From a virus: 64,000 nucleotides of DNA. Of this stretch, positions 1 to 64,000 are shown one piece after another. Both the position numbers and the translations under genes were made by a program. The notes under the pieces were generated by a model, which was not told where the DNA came from, searched no databases, and worked only from the letters and a program-made list of their open reading frames with translations. The stretch's first letter is position 1, and each line of letters starts with the position of its first letter. The stretch lies in IMG/VR virus record IMGVR_UViG_3300032245_001163; one strand, 5' to 3'.

Positions 1-450
1 ACGATTGTGTTTGATCACTAATCTGGCCTGTGTTTGCTCGCCCATGTAGCTGACCTTGCGATTGCCATAATAACCTTCGAACAAGCCTTCTTTGATGGCA
101 GCGATACCAGCCAAGGTGTGTTTGAGTTTGTTGATTTCTGTAGGACTCCATGTTGCACCATGGCTGGTGGCCTGATTGCTGAGTTGTTCTAAGAAGTCAA
201 ACCACTCTTGTTTGTCCTCAGGCTCCATGCCCCTGCCTAGATTATCCCCGTAAAAAAGACTGAGCTCTGAATCAGAAATCACGCACACTGCTGTACCATA
301 ATTTTTTCCCGAGTCAGCAACATAGTCAAATTTTATGGTAGTGGCTTCGCCGGCTTCCGAGGGATCGCCCTTTTTGTTAAAGTATTCTGGGTCAAAATTC
401 TTTGTAACCAGAAAGTCTGCTAGATCTTGAGGTAATGCTTCCATTGTCAT
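1..450 (-). CDS. Hypothetical protein, truncated at window edge (MTMEALPQDLADFLVTKNFDPEYF...)
   Basis: Hand-translated open frame of 150 codons from ATG 450 off the left edge; TAAATA 7 nt upstream; absent from ORF track because its stop lies outside the window. Confidence 0.75.
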   Translation of the reverse strand, partial: MTMEALPQDLADFLVTKNFDPEYFNKKGDPSEAGEATTIKFDYVADSGKNYGTAVCVISDSELSLFYGDNLGRGMEPEDKQEWFDFLEQLSNQATSHGATWSPTEINKLKHTLAGIAAIKEGLFEGYYGNRKVSYMGEQTQARLVIKHNR

Positions 451-460
451 AGTTGTGTAT

Positions 461-2050
461 TTAGTGTAACATTGATATGAATGGCATTGGTTCTATGATA
501 TTATCGCTGTGATCTTTCATTTGTGTGTCTAGTTCTGCATGATAAGTCTGCAACATCATCAGCATGCGTACAGCCAACAGCGAGCTCATCACAAGATCGT
601 CTGTTTCTCCAGGCTTGGCAGCATAACTGCCCCCTGCAGCAACAAATGTTTTGAGTTCTGAGATCAAGGGTCTGCTGTACAGCTTCATACGACCAGATTC
701 TACCAGCACTTTGAACTTGTTGCAGGCTGTGAGTTTGGCTTTGTTTGTGGTGTTGAACCCTTTGCGGAATCTGCGTCCTGTGGTACCAGTAACTGAATTA
801 TCACTCAAAAAGTACCCTTTGATGTTTTCTTCGCCGTATTCGCTGATACTGATTAGCGCAGCTTCGCCGATGGTGTTGTTTTCCACTGAATAGTAGATCT
901 TTTTATCATCTTTGGTGATTTCATACAATTCATTCACAATGTCAGCCAGTAATTTGACTTGTGTGGGAATATCAGTTTTGTTGTGCCTCCATTCGGCCAC
1001 TTGTTCTGTAGTATCTGCTTCAAATACCTGTATGGCACTGGGATCGCCACCAGTGCCCAGGCTGGGATCCAGCGCCACAATGTATATTTTATCCTTGGTG
1101 GGTGTTTTATACCAACGCACTTGTCCTGTACGGCGCTGGGGTTCCACACCTTCCAAGTCCAACAATTTGGTAGGAGCGATTAGTGTTTCGTCATTGATAA
1201 CAAACTCACATTCCATTTCTCGCCGGAATCGATCTTCGCCTAGTTGTGCTAATTGTTCCAATCCCCACTGCTCATCTCTGTCAGGATGTTCACGCCAGTT
1301 GCTTCTAAATGCACGGAATCCGTTGATGCCCAGTTCTGTGGTGTTGCCATGCTCGTCCTGGGTCTTGTTGGCACCTTTCCACAGGTACGCAAATTGATCT
1401 TCGTCTGAGTTTGGAGTTGATGTGATAATGGCCTTACCACCTGTGGCCAGTGTGGGGCTAATAGAAGTCCAGAACTCTCGAGCAATAGTGGGTCGCACAA
1501 ACGCAAATTCGTCAGCGTACAGCAAGGATATACTCATACCCCGTCCAGTTGTTTCTGTAGTTGTCTGCGCCACAATACGTGATCCGTTTTCAAATTCCAA
1601 TGAGTTCTTGTTGTAGCTGGTGGCACCTGCTCGGATATGATTAGGGCACAGTTCATATGCATAACGTATACGTTGCATGATCTCCTGCGCACCTGTGTAT
1701 TTGTGTGCGGCAACTAGAATAGTCGAGTCCGGCACAAACATTGCATACCACAACAGGTAGCCAGCAGCTGAGGTTGACTTGCCTGTTTGTCGGGGCATTA
1801 GCGATATTGAATATCTGTAGTTGTGATATGTTTCAATCAGTCTGGTTTGATACTCAAATGGATGATACAACATCTTGCCGCGTGTGGGATGCTGAATAAA
1901 AAAGAAGTTGTCCATGAAGTACAATGGACCAGTTTTGGGATCAGCGCATCGGGCAAACTCCAGCAGTTCATCTTCAGTGTAGACTTCTTTGCGGTGTGGT
2001 GCCTTGACCAGCACTGTTTCTAAATTTTTACTTGTTGGTGGTGCGATCAT
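461..2050 (-). CDS. gp17: Terminase large subunit (T4 gp17-like)
   Basis: Walker A PRQTGKS, Walker B LLYADEFAF, coupling motif ITSTPN, RNase H-like nuclease ALDPS...DDLV. Confidence 0.96.
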   Translation of the reverse strand: MIAPPTSKNLETVLVKAPHRKEVYTEDELLEFARCADPKTGPLYFMDNFFFIQHPTRGKMLYHPFEYQTRLIETYHNYRYSISLMPRQTGKSTSAAGYLLWYAMFVPDSTILVAAHKYTGAQEIMQRIRYAYELCPNHIRAGATSYNKNSLEFENGSRIVAQTTTETTGRGMSISLLYADEFAFVRPTIAREFWTSISPTLATGGKAIITSTPNSDEDQFAYLWKGANKTQDEHGNTTELGINGFRAFRSNWREHPDRDEQWGLEQLAQLGEDRFRREMECEFVINDETLIAPTKLLDLEGVEPQRRTGQVRWYKTPTKDKIYIVALDPSLGTGGDPSAIQVFEADTTEQVAEWRHNKTDIPTQVKLLADIVNELYEITKDDKKIYYSVENNTIGEAALISISEYGEENIKGYFLSDNSVTGTTGRRFRKGFNTTNKAKLTACNKFKVLVESGRMKLYSRPLISELKTFVAAGGSYAAKPGETDDLVMSSLLAVRMLMMLQTYHAELDTQMKDHSDNIIEPMPFISMLH

Positions 2051-2753
2051 TTAAAATTCTTTCTGCTAAAATTTCATGTCCTCTTGGACCAGCATGCATG
2101 TAATCTCTAGCATACTCTAATTTTTCTCTACTGTCAGCCATATAGACGTTGGCATCATATAACTGACATGGAACATTAATTGTGCGACAAAGTTGTTGCA
2201 ACGCCAATTTATTTTTTACAGAATTTAATCTGCTGTTTTCACTATTTAACATCCATTCAGTAATAAACGCATCACTGGCAGTTGGGGGCAAATTTGTAGG
2301 CATGTACACCATGTGTTCTTTTTGTGTTAGCACTTCAATTCTATCCACAGGAGGAGCAAGCATGACAACTAATGCAGGATTTAATCTCGGCAGCCAATAT
2401 TCAGCCAATCTAAAACAACTGTCCGCAGCATAACCTCCCCAGGCCAAGTTAACAACTTGCAACCCCAGTGCTTGTCCTACCAACCAAGGCCAAGTGGTTT
2501 CAACTGGTAATCCTATGCCCGCGGTATAACTGCATCCTAGTGCCACTATGCAAGGATCATTGTTGAATTCTTCGCATCTAAATCCTTCACTGTTGAATCG
2601 ATAAGTTATGGCACCTGGCTGATCCCAACCTTTTTCAGCAAAATATTGTTGATGTTCGGGTTCCTGCATCATTCTTGCAAATGATTCTGGTGTGTCAGAT
2701 GACAGCCATTCAAGAACAGAATTTGCTAATCGTTTTCCAGCATGCCAAGTCAT
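2028..2753 (-). CDS. Hypothetical protein, SGNH-hydrolase-like
   Basis: YRFNSEGFR, ALGCSYT (GxS block), NLAWGG, C-terminal DYMHAG (DxxH). Confidence 0.55.
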   Translation of the reverse strand: MTWHAGKRLANSVLEWLSSDTPESFARMMQEPEHQQYFAEKGWDQPGAITYRFNSEGFRCEEFNNDPCIVALGCSYTAGIGLPVETTWPWLVGQALGLQVVNLAWGGYAADSCFRLAEYWLPRLNPALVVMLAPPVDRIEVLTQKEHMVYMPTNLPPTASDAFITEWMLNSENSRLNSVKNKLALQQLCRTINVPCQLYDANVYMADSREKLEYARDYMHAGPRGHEILAERILNDRTTNK

Positions 2754-2754
2754 G

Positions 2755-3906
2755 TTATAGTTCCTTTGCTATATTGGGCCACAAATCCACAAATTGTGTG
2801 GTCTTCTTTAGCATTGTTTCAATATCTTTATGCCATAATAACAAATCTGGTACAAAATCTTGATTGCCTAAATAACTGTTGTCAATCAATGTAGCACGAT
2901 AACGCAACAACACATCAGTGCTTAATTGTGTTTGATCTTGATATTTGGCCACTACGCGATCAATTTCTTCTACAGCAAGTTGTCGTAATGCAGAGGATTG
3001 ACGTCTTATATCCAGGTCCCAAGGGTTGGTCAATTCACACCAAAAAATATCTAATTGTTGATCAGCACAGAAGTCATAGTATTCCATCAAGTCTAATGCA
3101 CAGTAAACAGAATAAGCTGGATGTGCTTGAACTTTTTGACCGTCTCTTTTCATAATTTGTATGTTGTCAACAAACTGTGTCCATGACGCACCATGTCTGA
3201 CATATTCAAACTTGCTTTTGTCAGCATTGTCAAAACTGATCATCCAACTGACATTGGGCCAAGTCTTGAGTCGTTGATAGACAGCATTGTGTTCAAGATC
3301 CATGCTGAGATTTGTAGTAATCATTACACCGACCTTGTTGGCATCAATATAGTCTAAAAATTGTTCCAGTCCTCGTTGCAACAAAGGTTCGCCACCGCCT
3401 AGGCTCAGTCCTTGTATGTTGTGCCCTTGTGTGCGGGCTAGTTCTATTAGATCTGCATGTTCGTTCTTGACATGGTTGATGGGAATCTTTTTTATGCTTT
3501 GCCATGCTGTGCTGGTTTCGGGATTGCAGTACACGCAGGCAAGATTGCACAAGTTGCTCCAGTTTACAACTAGATGTTCTAGTTTGAAAAAATCAACGTC
3601 TGCATCAATTGCGGCTATGGTTTCTGCACTGGCTCGACGCACAGTTCTACCACTGACTCCTGTGGTTTCTTCCAATCTTTTGCACCATGCACATCCAGGT
3701 GCCCACTCTCCCTGTGCCATGGCCTGTTTCATGCCATTGATCACTGGTCCTGTTATAACTTCTTGAATGGTGTTTTTCTTTATGTTGCCAATCATGTCCA
3801 CACAGTGAAAGCACGGACTGACTTCGCCAGCTTGATCAATGTTGAGGCTGGTCCAAGGTGCTGGACAGAATGTGGGACTTTGACTAATCATTGTGGGTGT
3901 ATCCAT
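2755..3906 (-). CDS. Radical SAM protein with N-terminal Twitch/SPASM-like Cys cluster
   Basis: CNLACVYC (CxxxCxxC), GGEPLL, N-terminal FCPAPW...PC...CAWC. Confidence 0.9.
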   Translation of the reverse strand: MDTPTMISQSPTFCPAPWTSLNIDQAGEVSPCFHCVDMIGNIKKNTIQEVITGPVINGMKQAMAQGEWAPGCAWCKRLEETTGVSGRTVRRASAETIAAIDADVDFFKLEHLVVNWSNLCNLACVYCNPETSTAWQSIKKIPINHVKNEHADLIELARTQGHNIQGLSLGGGEPLLQRGLEQFLDYIDANKVGVMITTNLSMDLEHNAVYQRLKTWPNVSWMISFDNADKSKFEYVRHGASWTQFVDNIQIMKRDGQKVQAHPAYSVYCALDLMEYYDFCADQQLDIFWCELTNPWDLDIRRQSSALRQLAVEEIDRVVAKYQDQTQLSTDVLLRYRATLIDNSYLGNQDFVPDLLLWHKDIETMLKKTTQFVDLWPNIAKEL

Positions 3907-4445
3907 GTATATGAAGTTATTCTATAACTGTCCGAAGGTGTGAGCATGGCATGCCACAGCAGCGGTCTATATCCTTGTTCATTGGCTTGATTGATCATGA
4001 TATAACCGGCATTAGGCTGCTCAGGTGTTTGATAGCGCAGGGTTGAAGAATCTTTGTGCCAGTAAAATGCTGTGCCAGGACCCTGCCAAGTTAGATGCAT
4101 GCTGCCTGGCATTTCACCGTCAGTGTGCATGCTACAAGTAAATCCTGGTTCATCCAGCCACCAGGCAGTGCCCGAGTAAGCATGTAATTGTTTTCCCACT
4201 TGTTGTTCTATCACAGGCCATTGACTGTTGATTTCTTCATGCCATTGTTTGATCCAAGGGATCGCTGAGTCTATTATGCGTCTACGTGCCCAGTTTTCTT
4301 GTCCTTCTTGGCGTTGCCAGGGTAATGTCAACCAATCAGTTTTTAGAACTTTGGTGGCCAGTTCCGCACTCACTGCATGTTCTATACGGAACAAATTGTT
4401 TTCGCCATCTACAGCAGTCACAAACATTGTGCAATCTCCGGCCAT
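3888..4445 (-). CDS. 2OG-Fe(II) oxygenase superfamily protein
   Basis: HTD...WHAM...R facial triad and 2OG-binding Arg pattern; the true start may be ATG 4427. Confidence 0.7.
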   Translation of the reverse strand: MAGDCTMFVTAVDGENNLFRIEHAVSAELATKVLKTDWLTLPWQRQEGQENWARRRIIDSAIPWIKQWHEEINSQWPVIEQQVGKQLHAYSGTAWWLDEPGFTCSMHTDGEMPGSMHLTWQGPGTAFYWHKDSSTLRYQTPEQPNAGYIMINQANEQGYRPLLWHAMLTPSDSYRITSYTWIHPQ

Positions 4446-5542
4446 AATTTTTTAAACTGCCCTTGTGTGTCCAAGTGATACTGTTGTTCTATTTGTGTTG
4501 TATGCTCACGCAGTTTGGCTCTTAGGTCTTGTTTTGATTGCAAGTTTTGCAACACTGTTTCAAAAAACTGTTGCTCTTCTGGCAAACAAATGTTGTGAGA
4601 CAACAATTTTTTAATTTCATGTTGTGCCAATGCCACAACATCGGCACCTAGATTACTGGGGTCAAGACAGTTGGGTTGATACAGGCTTTGCCAGTGTATG
4701 GTCAGGCCACGATGTCTTGCAAAATCAGTCAGTTCCTGCAAATTAGTAGCATTGTATATGTTGTACACAGCATGTATACCGCCCCAGTGCCCTTGATCAC
4801 GCATGAGTTGTTGTATAGCGTCTAAATTTTTCAACAGCAATGGCCATGAGCCGCCATGTCGTACATATTCAAATCTCTCACCAATATTATCAAAGCTCAG
4901 ACTCCAGCCAACTCGTTGTCGTTGGGATAGTTTTTTAAATATGCGATTGTTTTCCAGTTCAACACTGGCATTGGTTATTAGGGTGACCACACAGTCTGGG
5001 GGTATCACATCCAACAGTCGATCGTTTTCAGGCAACAGCAAAGGTTCACCGCCTACCAAGGCCACTTCACGTATGTGGTCGTGATGCCGAGCAAGATAGT
5101 CGCACACCGCTTCGTAGTAGGGTCGTGCACCTGATGCCACAGGCATGTGCTTCAGTGCGGCCCATTTGCTACTGCATGCTTCGGCACAATAGTTGCAACT
5201 CAAGTTACAAGTAGTATTCCAACGCACATCAATCAGGGTGGGACGATGTTCAGTGTCGTTGGCAGTTTCACAGTCAAACTCTGGACTGACATTGTTGTGC
5301 CAATCTCGTTCACTGCGCCCGTAACGTTCGGCCTGCACACAGTTGTAACAGTAGGCATGCGGTTGCCCTTGGCGTATGCTCTGACGTATTTCTTGCATGA
5401 CAGGACCGTGCAAGATTTGTTCTATTGACTGTGAGTTGAGGTTACCCAGCATGTTGGGGTTGCCAGCACAGCAAGTTTTGACATCACCACGAGGATTGAT
5501 GTGCAGGCCGCGCCAGGGGGCTGCACAGTAGAAATTGCTCAT
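4418..5542 (-). CDS. Radical SAM protein with N-terminal Twitch/SPASM-like Cys cluster (paralog of 2755..3906)
   Basis: CNLSCNYC, GGEPLL, YCAAPW...TCC...CYNC; shares SFDN...FEYVRHGxSW with the neighbouring paralog. Confidence 0.9.
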   Translation of the reverse strand: MSNFYCAAPWRGLHINPRGDVKTCCAGNPNMLGNLNSQSIEQILHGPVMQEIRQSIRQGQPHAYCYNCVQAERYGRSERDWHNNVSPEFDCETANDTEHRPTLIDVRWNTTCNLSCNYCAEACSSKWAALKHMPVASGARPYYEAVCDYLARHHDHIREVALVGGEPLLLPENDRLLDVIPPDCVVTLITNASVELENNRIFKKLSQRQRVGWSLSFDNIGERFEYVRHGGSWPLLLKNLDAIQQLMRDQGHWGGIHAVYNIYNATNLQELTDFARHRGLTIHWQSLYQPNCLDPSNLGADVVALAQHEIKKLLSHNICLPEEQQFFETVLQNLQSKQDLRAKLREHTTQIEQQYHLDTQGQFKKLWPEIAQCL

Positions 5543-5557
5543 ACCGTATTTACGGTG

Positions 5558-6364
5558 TTATTCGCTGCTCTTGCATTTTTGGCGTTTGGCATTGGTAAGT
5601 GCGCCAAAGTCCACAGGCCATTCTTGTCCAATGGGTAGTTCTCGTGCATTGGCAGGATAAGCAAACTTCACACCGGCTTTGTTTTCGATGGCCGAAACAG
5701 CAGCACGGGCTTTTGTCAAGTCATTGCCTTGTCCGCCTTCGTGTCGGAAATACCAGCCAGCCATGGCGCCGGTGGCTTGATTGATAACAATTTTATAAAA
5801 GCCTGTGGGTACTACAACACCGTTGCCAATCTTTTTGTCAGTGGCTGTGTCATACACAGCACCCACATAGATTGTGTAGGTTTGATTTTGTTGCACTGTC
5901 CAACCACGTACTGAAGTTTCTAGTAGTTTCCAAATGCCACGATTGAGTCCACCCAGTTGTGGGTACATGTTGGTCATTAGGAATGACTCGTACTCTACTT
6001 GTCGATCCCAACTCAAGTCGCCATCAGGAGCAGCATGACCTTTGTCGTAGCCGGTGCCAGCGTAGTCATCTGGTCTTGGTCCGTTGGGCACACTTGCATC
6101 TGCCACAAACGCATTGGTTCTTGGCCAGCATCCTAGTGCATTGGGCGGGGTCAGTGTATATGTCACATAGTTGGGAATCTTTGCAGCCGCATCATAGGCC
6201 ACAAAGTATGCTCTGCGGCAGATGGCTGTGACTTGTTTGCTAGTCTGTGCCCAACCATATGGGTTGTGTGCTTGACAGCGAGCAGGATCAAGAGGAGGGG
6301 TTTGATCCCAGGCCTGTGCTAGATTAACGGCTGTGATCAACAGTGCAAATAATAGTGTTTTCAT
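5558..6364 (-). CDS. DNA/RNA non-specific endonuclease (NucA/Serratia family) with signal peptide
   Basis: YDKGH active-site motif, TNMYPQ...NRGIW, VPTGFYKI; N-terminal MKTLLFALLITAVNLAQA Sec-type signal. Confidence 0.9.
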   Translation of the reverse strand: MKTLLFALLITAVNLAQAWDQTPPLDPARCQAHNPYGWAQTSKQVTAICRRAYFVAYDAAAKIPNYVTYTLTPPNALGCWPRTNAFVADASVPNGPRPDDYAGTGYDKGHAAPDGDLSWDRQVEYESFLMTNMYPQLGGLNRGIWKLLETSVRGWTVQQNQTYTIYVGAVYDTATDKKIGNGVVVPTGFYKIVINQATGAMAGWYFRHEGGQGNDLTKARAAVSAIENKAGVKFAYPANARELPIGQEWPVDFGALTNAKRQKCKSSE

Positions 6365-6397
6365 TCTCTTGCTTTCTAATAGTTCTATATTTATTGG

Positions 6398-6670
6398 TTA
6401 TTCTACGGCTTCTTCCAAATAATAACCACAGTGCGGATTGTTTAAAAAAAACTTGGGCTCTGAAGGATAGATTCGGCAACCTTCGTAACGAGTGTTGTAT
6501 ATGGTGCATTTGAGAGTCACATCTGGATCTTGATTGTAATACTGGCACCATTCCGTAGTATAGGTGGTGGCGTCTGAGTAGACTTTAAACAAACAACAAG
6601 CACTGCCACAGCCGCCTGCAGGATCACAACTGCCACGAACTACAGGGTTGATCCAAACAATCTTGGACAC
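6398..6670 (-). CDS. Small Cys-cluster protein (YkgJ/CxxCxxCC-like)
   Basis: C...CGSACC...C...CTIYNTRYEGCRIYP pattern; GTG start immediately after the upstream stop. Confidence 0.6.
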   Translation of the reverse strand: MSKIVWINPVVRGSCDPAGGCGSACCLFKVYSDATTYTTEWCQYYNQDPDVTLKCTIYNTRYEGCRIYPSEPKFFLNNPHCGYYLEEAVE

Positions 6671-6671
6671 A

Positions 6672-8210
6672 TTAGACCCAGGCCAGATAAGTTAGATCAA
6701 ATGCTGAAGTGGTGATGGCACCACCAGTGGTGTTTTGTAATTGTATGCCCAGAGTGTTGGCAGTTGATGGATATGCGGCTGAGACAAAAATACCTGCATT
6801 TAAATTTATAGCAGGAGTAACAATAACTTTGTGACTGGTGGTTAGGCCTGTGACTGTGACTGTGACGTTTACACTTGTGGTATTTTTAGCAATGACCTGA
6901 CTTGGTATGTTTGCTTGGCCTGTTAGGAATGTGCCTGCTGTGGATGAAGTATTGACTGTTAAATTGGATGCTGAACCAACTAGGTTACCGGTAAATTTTG
7001 CGGCTGTGACATTGCCACCAGTGATGTTGCCTGTGGCTGAGACCAAACCACCAGTTAGTATGTTGCCACCCGTGATGTTGGCAGTGACATTTACCAGACC
7101 ACTAGTCAAAACGTTACCGCCTGTTATGTTGCCTGTGGCTGAGACCAAACCACCAGTCAAGACATTGCCACCTGTGATATTGCCAGTGACACTTACCAGA
7201 CCACTAGTCAAAACGTTACCGCCTGTTATGTTGCCTGTGGCAGATATGGTGCCAGCAGTGGTAAATTTAGTTGCATTCACACCATTGGCTGTGGTAATAT
7301 TGGCCACATCCACTCTGGCATTGGCATCACTGCCCACAGGAGTAACTGTAAACACCAATTGACTGCCTTGGGCTGTGGTGGTTTGATTTTCCAATGCAGT
7401 GGCTCGAATCTGTGCAAAAGCAACATTGCCTACTCCTGCATTGGTGGCTGCAGTGGCGTTGAGACGAAAAACATCTTGTCCGGCCAGGACCTGTGTGGGC
7501 ACAGACACATTGCCGTTGAATCTGCGAGTGACCAGGCTCACATAATTGTCATTGCCGTCAAAATACAATCTATTTGGTATGCTCAACTGTCCAGTAACAT
7601 GCAACATGGCACCAGTTTGCCCGGGAGGTATGCTGTTTCCACTTGTGGATCCAATGATTCGTATTGCTCCATCGGCATCGGCGGTTGGAATGTAAAAAGT
7701 TACTTGACCATCTTTATTGAATTCTGCATACCGGTTGGCAGTGTTGGGTGGTAACCCATCAGGCTTGTAAAATCCCACATTACCAATAAGTTGAACTTCG
7801 GCATTGCCACTGGTAATGAGAATCATGTTCTCATCAACGTTGACAATACTCAAAACATTGTTGCTGGCAGTGAAGTTACCAAATGATATTGGCAGGTTGG
7901 CAGAGTTAATGGTCAGCTGTCCAGTGTTGCCAATTACCACTCCTGGGCCAGGAAATATACCACCAACTTTGTTGTTGCCTGCAGGCGAAATATTGCCCAG
8001 CACCACAAGATTGCCTGTGATGGTGGCTGTGTTCAGTGTGACATTGGCAGTGTTTGCAACACTTATGGGCACACCGCCGGCTGTGTTGCCATCGCTGGAG
8101 TAAAATGCATTGGTGTCTGGATTCCACCAGATTCGACCAGTTTGTCCAACATAGGTCACACTGTTGGCGTTGTTGTCTCGGCTGGTGAAAATATTTTGGA
8201 TGAAACTCAT
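6672..8210 (-). CDS. Fibre/spike-like virion protein with 17-aa GNITGGN repeats
   Basis: N-terminal YVGQTGRIWWNPDTNAFYSSDGNTAGG (fibre attachment-type motif); tandem GNITGGNVLTxGLVSxT repeats. Confidence 0.7.
   Translation of the reverse strand: MSFIQNIFTSRDNNANSVTYVGQTGRIWWNPDTNAFYSSDGNTAGGVPISVANTANVTLNTATITGNLVVLGNISPAGNNKVGGIFPGPGVVIGNTGQLTINSANLPISFGNFTASNNVLSIVNVDENMILITSGNAEVQLIGNVGFYKPDGLPPNTANRYAEFNKDGQVTFYIPTADADGAIRIIGSTSGNSIPPGQTGAMLHVTGQLSIPNRLYFDGNDNYVSLVTRRFNGNVSVPTQVLAGQDVFRLNATAATNAGVGNVAFAQIRATALENQTTTAQGSQLVFTVTPVGSDANARVDVANITTANGVNATKFTTAGTISATGNITGGNVLTSGLVSVTGNITGGNVLTGGLVSATGNITGGNVLTSGLVNVTANITGGNILTGGLVSATGNITGGNVTAAKFTGNLVGSASNLTVNTSSTAGTFLTGQANIPSQVIAKNTTSVNVTVTVTGLTTSHKVIVTPAINLNAGIFVSAAYPSTANTLGIQLQNTTGGAITTSAFDLTYLAWV
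7091..7241. repeat. Exact 49-bp direct repeat (7091-7139 and 7193-7241) within a 51-bp-period coding repeat array
   Basis: ttaccagaccactagtcaaaacgttaccgcctgttatgttgcctgtggc occurs twice, 102 bp apart. Confidence 0.9.
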
Positions 8211-8219
8211 AGCACCACC

Positions 8220-8555
8220 TTATTCTAGTGGCTCGTCGTCGCTGAGTTCGTGTGTGATCAGTGCATTGACGCCTGCGGCTTTTTTCATGCGTTCAAGAGC
8301 ATCAGTTTCTTCAGGCTCCATGGGTGTCACACGGTAGTTGCTGGCTTCTGGGCTGTTGGCCAGTTTATCAACATTTTCGTCATAGACGTTTTCCACGCCC
8401 ACTGCTTTTTTCAGCAGTTCTAATTTGTTTTGTAGTGGTGGTAGGAATGTATCGTTGGGTTCAGGAATTAATCCCGAAGTCTGCGATTGTTGGGCAGGTT
8501 GTGACTTTGCGTCAATCATGTCGGCCATTTGGCGAAGTATTTCTGCTGCTCTCAT
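8220..8555 (-). CDS. Hypothetical protein, putative head-internal protein
   Basis: 111 aa, AAGGA SD, motifs LKKAVGV and RMKKAAGV resembling the scaffold C-terminus. Confidence 0.6.
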   Translation of the reverse strand: MRAAEILRQMADMIDAKSQPAQQSQTSGLIPEPNDTFLPPLQNKLELLKKAVGVENVYDENVDKLANSPEASNYRVTPMEPEETDALERMKKAAGVNALITHELSDDEPLE

Positions 8556-8561
8556 TGAAGT

Positions 8562-8594
8562 TCCTTGTTCTGCTGTTATTTAGCAGAACAAAGA
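8562..8594 (-). promoter_or_regulatory. Hairpin containing late promoter TAAATA and sequestering the SD of 8220..8555
   Basis: Minus strand TCTTTGTTCTGCT-AAATAAC-AGCAGAACAAGGA; the 3' arm includes AAGGA. Confidence 0.65.
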
Positions 8595-8596
8595 GG

Positions 8597-8983
8597 TTAA
8601 CGTGGGTAACCTGCAAATGGTTTTACAGGACTTTGTTTCTGCACAGACGCAGGTTCCAGGCTGTTTGGTGTGCTGACTTGTACTTTGGTAGCAGGCAGGT
8701 CAGCCATTTTCAATGCCTGGTCAATTATTGGTTCAATAGTGGCGTTGAAACCACCAATCACTGCCTCTTCTCCAAATGCAGCCTGAGGAGACCAGTCTGG
8801 AAAGTTCTTAGCAATGCCATCTGTGCCGGCATCACTTCTGGCACGGGCCATGGCCACGCCCAGTCGATAGATCATGTATGGATCGCTGGATTTTACTCCG
8901 GGCAACACAAACACATGATTCATAGGGTCTGCTTGCTCAGGAGGTAGCGTTGCTTGTTCAGTAATAAACTCTTTTGCTCTCAT
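8597..8983 (-). CDS. Hypothetical protein, putative internal head protein (paralog of 9477..9848)
   Basis: Starts MRAKEFITE and ends SPVKPFAGYPR. Confidence 0.7.
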   Translation of the reverse strand: MRAKEFITEQATLPPEQADPMNHVFVLPGVKSSDPYMIYRLGVAMARARSDAGTDGIAKNFPDWSPQAAFGEEAVIGGFNATIEPIIDQALKMADLPATKVQVSTPNSLEPASVQKQSPVKPFAGYPR

Positions 8984-9480
8984 GCTGCTGTCTCCACTGT
9001 TTTATTCCAGTGATTGTCAGGCACAATGGATTCATACGCACATTCTTGCCCCCAATACTCGTCATTGAAAAAAGAGTAGTACTTGGTCTTCAACAAACTT
9101 TCTCTGCCTTTTTCAATTTCTTGTTTGGGCTGGCACATGACCAAATTGTATTTGCAGTTGTTGGTCAATATACCATTGATGTAAGTGCGTTTGGTTTTGT
9201 GATCAGGCAAAAATACGTACTCTGGATGTTGACTGTTCAACTGCAAGCATCGATCAGTCATTTGTTGCTCGGATACGTCATCGGGCAAAATATAAATTAT
9301 CAATTTGAATTCGTAGTCAGGAACACCCAACGTATCCAATTCTGTGTTGATGATTTGATATATTGCTTTTTTAGCAAAAGGGCACACAGGCAAATTGTCT
9401 AATTTTTCCTGTGGTTCACTGACATGTTCTATCCACGATTTAATATGTGCATCGACATCTGTTATAGAAAGTACAGTCAT
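8980..9480 (-). CDS. DUF1415-like protein (paralog of 53239..53739)
   Basis: IKSWIEHVSEP...LPVCPFAKKA and LPDH motifs; ATGA overlaps on both sides. Confidence 0.55.
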   Translation of the reverse strand: MTVLSITDVDAHIKSWIEHVSEPQEKLDNLPVCPFAKKAIYQIINTELDTLGVPDYEFKLIIYILPDDVSEQQMTDRCLQLNSQHPEYVFLPDHKTKRTYINGILTNNCKYNLVMCQPKQEIEKGRESLLKTKYYSFFNDEYWGQECAYESIVPDNHWNKTVETAA

Positions 9481-9848
9481 CGAGGGTATCCTGCAAATGC
9501 TTTCACTGGACTGGCTGTGTGTACAGCAGGATGTTCTGCTGATTTCAAGTCGCCGTGATTTAAATCTTCATAATGACTGCCTATGGCTTGATAAGCCTTT
9601 TTCAACATGGCTTGTTCTTCAGGGGTATACGGTGCTGCAATGTTGTTGCGTCCTGCCCATGACTCGCCATCCAGTTCAGGCACAAATGTGCCATCAGTCG
9701 AAGCCACTGCCATCATGATACGGTTGAGTTCATACACACGGTCAGCAAACTGTGCATCACGAAACTTGTTCAGGCCTACTGTGGCCTGGTTGAGTCGTTT
9801 GCCCATTTTACCAACCTTGTCTTCGGCGACAAACTCAGTTGCTCTCAT
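9477..9848 (-). CDS. Hypothetical protein, putative internal head protein (paralog of 8597..8983)
   Basis: Starts MRATEFVAE and ends SPVKAFAGYPR. Confidence 0.7.
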   Translation of the reverse strand: MRATEFVAEDKVGKMGKRLNQATVGLNKFRDAQFADRVYELNRIMMAVASTDGTFVPELDGESWAGRNNIAAPYTPEEQAMLKKAYQAIGSHYEDLNHGDLKSAEHPAVHTASPVKAFAGYPR

Positions 9849-9849
9849 A

Positions 9850-10197
9850 TTATGATGCCGGAGTTGCTATACCATTGCTGGCTGCTGTGGCCGAGGTTGC
9901 TGTGCCCAAGGCTGTAGCAGTAAAACCACCAGCACCTGTGAGAATGTTCAAGTAGTTGCCTGCACCCACATAGTATTGGGTAACAGTGTTGCCTGGCACC
10001 GCAATAGCGTTGGCATACAAGTTGCCCACAGGAGTGGTCATTGTAGCATTGGCAGTGTTGCCATCCCATGTTTTGTAAGTCAACTGCACAGCACTGACTT
10101 GAAATGTAACATTACTGAGTGTGGTGGCAAATTCCACTTTGTCTGTGGTCCAGAGTGTGTTGCCTATTGCATTTACGACTTGTACTGTGGTTGCCAT
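9850..10197 (-). CDS. Small Thr/Ala-rich beta-type virion protein (hypothetical)
   Basis: 115 aa, tightly coupled with neighbours, GAAGG SD. Confidence 0.6.
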   Translation of the reverse strand: MATTVQVVNAIGNTLWTTDKVEFATTLSNVTFQVSAVQLTYKTWDGNTANATMTTPVGNLYANAIAVPGNTVTQYYVGAGNYLNILTGAGGFTATALGTATSATAASNGIATPAS

Positions 10198-10385
10198 TAT
10201 TTGTTGCCTTCAGGTTTGGAAACTATGGGTTGAAATAGTTCTCTTGCTTGATACATAACACCTGGGATTTCCACAGGTGTTTGTTTCACGCTTGGTACAG
10301 AGGGTGGCACATAATTGTTAGCATTACGCTGTGCAATTTCTGCTGCCACTTCACTGTAGGGTCTCATCATGTTGTTTGAAGTCAT
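10197..10385 (-). CDS. Small hypothetical protein
   Basis: 62 aa filling the gap between coupled genes; TAATG overlap. Confidence 0.55.
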   Translation of the reverse strand: MTSNNMMRPYSEVAAEIAQRNANNYVPPSVPSVKQTPVEIPGVMYQARELFQPIVSKPEGNK

Positions 10386-10388
10386 TGT

Positions 10389-13253
10389 TTACCCCTTGTA
10401 TGCTCGCCATTGGTTGGTGAGAGCAAAAATGCTTTCATCAACTTTCTTTTCTGCTTGTGCTTTTTTGATAGCCTTGTCAACTGAACCGGCATGTTCTTCT
10501 GGACCGGATTCAATGTTGCCATCGTTGTCCCAGTCTGTGGTGGCTTTCTTGGCTTCTTTAATGCCAGCCATTTCTTTCATGCGTTGAATGCTGTCTTCGT
10601 ACTGGTTGTCATCTTTGCCAAATTCAGCATTAACTGAATCAGGATTCATGTCAGAAGTATCTGGACTCATACCTGATTTAAATGCAGCATTGACTTCGTC
10701 GTTTGACATAGCAGTAACGTCGGGACTCATACCTAAAGTCAATGCAGCATTGACTTCGTCTTTTGACATCCGAGCCACTTCGGGAGATATTGGCCCTAGA
10801 TCAACTTCAGTTTTGATGCCAGCCATTTCTCTGATTCTGCGTAGATCATCATTGTGTGGATGGGTTGCCACCACAGGCACAGTTGATTGTCCATCACCTG
10901 CTATGTCGGTTTTAGGTCTATTCAACCCGCCAGCATAACCAAAGTTGCTGTCAGCCTGTTCAGTGTTGGTGGGCCAATCAGGAGCATTTTCGTCCACTGC
11001 TTCATGCACATCACCGCAACCGCAATCTGTCATACCGCAGGTATCACATGCTTCTTCGCCATGTGAGTGTGCTTCTCCACCGCCAAGTCCTGCTGATTTC
11101 AGTATCATGGCCAATTTCATCGCATCTTCATCTGTGGCTGTGACTGTCAGGCTCTTGTTGCCTTCTGTTGAATCACTCATATTCACGCTCATTGATTCAG
11201 CAATCATCAGTTCTAGTTCACGATTCATTGAGTCGTAAATGCCTTTGCCAAAACTCATGCCACCAGACTTGGCTGGTTTAACATTGACTTGGCCTTTGTC
11301 CATTGTGGCACTGATTCGGCCAGTGGTTGAACTGGTTGAAGTCTGTCCTGGACCAGTTTGTTTAGTAATCAATCTGCCTTCTTCAGAATTCTCGTCGACT
11401 TCTTCTTTCTTTTTGCTCTTGACTTTTTCAGGCAAGCCTTTGTGCTTGGTGCTGGCAAAATCTTCAGCATCTTTTTTCTTCATGGTCTTAGCAACTTTGC
11501 CCACAGCCTTGCTGGCAGGCTTTTCACCTTTTTGTGCTGCATGTACCATGCCCATGAAACGTTGTTGTTTCTTGCTTACTGCTTTTTCAGCAATGGGTTC
11601 TTCTTCGCCGTCATCACTGGCTTGATTTTGCATGTACTCGTCGATGCTGATCATCATGCCTTCAATCTTGGCCAATTTGGATTGTACCCATTCTGGCAAG
11701 TTGTCGTTGTCGCCTAGAACCTTGCTCAAGGCCTGTGCATGACGCACAATGGTCTTGATGTCATCTTTGGCCATGTCGCCTTCTTGATCGTATTCGCCTT
11801 GGTCAGTGATGTCCTGATCACCTTCTTTGGTCATCAACTTGGACTTTCTTTGAAACACCTTGGCTTTGCTACTAACATTCTTGGTACCTTTTGGTCTACC
11901 ACGTCCACGTGGTCCTGCTTGTGTATCTGAATCATCATCGGCACCAACACTAATACCTTGTGCATCAGTACGGCGTGTTACAGTACGTCCTGTATATCTT
12001 GGATCTGAGGTGCTGTGTTTGATGTCGTGCTTGGCACCACGTTCAGTGCTGCCGGCTTTGGGTGTATCAACTTTTCTTGTGCTCATGTCAAACGCAGTGC
12101 CTTTTGAACGTTCTTCGTCCATCTCGTCCTTGCTGCCGGACTTGGCACCTTTACGCAACATAGCAAAATCGTTGGCATCTAGTTTGCCATTTTTGTTCAT
12201 GTCAATTTTCTTCTGCTTTGGGCTCAATGCATTACGCATGGCTTCGGCTGCCACATCGCCCAGCATCTCATCAACTTCTTTTTTGGCGCCGGCAATCTTG
12301 TCAGCAAAAGTGATTTTGTTTGCAGGAGGTGCTAGTTTGGCAAATGACTTTTGTTTGGCAGTCATTGGAGCACCAGACTCTGGTACGCCTTCGGGGTCGC
12401 CACTGGGTGCTGGAACTCCTCTTTCGCCTGGCTTGGGTGGATCAGCAGTCCATACGCCACCTTTGATGGTGCCCATGTTGTTGCCTTTGGGGGCTGGCTT
12501 GCTGGGCTTGGCAGGCACATATGGTGGAGTACGTCCTGCTGTGGATGCTTGCTTGTCAACCATTGATTTTGCAGGAGCAGGTCCACCACTTTCTTGTGTT
12601 GGCTTGGGATAACGTTTTGCCAAACGTTCTCTTTCGTCTGGTCTAGGACCATATTCTGGATCAGGCATGTCGTAACCAAGTTTGTCTTTGATTTTGTTGA
12701 TCACGCCTGGTGCTGTGCGATCTACATATTTGTTCTGACCTCGAGCATCATTCGACCATGCACCAACGCTTCCATCTGTATTACCATATTTGTCAAAATC
12801 TGGTGTCTTGTAATTTGCACGGTCTGGACTGATTGCACTAGGACCTGCTTGATTTCTATTAGGACCTGCAGTACCTGGACCAAAGTCTTGGTCTTCGTTG
12901 TAATTGTCGTATTTTTTACGGATTGGATCCAGTGCTTTGCCTTCACGTCCGGCTTTTTGTAGTGCTTTCATGCCTTGTTTGCCGTACTTTTCGTAGCCTT
13001 TGGCAGCACGGCTCATGCCTTCTTCTTCTTCCAGTTTGCCAGCCTTGGCCATCTTGGCCTTGACAGCACCAGCCACACGCTCACCAGCAGCCTTGCTGCC
13101 GTATTCTTTGGCTGCTTTGTCAGCCAATGCCTTGAACCCTGTGGTGGCATTGTTGTGCTTGCCCATGTCGCGCTCGTTTAATTGACCATGCGTTTTGCTT
13201 GGTGTTTCGCGAATGGCGTCTAGTTTTTTGTTTAAATCGTAAAAGAAACTCAT
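10389..13253 (-). CDS. Large charged modular protein, putative prohead core/internal polyprotein
   Basis: Lys/Glu/Asp-rich; DUF3008-like module (KAVSKKQQRFMGMVH...FASTKHKGLPEKV), EF-hand-like DMNKNGKLDANDF, many (L/I/V/M)xE sites. Confidence 0.65.
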   Translation of the reverse strand: MSFFYDLNKKLDAIRETPSKTHGQLNERDMGKHNNATTGFKALADKAAKEYGSKAAGERVAGAVKAKMAKAGKLEEEEGMSRAAKGYEKYGKQGMKALQKAGREGKALDPIRKKYDNYNEDQDFGPGTAGPNRNQAGPSAISPDRANYKTPDFDKYGNTDGSVGAWSNDARGQNKYVDRTAPGVINKIKDKLGYDMPDPEYGPRPDERERLAKRYPKPTQESGGPAPAKSMVDKQASTAGRTPPYVPAKPSKPAPKGNNMGTIKGGVWTADPPKPGERGVPAPSGDPEGVPESGAPMTAKQKSFAKLAPPANKITFADKIAGAKKEVDEMLGDVAAEAMRNALSPKQKKIDMNKNGKLDANDFAMLRKGAKSGSKDEMDEERSKGTAFDMSTRKVDTPKAGSTERGAKHDIKHSTSDPRYTGRTVTRRTDAQGISVGADDDSDTQAGPRGRGRPKGTKNVSSKAKVFQRKSKLMTKEGDQDITDQGEYDQEGDMAKDDIKTIVRHAQALSKVLGDNDNLPEWVQSKLAKIEGMMISIDEYMQNQASDDGEEEPIAEKAVSKKQQRFMGMVHAAQKGEKPASKAVGKVAKTMKKKDAEDFASTKHKGLPEKVKSKKKEEVDENSEEGRLITKQTGPGQTSTSSTTGRISATMDKGQVNVKPAKSGGMSFGKGIYDSMNRELELMIAESMSVNMSDSTEGNKSLTVTATDEDAMKLAMILKSAGLGGGEAHSHGEEACDTCGMTDCGCGDVHEAVDENAPDWPTNTEQADSNFGYAGGLNRPKTDIAGDGQSTVPVVATHPHNDDLRRIREMAGIKTEVDLGPISPEVARMSKDEVNAALTLGMSPDVTAMSNDEVNAAFKSGMSPDTSDMNPDSVNAEFGKDDNQYEDSIQRMKEMAGIKEAKKATTDWDNDGNIESGPEEHAGSVDKAIKKAQAEKKVDESIFALTNQWRAYKG
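10621..10770. repeat. 60-bp (20-aa) tandem repeat, about 2.5 copies
   Basis: aatgcagcattgacttcgtc at 10681 and 10741, degenerate copy at 10621; protein MSxDEVNAAxxxGMSPD. Confidence 0.85.
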
Positions 13254-13257
13254 TGTA

Positions 13258-13866
13258 TTATCCTCTTGGGTTAGCGCCAGTGGCTGGCTTGGGTGGGCGA
13301 TTGATCTTGGTCATTGGGCTTTTATCGCCTTGAGCAATTTCATTTGTGGTCTTGGCTGCGGGTGTTTTACCGCCAGCAATGGTAAAGTCTGAGCGATATG
13401 CGTTTTTCAACACAGCATGGTCATAAGGACCAGTTGCGTAGTCTTTCTTCAATGCCTTTTGTTCTGCGTCAGGCACAGGATAATCTGTTTTGTCCAACAG
13501 GTCTTTGTTTTGACTGTCAATTCGTTCATACTCATCAACAAGCCCATCCACGTGTGGGGTGGTCTGCATGATGATGTGATTGGGGTCAAGGCCCAACAAC
13601 TGTGCCAGTTGTTTGATCTGTGGCTCAATGGCTGGATACTTGAAACTTACATCAAACATTGTTACACTGTCATTTTTGTTGTTGGGGAAGTCAGTGGGAA
13701 TGATCTGTATAGGAGTGGTCCGAGGATCACTCATTTTAACAGGATCAAATTGATCCAACTTTTTCTTCAACTGCGATACCAAATCACCGGACGGTTTGCC
13801 CAGTATTTTGATACGATAGTTGTATGTACGTTCGCTTTCGGCGAGGTAATGGGCAAAATTTTTCAT
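13258..13866 (-). CDS. Hypothetical virion/head protein
   Basis: Likely start MKNFAHYLAE (ATG 13866) with AGGA SD and upstream TAAATA. Confidence 0.7.
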   Translation of the reverse strand: MKNFAHYLAESERTYNYRIKILGKPSGDLVSQLKKKLDQFDPVKMSDPRTTPIQIIPTDFPNNKNDSVTMFDVSFKYPAIEPQIKQLAQLLGLDPNHIIMQTTPHVDGLVDEYERIDSQNKDLLDKTDYPVPDAEQKALKKDYATGPYDHAVLKNAYRSDFTIAGGKTPAAKTTNEIAQGDKSPMTKINRPPKPATGANPRG

Positions 13867-13886
13867 ATCAGGTTCCTGTAACATAT

Positions 13887-14408
13887 TTATTCTTTTTTAT
13901 CTTTTTGATCTTTGCTGGCTAACAAACGTTCCAAAAGATCATTGCGACTCAATACCATGCCCTGTGCAGTTTGCATGGCTTCGCCGCCACCTGCTTCTGC
14001 TGCTTTGGCATCTATTGCCGCTTGTTGTTGATCCAGTCGCATTTTCTTCAACTGTAGATCAATCATTTTCAATTTCTTGTCCATTTTGGCAGTTTTTGCT
14101 GTGATGGCATGCCCCAGCATGTTGCTGGCTACACTGAATATTTCGCTGGCAAATCTTGAATCCACCTGCATGCCTAGATCCATAAGATCGTTGTAACTGC
14201 TTTTGGCCAAGTCGGCTAGGCCGTCCATTTCTTCGTCGTTGGCTTCTAGCCCACGCACACCTGGCAAGGCCTGATCAATTTTGTCTATGTTGTCGTCTAG
14301 TGTTTGCAGTTGACTGCGCAGGTCTTCTGCAGGTGCAGGATTGGCATCAACTGCTGGAGCATGGTCAGATGGGGGTAATTCAAAAAGTTCTTCGAGTTTG
14401 CGGGTCAT
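13887..14408 (-). CDS. Probable terminase small subunit (gp16-like)
   Basis: Helical protein with LMDLGMQVDSRFASEIFSVASNML...KLKMIDLQ and C-terminal SRNDLL, similar in layout to T4-like gp16. Confidence 0.55.
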   Translation of the reverse strand: MTRKLEELFELPPSDHAPAVDANPAPAEDLRSQLQTLDDNIDKIDQALPGVRGLEANDEEMDGLADLAKSSYNDLMDLGMQVDSRFASEIFSVASNMLGHAITAKTAKMDKKLKMIDLQLKKMRLDQQQAAIDAKAAEAGGGEAMQTAQGMVLSRNDLLERLLASKDQKDKKE

Positions 14409-14422
14409 GCCCTATTTAGTGG

Positions 14423-14854
14423 TCAAGCACGACCGTTGTGAAACATATCACTTTCTGTGATAACTCTAAAAGTCAAGCCGTTTTTTCTAGCCCAGCGTGT
14501 GGCAGCGTCCCACTTGGCATAGTTGATGGCTACTACAGCCCGGTCCCGGCTGTTCATTTTTGACTCAATCACGCTTTGACTTTTGGGCTTGATTTCGATC
14601 AACTCGGCTCGCACAGTGTTGTCCCGGTTGCGATAAGTGATCAAGAAGTCCGGAATATACTGGGTCATTTTGCCTGTTATGGGATGGCGGTAAGGTATAG
14701 CGATGCTTTCTGACGCCCATTGCAACACATGATCATTGGTGTCGCAAAACTTCATAAAACTAAGTTCCCATCCTGATCTGTAGCGCGGTGTGCCATTGCC
14801 CGCATACTTTTCACGATTGATTATGACATAGTTGCCTTGTGCCCAACGACTCAT
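14423..14854 (-). CDS. gp4: Head completion nuclease (T4 gp4 / TnsA-like)
   Basis: YRSGWE, WASE...IPY, YIPDF, IEIKP, NYAKWDAA, FRVITE. Confidence 0.88.
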   Translation of the reverse strand: MSRWAQGNYVIINREKYAGNGTPRYRSGWELSFMKFCDTNDHVLQWASESIAIPYRHPITGKMTQYIPDFLITYRNRDNTVRAELIEIKPKSQSVIESKMNSRDRAVVAINYAKWDAATRWARKNGLTFRVITESDMFHNGRA

Positions 14855-15210
14855 AGCAGTACGTTTCTGGCCTGATAAAAGTTGGGTACCACTGCACTAC
14901 CCACACCCAACAAGGTAGCGGCACTGCGAATGGCATTGAGATAGTAGGCTAAACTGGCACTGAGATTGATACCGTTTGTACCTTTGAACTCGTCCAACAG
15001 TGTCAAGGGTGGTATGCCAGTGTTTTCTGCCACTCTAAACAAGCTCACTGTAAAATTACCAGCAGCCTGGCGAGTAGTCATTGTACTCAAAAAATAACTG
15101 TACACAATGTCATACTCTGCCGCAGGCACATTGGCTTCGTAGGCATAGAAGTTGTCAAAAACTCTGACAGTTAGATCTAAATTGGGGTTGGTATAATTTA
15201 CAGTGCTCAT
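14851..15210 (-). CDS. Hypothetical protein
   Basis: 119 aa, TAAATA 7 nt upstream, ATGA overlap with gp4. Confidence 0.7.
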   Translation of the reverse strand: MSTVNYTNPNLDLTVRVFDNFYAYEANVPAAEYDIVYSYFLSTMTTRQAAGNFTVSLFRVAENTGIPPLTLLDEFKGTNGINLSASLAYYLNAIRSAATLLGVGSAVVPNFYQARNVLL

Positions 15211-15237
15211 GGTGTTGTATTTAATAACCTATTGGTG

Positions 15238-16443
15238 TTAGCCCAATGGATTGTTAACAGGGTTTCTTCTAGCAGCGGTTTGTGTGGGGAAAATCCAACC
15301 ATCAGCTTTGTTGGCCACTGCTCGTGTGGCAGCAGGCAGGCCTTGTTTGAGAGTTTGTGTGCCCAGAGACACTGCTTCACTCTTGGCAATGGCAGCAAGA
15401 TTCTTGCCTTTGAATGTTTGATTGAGTCGCGCTGCTTTTTGTGCAGCGCCAATAAGACCCAGTACACTGCCACTTTGCAAATCGCCAATGATGCCTGCGC
15501 CTGTTTCCAACAAGCCGCCTTGACCAAACACTGTGGCGTTTGAACCTGGTCTAGCAATGGGACTGAGTTCTTTGTCATAGTGTGCATCTGTGGCAAAACC
15601 TTGCACATTGGGGTCTCCGCCTGATTGTGCTCGTCCCACTGCGCCTGAATAGTATTTTACAGTTTCATAAGCAATGCTCATTGAGTTTTGCATGGTGCCA
15701 GCACCGTCATAATAGTTGTACTGGTCATGACTCCAACTGGTAATCAAGGGATTGATCAACACATACTCAGCAAACTTGCGTTGGTCTAATCCGTAGATTC
15801 TTATGTCTCTAAAAAATGCAGGCTTGCCGCCAGCAACGCCAGCAGTGCTTCCGTCATTGAATGCTTCGCCGATAAAGCCCCAGTCGTTGACATTGCCCAC
15901 ACGTTCTTTGGCATAGATGTCTCTGGCGTTGTAGCCAAAGCCTGCTTGGCGTTGTGCGTCAAACCCATTGGCGCCATTGGTATTGTTGGGGTCAAGATAT
16001 CTCTGTGAAGAATCTTTGTAGTAATAATTCATGTAATAATACCACATCTTGCGAATCAAATCACCGCTGGTATCATGAAACACCACATTTATTGGCTCGT
16101 AGTTGAGTTTTTTCTGTATGATTCTTTTGCGATTGTACTGATTTAAAGTTTCGTGTTCAATGCTGTACTTTGGTAAATCAATTTGTTTTACTGCTAAACT
16201 TAAATTGTTCTGATCATCATTGCTAAACGCACCTCGCAAGAAAGGTACCTGATCTGTGTTCAGCGTAAAACTAACATGGAAAAGGAACTTGTATCGAGGC
16301 TTGAGTTCGTAAGCGTTGGTGGTAAATGTACGGCTTGCGTGTTGGTAATCACGCAAGATGTTGTTGCCTAGGAAACCACTTTTTAAATTTCCGCCAAAAT
16401 TTGGATCTATACCTTTAAGGAAGTCTTGTCCAAAAAATGACAT
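15238..16443 (-). CDS. Tail-tube-fold baseplate protein (gp48/gp54-like)
   Basis: KQIDLPKYSIEHETLNQYNRKR...YEPINVVFHD and MSIAYE resemble the gp19 fold; adjacent to the tube gene. Confidence 0.6.
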   Translation of the reverse strand: MSFFGQDFLKGIDPNFGGNLKSGFLGNNILRDYQHASRTFTTNAYELKPRYKFLFHVSFTLNTDQVPFLRGAFSNDDQNNLSLAVKQIDLPKYSIEHETLNQYNRKRIIQKKLNYEPINVVFHDTSGDLIRKMWYYYMNYYYKDSSQRYLDPNNTNGANGFDAQRQAGFGYNARDIYAKERVGNVNDWGFIGEAFNDGSTAGVAGGKPAFFRDIRIYGLDQRKFAEYVLINPLITSWSHDQYNYYDGAGTMQNSMSIAYETVKYYSGAVGRAQSGGDPNVQGFATDAHYDKELSPIARPGSNATVFGQGGLLETGAGIIGDLQSGSVLGLIGAAQKAARLNQTFKGKNLAAIAKSEAVSLGTQTLKQGLPAATRAVANKADGWIFPTQTAARRNPVNNPLG

Positions 16444-16445
16444 GT

Positions 16446-17072
16446 TTAGACACCTGCGCCGGTTACCACATCGCCTATAGTTCTACCAATTTCGGTACCA
16501 ACTCCAGTGCCTTCAGGTGTTTGGTTGGCATTATCGTATATGATGGTCATGGTGATTGATACTGGAGCATTTTCACTGTAGTTCAATGCGCCATAATCAG
16601 CACCACTGAGGTAGCAGCCATACAATTCCCAGGTTTCAAGTACCACAGGAGTGTTGGCACCGTTGCCGCCATCAAGAATTTCAACTTTGGTTGTGAACTT
16701 GTAGTCAATACCAGAAGCGGCACTACTCATTTCCAAGAAGTCCATTTGTTTCTGCAACTGTTCACCAATCAACTTGCTCACAGCGCCCGAAGCATCATCA
16801 CGTATCTCGCATGATGTTGGTGCCCATGAGTGCTTGCCAGCCAAGTTCAACTTTGAATTGTAGATTGGAATTTCTATGTTTTCAAATGTCAAATTAGGTC
16901 TAGCAAAACTTATGACTTGCTTGGTTAATTCTGTTCTTGGTGTGCTCACACCAAAATTTTCAAACATCACTCTAAAGCGATATTTGAGTTTGGGCATCAA
17001 CAGACCCTGTGTTGGCGAACTTTGATCGCTGGCCAAGGGTACTGTCATTCTCTGTAATGATGAAACTGCCAT
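16446..17072 (-). CDS. gp19: Tail tube protein (gp19-like)
   Basis: PKLKYRFRV, AGKHSW, WELYGCY, ITMTIIYD; directly follows the sheath gene. Confidence 0.85.
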   Translation of the reverse strand: MAVSSLQRMTVPLASDQSSPTQGLLMPKLKYRFRVMFENFGVSTPRTELTKQVISFARPNLTFENIEIPIYNSKLNLAGKHSWAPTSCEIRDDASGAVSKLIGEQLQKQMDFLEMSSAASGIDYKFTTKVEILDGGNGANTPVVLETWELYGCYLSGADYGALNYSENAPVSITMTIIYDNANQTPEGTGVGTEIGRTIGDVVTGAGV

Positions 17073-17108
17073 TTGTTATATCTCCTGTTGTGTTTATTTA
17101 CCTAATTC

Positions 17109-17136
17109 AATGACCGGTCGAAACCGGTCATTTTTT
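17109..17136. terminator. Stem-loop between sheath and tube genes (UUCG loop on minus strand)
   Basis: aatgaccggt-cgaa-accggtcatt followed by a T-run on the plus strand. Confidence 0.65.
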
Positions 17137-17138
17137 CA

Positions 17139-20100
17139 TCAAGCATTGAGTCCTGAAATTTCTCCAGTGTTCTTGATACGCAATGGAATGTAGATAAATT
17201 CAACTGCCTTAACTGGTTCAATAGCAACGTCCACCCACAACTCGTTGCGGTCAATACGTGCAGGAGTGTTATTGCTCAAATCGCAAACAACCAAATAGTC
17301 ATAGATCGCACGTTTAGCAATCAAGTCAATCATCAAACTGTTAACAGTATTGGTGATCTCGTTGCGGGTGATCTGATCATTGGGTTCAAACAAGTACAGT
17401 TTGCCAATTTCTTCTAAGCGTCCGCGCAAGAAGCAGATCAGTCGTGCAACGTTGATACGATCCAGTGCTGTTGTAGCACCTTGACGTGTTTTATTACCAA
17501 AGTTTGTGATACCAATACCGGGGATAAAGGTAATTGGGTTGATATTGTTTTCATACAATATGTCACGCACGCCTTGTCCCACTGCTAACTGTACAAATTC
17601 GCCAGTTTGTGCGTTGATATAACCAATGGCATCAGCGTTGTCTACCACACCACGGCGTGTACCAGCAGGTGCCAACCATGGATAACTCACTGCATCGCTG
17701 CGCAGAATTGTGCGCACCATCATGTGTGTTGGAGGTGCTACCACAGCGTTGCCTGACAAGTCTGTGGTCTGGCATGAAGGATAGAACACAGCAGCATAAG
17801 CACTGCCAATGGTCAAGCCATCATCTGTTGGCACACCAAGTCCGTTGTTGTTGGTAGCATGTGTTACCAGATCAGTACCACTGTTTGACAAGCGCATTGG
17901 TGTATCGCCCACAACAAACAGTGTGTTAGCACGTTCATTGCTGAGTGCAACCAAATTGGTCAACAATTCAGGATAACCAGGAGCAGCAATCAAGTTGAAT
18001 TGATTTTGTTCTTCACGTGCAGCCAGGCTGGTATCAATACCAGACTTCATTGCAGCCACAATCAATTTGCGTTGTGCCAAACGACCAGCATACATTGCAC
18101 CATCGTCTTTGTTGCCTGATGCAGTGAGCCAGGTATTGGTCACCGCAGGCAGTGTGTCGTCAGGGAATGTGGTTGAGTTAAAGTAATTGCTTTGGAAACT
18201 CTTGACATTGTAGCCTGAACGACGTGTGTTCCACAACAACATACCTTGGGGGTACAGTGCAGGATCAGGAGCGTCCAAGTCCAAGTAATCACTGGTCAAC
18301 AAACTTTCAATTGTGGGGAATGGGTCTGCCACTGGATCGGTTGTGCCGTTTGGTGCCCAACGTGCGTCTGCAAACAAAATACCGTTTGAAGTAATCTGGT
18401 CAGTGGTATCCACTGCTACCCATTGATCGGTTCCGCTGACCTGTTCCCAACGATACATCTTGGGATAGTTTTCAAGATCGCTTGAATCAATCCACAAATC
18501 GCCGTATTGCAGTGGACTTTCGGCTGCATCATTTTGTGTTAAAGGTTCGGTGGCAGCAATGATAGGACCTGAAGCATTGGTCAATGTCAAATCAAAACCA
18601 CGTGTGTCGTTGGTAACATTTTGATAACCTTGCCATGTGCCATTGTCTTGGATCATGATGTCCACGTCGCTGATACTGCTGTAGTACCACAAACGACCAT
18701 CAGCTGGATTTTGATCAGGCGCAGTATCACTTGCTGTGTAGGAGAACAAATCAGCAGTGACCCAATTACTCAAAACCAAAAATCCAGCTGCCTGATCTTG
18801 GCGAACTTTTGGTGTAGGAGTTGATCCTGTCAATGTAAATCCTGCAGTGGTAACCGGTGTTCCTGTTATGTTATCCAAATAAATTGCACCGCCCTGACTG
18901 TGTGTGAACACAATGTTTCCGGCACTGTTGACACTGGCGCTTACATATGGAACGTTGGCTGCGCTGATATCGGTGATGAAAGAAGCAACACTGGTACCAC
19001 TCAATGTCACACTGTATGGTCCAGTGGTAGCATCTGATCCAGCTGAAGTAGCATAGATATTAAACTGATTACTTTGAACAAACAAACTGTCTCCATTGCT
19101 TCCAGGAGTAGTGATACCGGTTACAACTGTTGCACCCAATGCCACTCTTTCCAATAACAGGAAAGCAGCATTTTGATTAGGTGTGGTATTGTATGCTTCT
19201 GAATTGTACTGCACATAGGTGCTGCCAACTGGAATATTTTTACCACCTCCAGTGGGATCAAGTCCGTAGTTTGCTGCACCATCATATGAATAAACAGGAC
19301 TGCTTTGTGCAACCCATGTGTCTAATGCAGCACTGTATTGTTTTAATTTCAAACTCATGCCGTTGCTGGCAGTGCTGATATTTTGCCAAACTGATCCAGT
19401 TGGAGCAGGTGCTGTATCTGTGGTTCTCCAGCGTGGTGCTTGATAGCTGTAGCCTGGGAAATAACTTGGAGCACGATATTCAACCGGAGAAATACCTAAT
19501 GCAGTCAACAAAACAGGTTGTGTGCCTGGACTAGTACCAGTTTGGATACTGACAACACCACCATTGTCTGTGGATCCGTCATTGGTTGCAGAGCTGTCTG
19601 CATACAATGTCAATTTGTTGCTGACTGCTGCTGCTGTAATACCTGACGCTGCCAATGCAGAAGTTATGGCTGCGGCAAAAGCTGCCACTGTTGTGAGGGT
19701 GGCAGGTCCAACAGCACTAGGAACAGTAACCAACGTACCATTGATGTACATGTTAGATCCAGGCTGCAATCCAGCTCCTGACACTGAATTTGTACCTTGC
19801 ACTGTGGGCCATGAAGTTTTCCAATCGTCTGAGCCCAACAACACCCAATCATTGTCTGAATTTTTGTAGTAATTCTGATTGTTCAAACTTACAGCACTCA
19901 CAGCATAATCACCAATGCTGCCAATGGTGCTGATAGGAGTATAATCGCCAGTGGCATAATCAACCACATCTGCGGTGTCTGTGATCACAATAGGCACCTG
20001 GTTGGTGAATGTTGCGGCTGTTTGATCCCATTCAAATATGCCCCAGAGACTGGTACTGGTATCTAACCAGTATGTACCATTGTTGGGGTTGCCTGTGGGG

Positions 20101-20474
20101 CGAGTCAAACTTGCAGTTAGTTCTGTCAAGTCAATATCCACACGTTGAACATACGCACGGTTTGTAACACCCAGTGCTGAGTATGCTGCCAACAAGCCAT
20201 ATTCGTTGAGTTCATAACCATTGATAGGTGTGCCAGTTGTGGTGTTGTAAAAGAATGGCACACCAAATGTTGCTGCCAAATCACGTTGACTGGTGATGAG
20301 ATACGTTTTGTTTGCATTGGCAGCGGTTGTACCTGCTGCAACTCCGACTCCAGCAGCATCAGCTTTGTTTTGTGCGGTTGCTACTAAAAAGTAAGGGACT
20401 GTGTTTACAGCGGAAGGGATATACTGACTCTCGTCAATTACTGTTACTTCTACGCCTGGTGATACTAGTGCCAT
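17139..20474 (-). CDS. gp18: Contractile tail sheath protein (gp18-like) with large insertion domains
   Basis: MALVSPGVEVTVIDES N-terminus; PWLAPAGTRRG, INPI, ALDRINVARL, FEPND, EFIYIP. Confidence 0.95.
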   Translation of the reverse strand: MALVSPGVEVTVIDESQYIPSAVNTVPYFLVATAQNKADAAGVGVAAGTTAANANKTYLITSQRDLAATFGVPFFYNTTTGTPINGYELNEYGLLAAYSALGVTNRAYVQRVDIDLTELTASLTRPTGNPNNGTYWLDTSTSLWGIFEWDQTAATFTNQVPIVITDTADVVDYATGDYTPISTIGSIGDYAVSAVSLNNQNYYKNSDNDWVLLGSDDWKTSWPTVQGTNSVSGAGLQPGSNMYINGTLVTVPSAVGPATLTTVAAFAAAITSALAASGITAAAVSNKLTLYADSSATNDGSTDNGGVVSIQTGTSPGTQPVLLTALGISPVEYRAPSYFPGYSYQAPRWRTTDTAPAPTGSVWQNISTASNGMSLKLKQYSAALDTWVAQSSPVYSYDGAANYGLDPTGGGKNIPVGSTYVQYNSEAYNTTPNQNAAFLLLERVALGATVVTGITTPGSNGDSLFVQSNQFNIYATSAGSDATTGPYSVTLSGTSVASFITDISAANVPYVSASVNSAGNIVFTHSQGGAIYLDNITGTPVTTAGFTLTGSTPTPKVRQDQAAGFLVLSNWVTADLFSYTASDTAPDQNPADGRLWYYSSISDVDIMIQDNGTWQGYQNVTNDTRGFDLTLTNASGPIIAATEPLTQNDAAESPLQYGDLWIDSSDLENYPKMYRWEQVSGTDQWVAVDTTDQITSNGILFADARWAPNGTTDPVADPFPTIESLLTSDYLDLDAPDPALYPQGMLLWNTRRSGYNVKSFQSNYFNSTTFPDDTLPAVTNTWLTASGNKDDGAMYAGRLAQRKLIVAAMKSGIDTSLAAREEQNQFNLIAAPGYPELLTNLVALSNERANTLFVVGDTPMRLSNSGTDLVTHATNNNGLGVPTDDGLTIGSAYAAVFYPSCQTTDLSGNAVVAPPTHMMVRTILRSDAVSYPWLAPAGTRRGVVDNADAIGYINAQTGEFVQLAVGQGVRDILYENNINPITFIPGIGITNFGNKTRQGATTALDRINVARLICFLRGRLEEIGKLYLFEPNDQITRNEITNTVNSLMIDLIAKRAIYDYLVVCDLSNNTPARIDRNELWVDVAIEPVKAVEFIYIPLRIKNTGEISGLNA

Positions 20475-20499
20475 GGTTGGTTCCTTTTCAAGTTATTGA

Positions 20500-20507
20500 T
20501 ATTTATA
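20500..20507 (-). promoter_or_regulatory. T4-type late promoter TATAAATA for the sheath gene
   Basis: Exact TATAAATA on the minus strand upstream of AAGGA SD. Confidence 0.75.
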
Positions 20508-20570
20508 GGCATACCCAAAAAAACCCAGTTTATGCTGCCCTTTGGCAAAGGTCCAGCCCATAAATACCCC

Positions 20571-20915
20571 ATGAGACCTATATGTAAAGCCTGCAATCAA
20601 CGCCCTTGTGCTGTGAATTACATCCGAGAAGATATCACACACTATCGCAGCCGATGCGAAACTTGCCAACGCAAGAACAAAGGAATCAAACCTAGAGAGC
20701 CGCGGTGGAAATCCTCAGGCTACAAGAAAAAACCCGCATGTGATAGATGCGGGTTCAAAGCAAGAATTGCCAGTCAGTTGTTAGTGTATCACATTGATGG
20801 TGATCTCAACAATGCCACTGTAAGAAACTTGCGAACAGTTTGTCGTAATTGTGTGGAAGAAATCGCCCGAGTAGAAGTTACTTGGCGGGCGGGTGATCTT
20901 GAACCAGACGCTTGA
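20571..20915 (+). CDS. Zn-finger/HNH endonuclease-like protein
   Basis: CxxC pairs, CDRCGF...VYHIDGDLNN...NLRTVCRNC; start revised to ATG 20571, 4 nt after TAAATA. Confidence 0.75.
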   Translation: MRPICKACNQRPCAVNYIREDITHYRSRCETCQRKNKGIKPREPRWKSSGYKKKPACDRCGFKARIASQLLVYHIDGDLNNATVRNLRTVCRNCVEEIARVEVTWRAGDLEPDA

Positions 20916-21528
20916 CTTGTTGATACAAGTCATCTAGTGTGCCGTTGTTGTCCAACACTACGTCAAACTTTGTGCCCACCCAGGACGTTTCACTAGCATG
21001 CACACCCAGTTGATCCAGTCGGCGCCCACTCAATGCCCAGGTTGAGTTGCCATTGGGTCCACGATTTACACTCACAGCCGCATCGTACCACTCGGGCTCA
21101 GGACCACGCACCACACGCACCACTATGCCACCTGATTGTTTGATGGCTTGAATTTCGTTGGGAAATCTGCAATCGCTTATGACAACATCGTCCCGGCTGT
21201 TGCGCAGTTTGTTTTCCAAGCTGGCAATCCAGATGTCATCGTGAAAGTTCTTGCGGCATACTTCTGTACCCCACTGCTGTAGTATATAACGGGGAGTTAG
21301 ATGTGGTATGCCCAGGCGTTGAGCCCACCATGGGTCCACTTGCTCACGCCACTCACGGGCCATCTTTGTGCGCCCTTCCAGCATGGTTCTGTCCCAGCCA
21401 AACACCTGTGCCACTGCATCTTTGAGTGTGTTGGCAAAACTTTCACGTCGGAAGTGATGTAAATTTACAAGATAGTCTGCAATAGTGTCTTTGCCTGAAC
21501 CAATAAATCCACAAATTCCAATGATCAT
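20878..21528 (-). CDS. Deoxynucleoside monophosphate kinase (T4 gp1-like)
   Basis: GFIGSGKDT P-loop, SFANTLKD, LQQWGTE, ISDCRFPNE, HASE. Confidence 0.92.
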   Translation of the reverse strand: MIIGICGFIGSGKDTIADYLVNLHHFRRESFANTLKDAVAQVFGWDRTMLEGRTKMAREWREQVDPWWAQRLGIPHLTPRYILQQWGTEVCRKNFHDDIWIASLENKLRNSRDDVVISDCRFPNEIQAIKQSGGIVVRVVRGPEPEWYDAAVSVNRGPNGNSTWALSGRRLDQLGVHASETSWVGTKFDVVLDNNGTLDDLYQQVKRLVQDHPPAK

Positions 21529-22043
21529 GCCAGTTCCTTGATGTTTAAATGTTGCAAGGTTGCTTGTAGCAAGTCGATTTGTCTGCGGCAGTCCTCCAGC
21601 GCATGATGACTGGTGGCTGGCTTGGGCAACCCTGGATACAAACTATATACCGTTCGTGCATCACGTATCTTATAATACTGCCATGGCAGGGGTTTACCAT
21701 AACTCTTGTAGGCATGCTCAAGGATGTTGGCATCGTATGTAGGACCGTTCATCCAGATGCGATTGCACTTCCAGCATAACCGGTGCAGTTCATCCAAGGC
21801 CTGATCCAAGGGTATACGTCCATCTTCTGCAAAGGCTTCGTCCTGTGCGGCTCCTTGGGTGGCCCACCAGTTTATGGTGCCTTGTTCAATGGTGCGATTT
21901 TCTTGGCTTTCAAGATCTATGCGGGCATAGTATTGATGCTGGTAGTAGCCAGAGCCAAGAGGGTCAAATGCCTGAGCCGCAATGGTTAAGATTGTTGATT
22001 CAGGGCCTGTGGCCAAACCTTCGATGTCGATCATTAAGTCCAT
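21525..22043 (-). CDS. 3'-5' exonuclease, DexA/DEDDh-like
   Basis: LMIDIE, NGPTYD, RDART, HHALEDC. Confidence 0.85.
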   Translation of the reverse strand: MDLMIDIEGLATGPESTILTIAAQAFDPLGSGYYQHQYYARIDLESQENRTIEQGTINWWATQGAAQDEAFAEDGRIPLDQALDELHRLCWKCNRIWMNGPTYDANILEHAYKSYGKPLPWQYYKIRDARTVYSLYPGLPKPATSHHALEDCRRQIDLLQATLQHLNIKELA

Positions 22044-22048
22044 GCTAC

Positions 22049-22077
22049 ATTATAGCAGGATTTTAGAAAAAAGTGTA
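22049..22077 (-). promoter_or_regulatory. Sigma70-type promoter (extended -10 TGcTATAAT) for the exonuclease/dNMP kinase pair
   Basis: TACACT-N17-TATAAT; ATG follows 5 nt after the -10 box. Confidence 0.55.
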
Positions 22078-22083
22078 TGCAGT

Positions 22084-22854
22084 TTAGCCAATAACGAATG
22101 TAAGAGGCTGCGAACCATCTACATACATTACCAATTGATTGATTAAAAGGTCCATTTCAATTTTGGCTTCTGATTTCATGGCAGTGCCATTTAGGGTGCC
22201 ACCACCTTGTGGTCCTGCAATTTGCCCAAATTTTTCACGAGCTTCACCAATGATCATTTTGCAGTTGGCTACCATGTAGTCCTTGATCCATTGGCTGATT
22301 TGATGATCACTGAGTAGGTTGAACTCAGGTTTCAAGTTATAGGTCCACAACAACACAGTTTCTCCTGACCCTTTGGGATCACGGATCAGTTGCAGTTTCT
22401 TGGTAACAGGATTCCAAGTGTAGTTCATGTACGCACCAAACATACGTCCAGCCAGTTCAATGTATTGAGTATAAAAATCGTAAGTGGCCAGACCGCCCGC
22501 TACATTGAAATTCATCAAGTACACGTTGATTGACGCTTGTGCAAACGGGTCAAAGTTTGATGCAAACGGTCCCGAACTGTCGCCAAATGTTCTACGGAAA
22601 ATTTGACGTACTGAAACTACTTCTTGAGGCAGTTCGTAAATGTTAACGTCAGACACCAACTGCATGAAACTATAACTTTCTTCATAGGCGTTGTTGGCTC
22701 GTTGGCGATAAGTGCCTATGGTTTTTTGATAAGCCGCTTCGTAGTGTGCTGGGTCTAGTTCTAGGTCAATGATATCACCGCCCAACTGAAGTTTAACATA
22801 TTCAATTAAGTTTTGCTTCAGTGTGGGCAGTGATTGTTGTTGCTGTTCTGGCAT
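22084..22854 (-). CDS. gp13: Neck protein (gp13-like)
   Basis: LIEYVKLQLGGDIIDLEL, WIKDYMVANCK...GEAREKF...GPQGGGTLNG; start revised to ATG 22854 with GGAG SD. Confidence 0.8.
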   Translation of the reverse strand: MPEQQQQSLPTLKQNLIEYVKLQLGGDIIDLELDPAHYEAAYQKTIGTYRQRANNAYEESYSFMQLVSDVNIYELPQEVVSVRQIFRRTFGDSSGPFASNFDPFAQASINVYLMNFNVAGGLATYDFYTQYIELAGRMFGAYMNYTWNPVTKKLQLIRDPKGSGETVLLWTYNLKPEFNLLSDHQISQWIKDYMVANCKMIIGEAREKFGQIAGPQGGGTLNGTAMKSEAKIEMDLLINQLVMYVDGSQPLTFVIG

Positions 22855-22876
22855 GTGGGACTCCAAGTCCCTGTAT

Positions 22877-24013
22877 TTACCAGGCTTTTAGGATGACCAG
22901 GTTCTCAGTTCCGCGTCCGTTGAACGGGGTTTCTGTTGTAGTAAGGTCTTTGTAGATCTTACGTGCTGCCGGCTTGCCTGCGGCTTGCACTGCTCGGACA
23001 ACATCTGCTGGCTTGCGCACAGTTTTCTGCATGGTCTCAATGGTGCTGAAACCAATGATGCTGTTGCTTTTCACAGTGAATGCCTGTGTGTGGCTGTCAG
23101 CAACAAGGTGGATCAACTTGCGCTTTTTGGTGTCATACAACCAGGCTTCGGCTTTGTCCACAAGACTTGCGGCTGGCAAACCTTTGAGTTTGAGTTCAGC
23201 AAATTCCATTAACACCTTGAACTTGGCCGCACGTTTCTCAGGTGGCACTGACTTGACCTTGCGTGGTTTGCGTTCAACCTTCTTGATCTGCACATACGCA
23301 CCGCAGTCATTGATCACTGCTTCGCAAAACTTCACAATGTTGCGCATTTGAATCTTGGAGAAGTTGCTGTAGCCTTCTGCCAGTTGTGCATCCTTGCCCT
23401 CTATGGCAGTTTCAAACTCTGCAAGTTTGTGCTTCCACAAGTTGGCAATGTCTGAAATCATCTGCGGAGCCACGTTCATGCCACGGATCACTGTAATGGG
23501 TTTGTAGTCCGCACTCATCTTGGCACCGTTCACAACAAACTCATCAAACATGCCGTCCAATTCACCTGCACACTCCGATACCTTTTCACGGAGTCGATCT
23601 TGAATGTTGGGCTTGGCTGCCACAGGCACGGCTTCTACCACTGCCGCTTCGGGCTCACGTGCCTTTAATATTTCCTGGATATACCCTTCTAGCCGAACTG
23701 TTTCAGTGTCTGTGAGTTCCAGCCCCACCATGCTCATGCGGCACAACCATGCAGTGGTCAAGCGAACTGCTGAGTCTGGTACACCTTTCAGCGCACGAAC
23801 ATCTGCTTTGCGTCCGTGATGTTCCAAGTATGCTACCAGCATTTCGCGGGCATCCTTTTTGCCATAAAAGTAATTGTACCATGAAAAGGCAGCACTGAGT
23901 TGGCTGGTGCGATCATCTGTGGGTTGCACACGCCATGTGGGCTCCAGTCCTGTGTATTTGGTATCAGGACTGCGAGGGTTCATTGGCTTGACAGCGGCTC
24001 GTGTTGCGTTCAT
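22877..24013 (-). CDS. Conserved T4-like hypothetical protein, early-expressed
   Basis: 378 aa; C-terminal WLYDTKKRKL...KTVRKP...NGRGTENLVILKAW; strong sigma70 promoter and AGGAG SD. Confidence 0.75.
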   Translation of the reverse strand: MNATRAAVKPMNPRSPDTKYTGLEPTWRVQPTDDRTSQLSAAFSWYNYFYGKKDAREMLVAYLEHHGRKADVRALKGVPDSAVRLTTAWLCRMSMVGLELTDTETVRLEGYIQEILKAREPEAAVVEAVPVAAKPNIQDRLREKVSECAGELDGMFDEFVVNGAKMSADYKPITVIRGMNVAPQMISDIANLWKHKLAEFETAIEGKDAQLAEGYSNFSKIQMRNIVKFCEAVINDCGAYVQIKKVERKPRKVKSVPPEKRAAKFKVLMEFAELKLKGLPAASLVDKAEAWLYDTKKRKLIHLVADSHTQAFTVKSNSIIGFSTIETMQKTVRKPADVVRAVQAAGKPAARKIYKDLTTTETPFNGRGTENLVILKAW

Positions 24014-24039
24014 ATGGGCTCCTGGTGAATTTATACGTA

Positions 24040-24068
24040 ATTATAGCAGAATTGGCTTTATTGGTCAA
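24040..24068 (-). promoter_or_regulatory. Consensus sigma70 early promoter
   Basis: TTGACC-N17-TATAAT with extended TG. Confidence 0.85.
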
Positions 24069-24094
24069 CCCCGGAAAAGGTAAACCCAAAGTAC

Positions 24095-24102
24095 TATAAA
24101 TA
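24095..24102 (+). promoter_or_regulatory. Late promoter TATAAATA for gp14
   Basis: Exact T4 late consensus, 4 nt before ATG 24107. Confidence 0.75.
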
Positions 24103-24106
24103 TAAC

Positions 24107-25447
24107 ATGCCACGCTTATCCCTATACCGCCCAAATAGAACCAGAGATTATCAATTTTTGGACCGCACCATCAGTGAAATGTACACTGTGGGCGGCTTGG
24201 ACATTTATGTTCACAAGTACAAAGGACCGCAAGCCGGCGGCAACGACAGTGCATTGAGTGGCAATTTTGATGCCACACAACCCACATATGACACAGTGGA
24301 TGTGCTGAACATTCAAGACTTGCTGTTGCTGGAAAACCGCGACAGAGTGTATGATCCTGATGTGTATGTCATGCGCGGTGTGTATAACACACAGGATGTA
24401 GATTTTGATTTGACACAGTTTGGACTATTCCTAAACAACGACACCATATTCATGACGTTTCACTACAATGACATGATTGACACATTTGGTCGCAAACTCA
24501 TGAACGGTGATGTGATTGAGATTCCCAACTTAAAAGACTATCATCCGCTGAACCAAAACATACCCAAGGCCCTGCCTAGATACTATGTGATACAAGATGC
24601 AGACTTTGCGTCAGAAGGTTTCAGTCAAACATGGTTGCCTCACTTGTGGCGTGTGAAATGCACACCCATGAAGGATCAGCAAGAGTTCAACCAAATTACC
24701 AACAAACCGTTTGTGCAAGAAAACATCTGGGATCCAGGCAACTTCTATCCCACTGGCACTGTTGTAAACTATGGCGACGTCTACTATCAAGCACAAACCA
24801 ATGTGCCCGCGGATACTCCTATTACAAACACTGCATTCTGGCAAGAGTATACACCAGCAACCATTAGTGATGTGCAAGGCACACGCGACAAAGATTACGA
24901 AATCAATGATGCAATTTTGGCACAAGCAGATGCAGAGGTACCACTCAGTGGTTATCAAAACGACATATTCTACATTGAGCCTACCACGCCCACAGGCGAG
25001 CCTGCCAACCCTGCAGGACTTACCACTGACAGTGGCACCACTGTGGATGGCACACAAGGTGGCATGGATACTACACCCACAGGGGAAGGATACACTGCTG
25101 GATATCTCACTGGCGGCGGTACCGCACCCAATGGCATGCCAGTTACACCTGCGGTACAATTCCCGCCTAATCCTGTTACAGGAGATTACGTGCTAAGATT
25201 GGATTACAAACCCAACAGATTGTTCCGCTACAATGGCAAAATGTGGGTTAAAATTGACACCAATGTTCGCACTGACCTCAACAATGGGCCTAATAATAAG
25301 ACCTTGCGTAGCAGTTTTGTAAATAACACAGGCACAGTAAACACCAAAGACTTGGGCAATATTCCAAGTCGCCAAAGTCTCAGCGAAATTCTTCGCCCAC
25401 GTGCAGACAATGGTGATCAAGGTGGCTTCTTACCGCCAGGAACATAA
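24107..25447 (+). CDS. gp14: Neck protein (gp14-like) with inserted carbohydrate-binding-like module
   Basis: LTQFGL...GDVIEIP gp14-type core; located between gp13 and gp15. Confidence 0.65.
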   Translation: MPRLSLYRPNRTRDYQFLDRTISEMYTVGGLDIYVHKYKGPQAGGNDSALSGNFDATQPTYDTVDVLNIQDLLLLENRDRVYDPDVYVMRGVYNTQDVDFDLTQFGLFLNNDTIFMTFHYNDMIDTFGRKLMNGDVIEIPNLKDYHPLNQNIPKALPRYYVIQDADFASEGFSQTWLPHLWRVKCTPMKDQQEFNQITNKPFVQENIWDPGNFYPTGTVVNYGDVYYQAQTNVPADTPITNTAFWQEYTPATISDVQGTRDKDYEINDAILAQADAEVPLSGYQNDIFYIEPTTPTGEPANPAGLTTDSGTTVDGTQGGMDTTPTGEGYTAGYLTGGGTAPNGMPVTPAVQFPPNPVTGDYVLRLDYKPNRLFRYNGKMWVKIDTNVRTDLNNGPNNKTLRSSFVNNTGTVNTKDLGNIPSRQSLSEILRPRADNGDQGGFLPPGT

Positions 25448-26850
25448 TGCAACAATTCTTTTACGACGAACAGATACGCAGGTTCTTACTGCAATTCACC
25501 AGAATCTTTTCAGGATTCCAAATAGAGTACGCCAACGAAAACGACGGAGTAAATGCTGCCGCACTGATTCGTGTTCCTGTGCGGTATGGCGATGCCACAC
25601 GCAATGCTCAAACCATCTTGCAAGAAAACAGTCGCAACAGTTTGCCTAGTACTCCGTTGATGACATTTTATATCACTGGCCTGGACTACGAACAAAGCCG
25701 CATGCAAGATCCTTACTTTGTAAGCAAGATCAATGTGCGTCAACGCACCTATGACACAGTAACAGAAAGTTATGAAACCACACAAGGCAGTGCGTTTACC
25801 ATTGAACGCTTGATGCCTGTGCCGTACAAACTCACTATCAACTTGGACATATGGACATCAAACACCAATCAGAAGTTGCAGATTTTAGAACAAATTCTCA
25901 CACTATTCAATCCCAGTTTAGAAATTCAAAGCACAGACAACTTCATTGACTGGACCAGTTTGAGTGTGATGTATTTGGATCGCACAGTATGGAGCAGTCG
26001 TACAGTGCCCATTGGAACAGAAAATCCCATTGACATTGCCACGTTGACATTTAGTATGCCAATTTGGATATCTCCACCTGCCAAAGTGTTAAAACTGGGT
26101 GTGATTGAACGTGTGATTGCATCAATGTATGATGCACAAGGCGACTTGAACGATGCTGTAACCAACAGCGATTTGCTGATGGGCACTAGACAAGTAATTA
26201 CACCATTTAACTATGCCGCAGTGTTGATTGGCAACAAACTACAATGTCTGCAACAAAAATATCTTGCTGAAGAGCCCGGCAACGACAGTTTGACTCCGAC
26301 TGAAATTGTGCCTGATTCCAATTTGTTGTGGCCAGCAGTGATTGATTTGTATGGTACTTTGCGCCCCGGAGTGAGTCAAATACGATTGATACAGCCTGAC
26401 GAAACAGAAATTGTAGGTACCATTGCACTAGATCCCAACGATGACAGATTTTTGTTGTTTGATGTGGACATTGATACCACACCACAAAACACACTAGCGC
26501 CTATTGATGCTGTTATCAATCCATTGACTTCTGGTCCACAAGATGGGCTAGACAGTGCCATCGATGGACAACGTTATTTGCTCACAGAAGACACAGGATC
26601 TTTAAACAATCCCAATCCAGCATCTGCTTGGGTAGGTGCCAATGGTCGCGGGCTAGTAGCACAGGCCAACGACATTATTCAATACAGCAACAACTACTGG
26701 CGTGTAGTGTTCCGTGCTGCCACAGAAAACAACACCACACAATATGTTACCAATCTTACCACAGGTATCCAATACCGTTGGATTGGCGATGCTTGGGTCA
26801 AGAGTTATCAAGGTGCATACCCAGGAGGCACCTGGAGGATTGTGTTGTGA
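25447..26850 (+). CDS. gp15: Tail sheath stabilizer/terminator (gp15-like) with C-terminal extension
   Basis: FFYDEQIRRF, RVPVRYG, MPVPY, QILEQILTLFNP, ATLTF. Confidence 0.82.
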   Translation: MQQFFYDEQIRRFLLQFTRIFSGFQIEYANENDGVNAAALIRVPVRYGDATRNAQTILQENSRNSLPSTPLMTFYITGLDYEQSRMQDPYFVSKINVRQRTYDTVTESYETTQGSAFTIERLMPVPYKLTINLDIWTSNTNQKLQILEQILTLFNPSLEIQSTDNFIDWTSLSVMYLDRTVWSSRTVPIGTENPIDIATLTFSMPIWISPPAKVLKLGVIERVIASMYDAQGDLNDAVTNSDLLMGTRQVITPFNYAAVLIGNKLQCLQQKYLAEEPGNDSLTPTEIVPDSNLLWPAVIDLYGTLRPGVSQIRLIQPDETEIVGTIALDPNDDRFLLFDVDIDTTPQNTLAPIDAVINPLTSGPQDGLDSAIDGQRYLLTEDTGSLNNPNPASAWVGANGRGLVAQANDIIQYSNNYWRVVFRAATENNTTQYVTNLTTGIQYRWIGDAWVKSYQGAYPGGTWRIVL

Positions 26851-27272
26851 AGGCAGTGGGAGTTTGGTTTCGTAGCAGTGCTACGGGACGTTATCTATAT
26901 CTATTACGTAACGACACGCGACATCCTGGCTCATGGGGACTGCCCGGTGGCAAAGTAGAATCTGGCGAGACTTTGTTGGGTGCCATGGAACGTGAGTGCA
27001 TTGAAGAGCTAGGATCAATGCCTGAATATCAACGACTTGTTCCCTTGGAAAAATTCACATCATCTGATGGACAATTTGAATACAACACCTGGGTGTGTGT
27101 TGTAGCAGATGACTTTGTACCTGTGCTCAATGAAGAACACATGGGCTATGCTTGGATTGATCGTGGTCAATGGCCTAGGCCCATGCATCCTGGCTTGTGG
27201 TCGACTGTGAACATCGAAGCAGTGCAAAGCAAGATAGACACTGTAGAGCGTTATCTTGCTGGCAGTTCTTAA
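26847..27272 (+). CDS. NUDIX hydrolase
   Basis: Nudix box GGKVESGETLLGAMERECIEELG; start revised to GTG 26847 (GTGA overlap with gp15 stop). Confidence 0.88.
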   Translation: MKAVGVWFRSSATGRYLYLLRNDTRHPGSWGLPGGKVESGETLLGAMERECIEELGSMPEYQRLVPLEKFTSSDGQFEYNTWVCVVADDFVPVLNEEHMGYAWIDRGQWPRPMHPGLWSTVNIEAVQSKIDTVERYLAGSS

Positions 27273-30200
27273 GCCTGGCTTTCCTGGAAACTCAATTGAA
27301 TTTCACCAACTGGTGCTGATTGTGTGCTCAGTGCAGTAATCACCACGGCCAACACTTCTGGTCCATTGGGATAGGTCCCTGTACCCGGAATTGAACTTTG
27401 TCCAATCTGTTTGATCTGTGTTAGATCCAAATTGTTAACACCGGTGGCCTGAATTGGTATGGCAAACAAGCGTTCGCCACCAGTAACGTCTGCTGATACC
27501 GCAGCCACTGTCAGATTCAAGTCATTGGCTGGTGTTGCCCCGCCCAAACTAGTACCAAGAATTTTCACAGTGTCGCCCACAGCATATCCTGATCCAGGAT
27601 TTTGTACCGAAACAGCAGTAGTAGTAGTGGAATACACTGTTTTCAATGCTTGCAACGTGATAGTTACGTTGGCGCCTGACCCAGAACTTGACACGTTGGT
27701 CAGTCCCAAGCCTGAATAAGTTCTAATAGCGCCAGCACTGGTCATAACACCCGAACGCTGGAAACCGCCCACAGTGTTCAATGGCGCGGCTTGGACACCA
27801 CCTGTGGATTCGTTTGAGTAACGCGGAGCCACAGCAAACTGTGTAAAACTGGGTTGGAAACCACCACCAGCATTGTTCAAGCCAGCCCAAGCAGTATTGG
27901 CTGAGTCAATGTTGTTGGGATTCAAAATACCTGTAACCAAGTATCGTCCTGCACTTACGTTCACAGTGAGCGTTTCCAGAGTCAACTGCGCACGATTAAT
28001 CAAGTCACGTTGACCCAAGTCGCCAATCACACTGTTTGAAACACTAGGAGCCAAGCGCATCAAGAACGCAGTTTGGCTGGCACCAGTTGTGGCTGGCAAA
28101 CCATAGTTGCTGCGATTGTATGTGAATGAGAAGCCCTCATCACCGTTGAAGTTACCGTCCATGATAACCGCACTACCCCAGTGACTAACCAAGGGCACAC
28201 AAGTGTTTGAGATCAATATCACACCTGCATTGTCTGCATGAGCAGTGGCTGCACTGCTGGTATAACTGCGGCTTTGTCCTTCGGCCCACTGTGTGAATGT
28301 TGCAGCACGGGTGCAACCAGTTAGATCGTTGCCATTCTTGCCTGAATACTTGATGACCTCACTGTCAATCATCACATACGAAGGATATGTCACTGAAGCC
28401 GGAGGATAGTCTGTAGCATCTCTCAGTGTGATTGTGGTTTGACTGTCTGTAATAGCACCGTTCAATGAGTTCACTGGAGTTTCGTTTATAGCTTCATAAC
28501 GTGCAGGCAAATTACCTGAACGCATGTAGGCTTCATTACTGATGTTGTTGTTGGGACGTCTGTGTGCCCAGTTGAACTTGCCATCTTGTCCACGCAACAT
28601 CCAGATAACTGTACCAGCACCGTACCAGGAATATTCCAACGCATACATCTGCATTTTGCTGGCATCAAGATTGAAGCCTGATGCGCCTGTGCCGTCAAGT
28701 GGATCAATGTTGAAGTCTGCTTGGCGCACACGAATTTCATTGCGCAAGGCCATTTTGACCCGAGTTTGATTGGCCACACCACGGAATGTGGGCACCACGG
28801 TCATTCTGTTGTTGTTGGTGATTGACGCCACACTGTGTGTCATACCTCGGATCACCACAACGTCGCCCACATTCAATTGGTCTTGGAAGCGGCAAGTACC
28901 GTCACCGGTCACAAGGTTGGAGCCAACGCTGACGTTGACCAAGCCTGCTGTTTGGAATGTGCTGGTACGTTGTACTGCATTTACACTAACTCCATTGTTT
29001 TCCCAGAACAAGCCATTTTGATCGTCGAACAGGCCTGCACGAATACATGACCCGCTCCAGCCAGTGACATTGATACGAGGTTGTTGCCCTAATACAGGAG
29101 TAGCACTGCCTAGTACATTTTGCGCCTGTACCACAAATGCAGTATCGCTGGTGATACTTGTGACCACATATCCAGTGTCATCATAGCCTGACGTGGTAAT
29201 ACCACTCAATGCAATAGTAGCACCAGCATTGAGCCCGTGTTCAAGGTCTGTGGTGATTGTGATATTGCTGTTGATAGCAGTGCCACTGGATGTGACTGAG
29301 GACACATCTAATGTGGGTGCCAACACAGTACCTGTGCTGAATAAGATGCCTTTACCAGATTGGTAGCGGAAGTATTTTTTGGTCACACGAGTTGCACTTG
29401 CTCCACGTGTGGGAGTACCTGGTCCCATGAGTACACCACCATCAAACGGTCTTGATTGGAAAACAGCATTGCTTCGCACGTTGACCGTGGCTGCTAGACT
29501 GCCGCTCACAACAGCACCTGCTCTAGCAGTGAACTGGAATGTGGTTGTACTGGGAATGGCGTTTACAATAAACGATCCTTCAGCATAACTGGCATTAGTG
29601 CCTGAGGTCATGTCCACAGTGATCGGGCATCCAGGAAATAGTCCGTGTGCATACTGTGTGGTTATAGTGATGATACTGGGATTGCCGCCATCGCTGGCCA
29701 CGCTCACAACATCAAGGTCGGCACCCGAGTAAGGAAATGCTTGACGCACAGCAGTGTCAGTTTGGTTGATTGGATATCCTGCAGCCACATTAAGAGCGCG
29801 GCGTGGATAGTAAGCAAAGTTGTTGGTTTCGCCCAAGAACACAATGTTGATACCTTCAGCATTGGTTGCTGAAGTATTTTGTAAACTCACGTATTCGTTG
29901 GCATCCAGCGGGGTATCTGTAACGTTGACTGTGACTGTGGGAATGACGTTTGAACCACCATAAAATAAGCCAGTCATGCGAATTAAGGGTGATCCAATGC
30001 CTGCAGTTGTGAGTGCTGTGGTATTGAACTGTGTGCGGCTGATGGTTTGTGTGCCGTTGACTGCGGTACTGGCTGTGGTCATTTTGACCAGTTCCACGTT
30101 GCTGCTCAACTTTTGGAACACGGTACCAGTGGGGAATGTATTGGCTGCTGGAATGTTGTACCAACCACGATTGAGTTGTAGTGTTGTGCCGTCAGTGACT

Positions 30201-31225
30201 TCTTGTACTTGTGCAATTTCAATAGTGCTGGCAACAAATATATTAGCACCAATGTTGATGTTTGCAGCACTGGGATTGGTACCATTGCTTTGACGCACCA
30301 CAGTGAGTGCATTGGTTGACACTGAAGTTACTGCCATGACTTCATAAACGTTGGCCGTAGCAGTTTGAGCAATAACATAAGTACCAGCTACAATACCAGC
30401 GCCTGCTGCTGATGTTACATTGACTGTGGTAGTAGCATTACTGGTAATATTTGCCACTGCAACGGTGGTTCCGCCTGTGGTAGGCAACCCAATCAACATA
30501 ATATTGTCCAGCGCAGATAGACCTGTGGTTGATGCCACTGTAAATGTGCGTTCTGCTGAACTGTTGACGTTGGCAGTGAGATAACTTGACACAAATGGTG
30601 TGACGTTGCCTTGTGTTTGGCTGATCAATAATGCATAATCGTCATTAATAAACGGTGGTGTACCAGCATCTGCGGTGTTGATTGACGTGTCAACGTTGCT
30701 GGTCAGCAAGTTAGTACTACTCAACAATGTGGCATAGCCGTTGGTGTTGTAAACCAAGTCAGCACCAACATCTTCATAGAAACTAGGAATGTTGTTGATG
30801 GTTGATACGTTTTGCCATTTGGTATTTTGCAAGCCATATTCAAAGTCGGCGTCAATCAATGATTCTGGGTTGCTGGTTCTTGCACGACCGATAGCATCTA
30901 ATCCAAACTCCCATGGTTGTGTGCTGATGTTGCGATCTTCCACATAGATGGCCAGTTTGTCATTGGCGCTCAATGTGGATGTGTCCAGGTCCAGGTTCAG
31001 TGTGGTTACCCCTGCATAAGCGTTGGGCAATCCAGGGATGGTACCTGTGCTAAAACTCACTGTGCCACCTTGTGTGGGTGCTCCAAAGTTGTAGATTGAC
31101 GTATTGGTTGTGGTATCGTATATGGCCAAAAAGTCCTCCAGGTTGATACGATCCTGGACTTGTACAGTACCTAGACCTGCTGTGCCTGGTGTGAATACGT
31201 ACTCGTATATTCTTTTTCTTGCCAT
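27269..31225 (-). CDS. Large virion structural/fibre-associated protein
   Basis: 1318 aa, Thr/Gly/Asn-rich beta domains, LIDADFEYGLQ and FRYQSGKG motifs, within the fibre cluster. Confidence 0.75.
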   Translation of the reverse strand: MARKRIYEYVFTPGTAGLGTVQVQDRINLEDFLAIYDTTTNTSIYNFGAPTQGGTVSFSTGTIPGLPNAYAGVTTLNLDLDTSTLSANDKLAIYVEDRNISTQPWEFGLDAIGRARTSNPESLIDADFEYGLQNTKWQNVSTINNIPSFYEDVGADLVYNTNGYATLLSSTNLLTSNVDTSINTADAGTPPFINDDYALLISQTQGNVTPFVSSYLTANVNSSAERTFTVASTTGLSALDNIMLIGLPTTGGTTVAVANITSNATTTVNVTSAAGAGIVAGTYVIAQTATANVYEVMAVTSVSTNALTVVRQSNGTNPSAANINIGANIFVASTIEIAQVQEVTDGTTLQLNRGWYNIPAANTFPTGTVFQKLSSNVELVKMTTASTAVNGTQTISRTQFNTTALTTAGIGSPLIRMTGLFYGGSNVIPTVTVNVTDTPLDANEYVSLQNTSATNAEGINIVFLGETNNFAYYPRRALNVAAGYPINQTDTAVRQAFPYSGADLDVVSVASDGGNPSIITITTQYAHGLFPGCPITVDMTSGTNASYAEGSFIVNAIPSTTTFQFTARAGAVVSGSLAATVNVRSNAVFQSRPFDGGVLMGPGTPTRGASATRVTKKYFRYQSGKGILFSTGTVLAPTLDVSSVTSSGTAINSNITITTDLEHGLNAGATIALSGITTSGYDDTGYVVTSITSDTAFVVQAQNVLGSATPVLGQQPRINVTGWSGSCIRAGLFDDQNGLFWENNGVSVNAVQRTSTFQTAGLVNVSVGSNLVTGDGTCRFQDQLNVGDVVVIRGMTHSVASITNNNRMTVVPTFRGVANQTRVKMALRNEIRVRQADFNIDPLDGTGASGFNLDASKMQMYALEYSWYGAGTVIWMLRGQDGKFNWAHRRPNNNISNEAYMRSGNLPARYEAINETPVNSLNGAITDSQTTITLRDATDYPPASVTYPSYVMIDSEVIKYSGKNGNDLTGCTRAATFTQWAEGQSRSYTSSAATAHADNAGVILISNTCVPLVSHWGSAVIMDGNFNGDEGFSFTYNRSNYGLPATTGASQTAFLMRLAPSVSNSVIGDLGQRDLINRAQLTLETLTVNVSAGRYLVTGILNPNNIDSANTAWAGLNNAGGGFQPSFTQFAVAPRYSNESTGGVQAAPLNTVGGFQRSGVMTSAGAIRTYSGLGLTNVSSSGSGANVTITLQALKTVYSTTTTAVSVQNPGSGYAVGDTVKILGTSLGGATPANDLNLTVAAVSADVTGGERLFAIPIQATGVNNLDLTQIKQIGQSSIPGTGTYPNGPEVLAVVITALSTQSAPVGEIQLSFQESQA

Positions 31226-31228
31226 TTC

Positions 31229-31621
31229 TTAAACTCCAAATATGATTTGATTTGCTGTCAACGTTGCTTGAGTGTTGACACTGAACCGGTCGTAATTAAT
31301 TGTACCCGGTGCGATTTTGCTGTTGGTAACAGTGGCATCGCTGGGTGTGCCTGTATATAGCGTGTCTCCAAACAGCAAGCCAAAGAATGGAGTCAGTGCT
31401 GCTGGAGGTGTTGCAAAACTGATCTGTGATCCTGATATGGAAAAGTTAACCCCAGGATTTAATATCACATTGTTCAAACTCACCATCATGGCATAAGCAG
31501 TAGGTGGATTAAATGGCACACCACTGATATTAATGTCAAAGGTCTGTTGGGTGCCATCAAACACCAGGTTGTCCATCTTACGATATTGACCAATCTGCGG
31601 AGTATTACCTAGGTATGCCAT
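31229..31621 (-). CDS. Small fibre adaptor-like virion protein
   Basis: MAYLGNTP...FDGTQQTF...FATPP domain, similar to the N-terminus of 31631..34846. Confidence 0.65.
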   Translation of the reverse strand: MAYLGNTPQIGQYRKMDNLVFDGTQQTFDINISGVPFNPPTAYAMMVSLNNVILNPGVNFSISGSQISFATPPAALTPFFGLLFGDTLYTGTPSDATVTNSKIAPGTINYDRFSVNTQATLTANQIIFGV

Positions 31622-31630
31622 ATGTTATCC

Positions 31631-34600
31631 TTACATTCTTCCAACAACAATTTCAATCACGCCTTGACCACCTGGGTGATCTTGCAAGGCTTTGCCAATC
31701 ACCGATCCCATTTTGGGTTCCGCACAGGCCATTGCTCTACCACCGCCACCGGTGATCATCATATCGCCTTTTTTCACTGTGCCAACTACTAGTGTGGGCA
31801 CACGGCCGGTCAATGCCACGGCTGCTGTGTGAGCTGCTTCAAGTCCGGCATTCATAATGTGTGCAGGATTGGTTGACACTACCCCTGCTACACGAGTATC
31901 GCCAATACGAATGGCTTGAGTAACTTCTCGATCGCCACCAAATATCAACACAGTACCTGGTGCATAATCAGCATCTGCTTCGTACCATTCTGCCAAGTCG
32001 GCGTATTGTGCCGATGTTGCCTTGGCAAACACAGTGTTGAAATAAGTTGTTGAATTACCAATGTTGCCAACACCATTGCCGTTGGCATTAATGATATTGC
32101 CCAGAGTCACGGTGCCAGTTGATACTGTCAAACTTGTACCTGTAATGGCAGCACCAGTAATTGCACCAGTGGCGCTGATCAATCCGCCAGTTAATAAGTT
32201 GCCACCGGTGATATTGGCAGTTACTGCCAAACTGCCCAGCGTACCAACACTGGTGATGTTTGTTTGCGAGGCCGTGGTCAATGTACCTACAATGCTGGTT
32301 CCTGCCAAATTGCCACCTGCAATATTACCTGTGGCCGACACAATGCCGGTAGTGATCAAATTGCCACCGGTAATGTTGGCTGTGGTTGAGATGCCTGAAA
32401 TTACATTACCACTCAAACTCAAGCTCACTGCATTTAAATTGCCGGCGCTGACGTTGGATGTTGCTATGACATTGCCTGTGGCGCTGATTGTAGCAGATTG
32501 TACCAAAGTAGTCACCAGCACATTGCCGCCTGCTACATTAGCCGAAGATGTTATATTACCAGTGGCTGTGATCAGCCCTGCGGTGGCAATATTACCACCT
32601 GTGATATTACCAGTACCAGAAATCAAACCGCCGGTTAACACATTGCCACCAGTGACGTTGCCTGCTGCAATAACTGTAGCACTAGCACTGACTGAGGCAG
32701 CACTGATTGCACCTGCTGTGATTATGTTGCCACCAACCACGTTGGCTGTGGCTGTGAAACTTGTGGATGATATAACGTTGGCGCCAGTGATGTTGCCACT
32801 GGGACCAGATGTGTTGATATTAGCACCAGTGATATTACCAGCCACTGACAATGCTGTGCCCGATGTGTTGGCCACTGCTACCACTGTGGCAGTATTGAAT
32901 GTTACTGTGCCTGCGGCTGTGGTTGCACTAGCAGGACCAATATCAATGATTGTAGTTGATCCAGCAGCACCGTTTTCACCAATTTGAATGATTTTTGTGT
33001 TGCCAGAGCCTGTAATGCCATGGCCAATGTTTATGGTTTGTGGGTATGTGCTTTGCCCAATTAAAATTGTACCAGTCTGTGCTGTGCCGCCAACAGTGAC
33101 ATTGCCTGTGGTCTGGCTGGTACCAAGGTTGATGTTTTGTGCGGTGCCTGTGAATGCAACATTGCCGGCCACGCCCAAGTTTCCAGTTGCGCCAACCCAG
33201 CCAGAGATGTTTGCACCCAATGTGCTAAACACTGCTACGTTTGATGTACCACCAATGCCAACTGCGACATTGCCGCCTGAACTTACTACCCGAACATTAC
33301 TAGTACCAAATTGAATACTAGTAGCATCAATGCCAGTAAGTGCAGCACCGTTACCTATGAAGAAACTGCCAGTAACATTACCAGTGGCACTAACCTGACC
33401 CGCAGTGAATATGTTACCGCCGGTGATATCACCAACAGCAGAAATTAATCCGCCAGCAGTGACATCAGTAGTTGCACTAAAATTATTGCCATAAACGTCA
33501 CCAGCAGCCGAAACAATGCCGTTGGTTCTCAAACTGCCACCAACTACACTGCCTGAAGTACTGACAGCAGTGGTACCAATAACATTACCACCTGTGACAT
33601 TTCCCACAGAACTAACCGCACCACCAACCAATACGTTGCCTGCTGAAACATTGCCTGCTGATGTGACGTTGCCTGTGGCTGTGATTACACCCACGGTTGA
33701 AACATTGCCAGCAATGACATTGCCGGTGGCGCTGACTGTAGTTGAGGCTGCCACTGCTCCAACTACACTGATACCACCAGACCATACATTGGCAATTTGT
33801 GTGCCATTCACCAGCATGTTGACATTGGCATTGACTGCGGCAATGGTTACTTCAGAGTTGGAATTAAAAATTCTTGTGCTAGATGTTGAAATACCTGTAA
33901 GTGCCGCACCATTGCCAACAAAATATGTGGCATTGACATTGCCTGTGGCGCTCAAATTGGCCAGAATTAAATCAGTGTATTGGAAGCTAGGATCTGTGGT
34001 GTCAACTGTTGTAGTAGGTTGTGTCAACAAGTTGGTGAACAACTTGTACTTGGCATCTGTTATGTCACGAAAATATCCACTGTAACGAATGTTGGCGCCA
34101 TCATAAAACTGTGTGATAACACCCGAATCATAGGTGTCGCCTGGATTGTTGTTGGCCAAGAAAATAAACGGATCAGTCACAGCCAGGCTGTCTGTGCCGG
34201 TGGTAGTGAATGTTCCGTTGACTGTGAAATCGCCCACACAAGTGATGTCTCCGCCCACATTCAAATTGCCTGTTACACCCACCCCACCAGCAGTTTTAAA
34301 ACTGCCAGTTGATACACTGGTACTTTCAGTAGTATCAACAATGGCAACTCTTCCGCCAATATTGACATTGCCGTCAATTCCTGCACCACCATCCACAATC
34401 AGCGCACCTGTGTCTGTGCTGATTGATATGGCATTGGCCATGAACGTGGCACGATTGGTACCACTCACTGTCACACTCATTGATGACGCATTGGCCCAGT
34501 ACAGGCCAGTGTTGTTTGCAGCCAGGCTCACCACACTGGGGGTGGCCACGGTGCCTGCATTAAACACTGATGCTGACAAATTCAAACTGTTGAGTGCACC

Positions 34601-34846
34601 GCCACGATAAGTCACAGTGATGTTGTTTGCTCCGGCACCGGGTGCAGAAGTAAATTGTAAACTCACGTTGCCAGCAATGTAATCTGTAAATGGTCTTTGC
34701 AATGTACTGCCAATCATCACGTCCAGGTCAGACGCTGTCGCTACTGATCTAGCCAAGGTGAATTGTGTGGCCACCGCATTGCCGCTGAATGTTTGAGTAC
34801 TAGTATTCAGCAGCGGTGTGTTGGGTTGAAGACCAAGGTAACTCAT
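31631..34846 (-). CDS. Tail fibre with GNxxGGN repeats and C-terminal intramolecular chaperone/autoprotease-like domain
   Basis: Repeats; C-terminal YADLAEWY...GVVSTNPA...VALTGRVP...IGKAL. Confidence 0.8.
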   Translation of the reverse strand: MSYLGLQPNTPLLNTSTQTFSGNAVATQFTLARSVATASDLDVMIGSTLQRPFTDYIAGNVSLQFTSAPGAGANNITVTYRGGALNSLNLSASVFNAGTVATPSVVSLAANNTGLYWANASSMSVTVSGTNRATFMANAISISTDTGALIVDGGAGIDGNVNIGGRVAIVDTTESTSVSTGSFKTAGGVGVTGNLNVGGDITCVGDFTVNGTFTTTGTDSLAVTDPFIFLANNNPGDTYDSGVITQFYDGANIRYSGYFRDITDAKYKLFTNLLTQPTTTVDTTDPSFQYTDLILANLSATGNVNATYFVGNGAALTGISTSSTRIFNSNSEVTIAAVNANVNMLVNGTQIANVWSGGISVVGAVAASTTVSATGNVIAGNVSTVGVITATGNVTSAGNVSAGNVLVGGAVSSVGNVTGGNVIGTTAVSTSGSVVGGSLRTNGIVSAAGDVYGNNFSATTDVTAGGLISAVGDITGGNIFTAGQVSATGNVTGSFFIGNGAALTGIDATSIQFGTSNVRVVSSGGNVAVGIGGTSNVAVFSTLGANISGWVGATGNLGVAGNVAFTGTAQNINLGTSQTTGNVTVGGTAQTGTILIGQSTYPQTINIGHGITGSGNTKIIQIGENGAAGSTTIIDIGPASATTAAGTVTFNTATVVAVANTSGTALSVAGNITGANINTSGPSGNITGANVISSTSFTATANVVGGNIITAGAISAASVSASATVIAAGNVTGGNVLTGGLISGTGNITGGNIATAGLITATGNITSSANVAGGNVLVTTLVQSATISATGNVIATSNVSAGNLNAVSLSLSGNVISGISTTANITGGNLITTGIVSATGNIAGGNLAGTSIVGTLTTASQTNITSVGTLGSLAVTANITGGNLLTGGLISATGAITGAAITGTSLTVSTGTVTLGNIINANGNGVGNIGNSTTYFNTVFAKATSAQYADLAEWYEADADYAPGTVLIFGGDREVTQAIRIGDTRVAGVVSTNPAHIMNAGLEAAHTAAVALTGRVPTLVVGTVKKGDMMITGGGGRAMACAEPKMGSVIGKALQDHPGGQGVIEIVVGRM

Positions 34847-35178
34847 TAGGTGATTTCCATTATGCTCAAAATTGCATCAATGCTAGTGGCAGCACTGCTT
34901 TGCACGTACATCTTGTCCCCGGTAATCATCACAATCTTTTGATCTCCACCAATGGGAATCAACGAAGCCCCAGAGCTAATAGGTGCATTGGCCACAATAT
35001 AAGTGTTGGCTGTAGCATTGGCCAAAAACACATTGGCTGTGATTGCACTGCCTGTGGTATTGGTACAAGTCAATCCAATCACGATAGTGGTTGTAGACGC
35101 TGGAACTGTGTAATTGCCAATTATGCCAGGGCTTGCGCCAACATTTTGTGAAGTTTTTCGTGTGAAAGTATTTGCCAT
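34846..35178 (-). CDS. Small fibre-associated virion protein
   Basis: 110 aa beta-rich protein, translationally coupled between two fibre genes. Confidence 0.7.
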   Translation of the reverse strand: MANTFTRKTSQNVGASPGIIGNYTVPASTTTIVIGLTCTNTTGSAITANVFLANATANTYIVANAPISSGASLIPIGGDQKIVMITGDKMYVQSSAATSIDAILSIMEIT

Positions 35179-35181
35179 TTG

Positions 35182-38100
35182 TTATCCTAATGCTATTGCC
35201 AGTGCAGCCGCGTCATCTATTGTGGCTACTCTAGCGTTGTTGATATTTATCGTGCTAGTAGCGTTGATATTATTGGCATTGACATTGGCCGTTGTTGTTA
35301 TGTTTGCAGTTAAATTGATTGCGCCAATCACATTGCCACTTAGGCTTAATCCTACTGCGTTTAAATTGCCACCAACAATGTTGCCTGTGGCTGATACCAG
35401 TCCTGCAGTGTTGATATTTCCGCCAACAACATTGGCTGTGACAGAGAGACTGCTTAGGGTGCCCACTGATGTGATATTTGTTTGTGCGGCTGTGGTCAAC
35501 GTGCCAACAATGTTGGTACCTGACAAGTTGCCACCAATAATGTTGCCAACTGCTGAAACCAATCCCACGGTGTTGATATTACCACCACTCACATTGCCGA
35601 CTGCTACTACTTGAGCACCAGTATTTAAATTGCCGCCAGTGACGTTGCCTGTGGCAGTAATCAATCCTGCAGTTGAAATGTTACCGCCAACAACATTGGC
35701 TGTAGCACTTACTGTAAGACCCTGCACTAATGCGGCTGTGATCAAGTTACCACCAGTGATGTTGCCAGTGGATGTGATCAATCCTGCTGTGTTAACATTG
35801 CCACCTATAACGTTACCAGTAATGCTGACAACACCACCTGAGTTAATATTACCACCTGTGACGTTGCCTGTTGCCGAAACTAATCCTCCTGTGGTAACAT
35901 TTGCACCAACCACATTGCCACCTGAACTGATCAATGACGTGGCTAAAATGTTACCGCCACCAATGTTGCCAATTGTGGTTGAGATATTGCCAGTGATTGT
36001 GGCTTTGCCTCCCACAGTCAAATCACCGCCATTTGTGGTTGTTACTGCACCGCCTACTGTGAGTGCATTGGCAGCAAAATCGTATATCAACCCTGAATCG
36101 CCGGACACTGCCCCGTTGCGGTCAAACAGCACCTGACTGTTGGCAGTGCTCAGTGAAAAACTACCAACTAGGTTACCAAAAAAGTATTGGCCAAAAATAT
36201 TGCCTGCGGCTGAAACATTGCCTGCGGCTGAAATCAGTGCACCAGAAACAATGTTGCCAGTAGCAGTTACCAAACCTGCAGTGCTGATATTGCCACCAAT
36301 TATATTGCCTGCCACGGTTGCTAGACCAGCAGTGATCAAATTACCACCAGTGACATTGGCTGTGGCGCTTACTTGTCCTACAGTAGTAATATTTCCGCCA
36401 GTGACATTGCCAGTGATGATTGCAACACCGCCTGAGTTAATATTACCACCAGTGATGTTGGCTGTGGCACTTACTTGTCCTGCGGTGTTAATATTGCCGC
36501 CTGCTACATTGGCTGTGGCAACTACAGATACAGCACTGACCGCTGCAATAGAGATGATGTTGCCGCCAGTGACGTTGCCTGTTGAACTGATCAGTCCAGG
36601 AGTTGTAACATTGCCCCCTGCAATGTTTCCTGTGACATTGAGTGTAGACACAACATTGCTTGACAAACTCAGCCCAGCAGCATTTAAGTTGCCGCCGGTG
36701 ATGTTGCCTGTTACTGAGACTGTGGCACCTGTGTGTGTTGTAGCATTGACATTGGCACCACCCATGATGTTGCCACCGGTGATGTTGCCAGACGCACTTA
36801 CACTAACTGCGCTTACTGCGGCCAGTGAAATTACATTGCCACCAGTTATGTTGCCAACTGATGTCACTGCGCCTGCGGTAACAATGTTGCCACCAGTAAT
36901 GTTGCCAGTGGCTGATACTTGAGCACCTGTAGTTAAATTGCCGCCTGACACATTGGCTGTTGTTGTCACTGCCACTGCACTCACAACACCCAATGAAATC
37001 AAATTGCCTGTGGTGATGTTGCCAGTTACGCTCAAACTTGGTAGTACACCAATGCTTGTTGCCACTACTCCGGTTAGTGCCGAACCATTTCCGACAAAAT
37101 AACTGGCTGTGATATTGCCTGTAGTGCTTACTCTAGCGCCTTCAAGGTTACCAACCACAAAGTTACCATAGTTGTTTACAGTAACTACTTCACTGGCAAC
37201 GCTAACATCAGTTGCAGCAAACATCTTTCCAGAAGAGTCTTTGAATCCAACAAATGCTTGTTTTTCAGAGCCACTGTAATACCATAGATCAGTGCCTCGA
37301 TCTTTGCCATCGTTGGACACAAGAGGTGTATTGTTAGCGCCGCGCCCTAATCCAATGATAGGATCTTCAACATTGAAACTGCTGACATTGTTATAACTGA
37401 TATCGCCATTGACAATTAGATTACCGCCCACTAGAACATTACCAGTAGTATTCACTGAAGCTGCCAACACTGCTGCCACAGCAATGACATTGCCACCAGT
37501 GATATTGCCTGTGGCTGATATCAATCCTGGAGTTGTGACATTGCCTGCTGCTAATGTAGGAGTAACATTTAATGCACTAGTGACATTGCCGGTCAGACTC
37601 AAATTTGTTGCAGTCAGTACAGCAGACTTGACTGTGCCAACTGCTGAAAGATTACCACCAACCAAATTGCCTGTTACTGTGGCAGTGGTACCAATTAGAT
37701 TGGTACTAATTACATTACCGCCGGTTATATTGGCAGTGGTAGTAATATTGGCTGCTGAATTCAACGCAGATATAACATTGCCACTGAGACTCAATCCTGC
37801 TGCATTCAAGTTGCCGCCAATCACATTGCCTGTGGCCGTGATATTGTTAGTGGCTCTAACATCTGTGGCAGTTACTGTACCAATCACTGCACCAACTGCT
37901 ATCACATTTCCCAGAGCATGTAGATAAACACCTGTGACATTGCCCACTGAACTCACATTGTGATATGCTACAACGTTGTTGGAGATGATATTACCAGTTC
38001 CGCCGTTGATGTTGGCCACAACCAAACTGTCCAATGTACCTACTGTTCTCAAACTACTGTACAATACATTGGAACTCAATGTGTTCCCATATATCAAGGC

Positions 38101-39432
38101 CGCATTGGAATTTACTGCCAGGCCAGTGAGATAAAATCCATTGCCAACAAAATAATTGGCTGTGAGGTAGTTGACTCCAACGATGTTTCCTGCAGTTGAT
38201 ATTGACCCACTAGTCAAGATGTTGCCACCAGTGATATTACCTGTGGCTGAAACGGTGCCTGCCATAGTGGCAGATCCTGATGCGGTCAATCCAGCAATGG
38301 AAATATTGCCAGACAGCACGGCACCTGCTGCATTGACATTGCCTGTGGCTGTTAATGCACCTGTTATTGAGACCCCAGTAGTACTGGCCACCAATACATT
38401 TGATACTCCGCCAATACTGATGTTGGCATTGCCATTTGCAACAGGAATGCCAATATTGCTGGTGCCATTGGCCAATCTGGCTGATCCCATAATATCAGGG
38501 CCGCTTATAACAAATTGCCCACCCACAGGGTTGGTCAATATCAAACTGTTGTTGGTGCCAGACGTTATTATACTTTCGCCCAGTCTGATGGTATTGCCGC
38601 TCAACCACAGTGTATTCCAACGCTGAGTGGCAGAGCCTATGTTATAAACGTTGTTGCCCACAGGCAACAAGTTGCCTGCAAATGTGGTACTGACATTGCC
38701 AAATACCACAGTGTTTGCCACGCCGCGAACTGACACAGCAACATTGGCACCAGCATTATTAATAAAAACATTGCTGTTGCCGTTGACAATGCTGTTGGCA
38801 TTTCCGGTACTGATACCAGAAAGAAAGGCACCATTTCCTAAAAAGTAACTGCCTGCAATATTACCTACTGCACTGACCAATCCGCCAGTGTTGATGTTGC
38901 CGCCAGTGATATTGCTGGTGGCAGAAATTTGTCCTGCAGTTGAAAGATTTCCAACTGCTAGGTTGCCTTTGATATTTGAACTTACGTTGCCAAATACTGC
39001 TACATTGGATGTGCCATTTACACTGACTGTGACATTGCCATTTGCGCTGACAATTTTTACGTTAGATGTGCCTGAATTTATACTGGTACCAGCGGTGGTA
39101 ATGCCAGTTAATTGTGATCCATTGCCTTGAAAAAATGCAGCATAGACTGTGTCAATTCTTGCAGTGGGAGTACCAATGTCGTACACAGCGTCAATGCTGG
39201 GCACAATGGTTGAATTTGCTTGGATATTGCCTATGCCATTGGCTTTGAGCACTAGGTTGTTGTTGACACCAGTGACGGTGATGGTGTTGCCGGAGATAAC
39301 GACATTGCTGCCTACTGGGCCAGCAGTATAAATCTCAGTAAAATTTTCATTTACAGCGTTAAATGCATCGCGTAACGGTTCACCAGTGCCGTCATTTGCT
39401 GCTGCACCAATGTCAATAATCTGTTGTGCCAT
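35182..39432 (-). CDS. Long tail fibre with gp9/gp10-like baseplate-attachment N-terminus
   Basis: MAQQIIDIGAAANDGTGEPLRDAFNAVNENFTEIY; dozens of 17-aa GNITGGN repeats. Confidence 0.8.
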   Translation of the reverse strand: MAQQIIDIGAAANDGTGEPLRDAFNAVNENFTEIYTAGPVGSNVVISGNTITVTGVNNNLVLKANGIGNIQANSTIVPSIDAVYDIGTPTARIDTVYAAFFQGNGSQLTGITTAGTSINSGTSNVKIVSANGNVTVSVNGTSNVAVFGNVSSNIKGNLAVGNLSTAGQISATSNITGGNINTGGLVSAVGNIAGSYFLGNGAFLSGISTGNANSIVNGNSNVFINNAGANVAVSVRGVANTVVFGNVSTTFAGNLLPVGNNVYNIGSATQRWNTLWLSGNTIRLGESIITSGTNNSLILTNPVGGQFVISGPDIMGSARLANGTSNIGIPVANGNANISIGGVSNVLVASTTGVSITGALTATGNVNAAGAVLSGNISIAGLTASGSATMAGTVSATGNITGGNILTSGSISTAGNIVGVNYLTANYFVGNGFYLTGLAVNSNAALIYGNTLSSNVLYSSLRTVGTLDSLVVANINGGTGNIISNNVVAYHNVSSVGNVTGVYLHALGNVIAVGAVIGTVTATDVRATNNITATGNVIGGNLNAAGLSLSGNVISALNSAANITTTANITGGNVISTNLIGTTATVTGNLVGGNLSAVGTVKSAVLTATNLSLTGNVTSALNVTPTLAAGNVTTPGLISATGNITGGNVIAVAAVLAASVNTTGNVLVGGNLIVNGDISYNNVSSFNVEDPIIGLGRGANNTPLVSNDGKDRGTDLWYYSGSEKQAFVGFKDSSGKMFAATDVSVASEVVTVNNYGNFVVGNLEGARVSTTGNITASYFVGNGSALTGVVATSIGVLPSLSVTGNITTGNLISLGVVSAVAVTTTANVSGGNLTTGAQVSATGNITGGNIVTAGAVTSVGNITGGNVISLAAVSAVSVSASGNITGGNIMGGANVNATTHTGATVSVTGNITGGNLNAAGLSLSSNVVSTLNVTGNIAGGNVTTPGLISSTGNVTGGNIISIAAVSAVSVVATANVAGGNINTAGQVSATANITGGNINSGGVAIITGNVTGGNITTVGQVSATANVTGGNLITAGLATVAGNIIGGNISTAGLVTATGNIVSGALISAAGNVSAAGNIFGQYFFGNLVGSFSLSTANSQVLFDRNGAVSGDSGLIYDFAANALTVGGAVTTTNGGDLTVGGKATITGNISTTIGNIGGGNILATSLISSGGNVVGANVTTGGLVSATGNVTGGNINSGGVVSITGNVIGGNVNTAGLITSTGNITGGNLITAALVQGLTVSATANVVGGNISTAGLITATGNVTGGNLNTGAQVVAVGNVSGGNINTVGLVSAVGNIIGGNLSGTNIVGTLTTAAQTNITSVGTLSSLSVTANVVGGNINTAGLVSATGNIVGGNLNAVGLSLSGNVIGAINLTANITTTANVNANNINATSTININNARVATIDDAAALAIALG

Positions 39433-39482
39433 AGATCTACAATGTCCTCTGATGTATTTACCAAAAGGACTTGTTTGCTATT

Positions 39483-40991
39483 TTAGGATAATCTAGTGTA
39501 GGTCAAGTATGCACCAGATTGCACGTTAATAGTTGATGCGCTGGTTTGTGCCTGAATAGCCACATTAGCATTGCCGGCACTGTAGATAGTGCCTGTAATT
39601 CTTGCTGTTCTTGGTGTGGTGCCAGTCATTGCTTGAGTAGCAGCGGCTGTGCCTGACACATTGGATGTTGATGTAGAGAAAGCCGAAGTTTGTGTGGTTT
39701 GCGCTTCCACAGTGTAATAACACGTTCCTGCATCAAAATACGTGCTGAATCCAGTTGTAGTAGCACCAGCAGGCAATATAGGCAAATATGCTTCAAACTT
39801 GTAGGTATAGCCGCCTAGCATGAAGAACCCTAATGTACCAACGTTGGCTTGCACAGCACTGTTAAATGCCACTGTAGTGGGCTGCCATACTATGTTTTCT
39901 ACACCAATACCTGTGCCATAACTGTTGCCAGTTACATTAAGGTTGGCACCAACAATGTTGCCCGAAGCCGTAACGGTACCACTGCGTACATTGCCTGTAG
40001 TGCTGAAATTTTGTGTGGCATTGAAGTTGGCAGCGTTTACGTTGCCAGTTACTGAAACTTGATCATCACTAACGATATTACCGCCACGAATGTTGCCAGT
40101 GGCAGTTATACCAGCAGACCCTGCGCTGACCGCACCTAAACTAATAACATTGCCACCAGTGATATTACCAGTGGCACTAATCAATCCTACTGTACGTAAA
40201 TTTCCACCTTGTATATTACCAGTTACAGTAGCAAGACCGGCTGTGATTAAATTAGCACCTGAAATATTAGCAGCCGAAGTCACATTACCACTTATATAAG
40301 CAGTACCAGTCACTGCCAATGTATCTAGTGGTGCCGCATTAGCAATGCCTACATTGCCTGAACTGCCAATCACTGTGATTCTAGTTGAGGGTGTTGAAGT
40401 ACTACCAGTTTGAATTTGAATATTGGCATTGCCATCACTGTCTTCGTACACCGCACGTATTCTTGCTGTAATTCTAGCGCCAGCACCTGTAGCGTCAGAT
40501 GTAAACCATTCTATACCACCAATATTTGATCCCACTGATGTAACTGCAATATTTGAATCACGAAATCTAATATTCTGATTGCTGGTTGCGTTTGAACTAT
40601 ATGCTATCAACATGTTGCCGTTGACAATGGATATGTTGCCTGCGCCAGCAGCATTGGTAGTATATAGACCACCAGTGGTATTGATATTCCCTGCGTCAAC
40701 GTTGCCCGTAAACCCTACTGCTCCGCCAAAAGTTGTACCTGATGGGGATACCACCATAACATTGGCCACACCACCAGGATTAAATGTAATATTGCCATTG
40801 ATAGTGGGTATTTCAACACTACTGGTACCATTAAAAATCTTGTCAGCGTTGATATTGCCGGTCAACACTGCATTGCCGGTTACTGTGAGATTGCCAATGA
40901 TGTTGACATTGGTACTGCTGAGAGTTACCAAATCGCCTGCATTTATGGTTTCTAGTGTGTAGTCGCCACTGACTCTTTTGACTGTTGACAT
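39483..40991 (-). CDS. Fibre-like virion protein with GNITGGN repeats
   Basis: Same repeat family; TAAATA and AAGGA upstream. Confidence 0.7.
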   Translation of the reverse strand: MSTVKRVSGDYTLETINAGDLVTLSSTNVNIIGNLTVTGNAVLTGNINADKIFNGTSSVEIPTINGNITFNPGGVANVMVVSPSGTTFGGAVGFTGNVDAGNINTTGGLYTTNAAGAGNISIVNGNMLIAYSSNATSNQNIRFRDSNIAVTSVGSNIGGIEWFTSDATGAGARITARIRAVYEDSDGNANIQIQTGSTSTPSTRITVIGSSGNVGIANAAPLDTLAVTGTAYISGNVTSAANISGANLITAGLATVTGNIQGGNLRTVGLISATGNITGGNVISLGAVSAGSAGITATGNIRGGNIVSDDQVSVTGNVNAANFNATQNFSTTGNVRSGTVTASGNIVGANLNVTGNSYGTGIGVENIVWQPTTVAFNSAVQANVGTLGFFMLGGYTYKFEAYLPILPAGATTTGFSTYFDAGTCYYTVEAQTTQTSAFSTSTSNVSGTAAATQAMTGTTPRTARITGTIYSAGNANVAIQAQTSASTINVQSGAYLTYTRLS

Positions 40992-41579
40992 TTAAAGGTC
41001 CTTTGCGTTATTTATGCGGTCAAGCAAGTCTGTCAAGGGCATGTTTTGTAAATTAGGAATATTGTTTAGTTCAGGAATACTGGCTGTGGTGTCGCCCATT
41101 ATGCGATGAAAACTGGTGTCAGGAAAATCTCTACAGATGGATACAAGTTGTTTAATCCAGTTGCCAGTAAATGTAGGCAAACTTGAGCTTTTTTTATAAA
41201 ATTCTGTGTCAGCATACACATTGTTAAATTTGTTGCCAGTAGTTGGTCCCATATCAAACCCAATGAGATACACAGCAACATGCTTGTCTAATGCTGCCAA
41301 AGCCACTGCAATGGGTCCTGAACTGAATCCAAAATAACTTTGTGGCACAGTTCGTGCGCCCAATCCTGGCAAGGGTTTTCTAGTGTACATTGTGTGATTT
41401 TGAGCATACCCAGAATTTTGAATTGTTTGTGAAATGCCCCGATCTGTGCTGACTAAAACATCAGGCGCAAATTCTCTATACAAGGCATTACATCCGTAGA
41501 TTTTGCCACGTTGTTTTAATTGATTTAAATCTACTGCTAGTCGGCTAACGCCGTTGCCCAATACAAATGCTGCGGTCAT
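40992..41579 (-). CDS. Hypothetical protein, Maf/sialyltransferase-like Rossmann fold
   Basis: AFVLGNGVSR, YGCNALYREF-PD, SSG, YLIGFD. Confidence 0.55.
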   Translation of the reverse strand: MTAAFVLGNGVSRLAVDLNQLKQRGKIYGCNALYREFAPDVLVSTDRGISQTIQNSGYAQNHTMYTRKPLPGLGARTVPQSYFGFSSGPIAVALAALDKHVAVYLIGFDMGPTTGNKFNNVYADTEFYKKSSSLPTFTGNWIKQLVSICRDFPDTSFHRIMGDTTASIPELNNIPNLQNMPLTDLLDRINNAKDL

Positions 41580-41612
41580 AAAAAATCCCCCCTGTATGTA
41601 TCAGGGAGGATT
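41580..41612 (-). terminator. Rho-independent terminator after 41632..42402
   Basis: Minus strand AATCCTCCCTG-atacata-CAGGGGGGATT-TTTT. Confidence 0.7.
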
Positions 41613-41631
41613 GATCAATCAACTATTTTGA

Positions 41632-42402
41632 TTATGCATCGTATCTGTTGATCTGCGCCAATGTGATATTGGTTTGTGCAGTACCAGACTTGATAGCAGT
41701 CTCGCCTTGATCAAAGAAGTTGGCCAAATAACGAATACGCTGAACAACTGAGGCAGCGTCATATGTATTACCGCCGGTCCAATCCAAAGCGTACTTGTTG
41801 GTAAGTTTGCTTACACGAGTGGTTGCACTGTCGCCAATGTCCATGGTAATGGTCATATTGCCAGCAGTCAATGAGGAATTAGCTTCGTTGCTGAGTGTGC
41901 AAATTCCCACCAATTGCACTGTGCCTGTGCCTGTGCCCACACCAGTGGCTGTGAAAATATCACCAATTACAACACTGCTGGTTGGGCCGCCGATTTCAGA
42001 CCAAGGTGTAGTGCCAGTGGTTAACACACGATATGTATTGCCGGCCACTGTTGATGTGGCATTGATTGAAGTCAATGCTGCCACTTTGTACTGATAAGCA
42101 CCTTTTTGTGTGATGATAAATCCGTCGTCTTCTGATCCGCCAGTAATGTACACGCGAATTTTCACTGTGGGGTAGTCAGCACCGGTTAGCACCATGGCTT
42201 GACCGGGCACAGTGTTTGAACCACCCACAACACCAAAGTATTGTGCATTGGTATATGTGGCAGGTTTTACTGGTGCGGTCAGTTGTCCAAAAATTGGATA
42301 TGCTGAATCCACTACAACAGGCACACCAAGGCCTGCAGAAGTGCTAGTACCGGTATCACCAGAACCAAGAGAGTATTGTTGAATTTTAAGAGGACGTCCC
42401 AT
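41632..42402 (-). CDS. Hypothetical virion protein, possibly capsid-associated
   Basis: 256 aa, strong AAGGAG SD, own late promoter and terminator, near the capsid gene. Confidence 0.7.
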   Translation of the reverse strand: MGRPLKIQQYSLGSGDTGTSTSAGLGVPVVVDSAYPIFGQLTAPVKPATYTNAQYFGVVGGSNTVPGQAMVLTGADYPTVKIRVYITGGSEDDGFIITQKGAYQYKVAALTSINATSTVAGNTYRVLTTGTTPWSEIGGPTSSVVIGDIFTATGVGTGTGTVQLVGICTLSNEANSSLTAGNMTITMDIGDSATTRVSKLTNKYALDWTGGNTYDAASVVQRIRYLANFFDQGETAIKSGTAQTNITLAQINRYDA

Positions 42403-42498
42403 TTTGTTTTCTCCTTAAAGAAGTCCGATGCGAGTTCTAGTCGCTACGCGGCGGGTTAAACCGCATAAAACGCATTATTGCGTTGACTTTTATTTATA
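42403..42498 (-). promoter_or_regulatory. Late promoter TATAAATA plus structured multi-hairpin 5' leader
   Basis: TATAAATA at 42498-42491; hairpins AACGCA/TGCGTT, GCGG/CCGC and GCGA/TCGC closed by AAGTC/GACTT. Confidence 0.55.
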
Positions 42499-42511
42499 GA
42501 TACCGTAAAAT
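42483..42511 (+). promoter_or_regulatory. Sigma70-type promoter for the TPR-GT9 gene
   Basis: TTGACT-N17-TAAAAT. Confidence 0.6.
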
Positions 42512-42544
42512 AATAAACCGCACTGTATATACTGTAAATATTGC

Positions 42545-43693
42545 ATGGACTCATCACAACTCATCGAAGAAGGCAACCAATATCGTGCCAACAATCAACC
42601 TGCACAGGCGTTGCAGTGTTATACCTTGGCCATGTGCCAAGACCCAGATTCTGCGGCAGCATTCAACAACTATGGCAATGTCATGCGAGAAATGGGACAA
42701 CCTCGCAGAGGCATACCGTTTTTGGAACATGCTGCCATACTTGATCCCAACAACGTTACAGCACGTTTTAACTTGGCCGTGAGTTATTTGATCACGGGCG
42801 ACTATGTTCGAGGTTGGCCAGCATACGAAGCACGTTGGCAGTATGAACATCTAGCTGGTTCATTGCCACAGCATGCTCAACCTCGTTGGACTGGACAAGA
42901 CTTAAAAGATAAGACCATATTGGTAGTAGGCGAGCAAGGACATGGAGACAACATACAGTTTTGTAGATTTTTAGTTAACTTGCATGCTGCTGGCGCAAAA
43001 ATACTGTTCCAGGTTACCGATGGTATGATACCATTATTATCCAATGCCAGCATTATCAATTGGATTGGAAGATACACTGATGAGCCACCTGAGTTTGATT
43101 ATTGGGTGCCAATTATGAGTATTCCTGGAGTGTTGGGCATTACATTAGATAATCTTCCCCGACAAATCAGTTATATCAATGCACAAGAAACTGATGTCAA
43201 AACGTGGTTGCAACGCATGGGCCCTAAGACACGCATGCGTGTGGGTTTCTCGTGGTCGGGACGCAGAGATGCCTGGCTCAACAAACACAAAGGTGTACCA
43301 TTTGAAACCATGTTAGAAATGGTTAAAAACAATCCCCAGTATGAGTGGATAAACTTACAAGTGGATGCCACTGATGAAGAATCACAGGCCATGGCTGCAG
43401 CCGGAGTAACCATGTATCCAGGTGCTATTGCTAGTTTTTCTGACACTGCGGCACTGATGATGTGTTTGGATGTGGTAATTTCTGTGGATACTGCCATCAC
43501 ACATCTTGCAGGTTCATTGGGTAGACCAACTTGGTTGATGTTGCAGTGGTTTGCTACAGACTGGCGCTGGATGTTGGATCGTGATTCTAGCCCTTGGTAT
43601 CCTACTACTAGAATATTCCGTCAACCTAGCATGGGAGATTGGAACAGCGTTACCAAGAAGATAGAACAATATCTAACGTGGTTCAAAGTATAG
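42545..43693 (+). CDS. TPR-repeat glycosyltransferase family 9-like protein
   Basis: N-terminal TPRs; EQGHGDNIQF, DVVISVDTAITHLAGSLG, DWRW...SPWYP...FRQ. Confidence 0.9.
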   Translation: MDSSQLIEEGNQYRANNQPAQALQCYTLAMCQDPDSAAAFNNYGNVMREMGQPRRGIPFLEHAAILDPNNVTARFNLAVSYLITGDYVRGWPAYEARWQYEHLAGSLPQHAQPRWTGQDLKDKTILVVGEQGHGDNIQFCRFLVNLHAAGAKILFQVTDGMIPLLSNASIINWIGRYTDEPPEFDYWVPIMSIPGVLGITLDNLPRQISYINAQETDVKTWLQRMGPKTRMRVGFSWSGRRDAWLNKHKGVPFETMLEMVKNNPQYEWINLQVDATDEESQAMAAAGVTMYPGAIASFSDTAALMMCLDVVISVDTAITHLAGSLGRPTWLMLQWFATDWRWMLDRDSSPWYPTTRIFRQPSMGDWNSVTKKIEQYLTWFKV

Positions 43694-43695
43694 CC

Positions 43696-43727
43696 AACAA
43701 AAAAGCACCCGAGGGTGCTTTTTTGTT
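43696..43727. terminator. Bidirectional rho-independent terminator between GT9 and capsid genes
   Basis: aacaaaaaagcaccc-ga-gggtgcttttttgtt. Confidence 0.9.
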
Positions 43728-43756
43728 CCTTCCCATCCCTGGGTTGGATTCTCTGA

Positions 43757-44953
43757 TTAGGAGAATGAAAGGTTAGACACAGCGATCTCACCAACATAGT
43801 CACCAGCATTGCCGAAGCTAGATGCAGTGTTTGTCAGTTCGATATAACCATAACGTGTCATGAATGACACGACTGGTTCAAATGTGCTTGGATCCAACAC
43901 CACGCCTGAAGACATCAATGGGATGTATGGGCAGTAGAATGCTGGTGCGTCAGCTTCTGAAGAACCTTTGTATCCGACCAACACTGATTGTGTGTCAGCA
44001 GCATAGCTGTCAACGAACACTCTCATAGAGCCGTTCAATGTACCAACAAACTTGGTGTTGGTAGGTGCTTCAAATGTACCTTCTGTAGTGCGAGCAAAAG
44101 CAGAAGTTGTTGCAGATTGCAACACTGTCAACGCAGCTGAAGAAACCACAGCGTAGTTACCAGCGCCACGACGTGTGCGTTGAGCAATCAAGTTAGCAAC
44201 ACGGTTAACCAACACAGCCAAAGCAGCGTGTTCGTCACCAACGAATGTTGCTGTACCAGAAACGGTAGCTTGGTTGTATGTGAACTCAGTAGAAGCCAGT
44301 GAACGCAAGCTCAAGAGAATCTCTTGGTCAATTTCAGCTGTAATTTCTTGAGCCAGTGCTGCCATGATTTCTGCTTCAACGTCAATACCATGCATGGCTT
44401 GTGCGTCTTGTGCAGATTCAAATGTCCAGCGAGCTTGCAACTTACGTGTGCGAGCTTCAACGGCTTGCTTCAGGATTTGAACGCTGATTTGCTTACCGCC
44501 AGTACCTTCCATGGTAGCTGTGTTGCCGCCAGTATAGTTGGTAGCTGTGTTTGTACCGCTAGGAACGGTAGAATATGCCTGAGCAATTTTGAATGGGCTC
44601 AATGCTTCTTCACCAGCTGATACAGAAGTAGCGGCTGCGGAAGTGTCTGTCAAGCTGTTGGCATAACGCACACGCAGGGTGTGGATTTGACCAACTGGAC
44701 CTGTCATGGGCTGAACGCCAACCAACTCGTTAGCAATAACGGTGGGCATAACACGACGGATCACTGGCAGAATAACACGGTTAAGTGTTGCAATGTTGCC
44801 AGCAGCAGTAGAACCTGCTGTTGCATTCTCTTTCAAATAGCGACGAGTGTTTTCGAGGATAACATTCATGCTATTGCGTTTGGTTCCATTAAGACCTTCT
44901 AACAGTGCCTCTTTGGTTTCGCCCCAACGACTTTCTAATAGTTCTTGTGACAT
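43757..44953 (-). CDS. gp23: Major capsid protein (gp23-like)
   Basis: VGVQPMTGPVGQI, ARTRKLQARWTFESAQD, EIDQEI, FYCPYIPL, FMTRYG. Confidence 0.97.
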   Translation of the reverse strand: MSQELLESRWGETKEALLEGLNGTKRNSMNVILENTRRYLKENATAGSTAAGNIATLNRVILPVIRRVMPTVIANELVGVQPMTGPVGQIHTLRVRYANSLTDTSAAATSVSAGEEALSPFKIAQAYSTVPSGTNTATNYTGGNTATMEGTGGKQISVQILKQAVEARTRKLQARWTFESAQDAQAMHGIDVEAEIMAALAQEITAEIDQEILLSLRSLASTEFTYNQATVSGTATFVGDEHAALAVLVNRVANLIAQRTRRGAGNYAVVSSAALTVLQSATTSAFARTTEGTFEAPTNTKFVGTLNGSMRVFVDSYAADTQSVLVGYKGSSEADAPAFYCPYIPLMSSGVVLDPSTFEPVVSFMTRYGYIELTNTASSFGNAGDYVGEIAVSNLSFS

Positions 44954-44972
44954 TTAAGTCTCCTTGTTAAGA

Positions 44973-46061
44973 TTAAAGACCTGCCAGGCGCTTGAGGTCA
45001 ATCACGTTGCTGCGATCTTCCGACACACTGGGAACAGTATTTTTATCACCAGTTACTGAGGTAACAGATTCTGCAATCACTTTGCGGGCTTTTACAGATC
45101 TATCTTCCAACACTGCTGGTAGATACTTTTCAAAAGCAGACTTCAAACGGGGTGTTTGAACGCTTTCGAGTAAATTACGCATGACTTCTTGCTTTTCCTG
45201 GTTTAAGGGACGTAGCAATTCATCCAGGGTGCTTTCGCGCTCATTGGACTCACGGATCATACGCAGTTCACGTTCTTTTGACTCAACCACAGCCTTAGCG
45301 GTATGGGTGATGTCGATTGCTTTACGCAATTTCTGATCTTTCTCAGCAATAATGTCATACAGTTTACGGACTTCTGCCTTCTCATTGAGATGGGTAGCAC
45401 CGAACTCTGCTGCATACGCTTCGAAGATTCTGCGACCAAAATTGTTCTCGCGAGCAATTTTGATGTCTTCTTGTAACTGATTCAACTCAGCCTTTAGATG
45501 ACGACTAACAGCTTGACTCATCTTCTCAGCAGATTCTTTTACGAAACGGCTCTTCAACTGTTCAAGTTTGCCACGTGCTTCACGTACCAGACGCACTTTT
45601 GTCTCTACGACATCGCGTTTGTCTTTGGCGAATTCTGTGATTTCACGTGCCAATGCTTGCACCACGAAGTTTTCAAGTTTTTCAACTCCTTCGGTGTGCA
45701 TTTTGCGGTCTTTGCGCAATTCGCCAATTTCTTCTGCAAGTTTAGAAACCATAAAGTTGTTAAACTTTGTGGCTGACTCTTTCATCTTGCCTTGGAACTT
45801 GACGCGATCTTCCGCCAGTGCTTGCTTCTCAGCAGCCACTTGCGCAATTTCTGCGGCCAAACCTTCTGTTACCATCTTGTCTAGGGCTTCTACCATTACT
45901 GTCTTGTCATGCTCGTAGCGTTGTGCAAACTCTTCTCTGAGTTCTGCACGTACCTGTTCACGGGCTTCGTTCAGTTTGCCTTCCCAAGCTTCGTTGAGTT
46001 CTTTACTGACGTCTTCGTTAATTAGGCCACTATCAAGCAGGGGTTTAATTGCATCAAACAT
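44973..46061 (-). CDS. gp22: Prohead core scaffolding protein (gp22-like)
   Basis: Coiled-coil, Glu/Lys-rich, GRRIFEAYAAEF; located between protease and capsid genes. Confidence 0.85.
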   Translation of the reverse strand: MFDAIKPLLDSGLINEDVSKELNEAWEGKLNEAREQVRAELREEFAQRYEHDKTVMVEALDKMVTEGLAAEIAQVAAEKQALAEDRVKFQGKMKESATKFNNFMVSKLAEEIGELRKDRKMHTEGVEKLENFVVQALAREITEFAKDKRDVVETKVRLVREARGKLEQLKSRFVKESAEKMSQAVSRHLKAELNQLQEDIKIARENNFGRRIFEAYAAEFGATHLNEKAEVRKLYDIIAEKDQKLRKAIDITHTAKAVVESKERELRMIRESNERESTLDELLRPLNQEKQEVMRNLLESVQTPRLKSAFEKYLPAVLEDRSVKARKVIAESVTSVTGDKNTVPSVSEDRSNVIDLKRLAGL

Positions 46062-46073
46062 GCCTGGTTCTCC

Positions 46074-46712
46074 TTAGATTTTGAGATCCCGAATGAGTCT
46101 TTTAACTTCATTCTTTAGGTATCTCTGCACTTTGTCGCTCTCGCCAGATTCCCGTGCCATCTCCATTAGTTTATGACCGTGCTTCATGTTCATGAGACCT
46201 TCATAAATTGCTGTTGGATAAGCATTGGGTGCGCTGGGTTGTGCAACCACATCTATAGTGACAATTTCAAAGTCACTTACATGTCCTGTTCTGTCGTCTA
46301 CGTTGCCGCTGCCACGACTGCTGACGCCAAGTTTTACACCTGACGTGATCAGCGTTTTAATCAATTCTCCCATGGGAGTTGGCAATATCTTCAACTTACC
46401 GCAACCAGCATGTCCGTCCATCCACATGCCTTCAACTGTGTGGCACACACGATCTAAATTAATCTTTAGATCATCTGGATGGTCCACTTCACCTAAAACG
46501 GAGTTGCCGTTGTGGATCTGTTCGTTGATGGTTTCTACTGCCTTGATAATTTCGTGTCGGGGGTAGATACGTTCATTTGCATTGCGTTTGTCGCCTTCAA
46601 TGCAAATGCCTTTGAGGTAGAGATTCTTTTTGCCATGCATATCAGCCTCTTCCAAGACTTGGATATTGGCCTGGCTAAAAGTTAAATCTTCTCTTAGGTA
46701 TCTAGATGACAT
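46074..46712 (-). CDS. gp21: Prohead protease (gp21-like)
   Basis: NANERIYP, GEVDHP, GVSSRGSG, DVVAQPSAPNA. Confidence 0.95.
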   Translation of the reverse strand: MSSRYLREDLTFSQANIQVLEEADMHGKKNLYLKGICIEGDKRNANERIYPRHEIIKAVETINEQIHNGNSVLGEVDHPDDLKINLDRVCHTVEGMWMDGHAGCGKLKILPTPMGELIKTLITSGVKLGVSSRGSGNVDDRTGHVSDFEIVTIDVVAQPSAPNAYPTAIYEGLMNMKHGHKLMEMARESGESDKVQRYLKNEVKRLIRDLKI

Positions 46713-46716
46713 CTAA

Positions 46717-47553
46717 TTAAGCCTTACGTCCACCGGGAAGTGGGCTCTTGTTGTTTTGACCTTCACTACCGGCGCCCATTTTAGGCTTTGGTGCTGCTGA
46801 AGGCTTTTGTGTGCCTTGTGCAGGTGTATTACCAACTTTGCCGATCAAGTCTTTTGTATTGTTGCTGTAAGCAGATGTGTCATGATGTCCACCTTCGGCT
46901 GCACCAGTGTGAACTGGACGGCTAGCCATGCCAGCTTGTCCGCTGTTTGCTGCGTAGGTAGACTTCTTGTTCACGCCGCCTTCTTCACTGGTAACTGGCT
47001 TTGGGGCTGCTTTAAGACTAACAGCTTCCATCATGCCTGGTTCCATTTCGTCAGTGTCGTCCATTTCAATAGCATCGCCGCCTTCGTCAGGACCAAAACC
47101 GTCGCCATCGCCCATGAGGTCTTCAAATTCGGCCATCAACTGGTCCAATTTGTCTTCTAAATTCATGATGTCGTCTTTGGTTGCAGGTTCGTCGCTGCCA
47201 CCTTCTTCGTCGCCCATGCTAAATTCTGCTTCTTCGCCGTCGTCACCAACGTCGATGTCTAATTCTTCTTCTTCGCCTTCGCCTTCCATGTTCATGTCAG
47301 ATTCTTCTTCCATTTCCACGTCGTCGATTAGGTCGTCGCTGGCGTCGCCGCCCATGCCTTCTTCAATGTCTTCTTCAGAACTTTCGTCCAGCTCTTCTTC
47401 AGCGCCTTCGTCTAGTTCTTCTTCGGCTTCTTCAGCCATGATATTTTCATAGATTTGACGGCTTTTCTCCACAACAATGTCGTGGAAAAGTTCGCGGGCT
47501 TTCGCCTCTTCGTCATTGATTACATATTCAATCAATTGTTCAAAACGGTTCAT
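46717..47553 (-). CDS. Highly acidic prohead core protein (gp67/gp68-like position)
   Basis: Asp/Glu tracts with many LxE/IxE sites; located between portal and protease genes. Confidence 0.65.
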   Translation of the reverse strand: MNRFEQLIEYVINDEEAKARELFHDIVVEKSRQIYENIMAEEAEEELDEGAEEELDESSEEDIEEGMGGDASDDLIDDVEMEEESDMNMEGEGEEEELDIDVGDDGEEAEFSMGDEEGGSDEPATKDDIMNLEDKLDQLMAEFEDLMGDGDGFGPDEGGDAIEMDDTDEMEPGMMEAVSLKAAPKPVTSEEGGVNKKSTYAANSGQAGMASRPVHTGAAEGGHHDTSAYSNNTKDLIGKVGNTPAQGTQKPSAAPKPKMGAGSEGQNNKSPLPGGRKA

Positions 47554-47651
47554 ATGGGAAACTCCTATAGGTAAAGTGTGCTGTTATTTACACACAAGGA
47601 GAAAAAGACGTGGTTTAAGGGGTAAAAAGGCGTAGAAATGTTGCAAACTTT

Positions 47652-47876
47652 TTACATACCCGCCGGTGGGGCAGGAGGAGGTGCGTATTGCTTGCGCACC
47701 AGTTTTAGTTTTTCTTTGAATTCGTACATTCTCACATCGTTCATTTTTCTCAACTTGTTGAGTTGACGCAGTGTGAGACGACTTTTGCGCAAATCACCCT
47801 CTTGCGGCTGACTGTTGTCTTGCGACAAGTCTTGAAACGCTTCAGGGTCTTTGCGAAAGAATTCAGTTAACAGCAT
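47652..47876 (-). CDS. Small hypothetical head-region protein
   Basis: MLLTEFF...RKSRLTLRQLNKLRKM; TATAAATA 5 nt upstream. Confidence 0.7.
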   Translation of the reverse strand: MLLTEFFRKDPEAFQDLSQDNSQPQEGDLRKSRLTLRQLNKLRKMNDVRMYEFKEKLKLVRKQYAPPPAPPAGM

Positions 47877-47884
47877 GTTGTTAT

Positions 47885-49681
47885 TTATACTGCACCGGGT
47901 GCAGGAGCGGCACCACCAGCAGGCATTGCACCGCCAGGTACCACAGGCACTGGACCGGCACCAGCAGGAGCACCGGCACCGTTGGCAGCCATGCCAGCAA
48001 CTTCTTCGCCGGTTTCAATGTCGGCTTCCAGTGCACCTGGGGTAATACCAATACTACGCATATCTTGTCCTGCATTGGTTTCCAGTTCTGGCTCGTCGCG
48101 TTCTTCGCGCCACATTTCTTCGTTTTCTGCAATTTCTTCTTCGGTCAAGCCCAAGAAACGTTGTAGCATAAAACGCTTGCTCATGTAAGGCAGTTGTTCC
48201 AACTGTGTAAATGCGCCAATACGAGTCATATCCAACTCGCTTTGACGATAACTTGCAAAGTTTTGAGGTGCATTAAACTTCAAATTAAACAGGCTAGAGT
48301 CTATGTTAAACCCACGCCATTTCATAAACATCTTGAATTCGTCGTCTAATTTTTGCACAACAAGTGCTTGTAATCGCTCGCAATACTGGTTGAATCTGTA
48401 CTCTTGAATCAGTGCTGTGCCTACTTTGCCGTCGGTCATTGCACGGTCTGAATCGTCAGGACCAGTGGGCAAATAGCTCGACGGCACACGCAGACCACGA
48501 GCCATTTTGTTGTTGAAATATTTCAAGTCATCAATTTCGCCCAGATTCTGCCCGCCTTGCAAAGTATCTACACTGGATCCACGTCCGTCTGCGCCTTGGG
48601 GGAAGAAGTAATCTTCGTTGATTGACAGTGGATTGTATGACGCATCCATCATGTTGTTGCCACCACCAGTCATTGTGGGGATTCTGCGCTGATGCATTTC
48701 GTTTTTAACACGTTCCACAAATGCCATAGCCAAGTGTGATGGCATGTTGCCCACGTCAATTTTGAAGATTCTGCGTTCCGGAGCACGGCTCACACGATAG
48801 ATCAACACAGCGTCTTCCAACAGTTCTTTCTGCTTGAACACTTTGTAAATCTGCTCTAGTATGCTACGCCCAAAAGGCCAGAACACATCCAGGCCTTCGT
48901 TCAAACTGATGTGAACCACGTGCTTGGCATCCAAGCAAACTTCGTTCATAGCAGTCATAAATCTGCTGTTGCCCACGCCGCCACCTGTGCCGCCATTGGG
49001 CATAGTATAGTTGGCGTTGCCTGAAATTGTGCCTGTAACAGGGTTAGTCATGTAGTCCGTGGTGGTTTTGGCTGCCACAGTCATGTTCTGGAAGTTGGGG
49101 TTGATGTCTCGGATCACATACTGCTCAGGGCGCTTGCCCTCTGATTCGTTGACAATAACACGGGCAACCTTGCTCATGTCCACCCACATCATTTCAAATG
49201 TTTCTGGATCACGCACAAAAATTTGATCGCCGTACTTGACGGTATTGCGGAACAGTTTGAAAATTCTTTGATCTAATTTGTTGAGTTTGACCCATTGTTG
49301 CAGTTGCTTTTTAATGATTGAAACTTCGTTGTCAGTGGGTTTGTCCCTATAATCAACTTCAAACGGTGTGCCGTTCTGCTCGTTCATCTGTGTGGAGAAC
49401 TCAGCAATAATGTCCAAACATGCATTGATTTCTGAATCCATATCCATGTTTTCGTACTGATTGTAGCGTTCAATACGATTGGGGTGTCCTGAATAAACCT
49501 CTGGCAGTCTTGACGCATAGTTGCGGAAGATAAAGTCCGCAGGCATGCCTGTGTCGGTGCCGTCATTTTTGGTATAACCTGGCAGACCAAATTGGTTCCT
49601 GCCTGAAATTGGGCTCATGACACCTGTGGTGTCTGCTACCTTGAAATATTTGCGCCAGCCGGGTTGTTTGGGTTCTGCCAT
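47885..49681 (-). CDS. gp20: Portal vertex protein (gp20-like)
   Basis: LEDAVLIYRVSRAPERRIFKIDVGNMP, EDYFFP, GGQNLGEIDDLKYF, LRVPSS. Confidence 0.96.
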   Translation of the reverse strand: MAEPKQPGWRKYFKVADTTGVMSPISGRNQFGLPGYTKNDGTDTGMPADFIFRNYASRLPEVYSGHPNRIERYNQYENMDMDSEINACLDIIAEFSTQMNEQNGTPFEVDYRDKPTDNEVSIIKKQLQQWVKLNKLDQRIFKLFRNTVKYGDQIFVRDPETFEMMWVDMSKVARVIVNESEGKRPEQYVIRDINPNFQNMTVAAKTTTDYMTNPVTGTISGNANYTMPNGGTGGGVGNSRFMTAMNEVCLDAKHVVHISLNEGLDVFWPFGRSILEQIYKVFKQKELLEDAVLIYRVSRAPERRIFKIDVGNMPSHLAMAFVERVKNEMHQRRIPTMTGGGNNMMDASYNPLSINEDYFFPQGADGRGSSVDTLQGGQNLGEIDDLKYFNNKMARGLRVPSSYLPTGPDDSDRAMTDGKVGTALIQEYRFNQYCERLQALVVQKLDDEFKMFMKWRGFNIDSSLFNLKFNAPQNFASYRQSELDMTRIGAFTQLEQLPYMSKRFMLQRFLGLTEEEIAENEEMWREERDEPELETNAGQDMRSIGITPGALEADIETGEEVAGMAANGAGAPAGAGPVPVVPGGAMPAGGAAPAPGAV

Positions 49682-49697
49682 AGTTGATTATTTATTG

Positions 49698-52139
49698 TTA
49701 GTTGCTGGCTACCTGCGCTAATCGTTCACTGGCTTTGGCTGTGGCCTGCATGCTGCGGCGCATTTCTTCCAACAATCCTACCATCTGTTGTTGTAATCCA
49801 GTATCATTTCGATTTTGCAGTTGTTCAGCTAGCCGATTGATATTGGCCACTGCTGTTTTAAAATCATTGCCCATGTTTTCTGTTAGAGACTGACTTATTT
49901 GTGCAGCGGCCTCTTTGTCAATTTCCAACTTGGGCATGTTGTCCAACAATGCTGTTTGACTAGACAATGATGCAGGCATAGCATTGTTCATAAAACTGTC
50001 AAGCTGGTTGAGTATTTCTGCTTGACCATCTATCAATGTTTTTTGTACAGGGCCAGTGATTGGCATGCCTGAAGATACGTCTGCAAAAGCAGCATCAAAG
50101 TTTTTATTGCTGCTTGATTTGGTGCTGAGTCGCATGCCTGAAGTAATGCTGTCGATTACTTTGAGCATTTCGCTTTGAGTATCCAGCATTTTCTTCTGCG
50201 ACTTTTCACCGCTGACCATGTTGAACAACTTGGTCAAGTCAGCATTTTCGTCCTTGTTGAGCACACGCTCGCCCTTGTGTAACTGTGCAATAATGTCTTT
50301 GGGTTCAAACAGCGATCCCAATTCTCCTGCAGTACCGTGGGCTCGACCTGGCAGCGGCGGGTTAAAAGGATCGTATCTGGGACCGCCAGGTAGACGTGGT
50401 TCCGGTGCTGGCGGTGGTGGGTTTACTACACTGGCTGGTCCAACAATGTCTACTGGCAGTGGGTTCTGACGAGTATACGGATTAGGAATTGGATTAGGAA
50501 ATCTTGGACCACCTGGAGGTGGATTTTGTTGGTCCGGACTTGGATTTATTAATCCACCTCCAGGGCGATTTTGAGTTAAAGTTTCGTCTATGATAGCAGG
50601 TCTAGTAGGCTGACCAAGTACTCCTTGTGGTCCAGTGGGACGACGAGTTTCAGTGCCAAATACTGTGCCGCTGCCAAGTTTCTTGCGAAGATCAATCACC
50701 AACTCCTGAAACTCTTTGGCCACAACCTGCATGGTATTCTTGGCAAGATTGGGGATACCAGTTTCAATAAACGCCTGGTAAGTCAACATGCTGTCATTTT
50801 GGACTTTACGCAAATTGGCCTGTTGATCCAGTGCCGTACCTGTTTTGTCAATTTGATTTTTTTGTTCTTGTCTAGCTTCGCCCATCATTTCGGCAAAACT
50901 TTTGGTGGACATTATCTGTGCTTTGTTGGCTTCAATAAAGCCCACACCAAATGATTTCCCATACAATGCTAAATCTTCGTTGGTGTCAGCAAATCTACCC
51001 AATGCCTTGATAGATCTTTCAACACCTTTTTCAAATTCAGGCTGATTTCCTTGATACTGCCCAGCATTTAATTTTTGTATCAGTTGAAACAGTTCTGGCG
51101 AACTTTGCAGCAAATCGGTGGCTTCTTTTGAACCCATCTGCCCGCCCAGCATGTCTTGGAATCCTTTGAATGTTCGCTCACCCAGGCTTTTTGTGATAGT
51201 GGTTAATTCTCGCACTTGTCGCATAGCATCGCTGTCAGGACCGCCAAATTTACGCTCAAGTTTTTTCTGCGCTGCCACAAAACGTTCATTGCGCATGGCT
51301 TCGTCATAGGCCTGTTGTTGTTGTTTGCGACTAAGACCAGTTACTTTGGCCAGTGCATCTTGTTCCAGCATAAAATTGTATGCACTGCTACTCAATGCGC
51401 TGAAATCTTTGATTGTGCCTTGTGAAACACGATTTTGTGTTCTAGCATAAGCCATCAGTGCCGCTGCTTGTTCTTCTTCGTTCATGCCCAGCTTACGGAG
51501 CGAAACTTCGTACTGTGCCATTTCTGCACCAAGTTCGCTGAACTGCTTGCGACCTTTGAGAACTGTGCCGCCCATCAATGCCAGTTCGTCGGCGTTTTCT
51601 CCAACCATGCCTAGATAACGATCTAACTTGTTGACATTCAGCCCTAGTTTTTGTATGTCGTCAAAAAGGCCTTCCATGCCATCAGCACCCACAGCACCTG
51701 CTTCGGCTATTTGACTAAATGCATTGTACAAGTTGTCTGACTGAATATTTGCTGTTTTTGTTAGTTCCGCACCTTGTTTTAGAATTTGTGTGGTTAAAAA
51801 AGTAATACCAGCTGCCAGCCCTTTGACCAAGGCACCCCCGGGTGTCAGCAAACTTAATCCTACGGCAAAGGTCTGTGCAGCATCAACCATTTTATCAATG
51901 GAGTTGTTGAATACTGCGGCACCTTTTTCTCCGCGATACATAGCTCGGGTATAGTCGCCCACAGCGTCGGCCAGATTGCCCATGATGCTAGTGGCCATTT
52001 GAACTTTGAACCCAAAGTTTTGTATGCCAGTTTGTGCTTCTAGCAGTCGTTGATTGGTTTCGGGCAAGATATACCCAAACCGTCGCATCTGTTCATTGAC
52101 TTCTTCTGTGATCCTGGCGAGATTTTCTTCTGGCGTCAT
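49698..52139 (-). CDS. Tape-measure-like protein
   Basis: Long helical Ala/Gln-rich protein, Pro-rich linker, QLHKGERVL motif; start revised to ATG 52139. Confidence 0.65.
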   Translation of the reverse strand: MTPEENLARITEEVNEQMRRFGYILPETNQRLLEAQTGIQNFGFKVQMATSIMGNLADAVGDYTRAMYRGEKGAAVFNNSIDKMVDAAQTFAVGLSLLTPGGALVKGLAAGITFLTTQILKQGAELTKTANIQSDNLYNAFSQIAEAGAVGADGMEGLFDDIQKLGLNVNKLDRYLGMVGENADELALMGGTVLKGRKQFSELGAEMAQYEVSLRKLGMNEEEQAAALMAYARTQNRVSQGTIKDFSALSSSAYNFMLEQDALAKVTGLSRKQQQQAYDEAMRNERFVAAQKKLERKFGGPDSDAMRQVRELTTITKSLGERTFKGFQDMLGGQMGSKEATDLLQSSPELFQLIQKLNAGQYQGNQPEFEKGVERSIKALGRFADTNEDLALYGKSFGVGFIEANKAQIMSTKSFAEMMGEARQEQKNQIDKTGTALDQQANLRKVQNDSMLTYQAFIETGIPNLAKNTMQVVAKEFQELVIDLRKKLGSGTVFGTETRRPTGPQGVLGQPTRPAIIDETLTQNRPGGGLINPSPDQQNPPPGGPRFPNPIPNPYTRQNPLPVDIVGPASVVNPPPPAPEPRLPGGPRYDPFNPPLPGRAHGTAGELGSLFEPKDIIAQLHKGERVLNKDENADLTKLFNMVSGEKSQKKMLDTQSEMLKVIDSITSGMRLSTKSSSNKNFDAAFADVSSGMPITGPVQKTLIDGQAEILNQLDSFMNNAMPASLSSQTALLDNMPKLEIDKEAAAQISQSLTENMGNDFKTAVANINRLAEQLQNRNDTGLQQQMVGLLEEMRRSMQATAKASERLAQVASN

Positions 52140-52146
52140 GGTGTTG

Positions 52147-52176
52147 TACCTATAAGTAGAACTATATTTATAGGTA
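52147..52176. promoter_or_regulatory. Palindrome carrying two face-to-face late promoters
   Basis: TACCTATAAGTA-gaacta-TATTTATAGGTA: TATAAGTA (+) and TATAAATA (-). Confidence 0.65.
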
Positions 52177-52181
52177 TCAAA

Positions 52182-53024
52182 ATGACCCAAACAACCAATC
52201 CGCTACGACAATTTTTTAGACAACCGGCGATATATTTGAAATTGCCCAGTGCTGGAAGATTTTGGCCAGCAGCCTCATTGGATTTGCCTGCCAATGGTGA
52301 ATTGCCTGTGTATCCAATGACTGCCATTGACGAAATCACTTATCGGACCCCAGATGCCTTGTTCAACGGTCAGGCAGTGGTCAGTGTTATACAAAGTTGT
52401 GTACCTGCTATCAAAAATGCCTGGCACATGCCCAACATTGATCTCAGTCCAGTGTTAATAGCTATAAGGATTGCCAGTTACGGGCACGAAATGAGTTTGG
52501 GCACCACATGTCCTGCATGCAAACACGAAGAAGAATACTCACTGGACATGCGCATCATGCTGGACCAGCTTAAATCTCCCAACTTTGCAGAAACATTGAA
52601 CTATGGTGATTTAGAAATTGTTTTCAAACCAGTGTCATATGAACAACAAAATCAAAGCAGCATTGCACAGTTTGAACAACAAAAAATACTGAGTATGTTG
52701 CCAGAGTCAGACCTGCCAGAAGAAGAAAAAATGTCAAAGTTGTCTCAGTCAATGAAAATAATCACTGATCTCACAATAAACATTGTGAGTCAAAGTATCA
52801 CTGCAATCAAAACTGTGAATGCTGCAGTAACTGATTCGGCACAGATTGAAGAATTTTTAAGAAATTGCGAAAGTAAAATTTACAATCAGATTCGAGATCA
52901 TGTGATTTCATTGAGACAACAAAGCGAAATACCACCATTGAACATAAAATGTACTGAATGCAATCATGAATACAGTCAGCCAGTAGATTTGGATATTGCA
53001 AATTTTTTCGCCTCCGCCTCCTAA
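52182..53024 (+). CDS. gp26: Baseplate hub subunit / tail assembly chaperone (gp26-like)
   Basis: YLKLPS, MTAIDE, AIRIASYG, CPAC, CTEC, ends NFF; start revised to ATG 52182. Confidence 0.8.
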   Translation: MTQTTNPLRQFFRQPAIYLKLPSAGRFWPAASLDLPANGELPVYPMTAIDEITYRTPDALFNGQAVVSVIQSCVPAIKNAWHMPNIDLSPVLIAIRIASYGHEMSLGTTCPACKHEEEYSLDMRIMLDQLKSPNFAETLNYGDLEIVFKPVSYEQQNQSSIAQFEQQKILSMLPESDLPEEEKMSKLSQSMKIITDLTINIVSQSITAIKTVNAAVTDSAQIEEFLRNCESKIYNQIRDHVISLRQQSEIPPLNIKCTECNHEYSQPVDLDIANFFASAS

Positions 53025-53239
53025 TCTCTTCTCCTGAACAAATCAGTTCGTATGTAGACAGCCTAGATCGGGAGGCCGAACAAATCCGGGCAGAAAGTTT
53101 AAGATTGTCCTGGTACATGCGAGGCGGTGCCAATTATAATGATGTTATGCAAATGAGCTCTACGGAACGACGACTGATCAGTGAACTGGCCAAAGAAAAC
53201 ATTGAGACCACAAAAAAATCTAACTTGCCCTACTTCTGA
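53000..53239 (+). CDS. gp51-like extension reached by -1 frameshift from gp26
   Basis: -1 frame open for 79 codons (KFFRLRLLISSPEQ...LSWYMRGG...ERRLISELAKENIETTKKSNLPYF); slippery A AAT TTT TTC. Confidence 0.7.
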   Translation, partial: KFFRLRLLISSPEQISSYVDSLDREAEQIRAESLRLSWYMRGGANYNDVMQMSSTERRLISELAKENIETTKKSNLPYF

Positions 53240-53739
53240 TGGATAGAGAAACTGTTATCGCTGACATATTGACCTGGTGCGAAACTTTTGTAGAAGTTCC
53301 GCATCCAGCCCTGGGTGGCTGGCCGCCTTGCCCTTTTGCACGGCAAGCACGCCTCAACAACACTGTACAGGTGTTGATTGGCGCTGATCCTTATTTTGAT
53401 TTGCGCAATAGAGCACGTTGGGGCATGGGACAACACGAAGTTATTGTGTATGCTTATGATCCTGCAGAGTGGCCGTATTCGCGTTTTCACTCTTCAATCG
53501 AGTCGGCTAACACAGAGTTTTTGTTAGGCAAAGATATACTTGCGCTGGAAGATCATCCTGATGATGTAGAAGATGTCAACGGCGTTATAATGAATCAGGG
53601 CCGGTATGCATTAGTACTAGTGCAAAGCCTCAGCAAGTTAAACACAGCCGCAAAGCAAATGGCTGCAAAAGGTTTCTATCACAACTGGCCTGAAGGGTAC
53701 TTGACCGGACTGTTTAATCATAGAGCGGATCCAAGATGA
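53239..53739 (+). CDS. DUF1415-like protein
   Basis: WCETFVEVPHPALGGWPPCPFARQA, LEDHP; paralog of 8980..9480. Confidence 0.6.
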   Translation: MDRETVIADILTWCETFVEVPHPALGGWPPCPFARQARLNNTVQVLIGADPYFDLRNRARWGMGQHEVIVYAYDPAEWPYSRFHSSIESANTEFLLGKDILALEDHPDDVEDVNGVIMNQGRYALVLVQSLSKLNTAAKQMAAKGFYHNWPEGYLTGLFNHRADPR

Positions 53740-54173
53740 GCAGTTATCAGTTTGCAAGAATAGATTTGAGTCAAACCAATTACAAGATCACAGTAGAGTG
53801 GATGTATATGACACATCCAGATATTCCCTCACTCAACGCTATCTATCGCGCTTATTGCACACACAAACGCTTTGCCAGTGTGATGCCCATCTTTGATGCA
53901 CGTTATCTTGATCCCATGACTGATGTAATCGGATACTATGACCGAGCAAAACTAGTGGCGTTCTCATTAATTAAACGCTATGACGAGCACAATGCCCTGT
54001 GCGATCAGTTTGCTTGGACATACCATGACCCAAAACTACGCATGGGAATAGAAACAATGAAAGCCGAGTGTGCCATATACAAAGCACGGGGATTCAAGTA
54101 CCTGTATCTTGAACAAGCACACTTGTACAAAAGTGAAATAGACGGATTTGAAATATTAGGACCACTGGAGTAA
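53736..54173 (+). CDS. Arginyl/leucyl-tRNA-protein transferase C-terminal (ATE_C)-like GNAT protein
   Basis: GYYDRAKLVAFS...YHDPKLRMG...AECAIYKARGFKYLYL. Confidence 0.65.
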   Translation: MSSYQFARIDLSQTNYKITVEWMYMTHPDIPSLNAIYRAYCTHKRFASVMPIFDARYLDPMTDVIGYYDRAKLVAFSLIKRYDEHNALCDQFAWTYHDPKLRMGIETMKAECAIYKARGFKYLYLEQAHLYKSEIDGFEILGPLE

Positions 54174-54175
54174 AC

Positions 54176-54517
54176 ATGGATTTATACACAATTTGGGCAG
54201 ACAAAGAAGGAGACATCTCAGATATTGACTGGGTCAACGGAATGAAAAGTTTCTTTGATCATCTAGTCGAAGAGGGCCGAATGGAAACCTATAGAATCAC
54301 ACGTTGCAAAATGGGGTTCCGTAGTATTGCAGACATGCCTGAATGGATGATCATCATGGAGTTCCGAGACATGGGCCAAATGGATAGTGCATTCAAACGT
54401 GTTGCTCCACTCAAAGGCGATCTCGAAACAAAACACAAAAGTTTCAATCAGTTTGTTAGTGGCAACATTCAACATGCACTGTTTAGAGACTGGCCAGATA
54501 CCAACTTAGACGATTAA
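54176..54517 (+). CDS. Small dimeric alpha-beta-barrel-like protein (DUF6614-like)
   Basis: YRITRCKMGF...IMEFRDMGQMDSAF...LFRDWPD; GGAG SD. Confidence 0.55.
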   Translation: MDLYTIWADKEGDISDIDWVNGMKSFFDHLVEEGRMETYRITRCKMGFRSIADMPEWMIIMEFRDMGQMDSAFKRVAPLKGDLETKHKSFNQFVSGNIQHALFRDWPDTNLDD

Positions 54518-54898
54518 AGATCTCTAACGAGATCTGTTGATTTCACTTCGTTCATCAACTGATTGTCTTCTAAGTATCATCTAGATACTGTGGTCACAAT
54601 TCACCGTATGCACGGTGAATTGAATGCATCATCTGAGTGACCGCAGTCATCTATTTTAAAGAGATTGTTGTTTCCAACACGGAGGCGGTTGACCGGTACC
54701 CCCTACTCTAGCTTCACATATCAACGGAACCCTAGTAACCCGAAATAGATCCAAGTCCTATGAGCAGGGGTTGCTTTTTCTCATTGCCCCAACCATTTGC
54801 TGCCTTAAGTTAACAGTTGCCTTTGACACCCAAGTCTGCACCGGGTATCGCACCGTTGCTCAATGGGGTTGGGTCAAACACCCAACACAGAGTCGTGA
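54518..54898 (-). ncRNA. Candidate large structured non-coding RNA (~380 nt)
   Basis: The only large intergenic gap in the window; at least 8 helices, a GAAA tetraloop, G-U pairs mostly on the minus strand, and an 8-bp loop-to-distal pairing. Confidence 0.6.
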
Positions 54899-55327
54899 TT
54901 AAATTTTATCTTTGATGTGTGAGCCATGTACACGTACTTGTATATGGCCGTTGTAATAATCTGTTGATTCCAATACCTTCCTACTGAATTGTTCGCGGGC
55001 TTCAACATAACTGCATTCTGCCTTGCTTTTACAATAGTAAAGTATTTCTCTGGAGAAGTTTTCGGTGCCTAGTTTGATTACGTCTGCGGTCAATTCTGGG
55101 CTTGACCCATAGTACTCACGCCAGTCTGAATCGACTTTTGTTCGTATCTTTTTCTTCTTTTTGATGCCGTTCTTTTGATTTACTGTCTTGTACGTTGTTT
55201 TACTAAATTTCGCTAATTTTTTGCCTATGTACTTGCGTCCAGATAGATTATTTGTGATCTGATAAACAAATCCCACACATTCTTCGGGTAGTGTCTCAAC
55301 TGGGGTGTCTTGATAAAACCATGTCAT
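54899..55327 (-). CDS. Minimal GIY-YIG endonuclease (Seg-like)
   Basis: GFVYQITNNLSGRKYIGKK, YYGSS, FSREIL, E...YYN. Confidence 0.85.
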   Translation of the reverse strand: MTWFYQDTPVETLPEECVGFVYQITNNLSGRKYIGKKLAKFSKTTYKTVNQKNGIKKKKKIRTKVDSDWREYYGSSPELTADVIKLGTENFSREILYYCKSKAECSYVEAREQFSRKVLESTDYYNGHIQVRVHGSHIKDKI

Positions 55328-55369
55328 GTGCTTTTTGGGAAATGCCTTTCGTGTTATAGTTATGCTGCC

Positions 55370-56431
55370 TTAGTATAATTGGAGATTTTTCAAGAGATTT
55401 TGATTTTCGTATAACATGCCTAAATTGTAGCGGTTTTGCTGTTCGTTGTAGCGGCTTAGATAGTTTGATTCTTGCTGTCTGCCTGTATTTGTATAGTCGT
55501 TGCCCAGGCCAAAATGCACAACTCCTGTAGGTTTTAACCCCAGTCGCTCGCACCAATGACGCTGTTGATTTAGATATTTGTACACCATGTAGTCCACAGG
55601 AAACTGCTGTATTAGACTCATGGCCAAGCCAGCACTGAGCCGGTTGCAGATGTTTTCATCATTGCTCATCTGCATGGGATCGCTGGGTTTTTGTTTTAAC
55701 ATACGCACAGCAATCTTGGCGGTTTGCACAGGAAACGTTTTGCTGAGACTGAATGTGATTTCTTTGATGCAATCTGCACTCAGGTCAATGTTCACAACAT
55801 TGACACTGTTGGGCAAGTAGATAAAGTCCACCAACAGATCCACGCCTTGACGATTGCACTGTTCTACCAGCCACTTGAAACGTTCATGTTCTTGTCCGGT
55901 TAGTGCAAATGGCAGGCTGCATATACACGCATCGCCTGGCTGTATGTCAAAGTCATCGTCGATGTACTTCCAGTTGAATCCGGCCTTCTGCCAGATCTCC
56001 ATGTGCCACCAGTAATCGCCACGAAACACTCGCAGTCGTTTGTCTTTGTGCATCATGTACCAGTTCAGGAATGATTCTTGTGTGCCTTGTGAAAACCCCA
56101 CGTATTTGAACTGATCCAAGTTGTGCAATCTGTATGCAGTGCCAGACGCAATCCATTCAGGAAATGCTTCTTGAAACTCATCAACAATCCAACAGTTTCG
56201 CAAATGCTCACTCAAACTTAAACTGTTTACAAAATCAATCACTGTCTGATCTTTGATAGCATTGCCACTGCTGAATATGCTGTGGCCACGTGCTCGCACT
56301 TCCCAGAACTTGGAGTTCTTGGGGTAGGCCCACACAAACTCGCCAGGCGTGTCCAAGCAGTCTTCAGCACTGGCCTTGGCCAAAGCCCAACTGATTCGCC
56401 GTATTAGATTGATTTGTTCAGCAGTCTGCAT
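55370..56431 (-). CDS. PLP-dependent fold-type-I enzyme (aminotransferase/decarboxylase-like)
   Basis: GTQESF, LVDFIY, FSLSKTF (Schiff-base Lys). Confidence 0.75.
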   Translation of the reverse strand: MQTAEQINLIRRISWALAKASAEDCLDTPGEFVWAYPKNSKFWEVRARGHSIFSSGNAIKDQTVIDFVNSLSLSEHLRNCWIVDEFQEAFPEWIASGTAYRLHNLDQFKYVGFSQGTQESFLNWYMMHKDKRLRVFRGDYWWHMEIWQKAGFNWKYIDDDFDIQPGDACICSLPFALTGQEHERFKWLVEQCNRQGVDLLVDFIYLPNSVNVVNIDLSADCIKEITFSLSKTFPVQTAKIAVRMLKQKPSDPMQMSNDENICNRLSAGLAMSLIQQFPVDYMVYKYLNQQRHWCERLGLKPTGVVHFGLGNDYTNTGRQQESNYLSRYNEQQNRYNLGMLYENQNLLKNLQLY

Positions 56432-56889
56432 GCTCTCACATAACTTTCGTAATCTTCAGACCAGTTGGGATCATTGCCATTGATCTCATGCCTAGTACGC
56501 AGTATCCAACGCAATGCAGGAAGTTCAAATGCAATGCGCCATGTGCCATTCTTACCAAAGAACAAACATTTGTCCAACACTGTGCCGTCATCACAGTGAT
56601 ATGCACTGTGCCACTTTAGTTCTTGCAAGTCGTAGCCATCTATTTCAATGGTGTCCAGTTCACAACTGCGGTCTTGCACAATCGCACCGTCAGCAACCAC
56701 AGTATCTGTTGAAGGATCTTTGTCATAGTGTTCAATGCTCAAATTTATCTTGTTGTCCACAGGATGACATTGTAGCATGATCAACGGACACACTGAGTTT
56801 TCAAACACCACAGCGTCATTGATCACAATGCGTATGCGGGGCAACCCGTTGCAGTCTTGTATATTTTTAAATTTCAATGCTAAGTTCAT
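56404..56889 (-). CDS. Hypothetical beta-rich protein (paralog of 57892..58449)
   Basis: HYDK...IVQD...IEIDG...FGKNGTWRIAF. Confidence 0.7.
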   Translation of the reverse strand: MNLALKFKNIQDCNGLPRIRIVINDAVVFENSVCPLIMLQCHPVDNKINLSIEHYDKDPSTDTVVADGAIVQDRSCELDTIEIDGYDLQELKWHSAYHCDDGTVLDKCLFFGKNGTWRIAFELPALRWILRTRHEINGNDPNWSEDYESYVRACRLLNKSI

Positions 56890-57904
56890 GGCGACAAAAA
56901 GTCCTAAACAAATCCCAGTGTTGATACACTCGGTTCACACAAATACGATTTACAAACAAGGAAGGATCAAAGTCCAGTTGATAAGATTTCAACAGTTCTT
57001 TACGATTGTAGCGATCCCAAGATTGATCACCAATGCCAAAGTTTACACTGTTGGTGGACTGTAAGTCAAATACTTCACATACAGTTTTATATTTACTCTG
57101 CCGACTGGTATAAATCCAGTCTGATTTAAAGTTGTCTAATAAAACGTTTCCTATCAAGGCACCCACATTGTTGTTGTAGCCAATGCTGTGATGCAGTCGT
57201 TGTCCATCAAATGTGCCCGGACGAGTGTATCGCATGCCTATTCGGGCAGTGCCCACAGGCCAGGCCTTGCTGAGAGAGAACGCCACAGTGTCTATGCAAG
57301 TATAACGCAAATCAATGTGTAAGTCATGACTAATGGGCCAATAGCACAGGTCCAACAGCACAGGAATGTTCTGTGCATCGCATATGGACATTATTCGGTC
57401 ATAGTTTTCGACTAGCGCCACAGTGTCGCAAAATGGCACACTTAATACTAAAGCATCGCCGGGCAACAGTGGATCTGACTCATCAATAAAACTCCAATCC
57501 GCATTGCCACTTATCCAAGTCTTGAGATGATAAAAGTATTCGCCCACAAAGCAACGAAAGCGTCTGTGTCTGTGTCTAAAGTAAAAACTATCAAAAGCCT
57601 GTGTGCTGCCTTCGCTGTAGTCTGGCTCGTATTCATCCAATCCTACGATGGTGCTGGTGTTGTGGCTTTGAATCCAGCCAGCAAAACGTTGCTCTAACTG
57701 TCGCAGTTGATCACTGCTGTTGGCAGCACGGACCACATCGTCAGGCCGGATTGATGCAGCCAGCACAGTTTCCACAGCAGGATCTCTATCCACTCTACTG
57801 CCAATGTAATAGCCATTCACTGCCGAACGCACAGCCCAAAAGTCAGCATTGGGGTTCTGTGCCTTGGCCATGGCGATAGCAAACTGTCTGCCTATGTGTT
57901 CCAT
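56867..57904 (-). CDS. PLP-dependent fold-type-I enzyme (paralog of 55370..56431)
   Basis: GSTQAFD, GEYFYH, LLDLCY, FSLSKAW, RIGMRY. Confidence 0.78.
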   Translation of the reverse strand: MEHIGRQFAIAMAKAQNPNADFWAVRSAVNGYYIGSRVDRDPAVETVLAASIRPDDVVRAANSSDQLRQLEQRFAGWIQSHNTSTIVGLDEYEPDYSEGSTQAFDSFYFRHRHRRFRCFVGEYFYHLKTWISGNADWSFIDESDPLLPGDALVLSVPFCDTVALVENYDRIMSICDAQNIPVLLDLCYWPISHDLHIDLRYTCIDTVAFSLSKAWPVGTARIGMRYTRPGTFDGQRLHHSIGYNNNVGALIGNVLLDNFKSDWIYTSRQSKYKTVCEVFDLQSTNSVNFGIGDQSWDRYNRKELLKSYQLDFDPSLFVNRICVNRVYQHWDLFRTFCRHELSIEI

Positions 57905-58449
57905 ACAATGTCCGGTTGTGCCTGTATCCAGGCCTTGGTTTGTGCCAACAACTCAACATCACTTTGAAAAATAGTGTTGTCCAAGTTTACTGCTAGATTC
58001 TTGCGGCGTTGTATAATGTATTCCACAAACGGTGTGTGAAAGTTCAGTTTCCAAATGCCGTTGTGGCCCAAGTACAAGTTGGGTGTGATACTGGGCGGCA
58101 GCGGGGTGCCTTGGTCCAGTTGTTGTTGATAATACACAGGATTATACACAGGATAGAAGTGCGCTTGTCGCAGTTCGTCTATGTTAAATGCAATGTCATC
58201 TATGCCAATGCTCAGTATCTCAACGTGCTTGTCTATGATGATACGGCCTGATGCATCCAACACATGATCATGATCTTGTTTGTTGTAGTGGCTGATCACC
58301 AGTTCGTGGAATCCAGGTGCAACACCCACAGTGGCTGAGATGTGTTCCTGTGCTGGGCCATCAAAGAAAGGTGCACCTTCGTCTATGGTACAACGTATGT
58401 GTGGCGCACCCAGTCTGGTTTCGCAGTGTAAAAAGATCTCAATGTTCAT
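57892..58449 (-). CDS. Hypothetical beta-rich protein (paralog of 56404..56889)
   Basis: HYNK...IIID...IGIDD...LGHNGIWKLNF. Confidence 0.7.
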   Translation of the reverse strand: MNIEIFLHCETRLGAPHIRCTIDEGAPFFDGPAQEHISATVGVAPGFHELVISHYNKQDHDHVLDASGRIIIDKHVEILSIGIDDIAFNIDELRQAHFYPVYNPVYYQQQLDQGTPLPPSITPNLYLGHNGIWKLNFHTPFVEYIIQRRKNLAVNLDNTIFQSDVELLAQTKAWIQAQPDIVWNT

Positions 58450-59923
58450 TCAAGATTCTTTCGTACTTGTTGCGAATAAAAGTCAACTGGTCATCGCCTT
58501 TCCAGAATGTATATCCCAGGCTAATAGCCAGTTCCTGTGCTTCGATCCTGCGTAGCACACGTTCTTTGTATGTGAGTTCAGTATTGTGTTTGTGCATCCA
58601 AAACACATCTGCAGGCCGCTTGCCGTCTACACCCACAAGGTTAAACCGTTCAGGATTGAGGTATACAGGTGTGCCTTCGCCTATGGTCAGGCTGGTGCCA
58701 AAGTTGATGCCCATCAGTGTGCCATCAGCCACATAGCGTTGATATTTTCTCAGCAAGTCTAGTGTCTCATCAAAGTCCTCACGTGTCTCACTGGGCCAGC
58801 CCACAATCATTAGAAAGTACAGTTTGATTTTGTATCGACTGGCCATTTGCACAGTAAAGTCCAAGTCTGCACTATTGAAGCCCTTGGCCATTTCTTTGCG
58901 CACACGGTCTGACCCTGTTTCCACACCAATCAACAGTGTATCAGCACCGCCACGACTGATCAAGGCCCAATCCGCTTCCTGCCACTGATTGGGTTTGCGC
59001 ACAATGTACATGCCGCTGTATTTTAATGTGCGTTCTGGCAATCCATGCCGTTCATAATACTCAACCAGTCTGCGATTGAACTGTCTAAAGTCCTTTAAAT
59101 CACCATTGATCAAACTGTCATTGAAGTAGTAATTGGTTGTACCATGCTGATGATAGTAGCCCACACACTCTTCGAACAATTGGTCTCCGGGCTTGCTGCG
59201 GAATCCTCCGGCATACACAGGCCAGTCACAGAACGAGCAACTTCGCACACAACCACGACTGCTTTCCAAGGGCAACTGCCCATCTGAATAGCCACTGTGG
59301 TATGCACAGATGTCATGATCAGAGAAGTCATATGCAGGAACTTCCGTCATTGAACTGCGTTCAGCAAAAGCATCTGAGTTGATGCCAGGGAAAGTGTCGT
59401 TGCCACGTAGCAGTTCAGGCAAGGCTTTTTCTGCTTCGCCTTGTATGTAATAGTCTATCACACCTGCAGCCATGAGTTCTTTGGCAAAGTAAGGGTCTTC
59501 GTTAAAACTGGTGTTTTCACTTTTGATCATGCCCTGCCCACCTATCACAATTTTGGCAGTAGTTGCAGTTCTAAGTTGCGTGATAAAGTCTCTAGCAAAG
59601 TTTTGACATTGCCAGGTAAAGATGCTGATCAAAATCCATTTGGGATCCTGAGCAACTATGTGCTCAATCCAGTGTGTTAAAAACTGTTGATAACTTTGTT
59701 TGGTCTCAGCGGACAACACAATGTTGTCATTGTACAAATATCTATCAAGTTCTTGAAACTGTTCTGCACCGTACTGCACAGCAAAGCGATTGAAAAAATC
59801 AATGTTGATGTCTACCAGTTGATTTGACACATGAATATTGTTCAACAAACTTTTGATCAGCGCCGTGCCTGCACTGGGCCTGCTGGGTGCCATTCTTGGT
59901 ATGTTAACAATCACTGCGTCCAT
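58439..59923 (-). CDS. Radical SAM protein with N-terminal cobalamin-binding-like domain (class B type)
   Basis: IVIGG, GEAE, SSRGCVRSCSFCD, FNDSLING, IGVETGS, IVGWPSET. Confidence 0.88.
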   Translation of the reverse strand: MDAVIVNIPRMAPSRPSAGTALIKSLLNNIHVSNQLVDINIDFFNRFAVQYGAEQFQELDRYLYNDNIVLSAETKQSYQQFLTHWIEHIVAQDPKWILISIFTWQCQNFARDFITQLRTATTAKIVIGGQGMIKSENTSFNEDPYFAKELMAAGVIDYYIQGEAEKALPELLRGNDTFPGINSDAFAERSSMTEVPAYDFSDHDICAYHSGYSDGQLPLESSRGCVRSCSFCDWPVYAGGFRSKPGDQLFEECVGYYHQHGTTNYYFNDSLINGDLKDFRQFNRRLVEYYERHGLPERTLKYSGMYIVRKPNQWQEADWALISRGGADTLLIGVETGSDRVRKEMAKGFNSADLDFTVQMASRYKIKLYFLMIVGWPSETREDFDETLDLLRKYQRYVADGTLMGINFGTSLTIGEGTPVYLNPERFNLVGVDGKRPADVFWMHKHNTELTYKERVLRRIEAQELAISLGYTFWKGDDQLTFIRNKYERILNEH

Positions 59924-62005
59924 TTATGCAATATCTACATCCGTACTATAACTGGTAAATCCGTTTTCTTTTACGACTTTGAGAATGTTCTCCACACGCC
60001 CTGCTAGTTCATCTCTGTGGCTTACAAGCCAAATGCTCTTGTGGCGTTCACGTGTCATTTTCTTCAACAGTGCAAGACTGGCTTCCACACCTTGTGTGTC
60101 CAAACCGGAGTCAATCATTTCGTCGATGAACAAAATGTTGATGGGGTGATACAAACTTTCCCATACATCACGGAATGCCCATGACATACTTAAAATCAAT
60201 CTGTTGCGTTCGCCACGACTCAAATTATCAAAGTCCAGTTCACGGCCTAGTTCTTCAATGCTTACACTCAAATCGTTTTGGAACTTCACTGTGTGCGGCA
60301 ATCCAATGCGATCCAGGTAATGTGTGAGTCGTGCGTTCAAATAGCTCAAGTTCTGATCAATAATCTTCTTGCGAACAAATGAATCTTTGCTTGTCAGTAG
60401 TTTGAGCAAGAACTCTTGATGGTCTTGTACTTTGGTTAACTCGTTAATTTTGTCGTAGTCAACTACCTGCAGGGCTTGTTGTTGCATGTCCTCAATCTGT
60501 TCGCTGTAAGGATCAGTTTCAGCATGCTTGTTGGTAATTTGTTGTAGTAAATTATTTACCTGGGTAGAGTGTTTGATGGCCTGTGCTTCGGTGTCGTAGT
60601 GGGTAGCAGGTTGTACGCCCAGTTCCACCGCTACATAGCCCACCAGTTGTTCAGCATAAGGATCAACCTCGGCTGCCTTGGCTGCGATCTTTTGCTGTAT
60701 GTTTTCTAATTCACTGCTATGACGGATAGCCTCTGCTTCGGTCTTGTAGTGTGTTGTGGGTTTGATGCCTAGTTCGCCCAAAGCCTTGAGTGCATCTGTA
60801 TTTTCCATCCACTGACCATTGGTGGCCAAGGCCTGTAGCGCAGACTCTTGCAGGCTTTTGCGTTTGGCATCCAGCACTTGCTCGTGTTTGGCATCATGCA
60901 TTTCCTGTCCACAGGCATAGCACTTGTGATCTTCTAACTGTGCAATTTCTGCTTTTAACTTGTCAATGATCTTTTGTTCTTTGGCTTCATCGGCTACACA
61001 ACGAGCAATGAGTTTTTCAAGTTCAGCAATGTCCTTGGCTCGTTGATTGTATGCTGCCAAGTCTTGATGTGCTTGTAGTTCTGCGCTGATATCAATGTGG
61101 CTGAGTTGATTATAACTGGCTTGCAAGGCGGCAATATCTTTGGCTTGTGTTTGTTGCCATGCAGTTTGATATGCCAACAAACGACTGTGTGCATCTGCTG
61201 CCTTCTTGCGCTCAGTCCACAGTGCAAGTTCTTTGTGTGCCAGCAACTCTGCTTCAATGTTGACTTTGGCCAGTTCATCATACTGACCCACAAGATATGC
61301 TAGGTCGCTGTCGTATTTCTTTTGCCACAAGCCTTGTCTGCGTCTTAGACTTTCAATCTGTTCTTCAATGCGTTTGTTGGCTTCCTGCACAGCACGTACT
61401 CTAAACTCTTCGGCTGTAATGGCATCCTTGGTGGCTTTGTTGAGTTCTTTGATGCGTTCAGCACGTTCGCTCAGCACAGTGATGCCCAACAACTGCTCAA
61501 TAATAGTACGCTGTTCGTTGGCTTTCAAACTCAAGAAAGGTTCTGTGTAGGTATTCAATGCCAGAATGTGCTTGAACATGTCATGGCTCATACCAAACAC
61601 ACGTTCAATAGCATCCTGTGTTTCGCGACTGTCGCCTTGTGCGTCATCTGTAGCAGTTTGTTCTTCACTGTCCACATAAAAGCGCAACACATTGGGCTTG
61701 CGTCCACGCTCAATTTTGTATGTTTTACCGTTGACAGAGAAGTCTAGGCTCACCAACATGCCTTTGCCATTGGTTTTGTTTACTAGATTGTCCTTGCGAA
61801 TATTGCTCAAGGCTTGCCCGTACATGGCATAACTTAGTGCATTGATGATTGTGGTTTTGCCTGTGCCGTTGCGGCTTCCGTCGCCGCCTAAGTCCAAGTT
61901 CTCGCCCAGCACCAATGTAAGGTCTTGACGGTCAAAGTCAATGCCTTGTGTGGCATTGCCCACACTCATAAAGTTTTTAACAGTGAGATTCTTGATTTGT
62001 ATCAT
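59924..62005 (-). CDS. gp46: Recombination endonuclease ATPase subunit (gp46/Rad50-like)
   Basis: KNFMSVGN, NGTGKT, zinc hook CYAC, LSRGE signature, LFIDE, VSH. Confidence 0.95.
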   Translation of the reverse strand: MIQIKNLTVKNFMSVGNATQGIDFDRQDLTLVLGENLDLGGDGSRNGTGKTTIINALSYAMYGQALSNIRKDNLVNKTNGKGMLVSLDFSVNGKTYKIERGRKPNVLRFYVDSEEQTATDDAQGDSRETQDAIERVFGMSHDMFKHILALNTYTEPFLSLKANEQRTIIEQLLGITVLSERAERIKELNKATKDAITAEEFRVRAVQEANKRIEEQIESLRRRQGLWQKKYDSDLAYLVGQYDELAKVNIEAELLAHKELALWTERKKAADAHSRLLAYQTAWQQTQAKDIAALQASYNQLSHIDISAELQAHQDLAAYNQRAKDIAELEKLIARCVADEAKEQKIIDKLKAEIAQLEDHKCYACGQEMHDAKHEQVLDAKRKSLQESALQALATNGQWMENTDALKALGELGIKPTTHYKTEAEAIRHSSELENIQQKIAAKAAEVDPYAEQLVGYVAVELGVQPATHYDTEAQAIKHSTQVNNLLQQITNKHAETDPYSEQIEDMQQQALQVVDYDKINELTKVQDHQEFLLKLLTSKDSFVRKKIIDQNLSYLNARLTHYLDRIGLPHTVKFQNDLSVSIEELGRELDFDNLSRGERNRLILSMSWAFRDVWESLYHPINILFIDEMIDSGLDTQGVEASLALLKKMTRERHKSIWLVSHRDELAGRVENILKVVKENGFTSYSTDVDIA

Positions 62006-63018
62006 AAGTTTTGATAGATTTGCAACAGCAGTTTGTTGTCGTAGAATTCTGATTCTATGTTAGTGAGTTGGTCAGTGACGATTTGGTCTACCGACTCAAA
62101 CTTGACGTCTCCGGGTGCAAGGTCCACATCTACGCCTGAAGTTTTGTTGGGTATCAACGCCATTTCACGCAGGCTGTAATCTTTAATAAAAGTTTCTTTG
62201 ATAAAGTTTGCTTCTTCGTATGAGATTTCAATGTCTAAGTTTACACGAACATGCATCTTGGGTGCAAGCAATGTGGCTGCATTGTCAATCAGGTTAGCAA
62301 GTCCGTAAACTCTGTATCGGGGCTGATTGGGCCAAGCATGATACTCGGGCTCTTTGCCCCATTCTAAGATCATCATGCCACGCTCATCGTCTCCGGCGTC
62401 GGCATAGTTGTGTGGGAAGCAGTTGCCAATGTAAGTGATGTTGTTGGCAGTTTGACGTTTGTGAAAGTGTCCTGTGAACACATGATCAAACCCCCCAAAG
62501 TCGCCACGTTGTACTGTGCCATGGTCCGGCATCTGTACCATGGCATTCATGTAGTAGCCGGGCAGTTCAAAGTGCCCAAACATGTACTTGCCAGTTAGTT
62601 TTGGGATACGCTTGTGGTCATCACCGCATAGCCAAGGAGCAATAACAACGTCACCGCTGCTGAACCAATCATTGCAAATTTCAACTTTCGGCAAATGTTT
62701 GGCCCACTCCACACTTTGAATATCGCGCTTGTCTCGATAATAAAGATCGTGATTGCCAGGAATAAAATATACCCGATCAAAGTTGTCATTCATGTGCTCC
62801 AGGGCCCGGAGACTGTAGCTCAAGGTAACAATATTTAAGCTGGCCCTGTTGTTGTGCCAATCGCCCAGGAACAAACAAGTTTCGCAACCTTGTTCTCGTG
62901 CTTTGGCTGTAGCCCATTTAACAAAATCCAAACAGTCATCGTTGTGTGTTTGACTGTTGGACTTTAACCCAAAATGTATGTCTGTGAAGACCGCAGCCTT
63001 CTTGAATAGATTTGTCAT
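62002..63018 (-). CDS. gp47: Recombination endonuclease nuclease subunit (gp47/Mre11-like)
   Basis: DIHFG, LGDW, GNHD, GHFE, GHFH metallophosphoesterase motifs. Confidence 0.95.
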   Translation of the reverse strand: MTNLFKKAAVFTDIHFGLKSNSQTHNDDCLDFVKWATAKAREQGCETCLFLGDWHNNRASLNIVTLSYSLRALEHMNDNFDRVYFIPGNHDLYYRDKRDIQSVEWAKHLPKVEICNDWFSSGDVVIAPWLCGDDHKRIPKLTGKYMFGHFELPGYYMNAMVQMPDHGTVQRGDFGGFDHVFTGHFHKRQTANNITYIGNCFPHNYADAGDDERGMMILEWGKEPEYHAWPNQPRYRVYGLANLIDNAATLLAPKMHVRVNLDIEISYEEANFIKETFIKDYSLREMALIPNKTSGVDVDLAPGDVKFESVDQIVTDQLTNIESEFYDNKLLLQIYQNL

Positions 63019-63024
63019 TCTATA

Positions 63025-64000
63025 TTATACTGTGAATCCCATGGCAATAGCAATGGCTTGATGACTCAAAACAAAATTTTGTTGACGTCGCTGATCGAAT
63101 TGTTTCACGGCAGCAACAAATTTGGTACCATCACTGCCAACACTGTTCTGGACCTGTGTTGCAATGGCCCTGAGTTCGGTACGAGACGAATTTTGGTATT
63201 TTTCTATGACTAATTGTTTGCCTTTGGCAGTCAACTGATCAATGGAAAAATGCAAAGGATTTTCTAAAATATTCAAAACAATGTCAACACCGTTTGATTC
63301 GCCCCAGGCAAACATGTCATCAAGGTCAAGAATATTTTGTATGTTCACTGTGCAATAAACATAGACTCTGAATTTGTTTTGATCCAAAGACAAGAACTTT
63401 TGCACATTGTTGACTACATCTTGCCAGTGCCCGCCTCGTTCTGATTCGAATTTTTCTTCGATGTTATCTATACTTATTGCAATGTCATTCAAACGAAATT
63501 GCGATAATTTTGAAATTAAATTTTCTGGAAACACTGAACCATTGGTATGAAAATGCAATCGTATATGTTCAGCATGACCTAAACTTATAATACGATCAAG
63601 CGCACCTGGCAAACTTTTCAATAAAAACGGTTCCCCGCCAGTTATGTCTAAATTCAGTAAATCTGGCCAGGTTGAATCAAGTTGATGTAAAAAATTTTCA
63701 ATATTGTCGTACCACTGACTTTCGTCTACAATTTTTTGTATTTTTTCTTTTTGTGCAGGCGCGGTTGCAAATTTTAATTCTTCGCTTATGCGCAGAGAAC
63801 TAGCGGCAAGATCACATATTTTGCATTTGAAATTGCAAGTGTTTCCTAACTTGAGGTCAAGGCTGCGTATCTTAGGCGATGAAATCCAGGTAGACAATAA
63901 ATCTTTTTGATACATGCTCAAACAACGTTGTCTATGACTGATTTGTTTGTAAGATTCTTTTTGCCAACAAAATTGACACGATGTTGGTTTTTCTCCTCGC
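63025..64000 (-). CDS. Twitch-type radical SAM protein, 5' end outside the window
   Basis: CNFKCKIC, TGGEPF; frame stays open to the edge (RGEKPTSCQFCWQKE...). Confidence 0.85.
   Translation of the reverse strand, partial: RGEKPTSCQFCWQKESYKQISHRQRCLSMYQKDLLSTWISSPKIRSLDLKLGNTCNFKCKICDLAASSLRISEELKFATAPAQKEKIQKIVDESQWYDNIENFLHQLDSTWPDLLNLDITGGEPFLLKSLPGALDRIISLGHAEHIRLHFHTNGSVFPENLISKLSQFRLNDIAISIDNIEEKFESERGGHWQDVVNNVQKFLSLDQNKFRVYVYCTVNIQNILDLDDMFAWGESNGVDIVLNILENPLHFSIDQLTAKGKQLVIEKYQNSSRTELRAIATQVQNSVGSDGTKFVAAVKQFDQRRQQNFVLSHQAIAIAMGFTV

Follow-up and report, generated by a model that had tools for sequence, protein, structure and literature searches.

The Polynucleobacter-1 motif (RF01718) was described in 2010 from 16 examples, which came from fresh-water and estuary samples and from one Polynucleobacter genome. 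It was noted in "no sequenced purified phage" and classed as a possible cis-regulator, and the supplement places it directly downstream of a GOS11034 / PSSM2_218-like gene family (Weinberg et al. 2010, PMC2864571). We found no account of the motif in the literature after 2010. Here we examine a structured RNA in a 64,000-nucleotide stretch of viral DNA (IMG/VR record IMGVR_UViG_3300032245_001163; hereafter, the window), which belongs to what we call type A of an extended Polynucleobacter-1, or twin-box, family. Its sister RNAs of type B, which contain Polynucleobacter-1, share with it a core and a 3′ domain, as well as the genomic place and the freshwater habitat, and the host genus of Polynucleobacter-1 is likely to be the same as that of the window phage. 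The two differ in that the Rfam model represents other 5′ helices and only the first third of the molecule, the window RNA scoring no match to it, and in that the description of 2010 contained neither the core with its two pseudoknots, nor the twin boxes, nor T4-like phage genomes.

To our knowledge, few RNAs of unknown function are both large and multiply knotted, and those that are have time and again opened up new biochemistry. In this regard, the window RNA recalls GOLLD and ROOL, RNAs of phages and prophages that are likewise large, intricately folded and of unknown function. It differs from them in that no sequence or model match connects them, in its size, which is about half of theirs or less, in not lying beside tRNA genes, and in its twin boxes. 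A further resemblance, from which no membership is claimed, is to guide RNAs such as the omega RNA of IscB and TnpB or the bridge RNA of IS110, where a structured RNA also lies beside the gene of a DNA-cutting or DNA-joining enzyme and short variable words are set in a constant scaffold. However, there is no IscB, TnpB or IS110 gene at the window RNA, its neighbouring enzyme changes between phage and bacterium and is separable from the RNA, and no complementary target for the words was found in the RNA or its flanks.

A structured RNA between convergent genes

Positions 54518–54898 of the window form a 381-nt gap between convergent genes, in which the longest ORF is 43 aa. The gap is bordered on one side by the stop codon of a DUF6614 gene (54176–54517, plus strand), and on the other by a GIY-YIG gene of 142 aa (54899–55327, minus strand; SegE_GIY-YIG, phrog_447), which is thus the upstream neighbour of the RNA. 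A first, sequence-only reading of the window had proposed that this ORF-poor gap, behind the GIY-YIG stop and on the same strand, holds a large structured non-coding element, and both parts of the proposal stand. The minus-strand fold of the gap reaches −123 kcal/mol (z −3.7 against shuffles), the plus-strand fold being weaker (z −2.5). Both flanking genes have hundreds of relatives in IMG/VR; 160 loci were fetched, and blastn recovered from them 56 distinct full-length copies of the RNA at 71–99% identity. In their alignment (A1, type A), long invariant stretches are broken by helices that vary on both sides, and conservation is highest in the internal loops and junctions.

RNAalifold applied to A1 gave 81 pairs, 30 of them compensated. 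A model refined by mutual information and a stack search comprises 94 pairs in 17 helices, with 94.7% of the cells paired as compared with 33–46% when the partners are slid by 1–3 columns. Compensatory changes, with both sides altered, occur at 37 of the 94 pairs, and none of 500 shuffles reached the observed covariation score. In the minus-strand reading G-U cells far exceed A-C cells (521 versus 27), which assigns the RNA to the minus strand, on which the GIY-YIG gene also lies. A long-range GUCA/UGAC helix proposed by RNAalifold shows no variation on either side and is missing from type B, and it was left out of the model. The RNA is found in a single copy per phage genome. From these comparative data, we conclude that a real gene, present once per genome, occupies 54518–54898 (minus strand), its predicted transcript being a structured non-coding RNA of ~380 nt with two pseudoknots.

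Kinship with Polynucleobacter-1

The window RNA itself matches no catalogued family. When the whole window was scanned with Rfam 15 at gathering scores, no family matched the gap, and a scan of 54300–55500 at E ≤ 10 gave no match to RF01718 (gathering score 37 bits), to a ribozyme or to an intron; the sole weak match is one to Atu_C9 (17 bits, E 0.047), on the opposite strand and within the coding region of the GIY-YIG gene. ARAGORN, run on the window, makes no call at the RNA, and the first impression that the element is not a tRNA, tmRNA, RNase P, SRP or group I/II RNA agrees with both programs. Searching 50,697 GenBank phage records by blastn with the window region and with a type B RNA gave no match.

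Nearly all of the 160 loci contain an A1 profile match on the strand of the GIY-YIG gene; many of these matches begin only at profile position ~175–200 or 254. These partial matches correspond to sister RNAs with a different 5′ part, namely types B and C. Type B is matched by A1 at E 1e-13 to 1e-20 and, in the reverse direction, a profile of type B from which the window was left out matches 54530–54713 (minus strand) at E 1e-20 (nhmmer). The covariance model R1, which was built from type A only over element positions 184–326 (element position n = 54899 − window position), scores all of the type B RNAs at 44–92 bits and type C at 16–28 bits. A permissive Rfam scan of ten sister loci detects RF01718 at 70–118 bits in the type B loci, where it coincides with the first 141 nt of the RNA, so that a known Rfam family is matched by the homologues and not by the window RNA itself. 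With regard to the upstream gene, the motif starts 10–50 nt past the GIY-YIG stop codon in every type B locus, and the window RNA right after the stop codon of a member of the same gene family, which may correspond to the PSSM2_218 family of 2010.

Because its core and 3′ domain are homologous to those of sister RNAs whose 5′ third is Polynucleobacter-1, the window RNA is, as judged from the profile matches, a 5′-domain-swapped variant of an "extended Polynucleobacter-1" RNA, with its 3′ two-thirds homologous to type B. On the same grounds, the catalogued motif covers no more than the initial third of a larger RNA, of which the form present in the window is uncatalogued.

Type C has the last ~130 nt alone in common with the window RNA, uses the box word ACAUGA and gives no Rfam match. 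It is found in gaps of ~470 or 720 nt after the GIY-YIG gene (loci L001, L007, L014, L020, L023, L025, L028, L095, L101, L104, L108, L116, L117, L141 and L147), and some copies carry a recurrent ORF of 58–60 aa on the opposite strand.

Architecture and twin boxes

As derived from the alignments, the architecture is that of a five-helix 5′ domain found only in type A, followed by a conserved core (H6, PK1, H7, H8 and PK2) and then by a 3′ domain, all of them on the minus strand. Counts were taken from the per-type and covariance-model alignments. On the R1 alignment of types A and B (59 RNAs), 98.3% of the cells are paired, versus 42–51% when slid, and 18 of the 23 pairs are compensated. A joint MAFFT alignment of the two types, in which H6 and PK1 are shifted by three columns, was excluded; the compensatory changes of both pseudoknots are seen again in a MAFFT alignment of type B only, which was fitted to no structure.

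The 5′ domain (54764–54891) occupies the place of the Polynucleobacter-1 domain of the sister RNAs and comprises helices H1 (54868–54886), H2/H3 (54829–54867), H4 (54800–54816) and H5 (54767–54790). Compensatory changes are present in H1 (6 of 7 pairs), H2, H3 and H5, while RF01718 finds no match in this domain at E ≤ 10 and the type B profile does not align there.

In the core, hairpin H6 (54733–54760) has 10 pairs with 99.8% of the cells paired, and in type B 11 of its 12 pairs are compensated. Its loop, AUCUAUU (54744–54750), is the 5′ strand of PK2 and pairs with AAUAGAU (54649–54655). This loop contact had been seen in the window sequence (ATCTATT/AATAGAT), and the relatives substantiate it: C-G is replaced by U-A in 7 type A sequences, and in type B 95.5% of the cells are paired, versus 16–50% when slid, with double changes at 4 of 6 pairs. 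In PK1, GUUGAU (54720–54725) pairs with GUCAAC (54688–54693) in the loop of hairpin H8; here, U-G changes to C-G in 9 type A sequences and to U-A in 1, and in type B UCAU/AUGA or UCGU/ACGA replaces UUGU/ACAA. In H8 itself (54681–54703), 99.1% of the cells are paired and compensation across types A and B affects 3 of 6 pairs; the AACCGCC of its loop is family-wide, bacterial copies included. Helix H7 (54660–54709), formed by AGAG (54706–54709) with CUCU (54660–54663), encloses H8 and hairpin H9 (54667–54678). All four pairs of H9 are compensated, as are the four of H7 across types, where the first pair is UA in 19 cases, AU in 17, CG in 11 and GC in 11.

The 3′ domain consists of two tandem segments, each with (G/A)UGAC, a spacer, AYYY, a 7-letter box and a hairpin. 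It resembles two tandem modules, since each box comes after (G/A)UGAC and a short spacer and before a hairpin. Hairpin H10 (54599–54620), between the boxes, is invariant within type A, and a comparison of types A and B shows 7 of its 9 pairs compensated, UUCACCG/CGGUGAA being replaced by UUUGCCC/GGGCAAA in the latter. Hairpin H11 (54536–54559) has 5 of 6 pairs compensated, and the terminal hairpin (54518–54535), which coincides with a terminator-like call on the plus strand, varies in sequence while the hairpin is kept. H11 and the terminal hairpin are likely to constitute the 3′ end of the RNA and a predicted two-way terminator between the convergent genes.

The helices first read from the window sequence fared unevenly. 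GTTGGGT/ACCCAAC (H1), GGGGGT/GCCTCC (H8), TGTTG-GAAA-CAACA (H9), the hairpin at 54597–54622 (H10) and the two terminal hairpins recur in the relatives. By contrast, GATACCCGG/TTGGGTGTC, TGAGCA/TGCTCA and CAACGG/CCGTTG are not kept; their segments pair otherwise, in H2, H3 and PK1, and as drawn these helices are specific to the window sequence or to its minimum-free-energy fold. The 11-bp outer helix that had been placed around the perfect hairpin, that is, between the two box spacers around H10, is likewise not kept, the register of this candidate varying and only 68% of its cells being paired in the relatives.

The recurrence of AGATGA, observed three times in the window by the sequence-only reading, is confirmed, and two of the copies turn out to be twin boxes that co-vary. 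Box 1 (ACUC + AGAUGAU + G, 54627–54638) and box 2 (AUCU + AGAUGAU + A, 54575–54586) carry the same word, lie 52 nt apart in the window and flank H10; across RNAs the spacing ranges from 49 to 59 nt or more. Of the 59 R1-aligned phage RNAs, 55 have the same word in both boxes, with 9 words in use, as compared with 10 on average, and a maximum of 19, when box words are re-paired at random. The bacterial RNAs (see below) have identical words in 15 of 19 cases and use seven other words, e.g., AGCGAAA, AGAGAAA and AUCAAAA. Complements of the box word are not enriched in the RNA or its flanks, with 0.14 sites per RNA for its own word versus 0.23 for foreign words. Boxes that change in step would imply a partner that is read twice, and this partner would be the natural way in to the function; the identity of the boxes could also have a structural rather than a binding cause.

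Genomic setting and possible function

The neighbour genes mark the phage as T4-like: they include a gp46-like SbcC subunit (phrog_77, E 1e-107) and a baseplate hub gene, together with a B12 radical SAM cassette. The source is an uncultured giant T4-like lake phage. Complete relatives measure ~346 kb and have terminal repeats. One close relative (L012, record G296) is a complete genome of 346,856 bp with direct terminal repeats, in which the RNA is single copy, and the group is therefore placed among the jumbo T4-like phages. The segment from gp46 to the RNA is a variable region, since relatives carry one or two paralogous pairs or other cassettes there; in the window, two tandem paralogous gene pairs (353 aa + 161 aa and 345 aa + 185 aa) are found at 55370–57904 (minus strand), upstream of the GIY-YIG gene. 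At some distance, the window also contains a freshwater-2 RNA (RF02980, 73.8 bits) at 42400–42485 (minus strand). This RNA precedes a minus-strand gene and closely follows a TATAAATA late-promoter box (42491–42498).

The GIY-YIG protein is a predicted nuclease that matches Pfam PF19835 (E 1.9e-32, residues 3–129 of 142) and phrog_447 (E 8e-37), a family common among Kyanoviridae and other T4-like phages, for which the label "NAD synthetase" is wrong. It consists of the catalytic domain alone, with a Lys-rich insert and no DNA-binding domain, just as had been read from its translation. A search against PDB sequences gave no meaningful match, and the closest cultured relative is from Methylophilales phage Melnitz, at 48% identity. 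A sigma-70-like site lies within the last GIY-YIG codons (−35 at 54927–54932, −10 ending at 54903); the frequency of such sites near the RNA start is not above that of shuffles. Many relatives (L154, L156, L123, L109, L157, L128, L012 and others) have a short leader that is conserved, AUAGGCARC, just before GAC(U/A)CUGUG and 5–20 nt ahead of the RNA, and type B RNAs have a comparable leader, CAGGCAGU. The window RNA is without AUAGGCARC, and the GIY-YIG stop codon directly abuts it.

Related RNAs are also found in bacterial chromosomes. A 22-nt word from the 2010 alignment led to five Polynucleobacter loci, all five of which score for RF01718. In total, such RNAs are present in 17 of 151 Polynucleobacter species genomes, in one or two copies each, and in 2–3 of 151 genomes of the wider family, a distribution that makes the RNA accessory rather than housekeeping. 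The copy of Polynucleobacter asymbioticus QLW-P1DMWA-1, which bears RF01718, is situated at about 2,130,770–2,131,300 (locus L180/L190). The bacterial copies are part of a fixed cassette (loci L164–L190, e.g., L190:8141–10826), in which a divergent DUF6641 gene is followed by the RNA, sometimes by a 258-aa ORF, and then by a recombinase gene. The DUF6641 gene encodes 145 aa and lies ~150–200 nt upstream of the RNA in 25 of 25 loci, and the recombinase, of 188 aa, has the tyrosine recombinase catalytic domain only. No GIY-YIG gene was found near the bacterial copies, the DUF6641 family is absent from five related phage genomes, and no tyrosine recombinase was found in the phage genomes. By eye, the bacterial RNAs can be seen to have an H6-like hairpin whose loop makes its contact, a PK1 in which GYUUY/GAARC compensation occurs, the AACCGCC loop and both boxes. 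Neither nhmmer nor R1 links their 3′ parts to the window, and they are tied to it by this architecture, as seen by eye, with type B as a bridge. BLAST of the window element against 241 Polynucleobacter genomes gave no match, and type A appears so far to be confined to phages.

In one locus, L167, the box-1 region recurs as an inverted copy of 28 nt (71% complementary; 6619–6646 and 6930–6957), at a distance of 283 nt downstream and immediately ahead of the recombinase gene. This inverted copy is missing from the other bacterial loci, and an invertible segment for the bacterial recombinase was discarded as a candidate. The same applies to a defence-island context, for which PADLOC gave no match beyond a weak AAA, and to DUF6641 as an RNA binder, its AlphaFold model (pLDDT 80) having no PDB fold match and the ESM Atlas returning DUF6641 clusters only. 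A contig binned with Polynucleobacter (L179, contig C80 of MAG G264) has at 1055–1935 a full type B RNA behind a GIY-YIG gene of 61% identity. The contig is probably that of a phage, and its binning fits Polynucleobacter as the phage host genus.

Taken as a whole, these observations are best explained by a free-standing, trans-acting extended Polynucleobacter-1 RNA whose twin boxes bind one partner twice, a reading to which we give a probability of about one half. The RNA would be made as the tail of an early transcript ending at the convergent junction, because its start invariably follows directly on a stop codon, whichever gene lies upstream, and its fold and terminal hairpins would keep it stable. 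Free-standing, it would then act in trans, with its two identical boxes each binding a copy of a common partner, which would be a protein dimer or else a short stretch of nucleic-acid sequence. This partner would differ between lineages and would not be the GIY-YIG nuclease.

The sequence-only reading had considered the nuclease as the partner, in the form of a nuclease-RNA ribonucleoprotein in which the RNA binds the GIY-YIG protein and supplies target specificity or restraint. In nearly all of the 160 phage loci the GIY-YIG gene does have the RNA downstream of it, the original description noted a link to an upstream gene family (Weinberg et al. 2010, PMC2864571), and a protein whose catalytic domain, with its Lys-rich insert, is not accompanied by a DNA-binding domain, beside boxes that behave like programmable words, would suit such a particle. 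However, in ~10 distinct relatives 1–1.8 kb with other genes (a 337-aa ORF, or a B12 radical SAM gene and a 140-aa ORF) separate the two, the RNA then starting right after the stop codon of the intervening gene. Moreover, phages Melnitz, ACP17 and P-HM2, whose GIY-YIG homologues are 40–48% identical, have no such RNA beside the gene and no R1 match, and the box word varies while the protein stays 70–95% identical. Since genes intervene, distant cultured phages are without the RNA and bacterial copies are without the GIY-YIG gene, an obligate nuclease-RNA pair is disfavoured; we regard the particle as quite improbable, and the adjacency is better read, from the loci compared, as synteny within one freshwater T4-like phage clade. 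A broader version, in which the RNA is a programmable adaptor whose twin words specify a nucleic-acid site, e.g., symmetric half-sites, is a long shot. The enzymes so addressed would be the GIY-YIG nuclease in phages and the 188-aa tyrosine recombinase in Polynucleobacter, both of which neighbour the RNA and are without a DNA-binding domain.

Other explanations dispense with a partner of this kind. A cis-acting 3′ element, be it a terminator, a stabilizer, a regulator of the early operon or a barrier between early and late genes, with no function in trans, is unlikely, and it is the alternative that we take most seriously. Its class would be that proposed in 2010, a possible cis-regulator (Weinberg et al. 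2010, PMC2864571), and it would account for an RNA that always abuts a same-strand stop codon and has a hairpin end at a convergent junction. Yet ~330 nt and two pseudoknots far exceed what termination needs, conservation peaks in internal loops and junctions, and the Polynucleobacter copies have no preceding gene on the RNA strand. The size, the two pseudoknots and the long invariant junctions recall large ribozymes, and the knotted core might catalyse self-cleavage, processing or ligation; no Rfam ribozyme or intron matches even at E ≤ 10, however, flanking exons are absent, and a wholesale swap of the 5′ domain between types would hardly be tolerable for a catalytic core, so that a ribozyme seems improbable to us. 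Least probable of all is an element acting at the DNA level, as a structured single-stranded origin or with the boxes as paired protein sites on double-stranded DNA. Although the boxes are direct repeats ~50 bp apart and a recombinase gene adjoins the bacterial copies, G-U strongly outnumbers A-C in the strand comparison, the pseudoknots covary, the spacing of the boxes is variable, the phage genomes have no tyrosine recombinase, and an inverted box copy near the recombinase gene exists in one locus only. The single-stranded origin, one of the initial suggestions, is made unlikely by the Rfam relatives and by the independent RNA-gene context in bacteria.

The RNA is abundant, since uncultured giant T4-like lake phages carry it on hundreds of contigs, and an alternative domain can take the place of its 5′ third without loss of the core. 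As RNAs bearing RF01718 are present in the chromosomes of culturable Polynucleobacter, genetics and pull-downs are feasible without phage isolation. If the twin words were indeed to act as an adaptor, the RNA would represent a new RNA-guided DNA enzyme system common to giant phages and to islands of their hosts.
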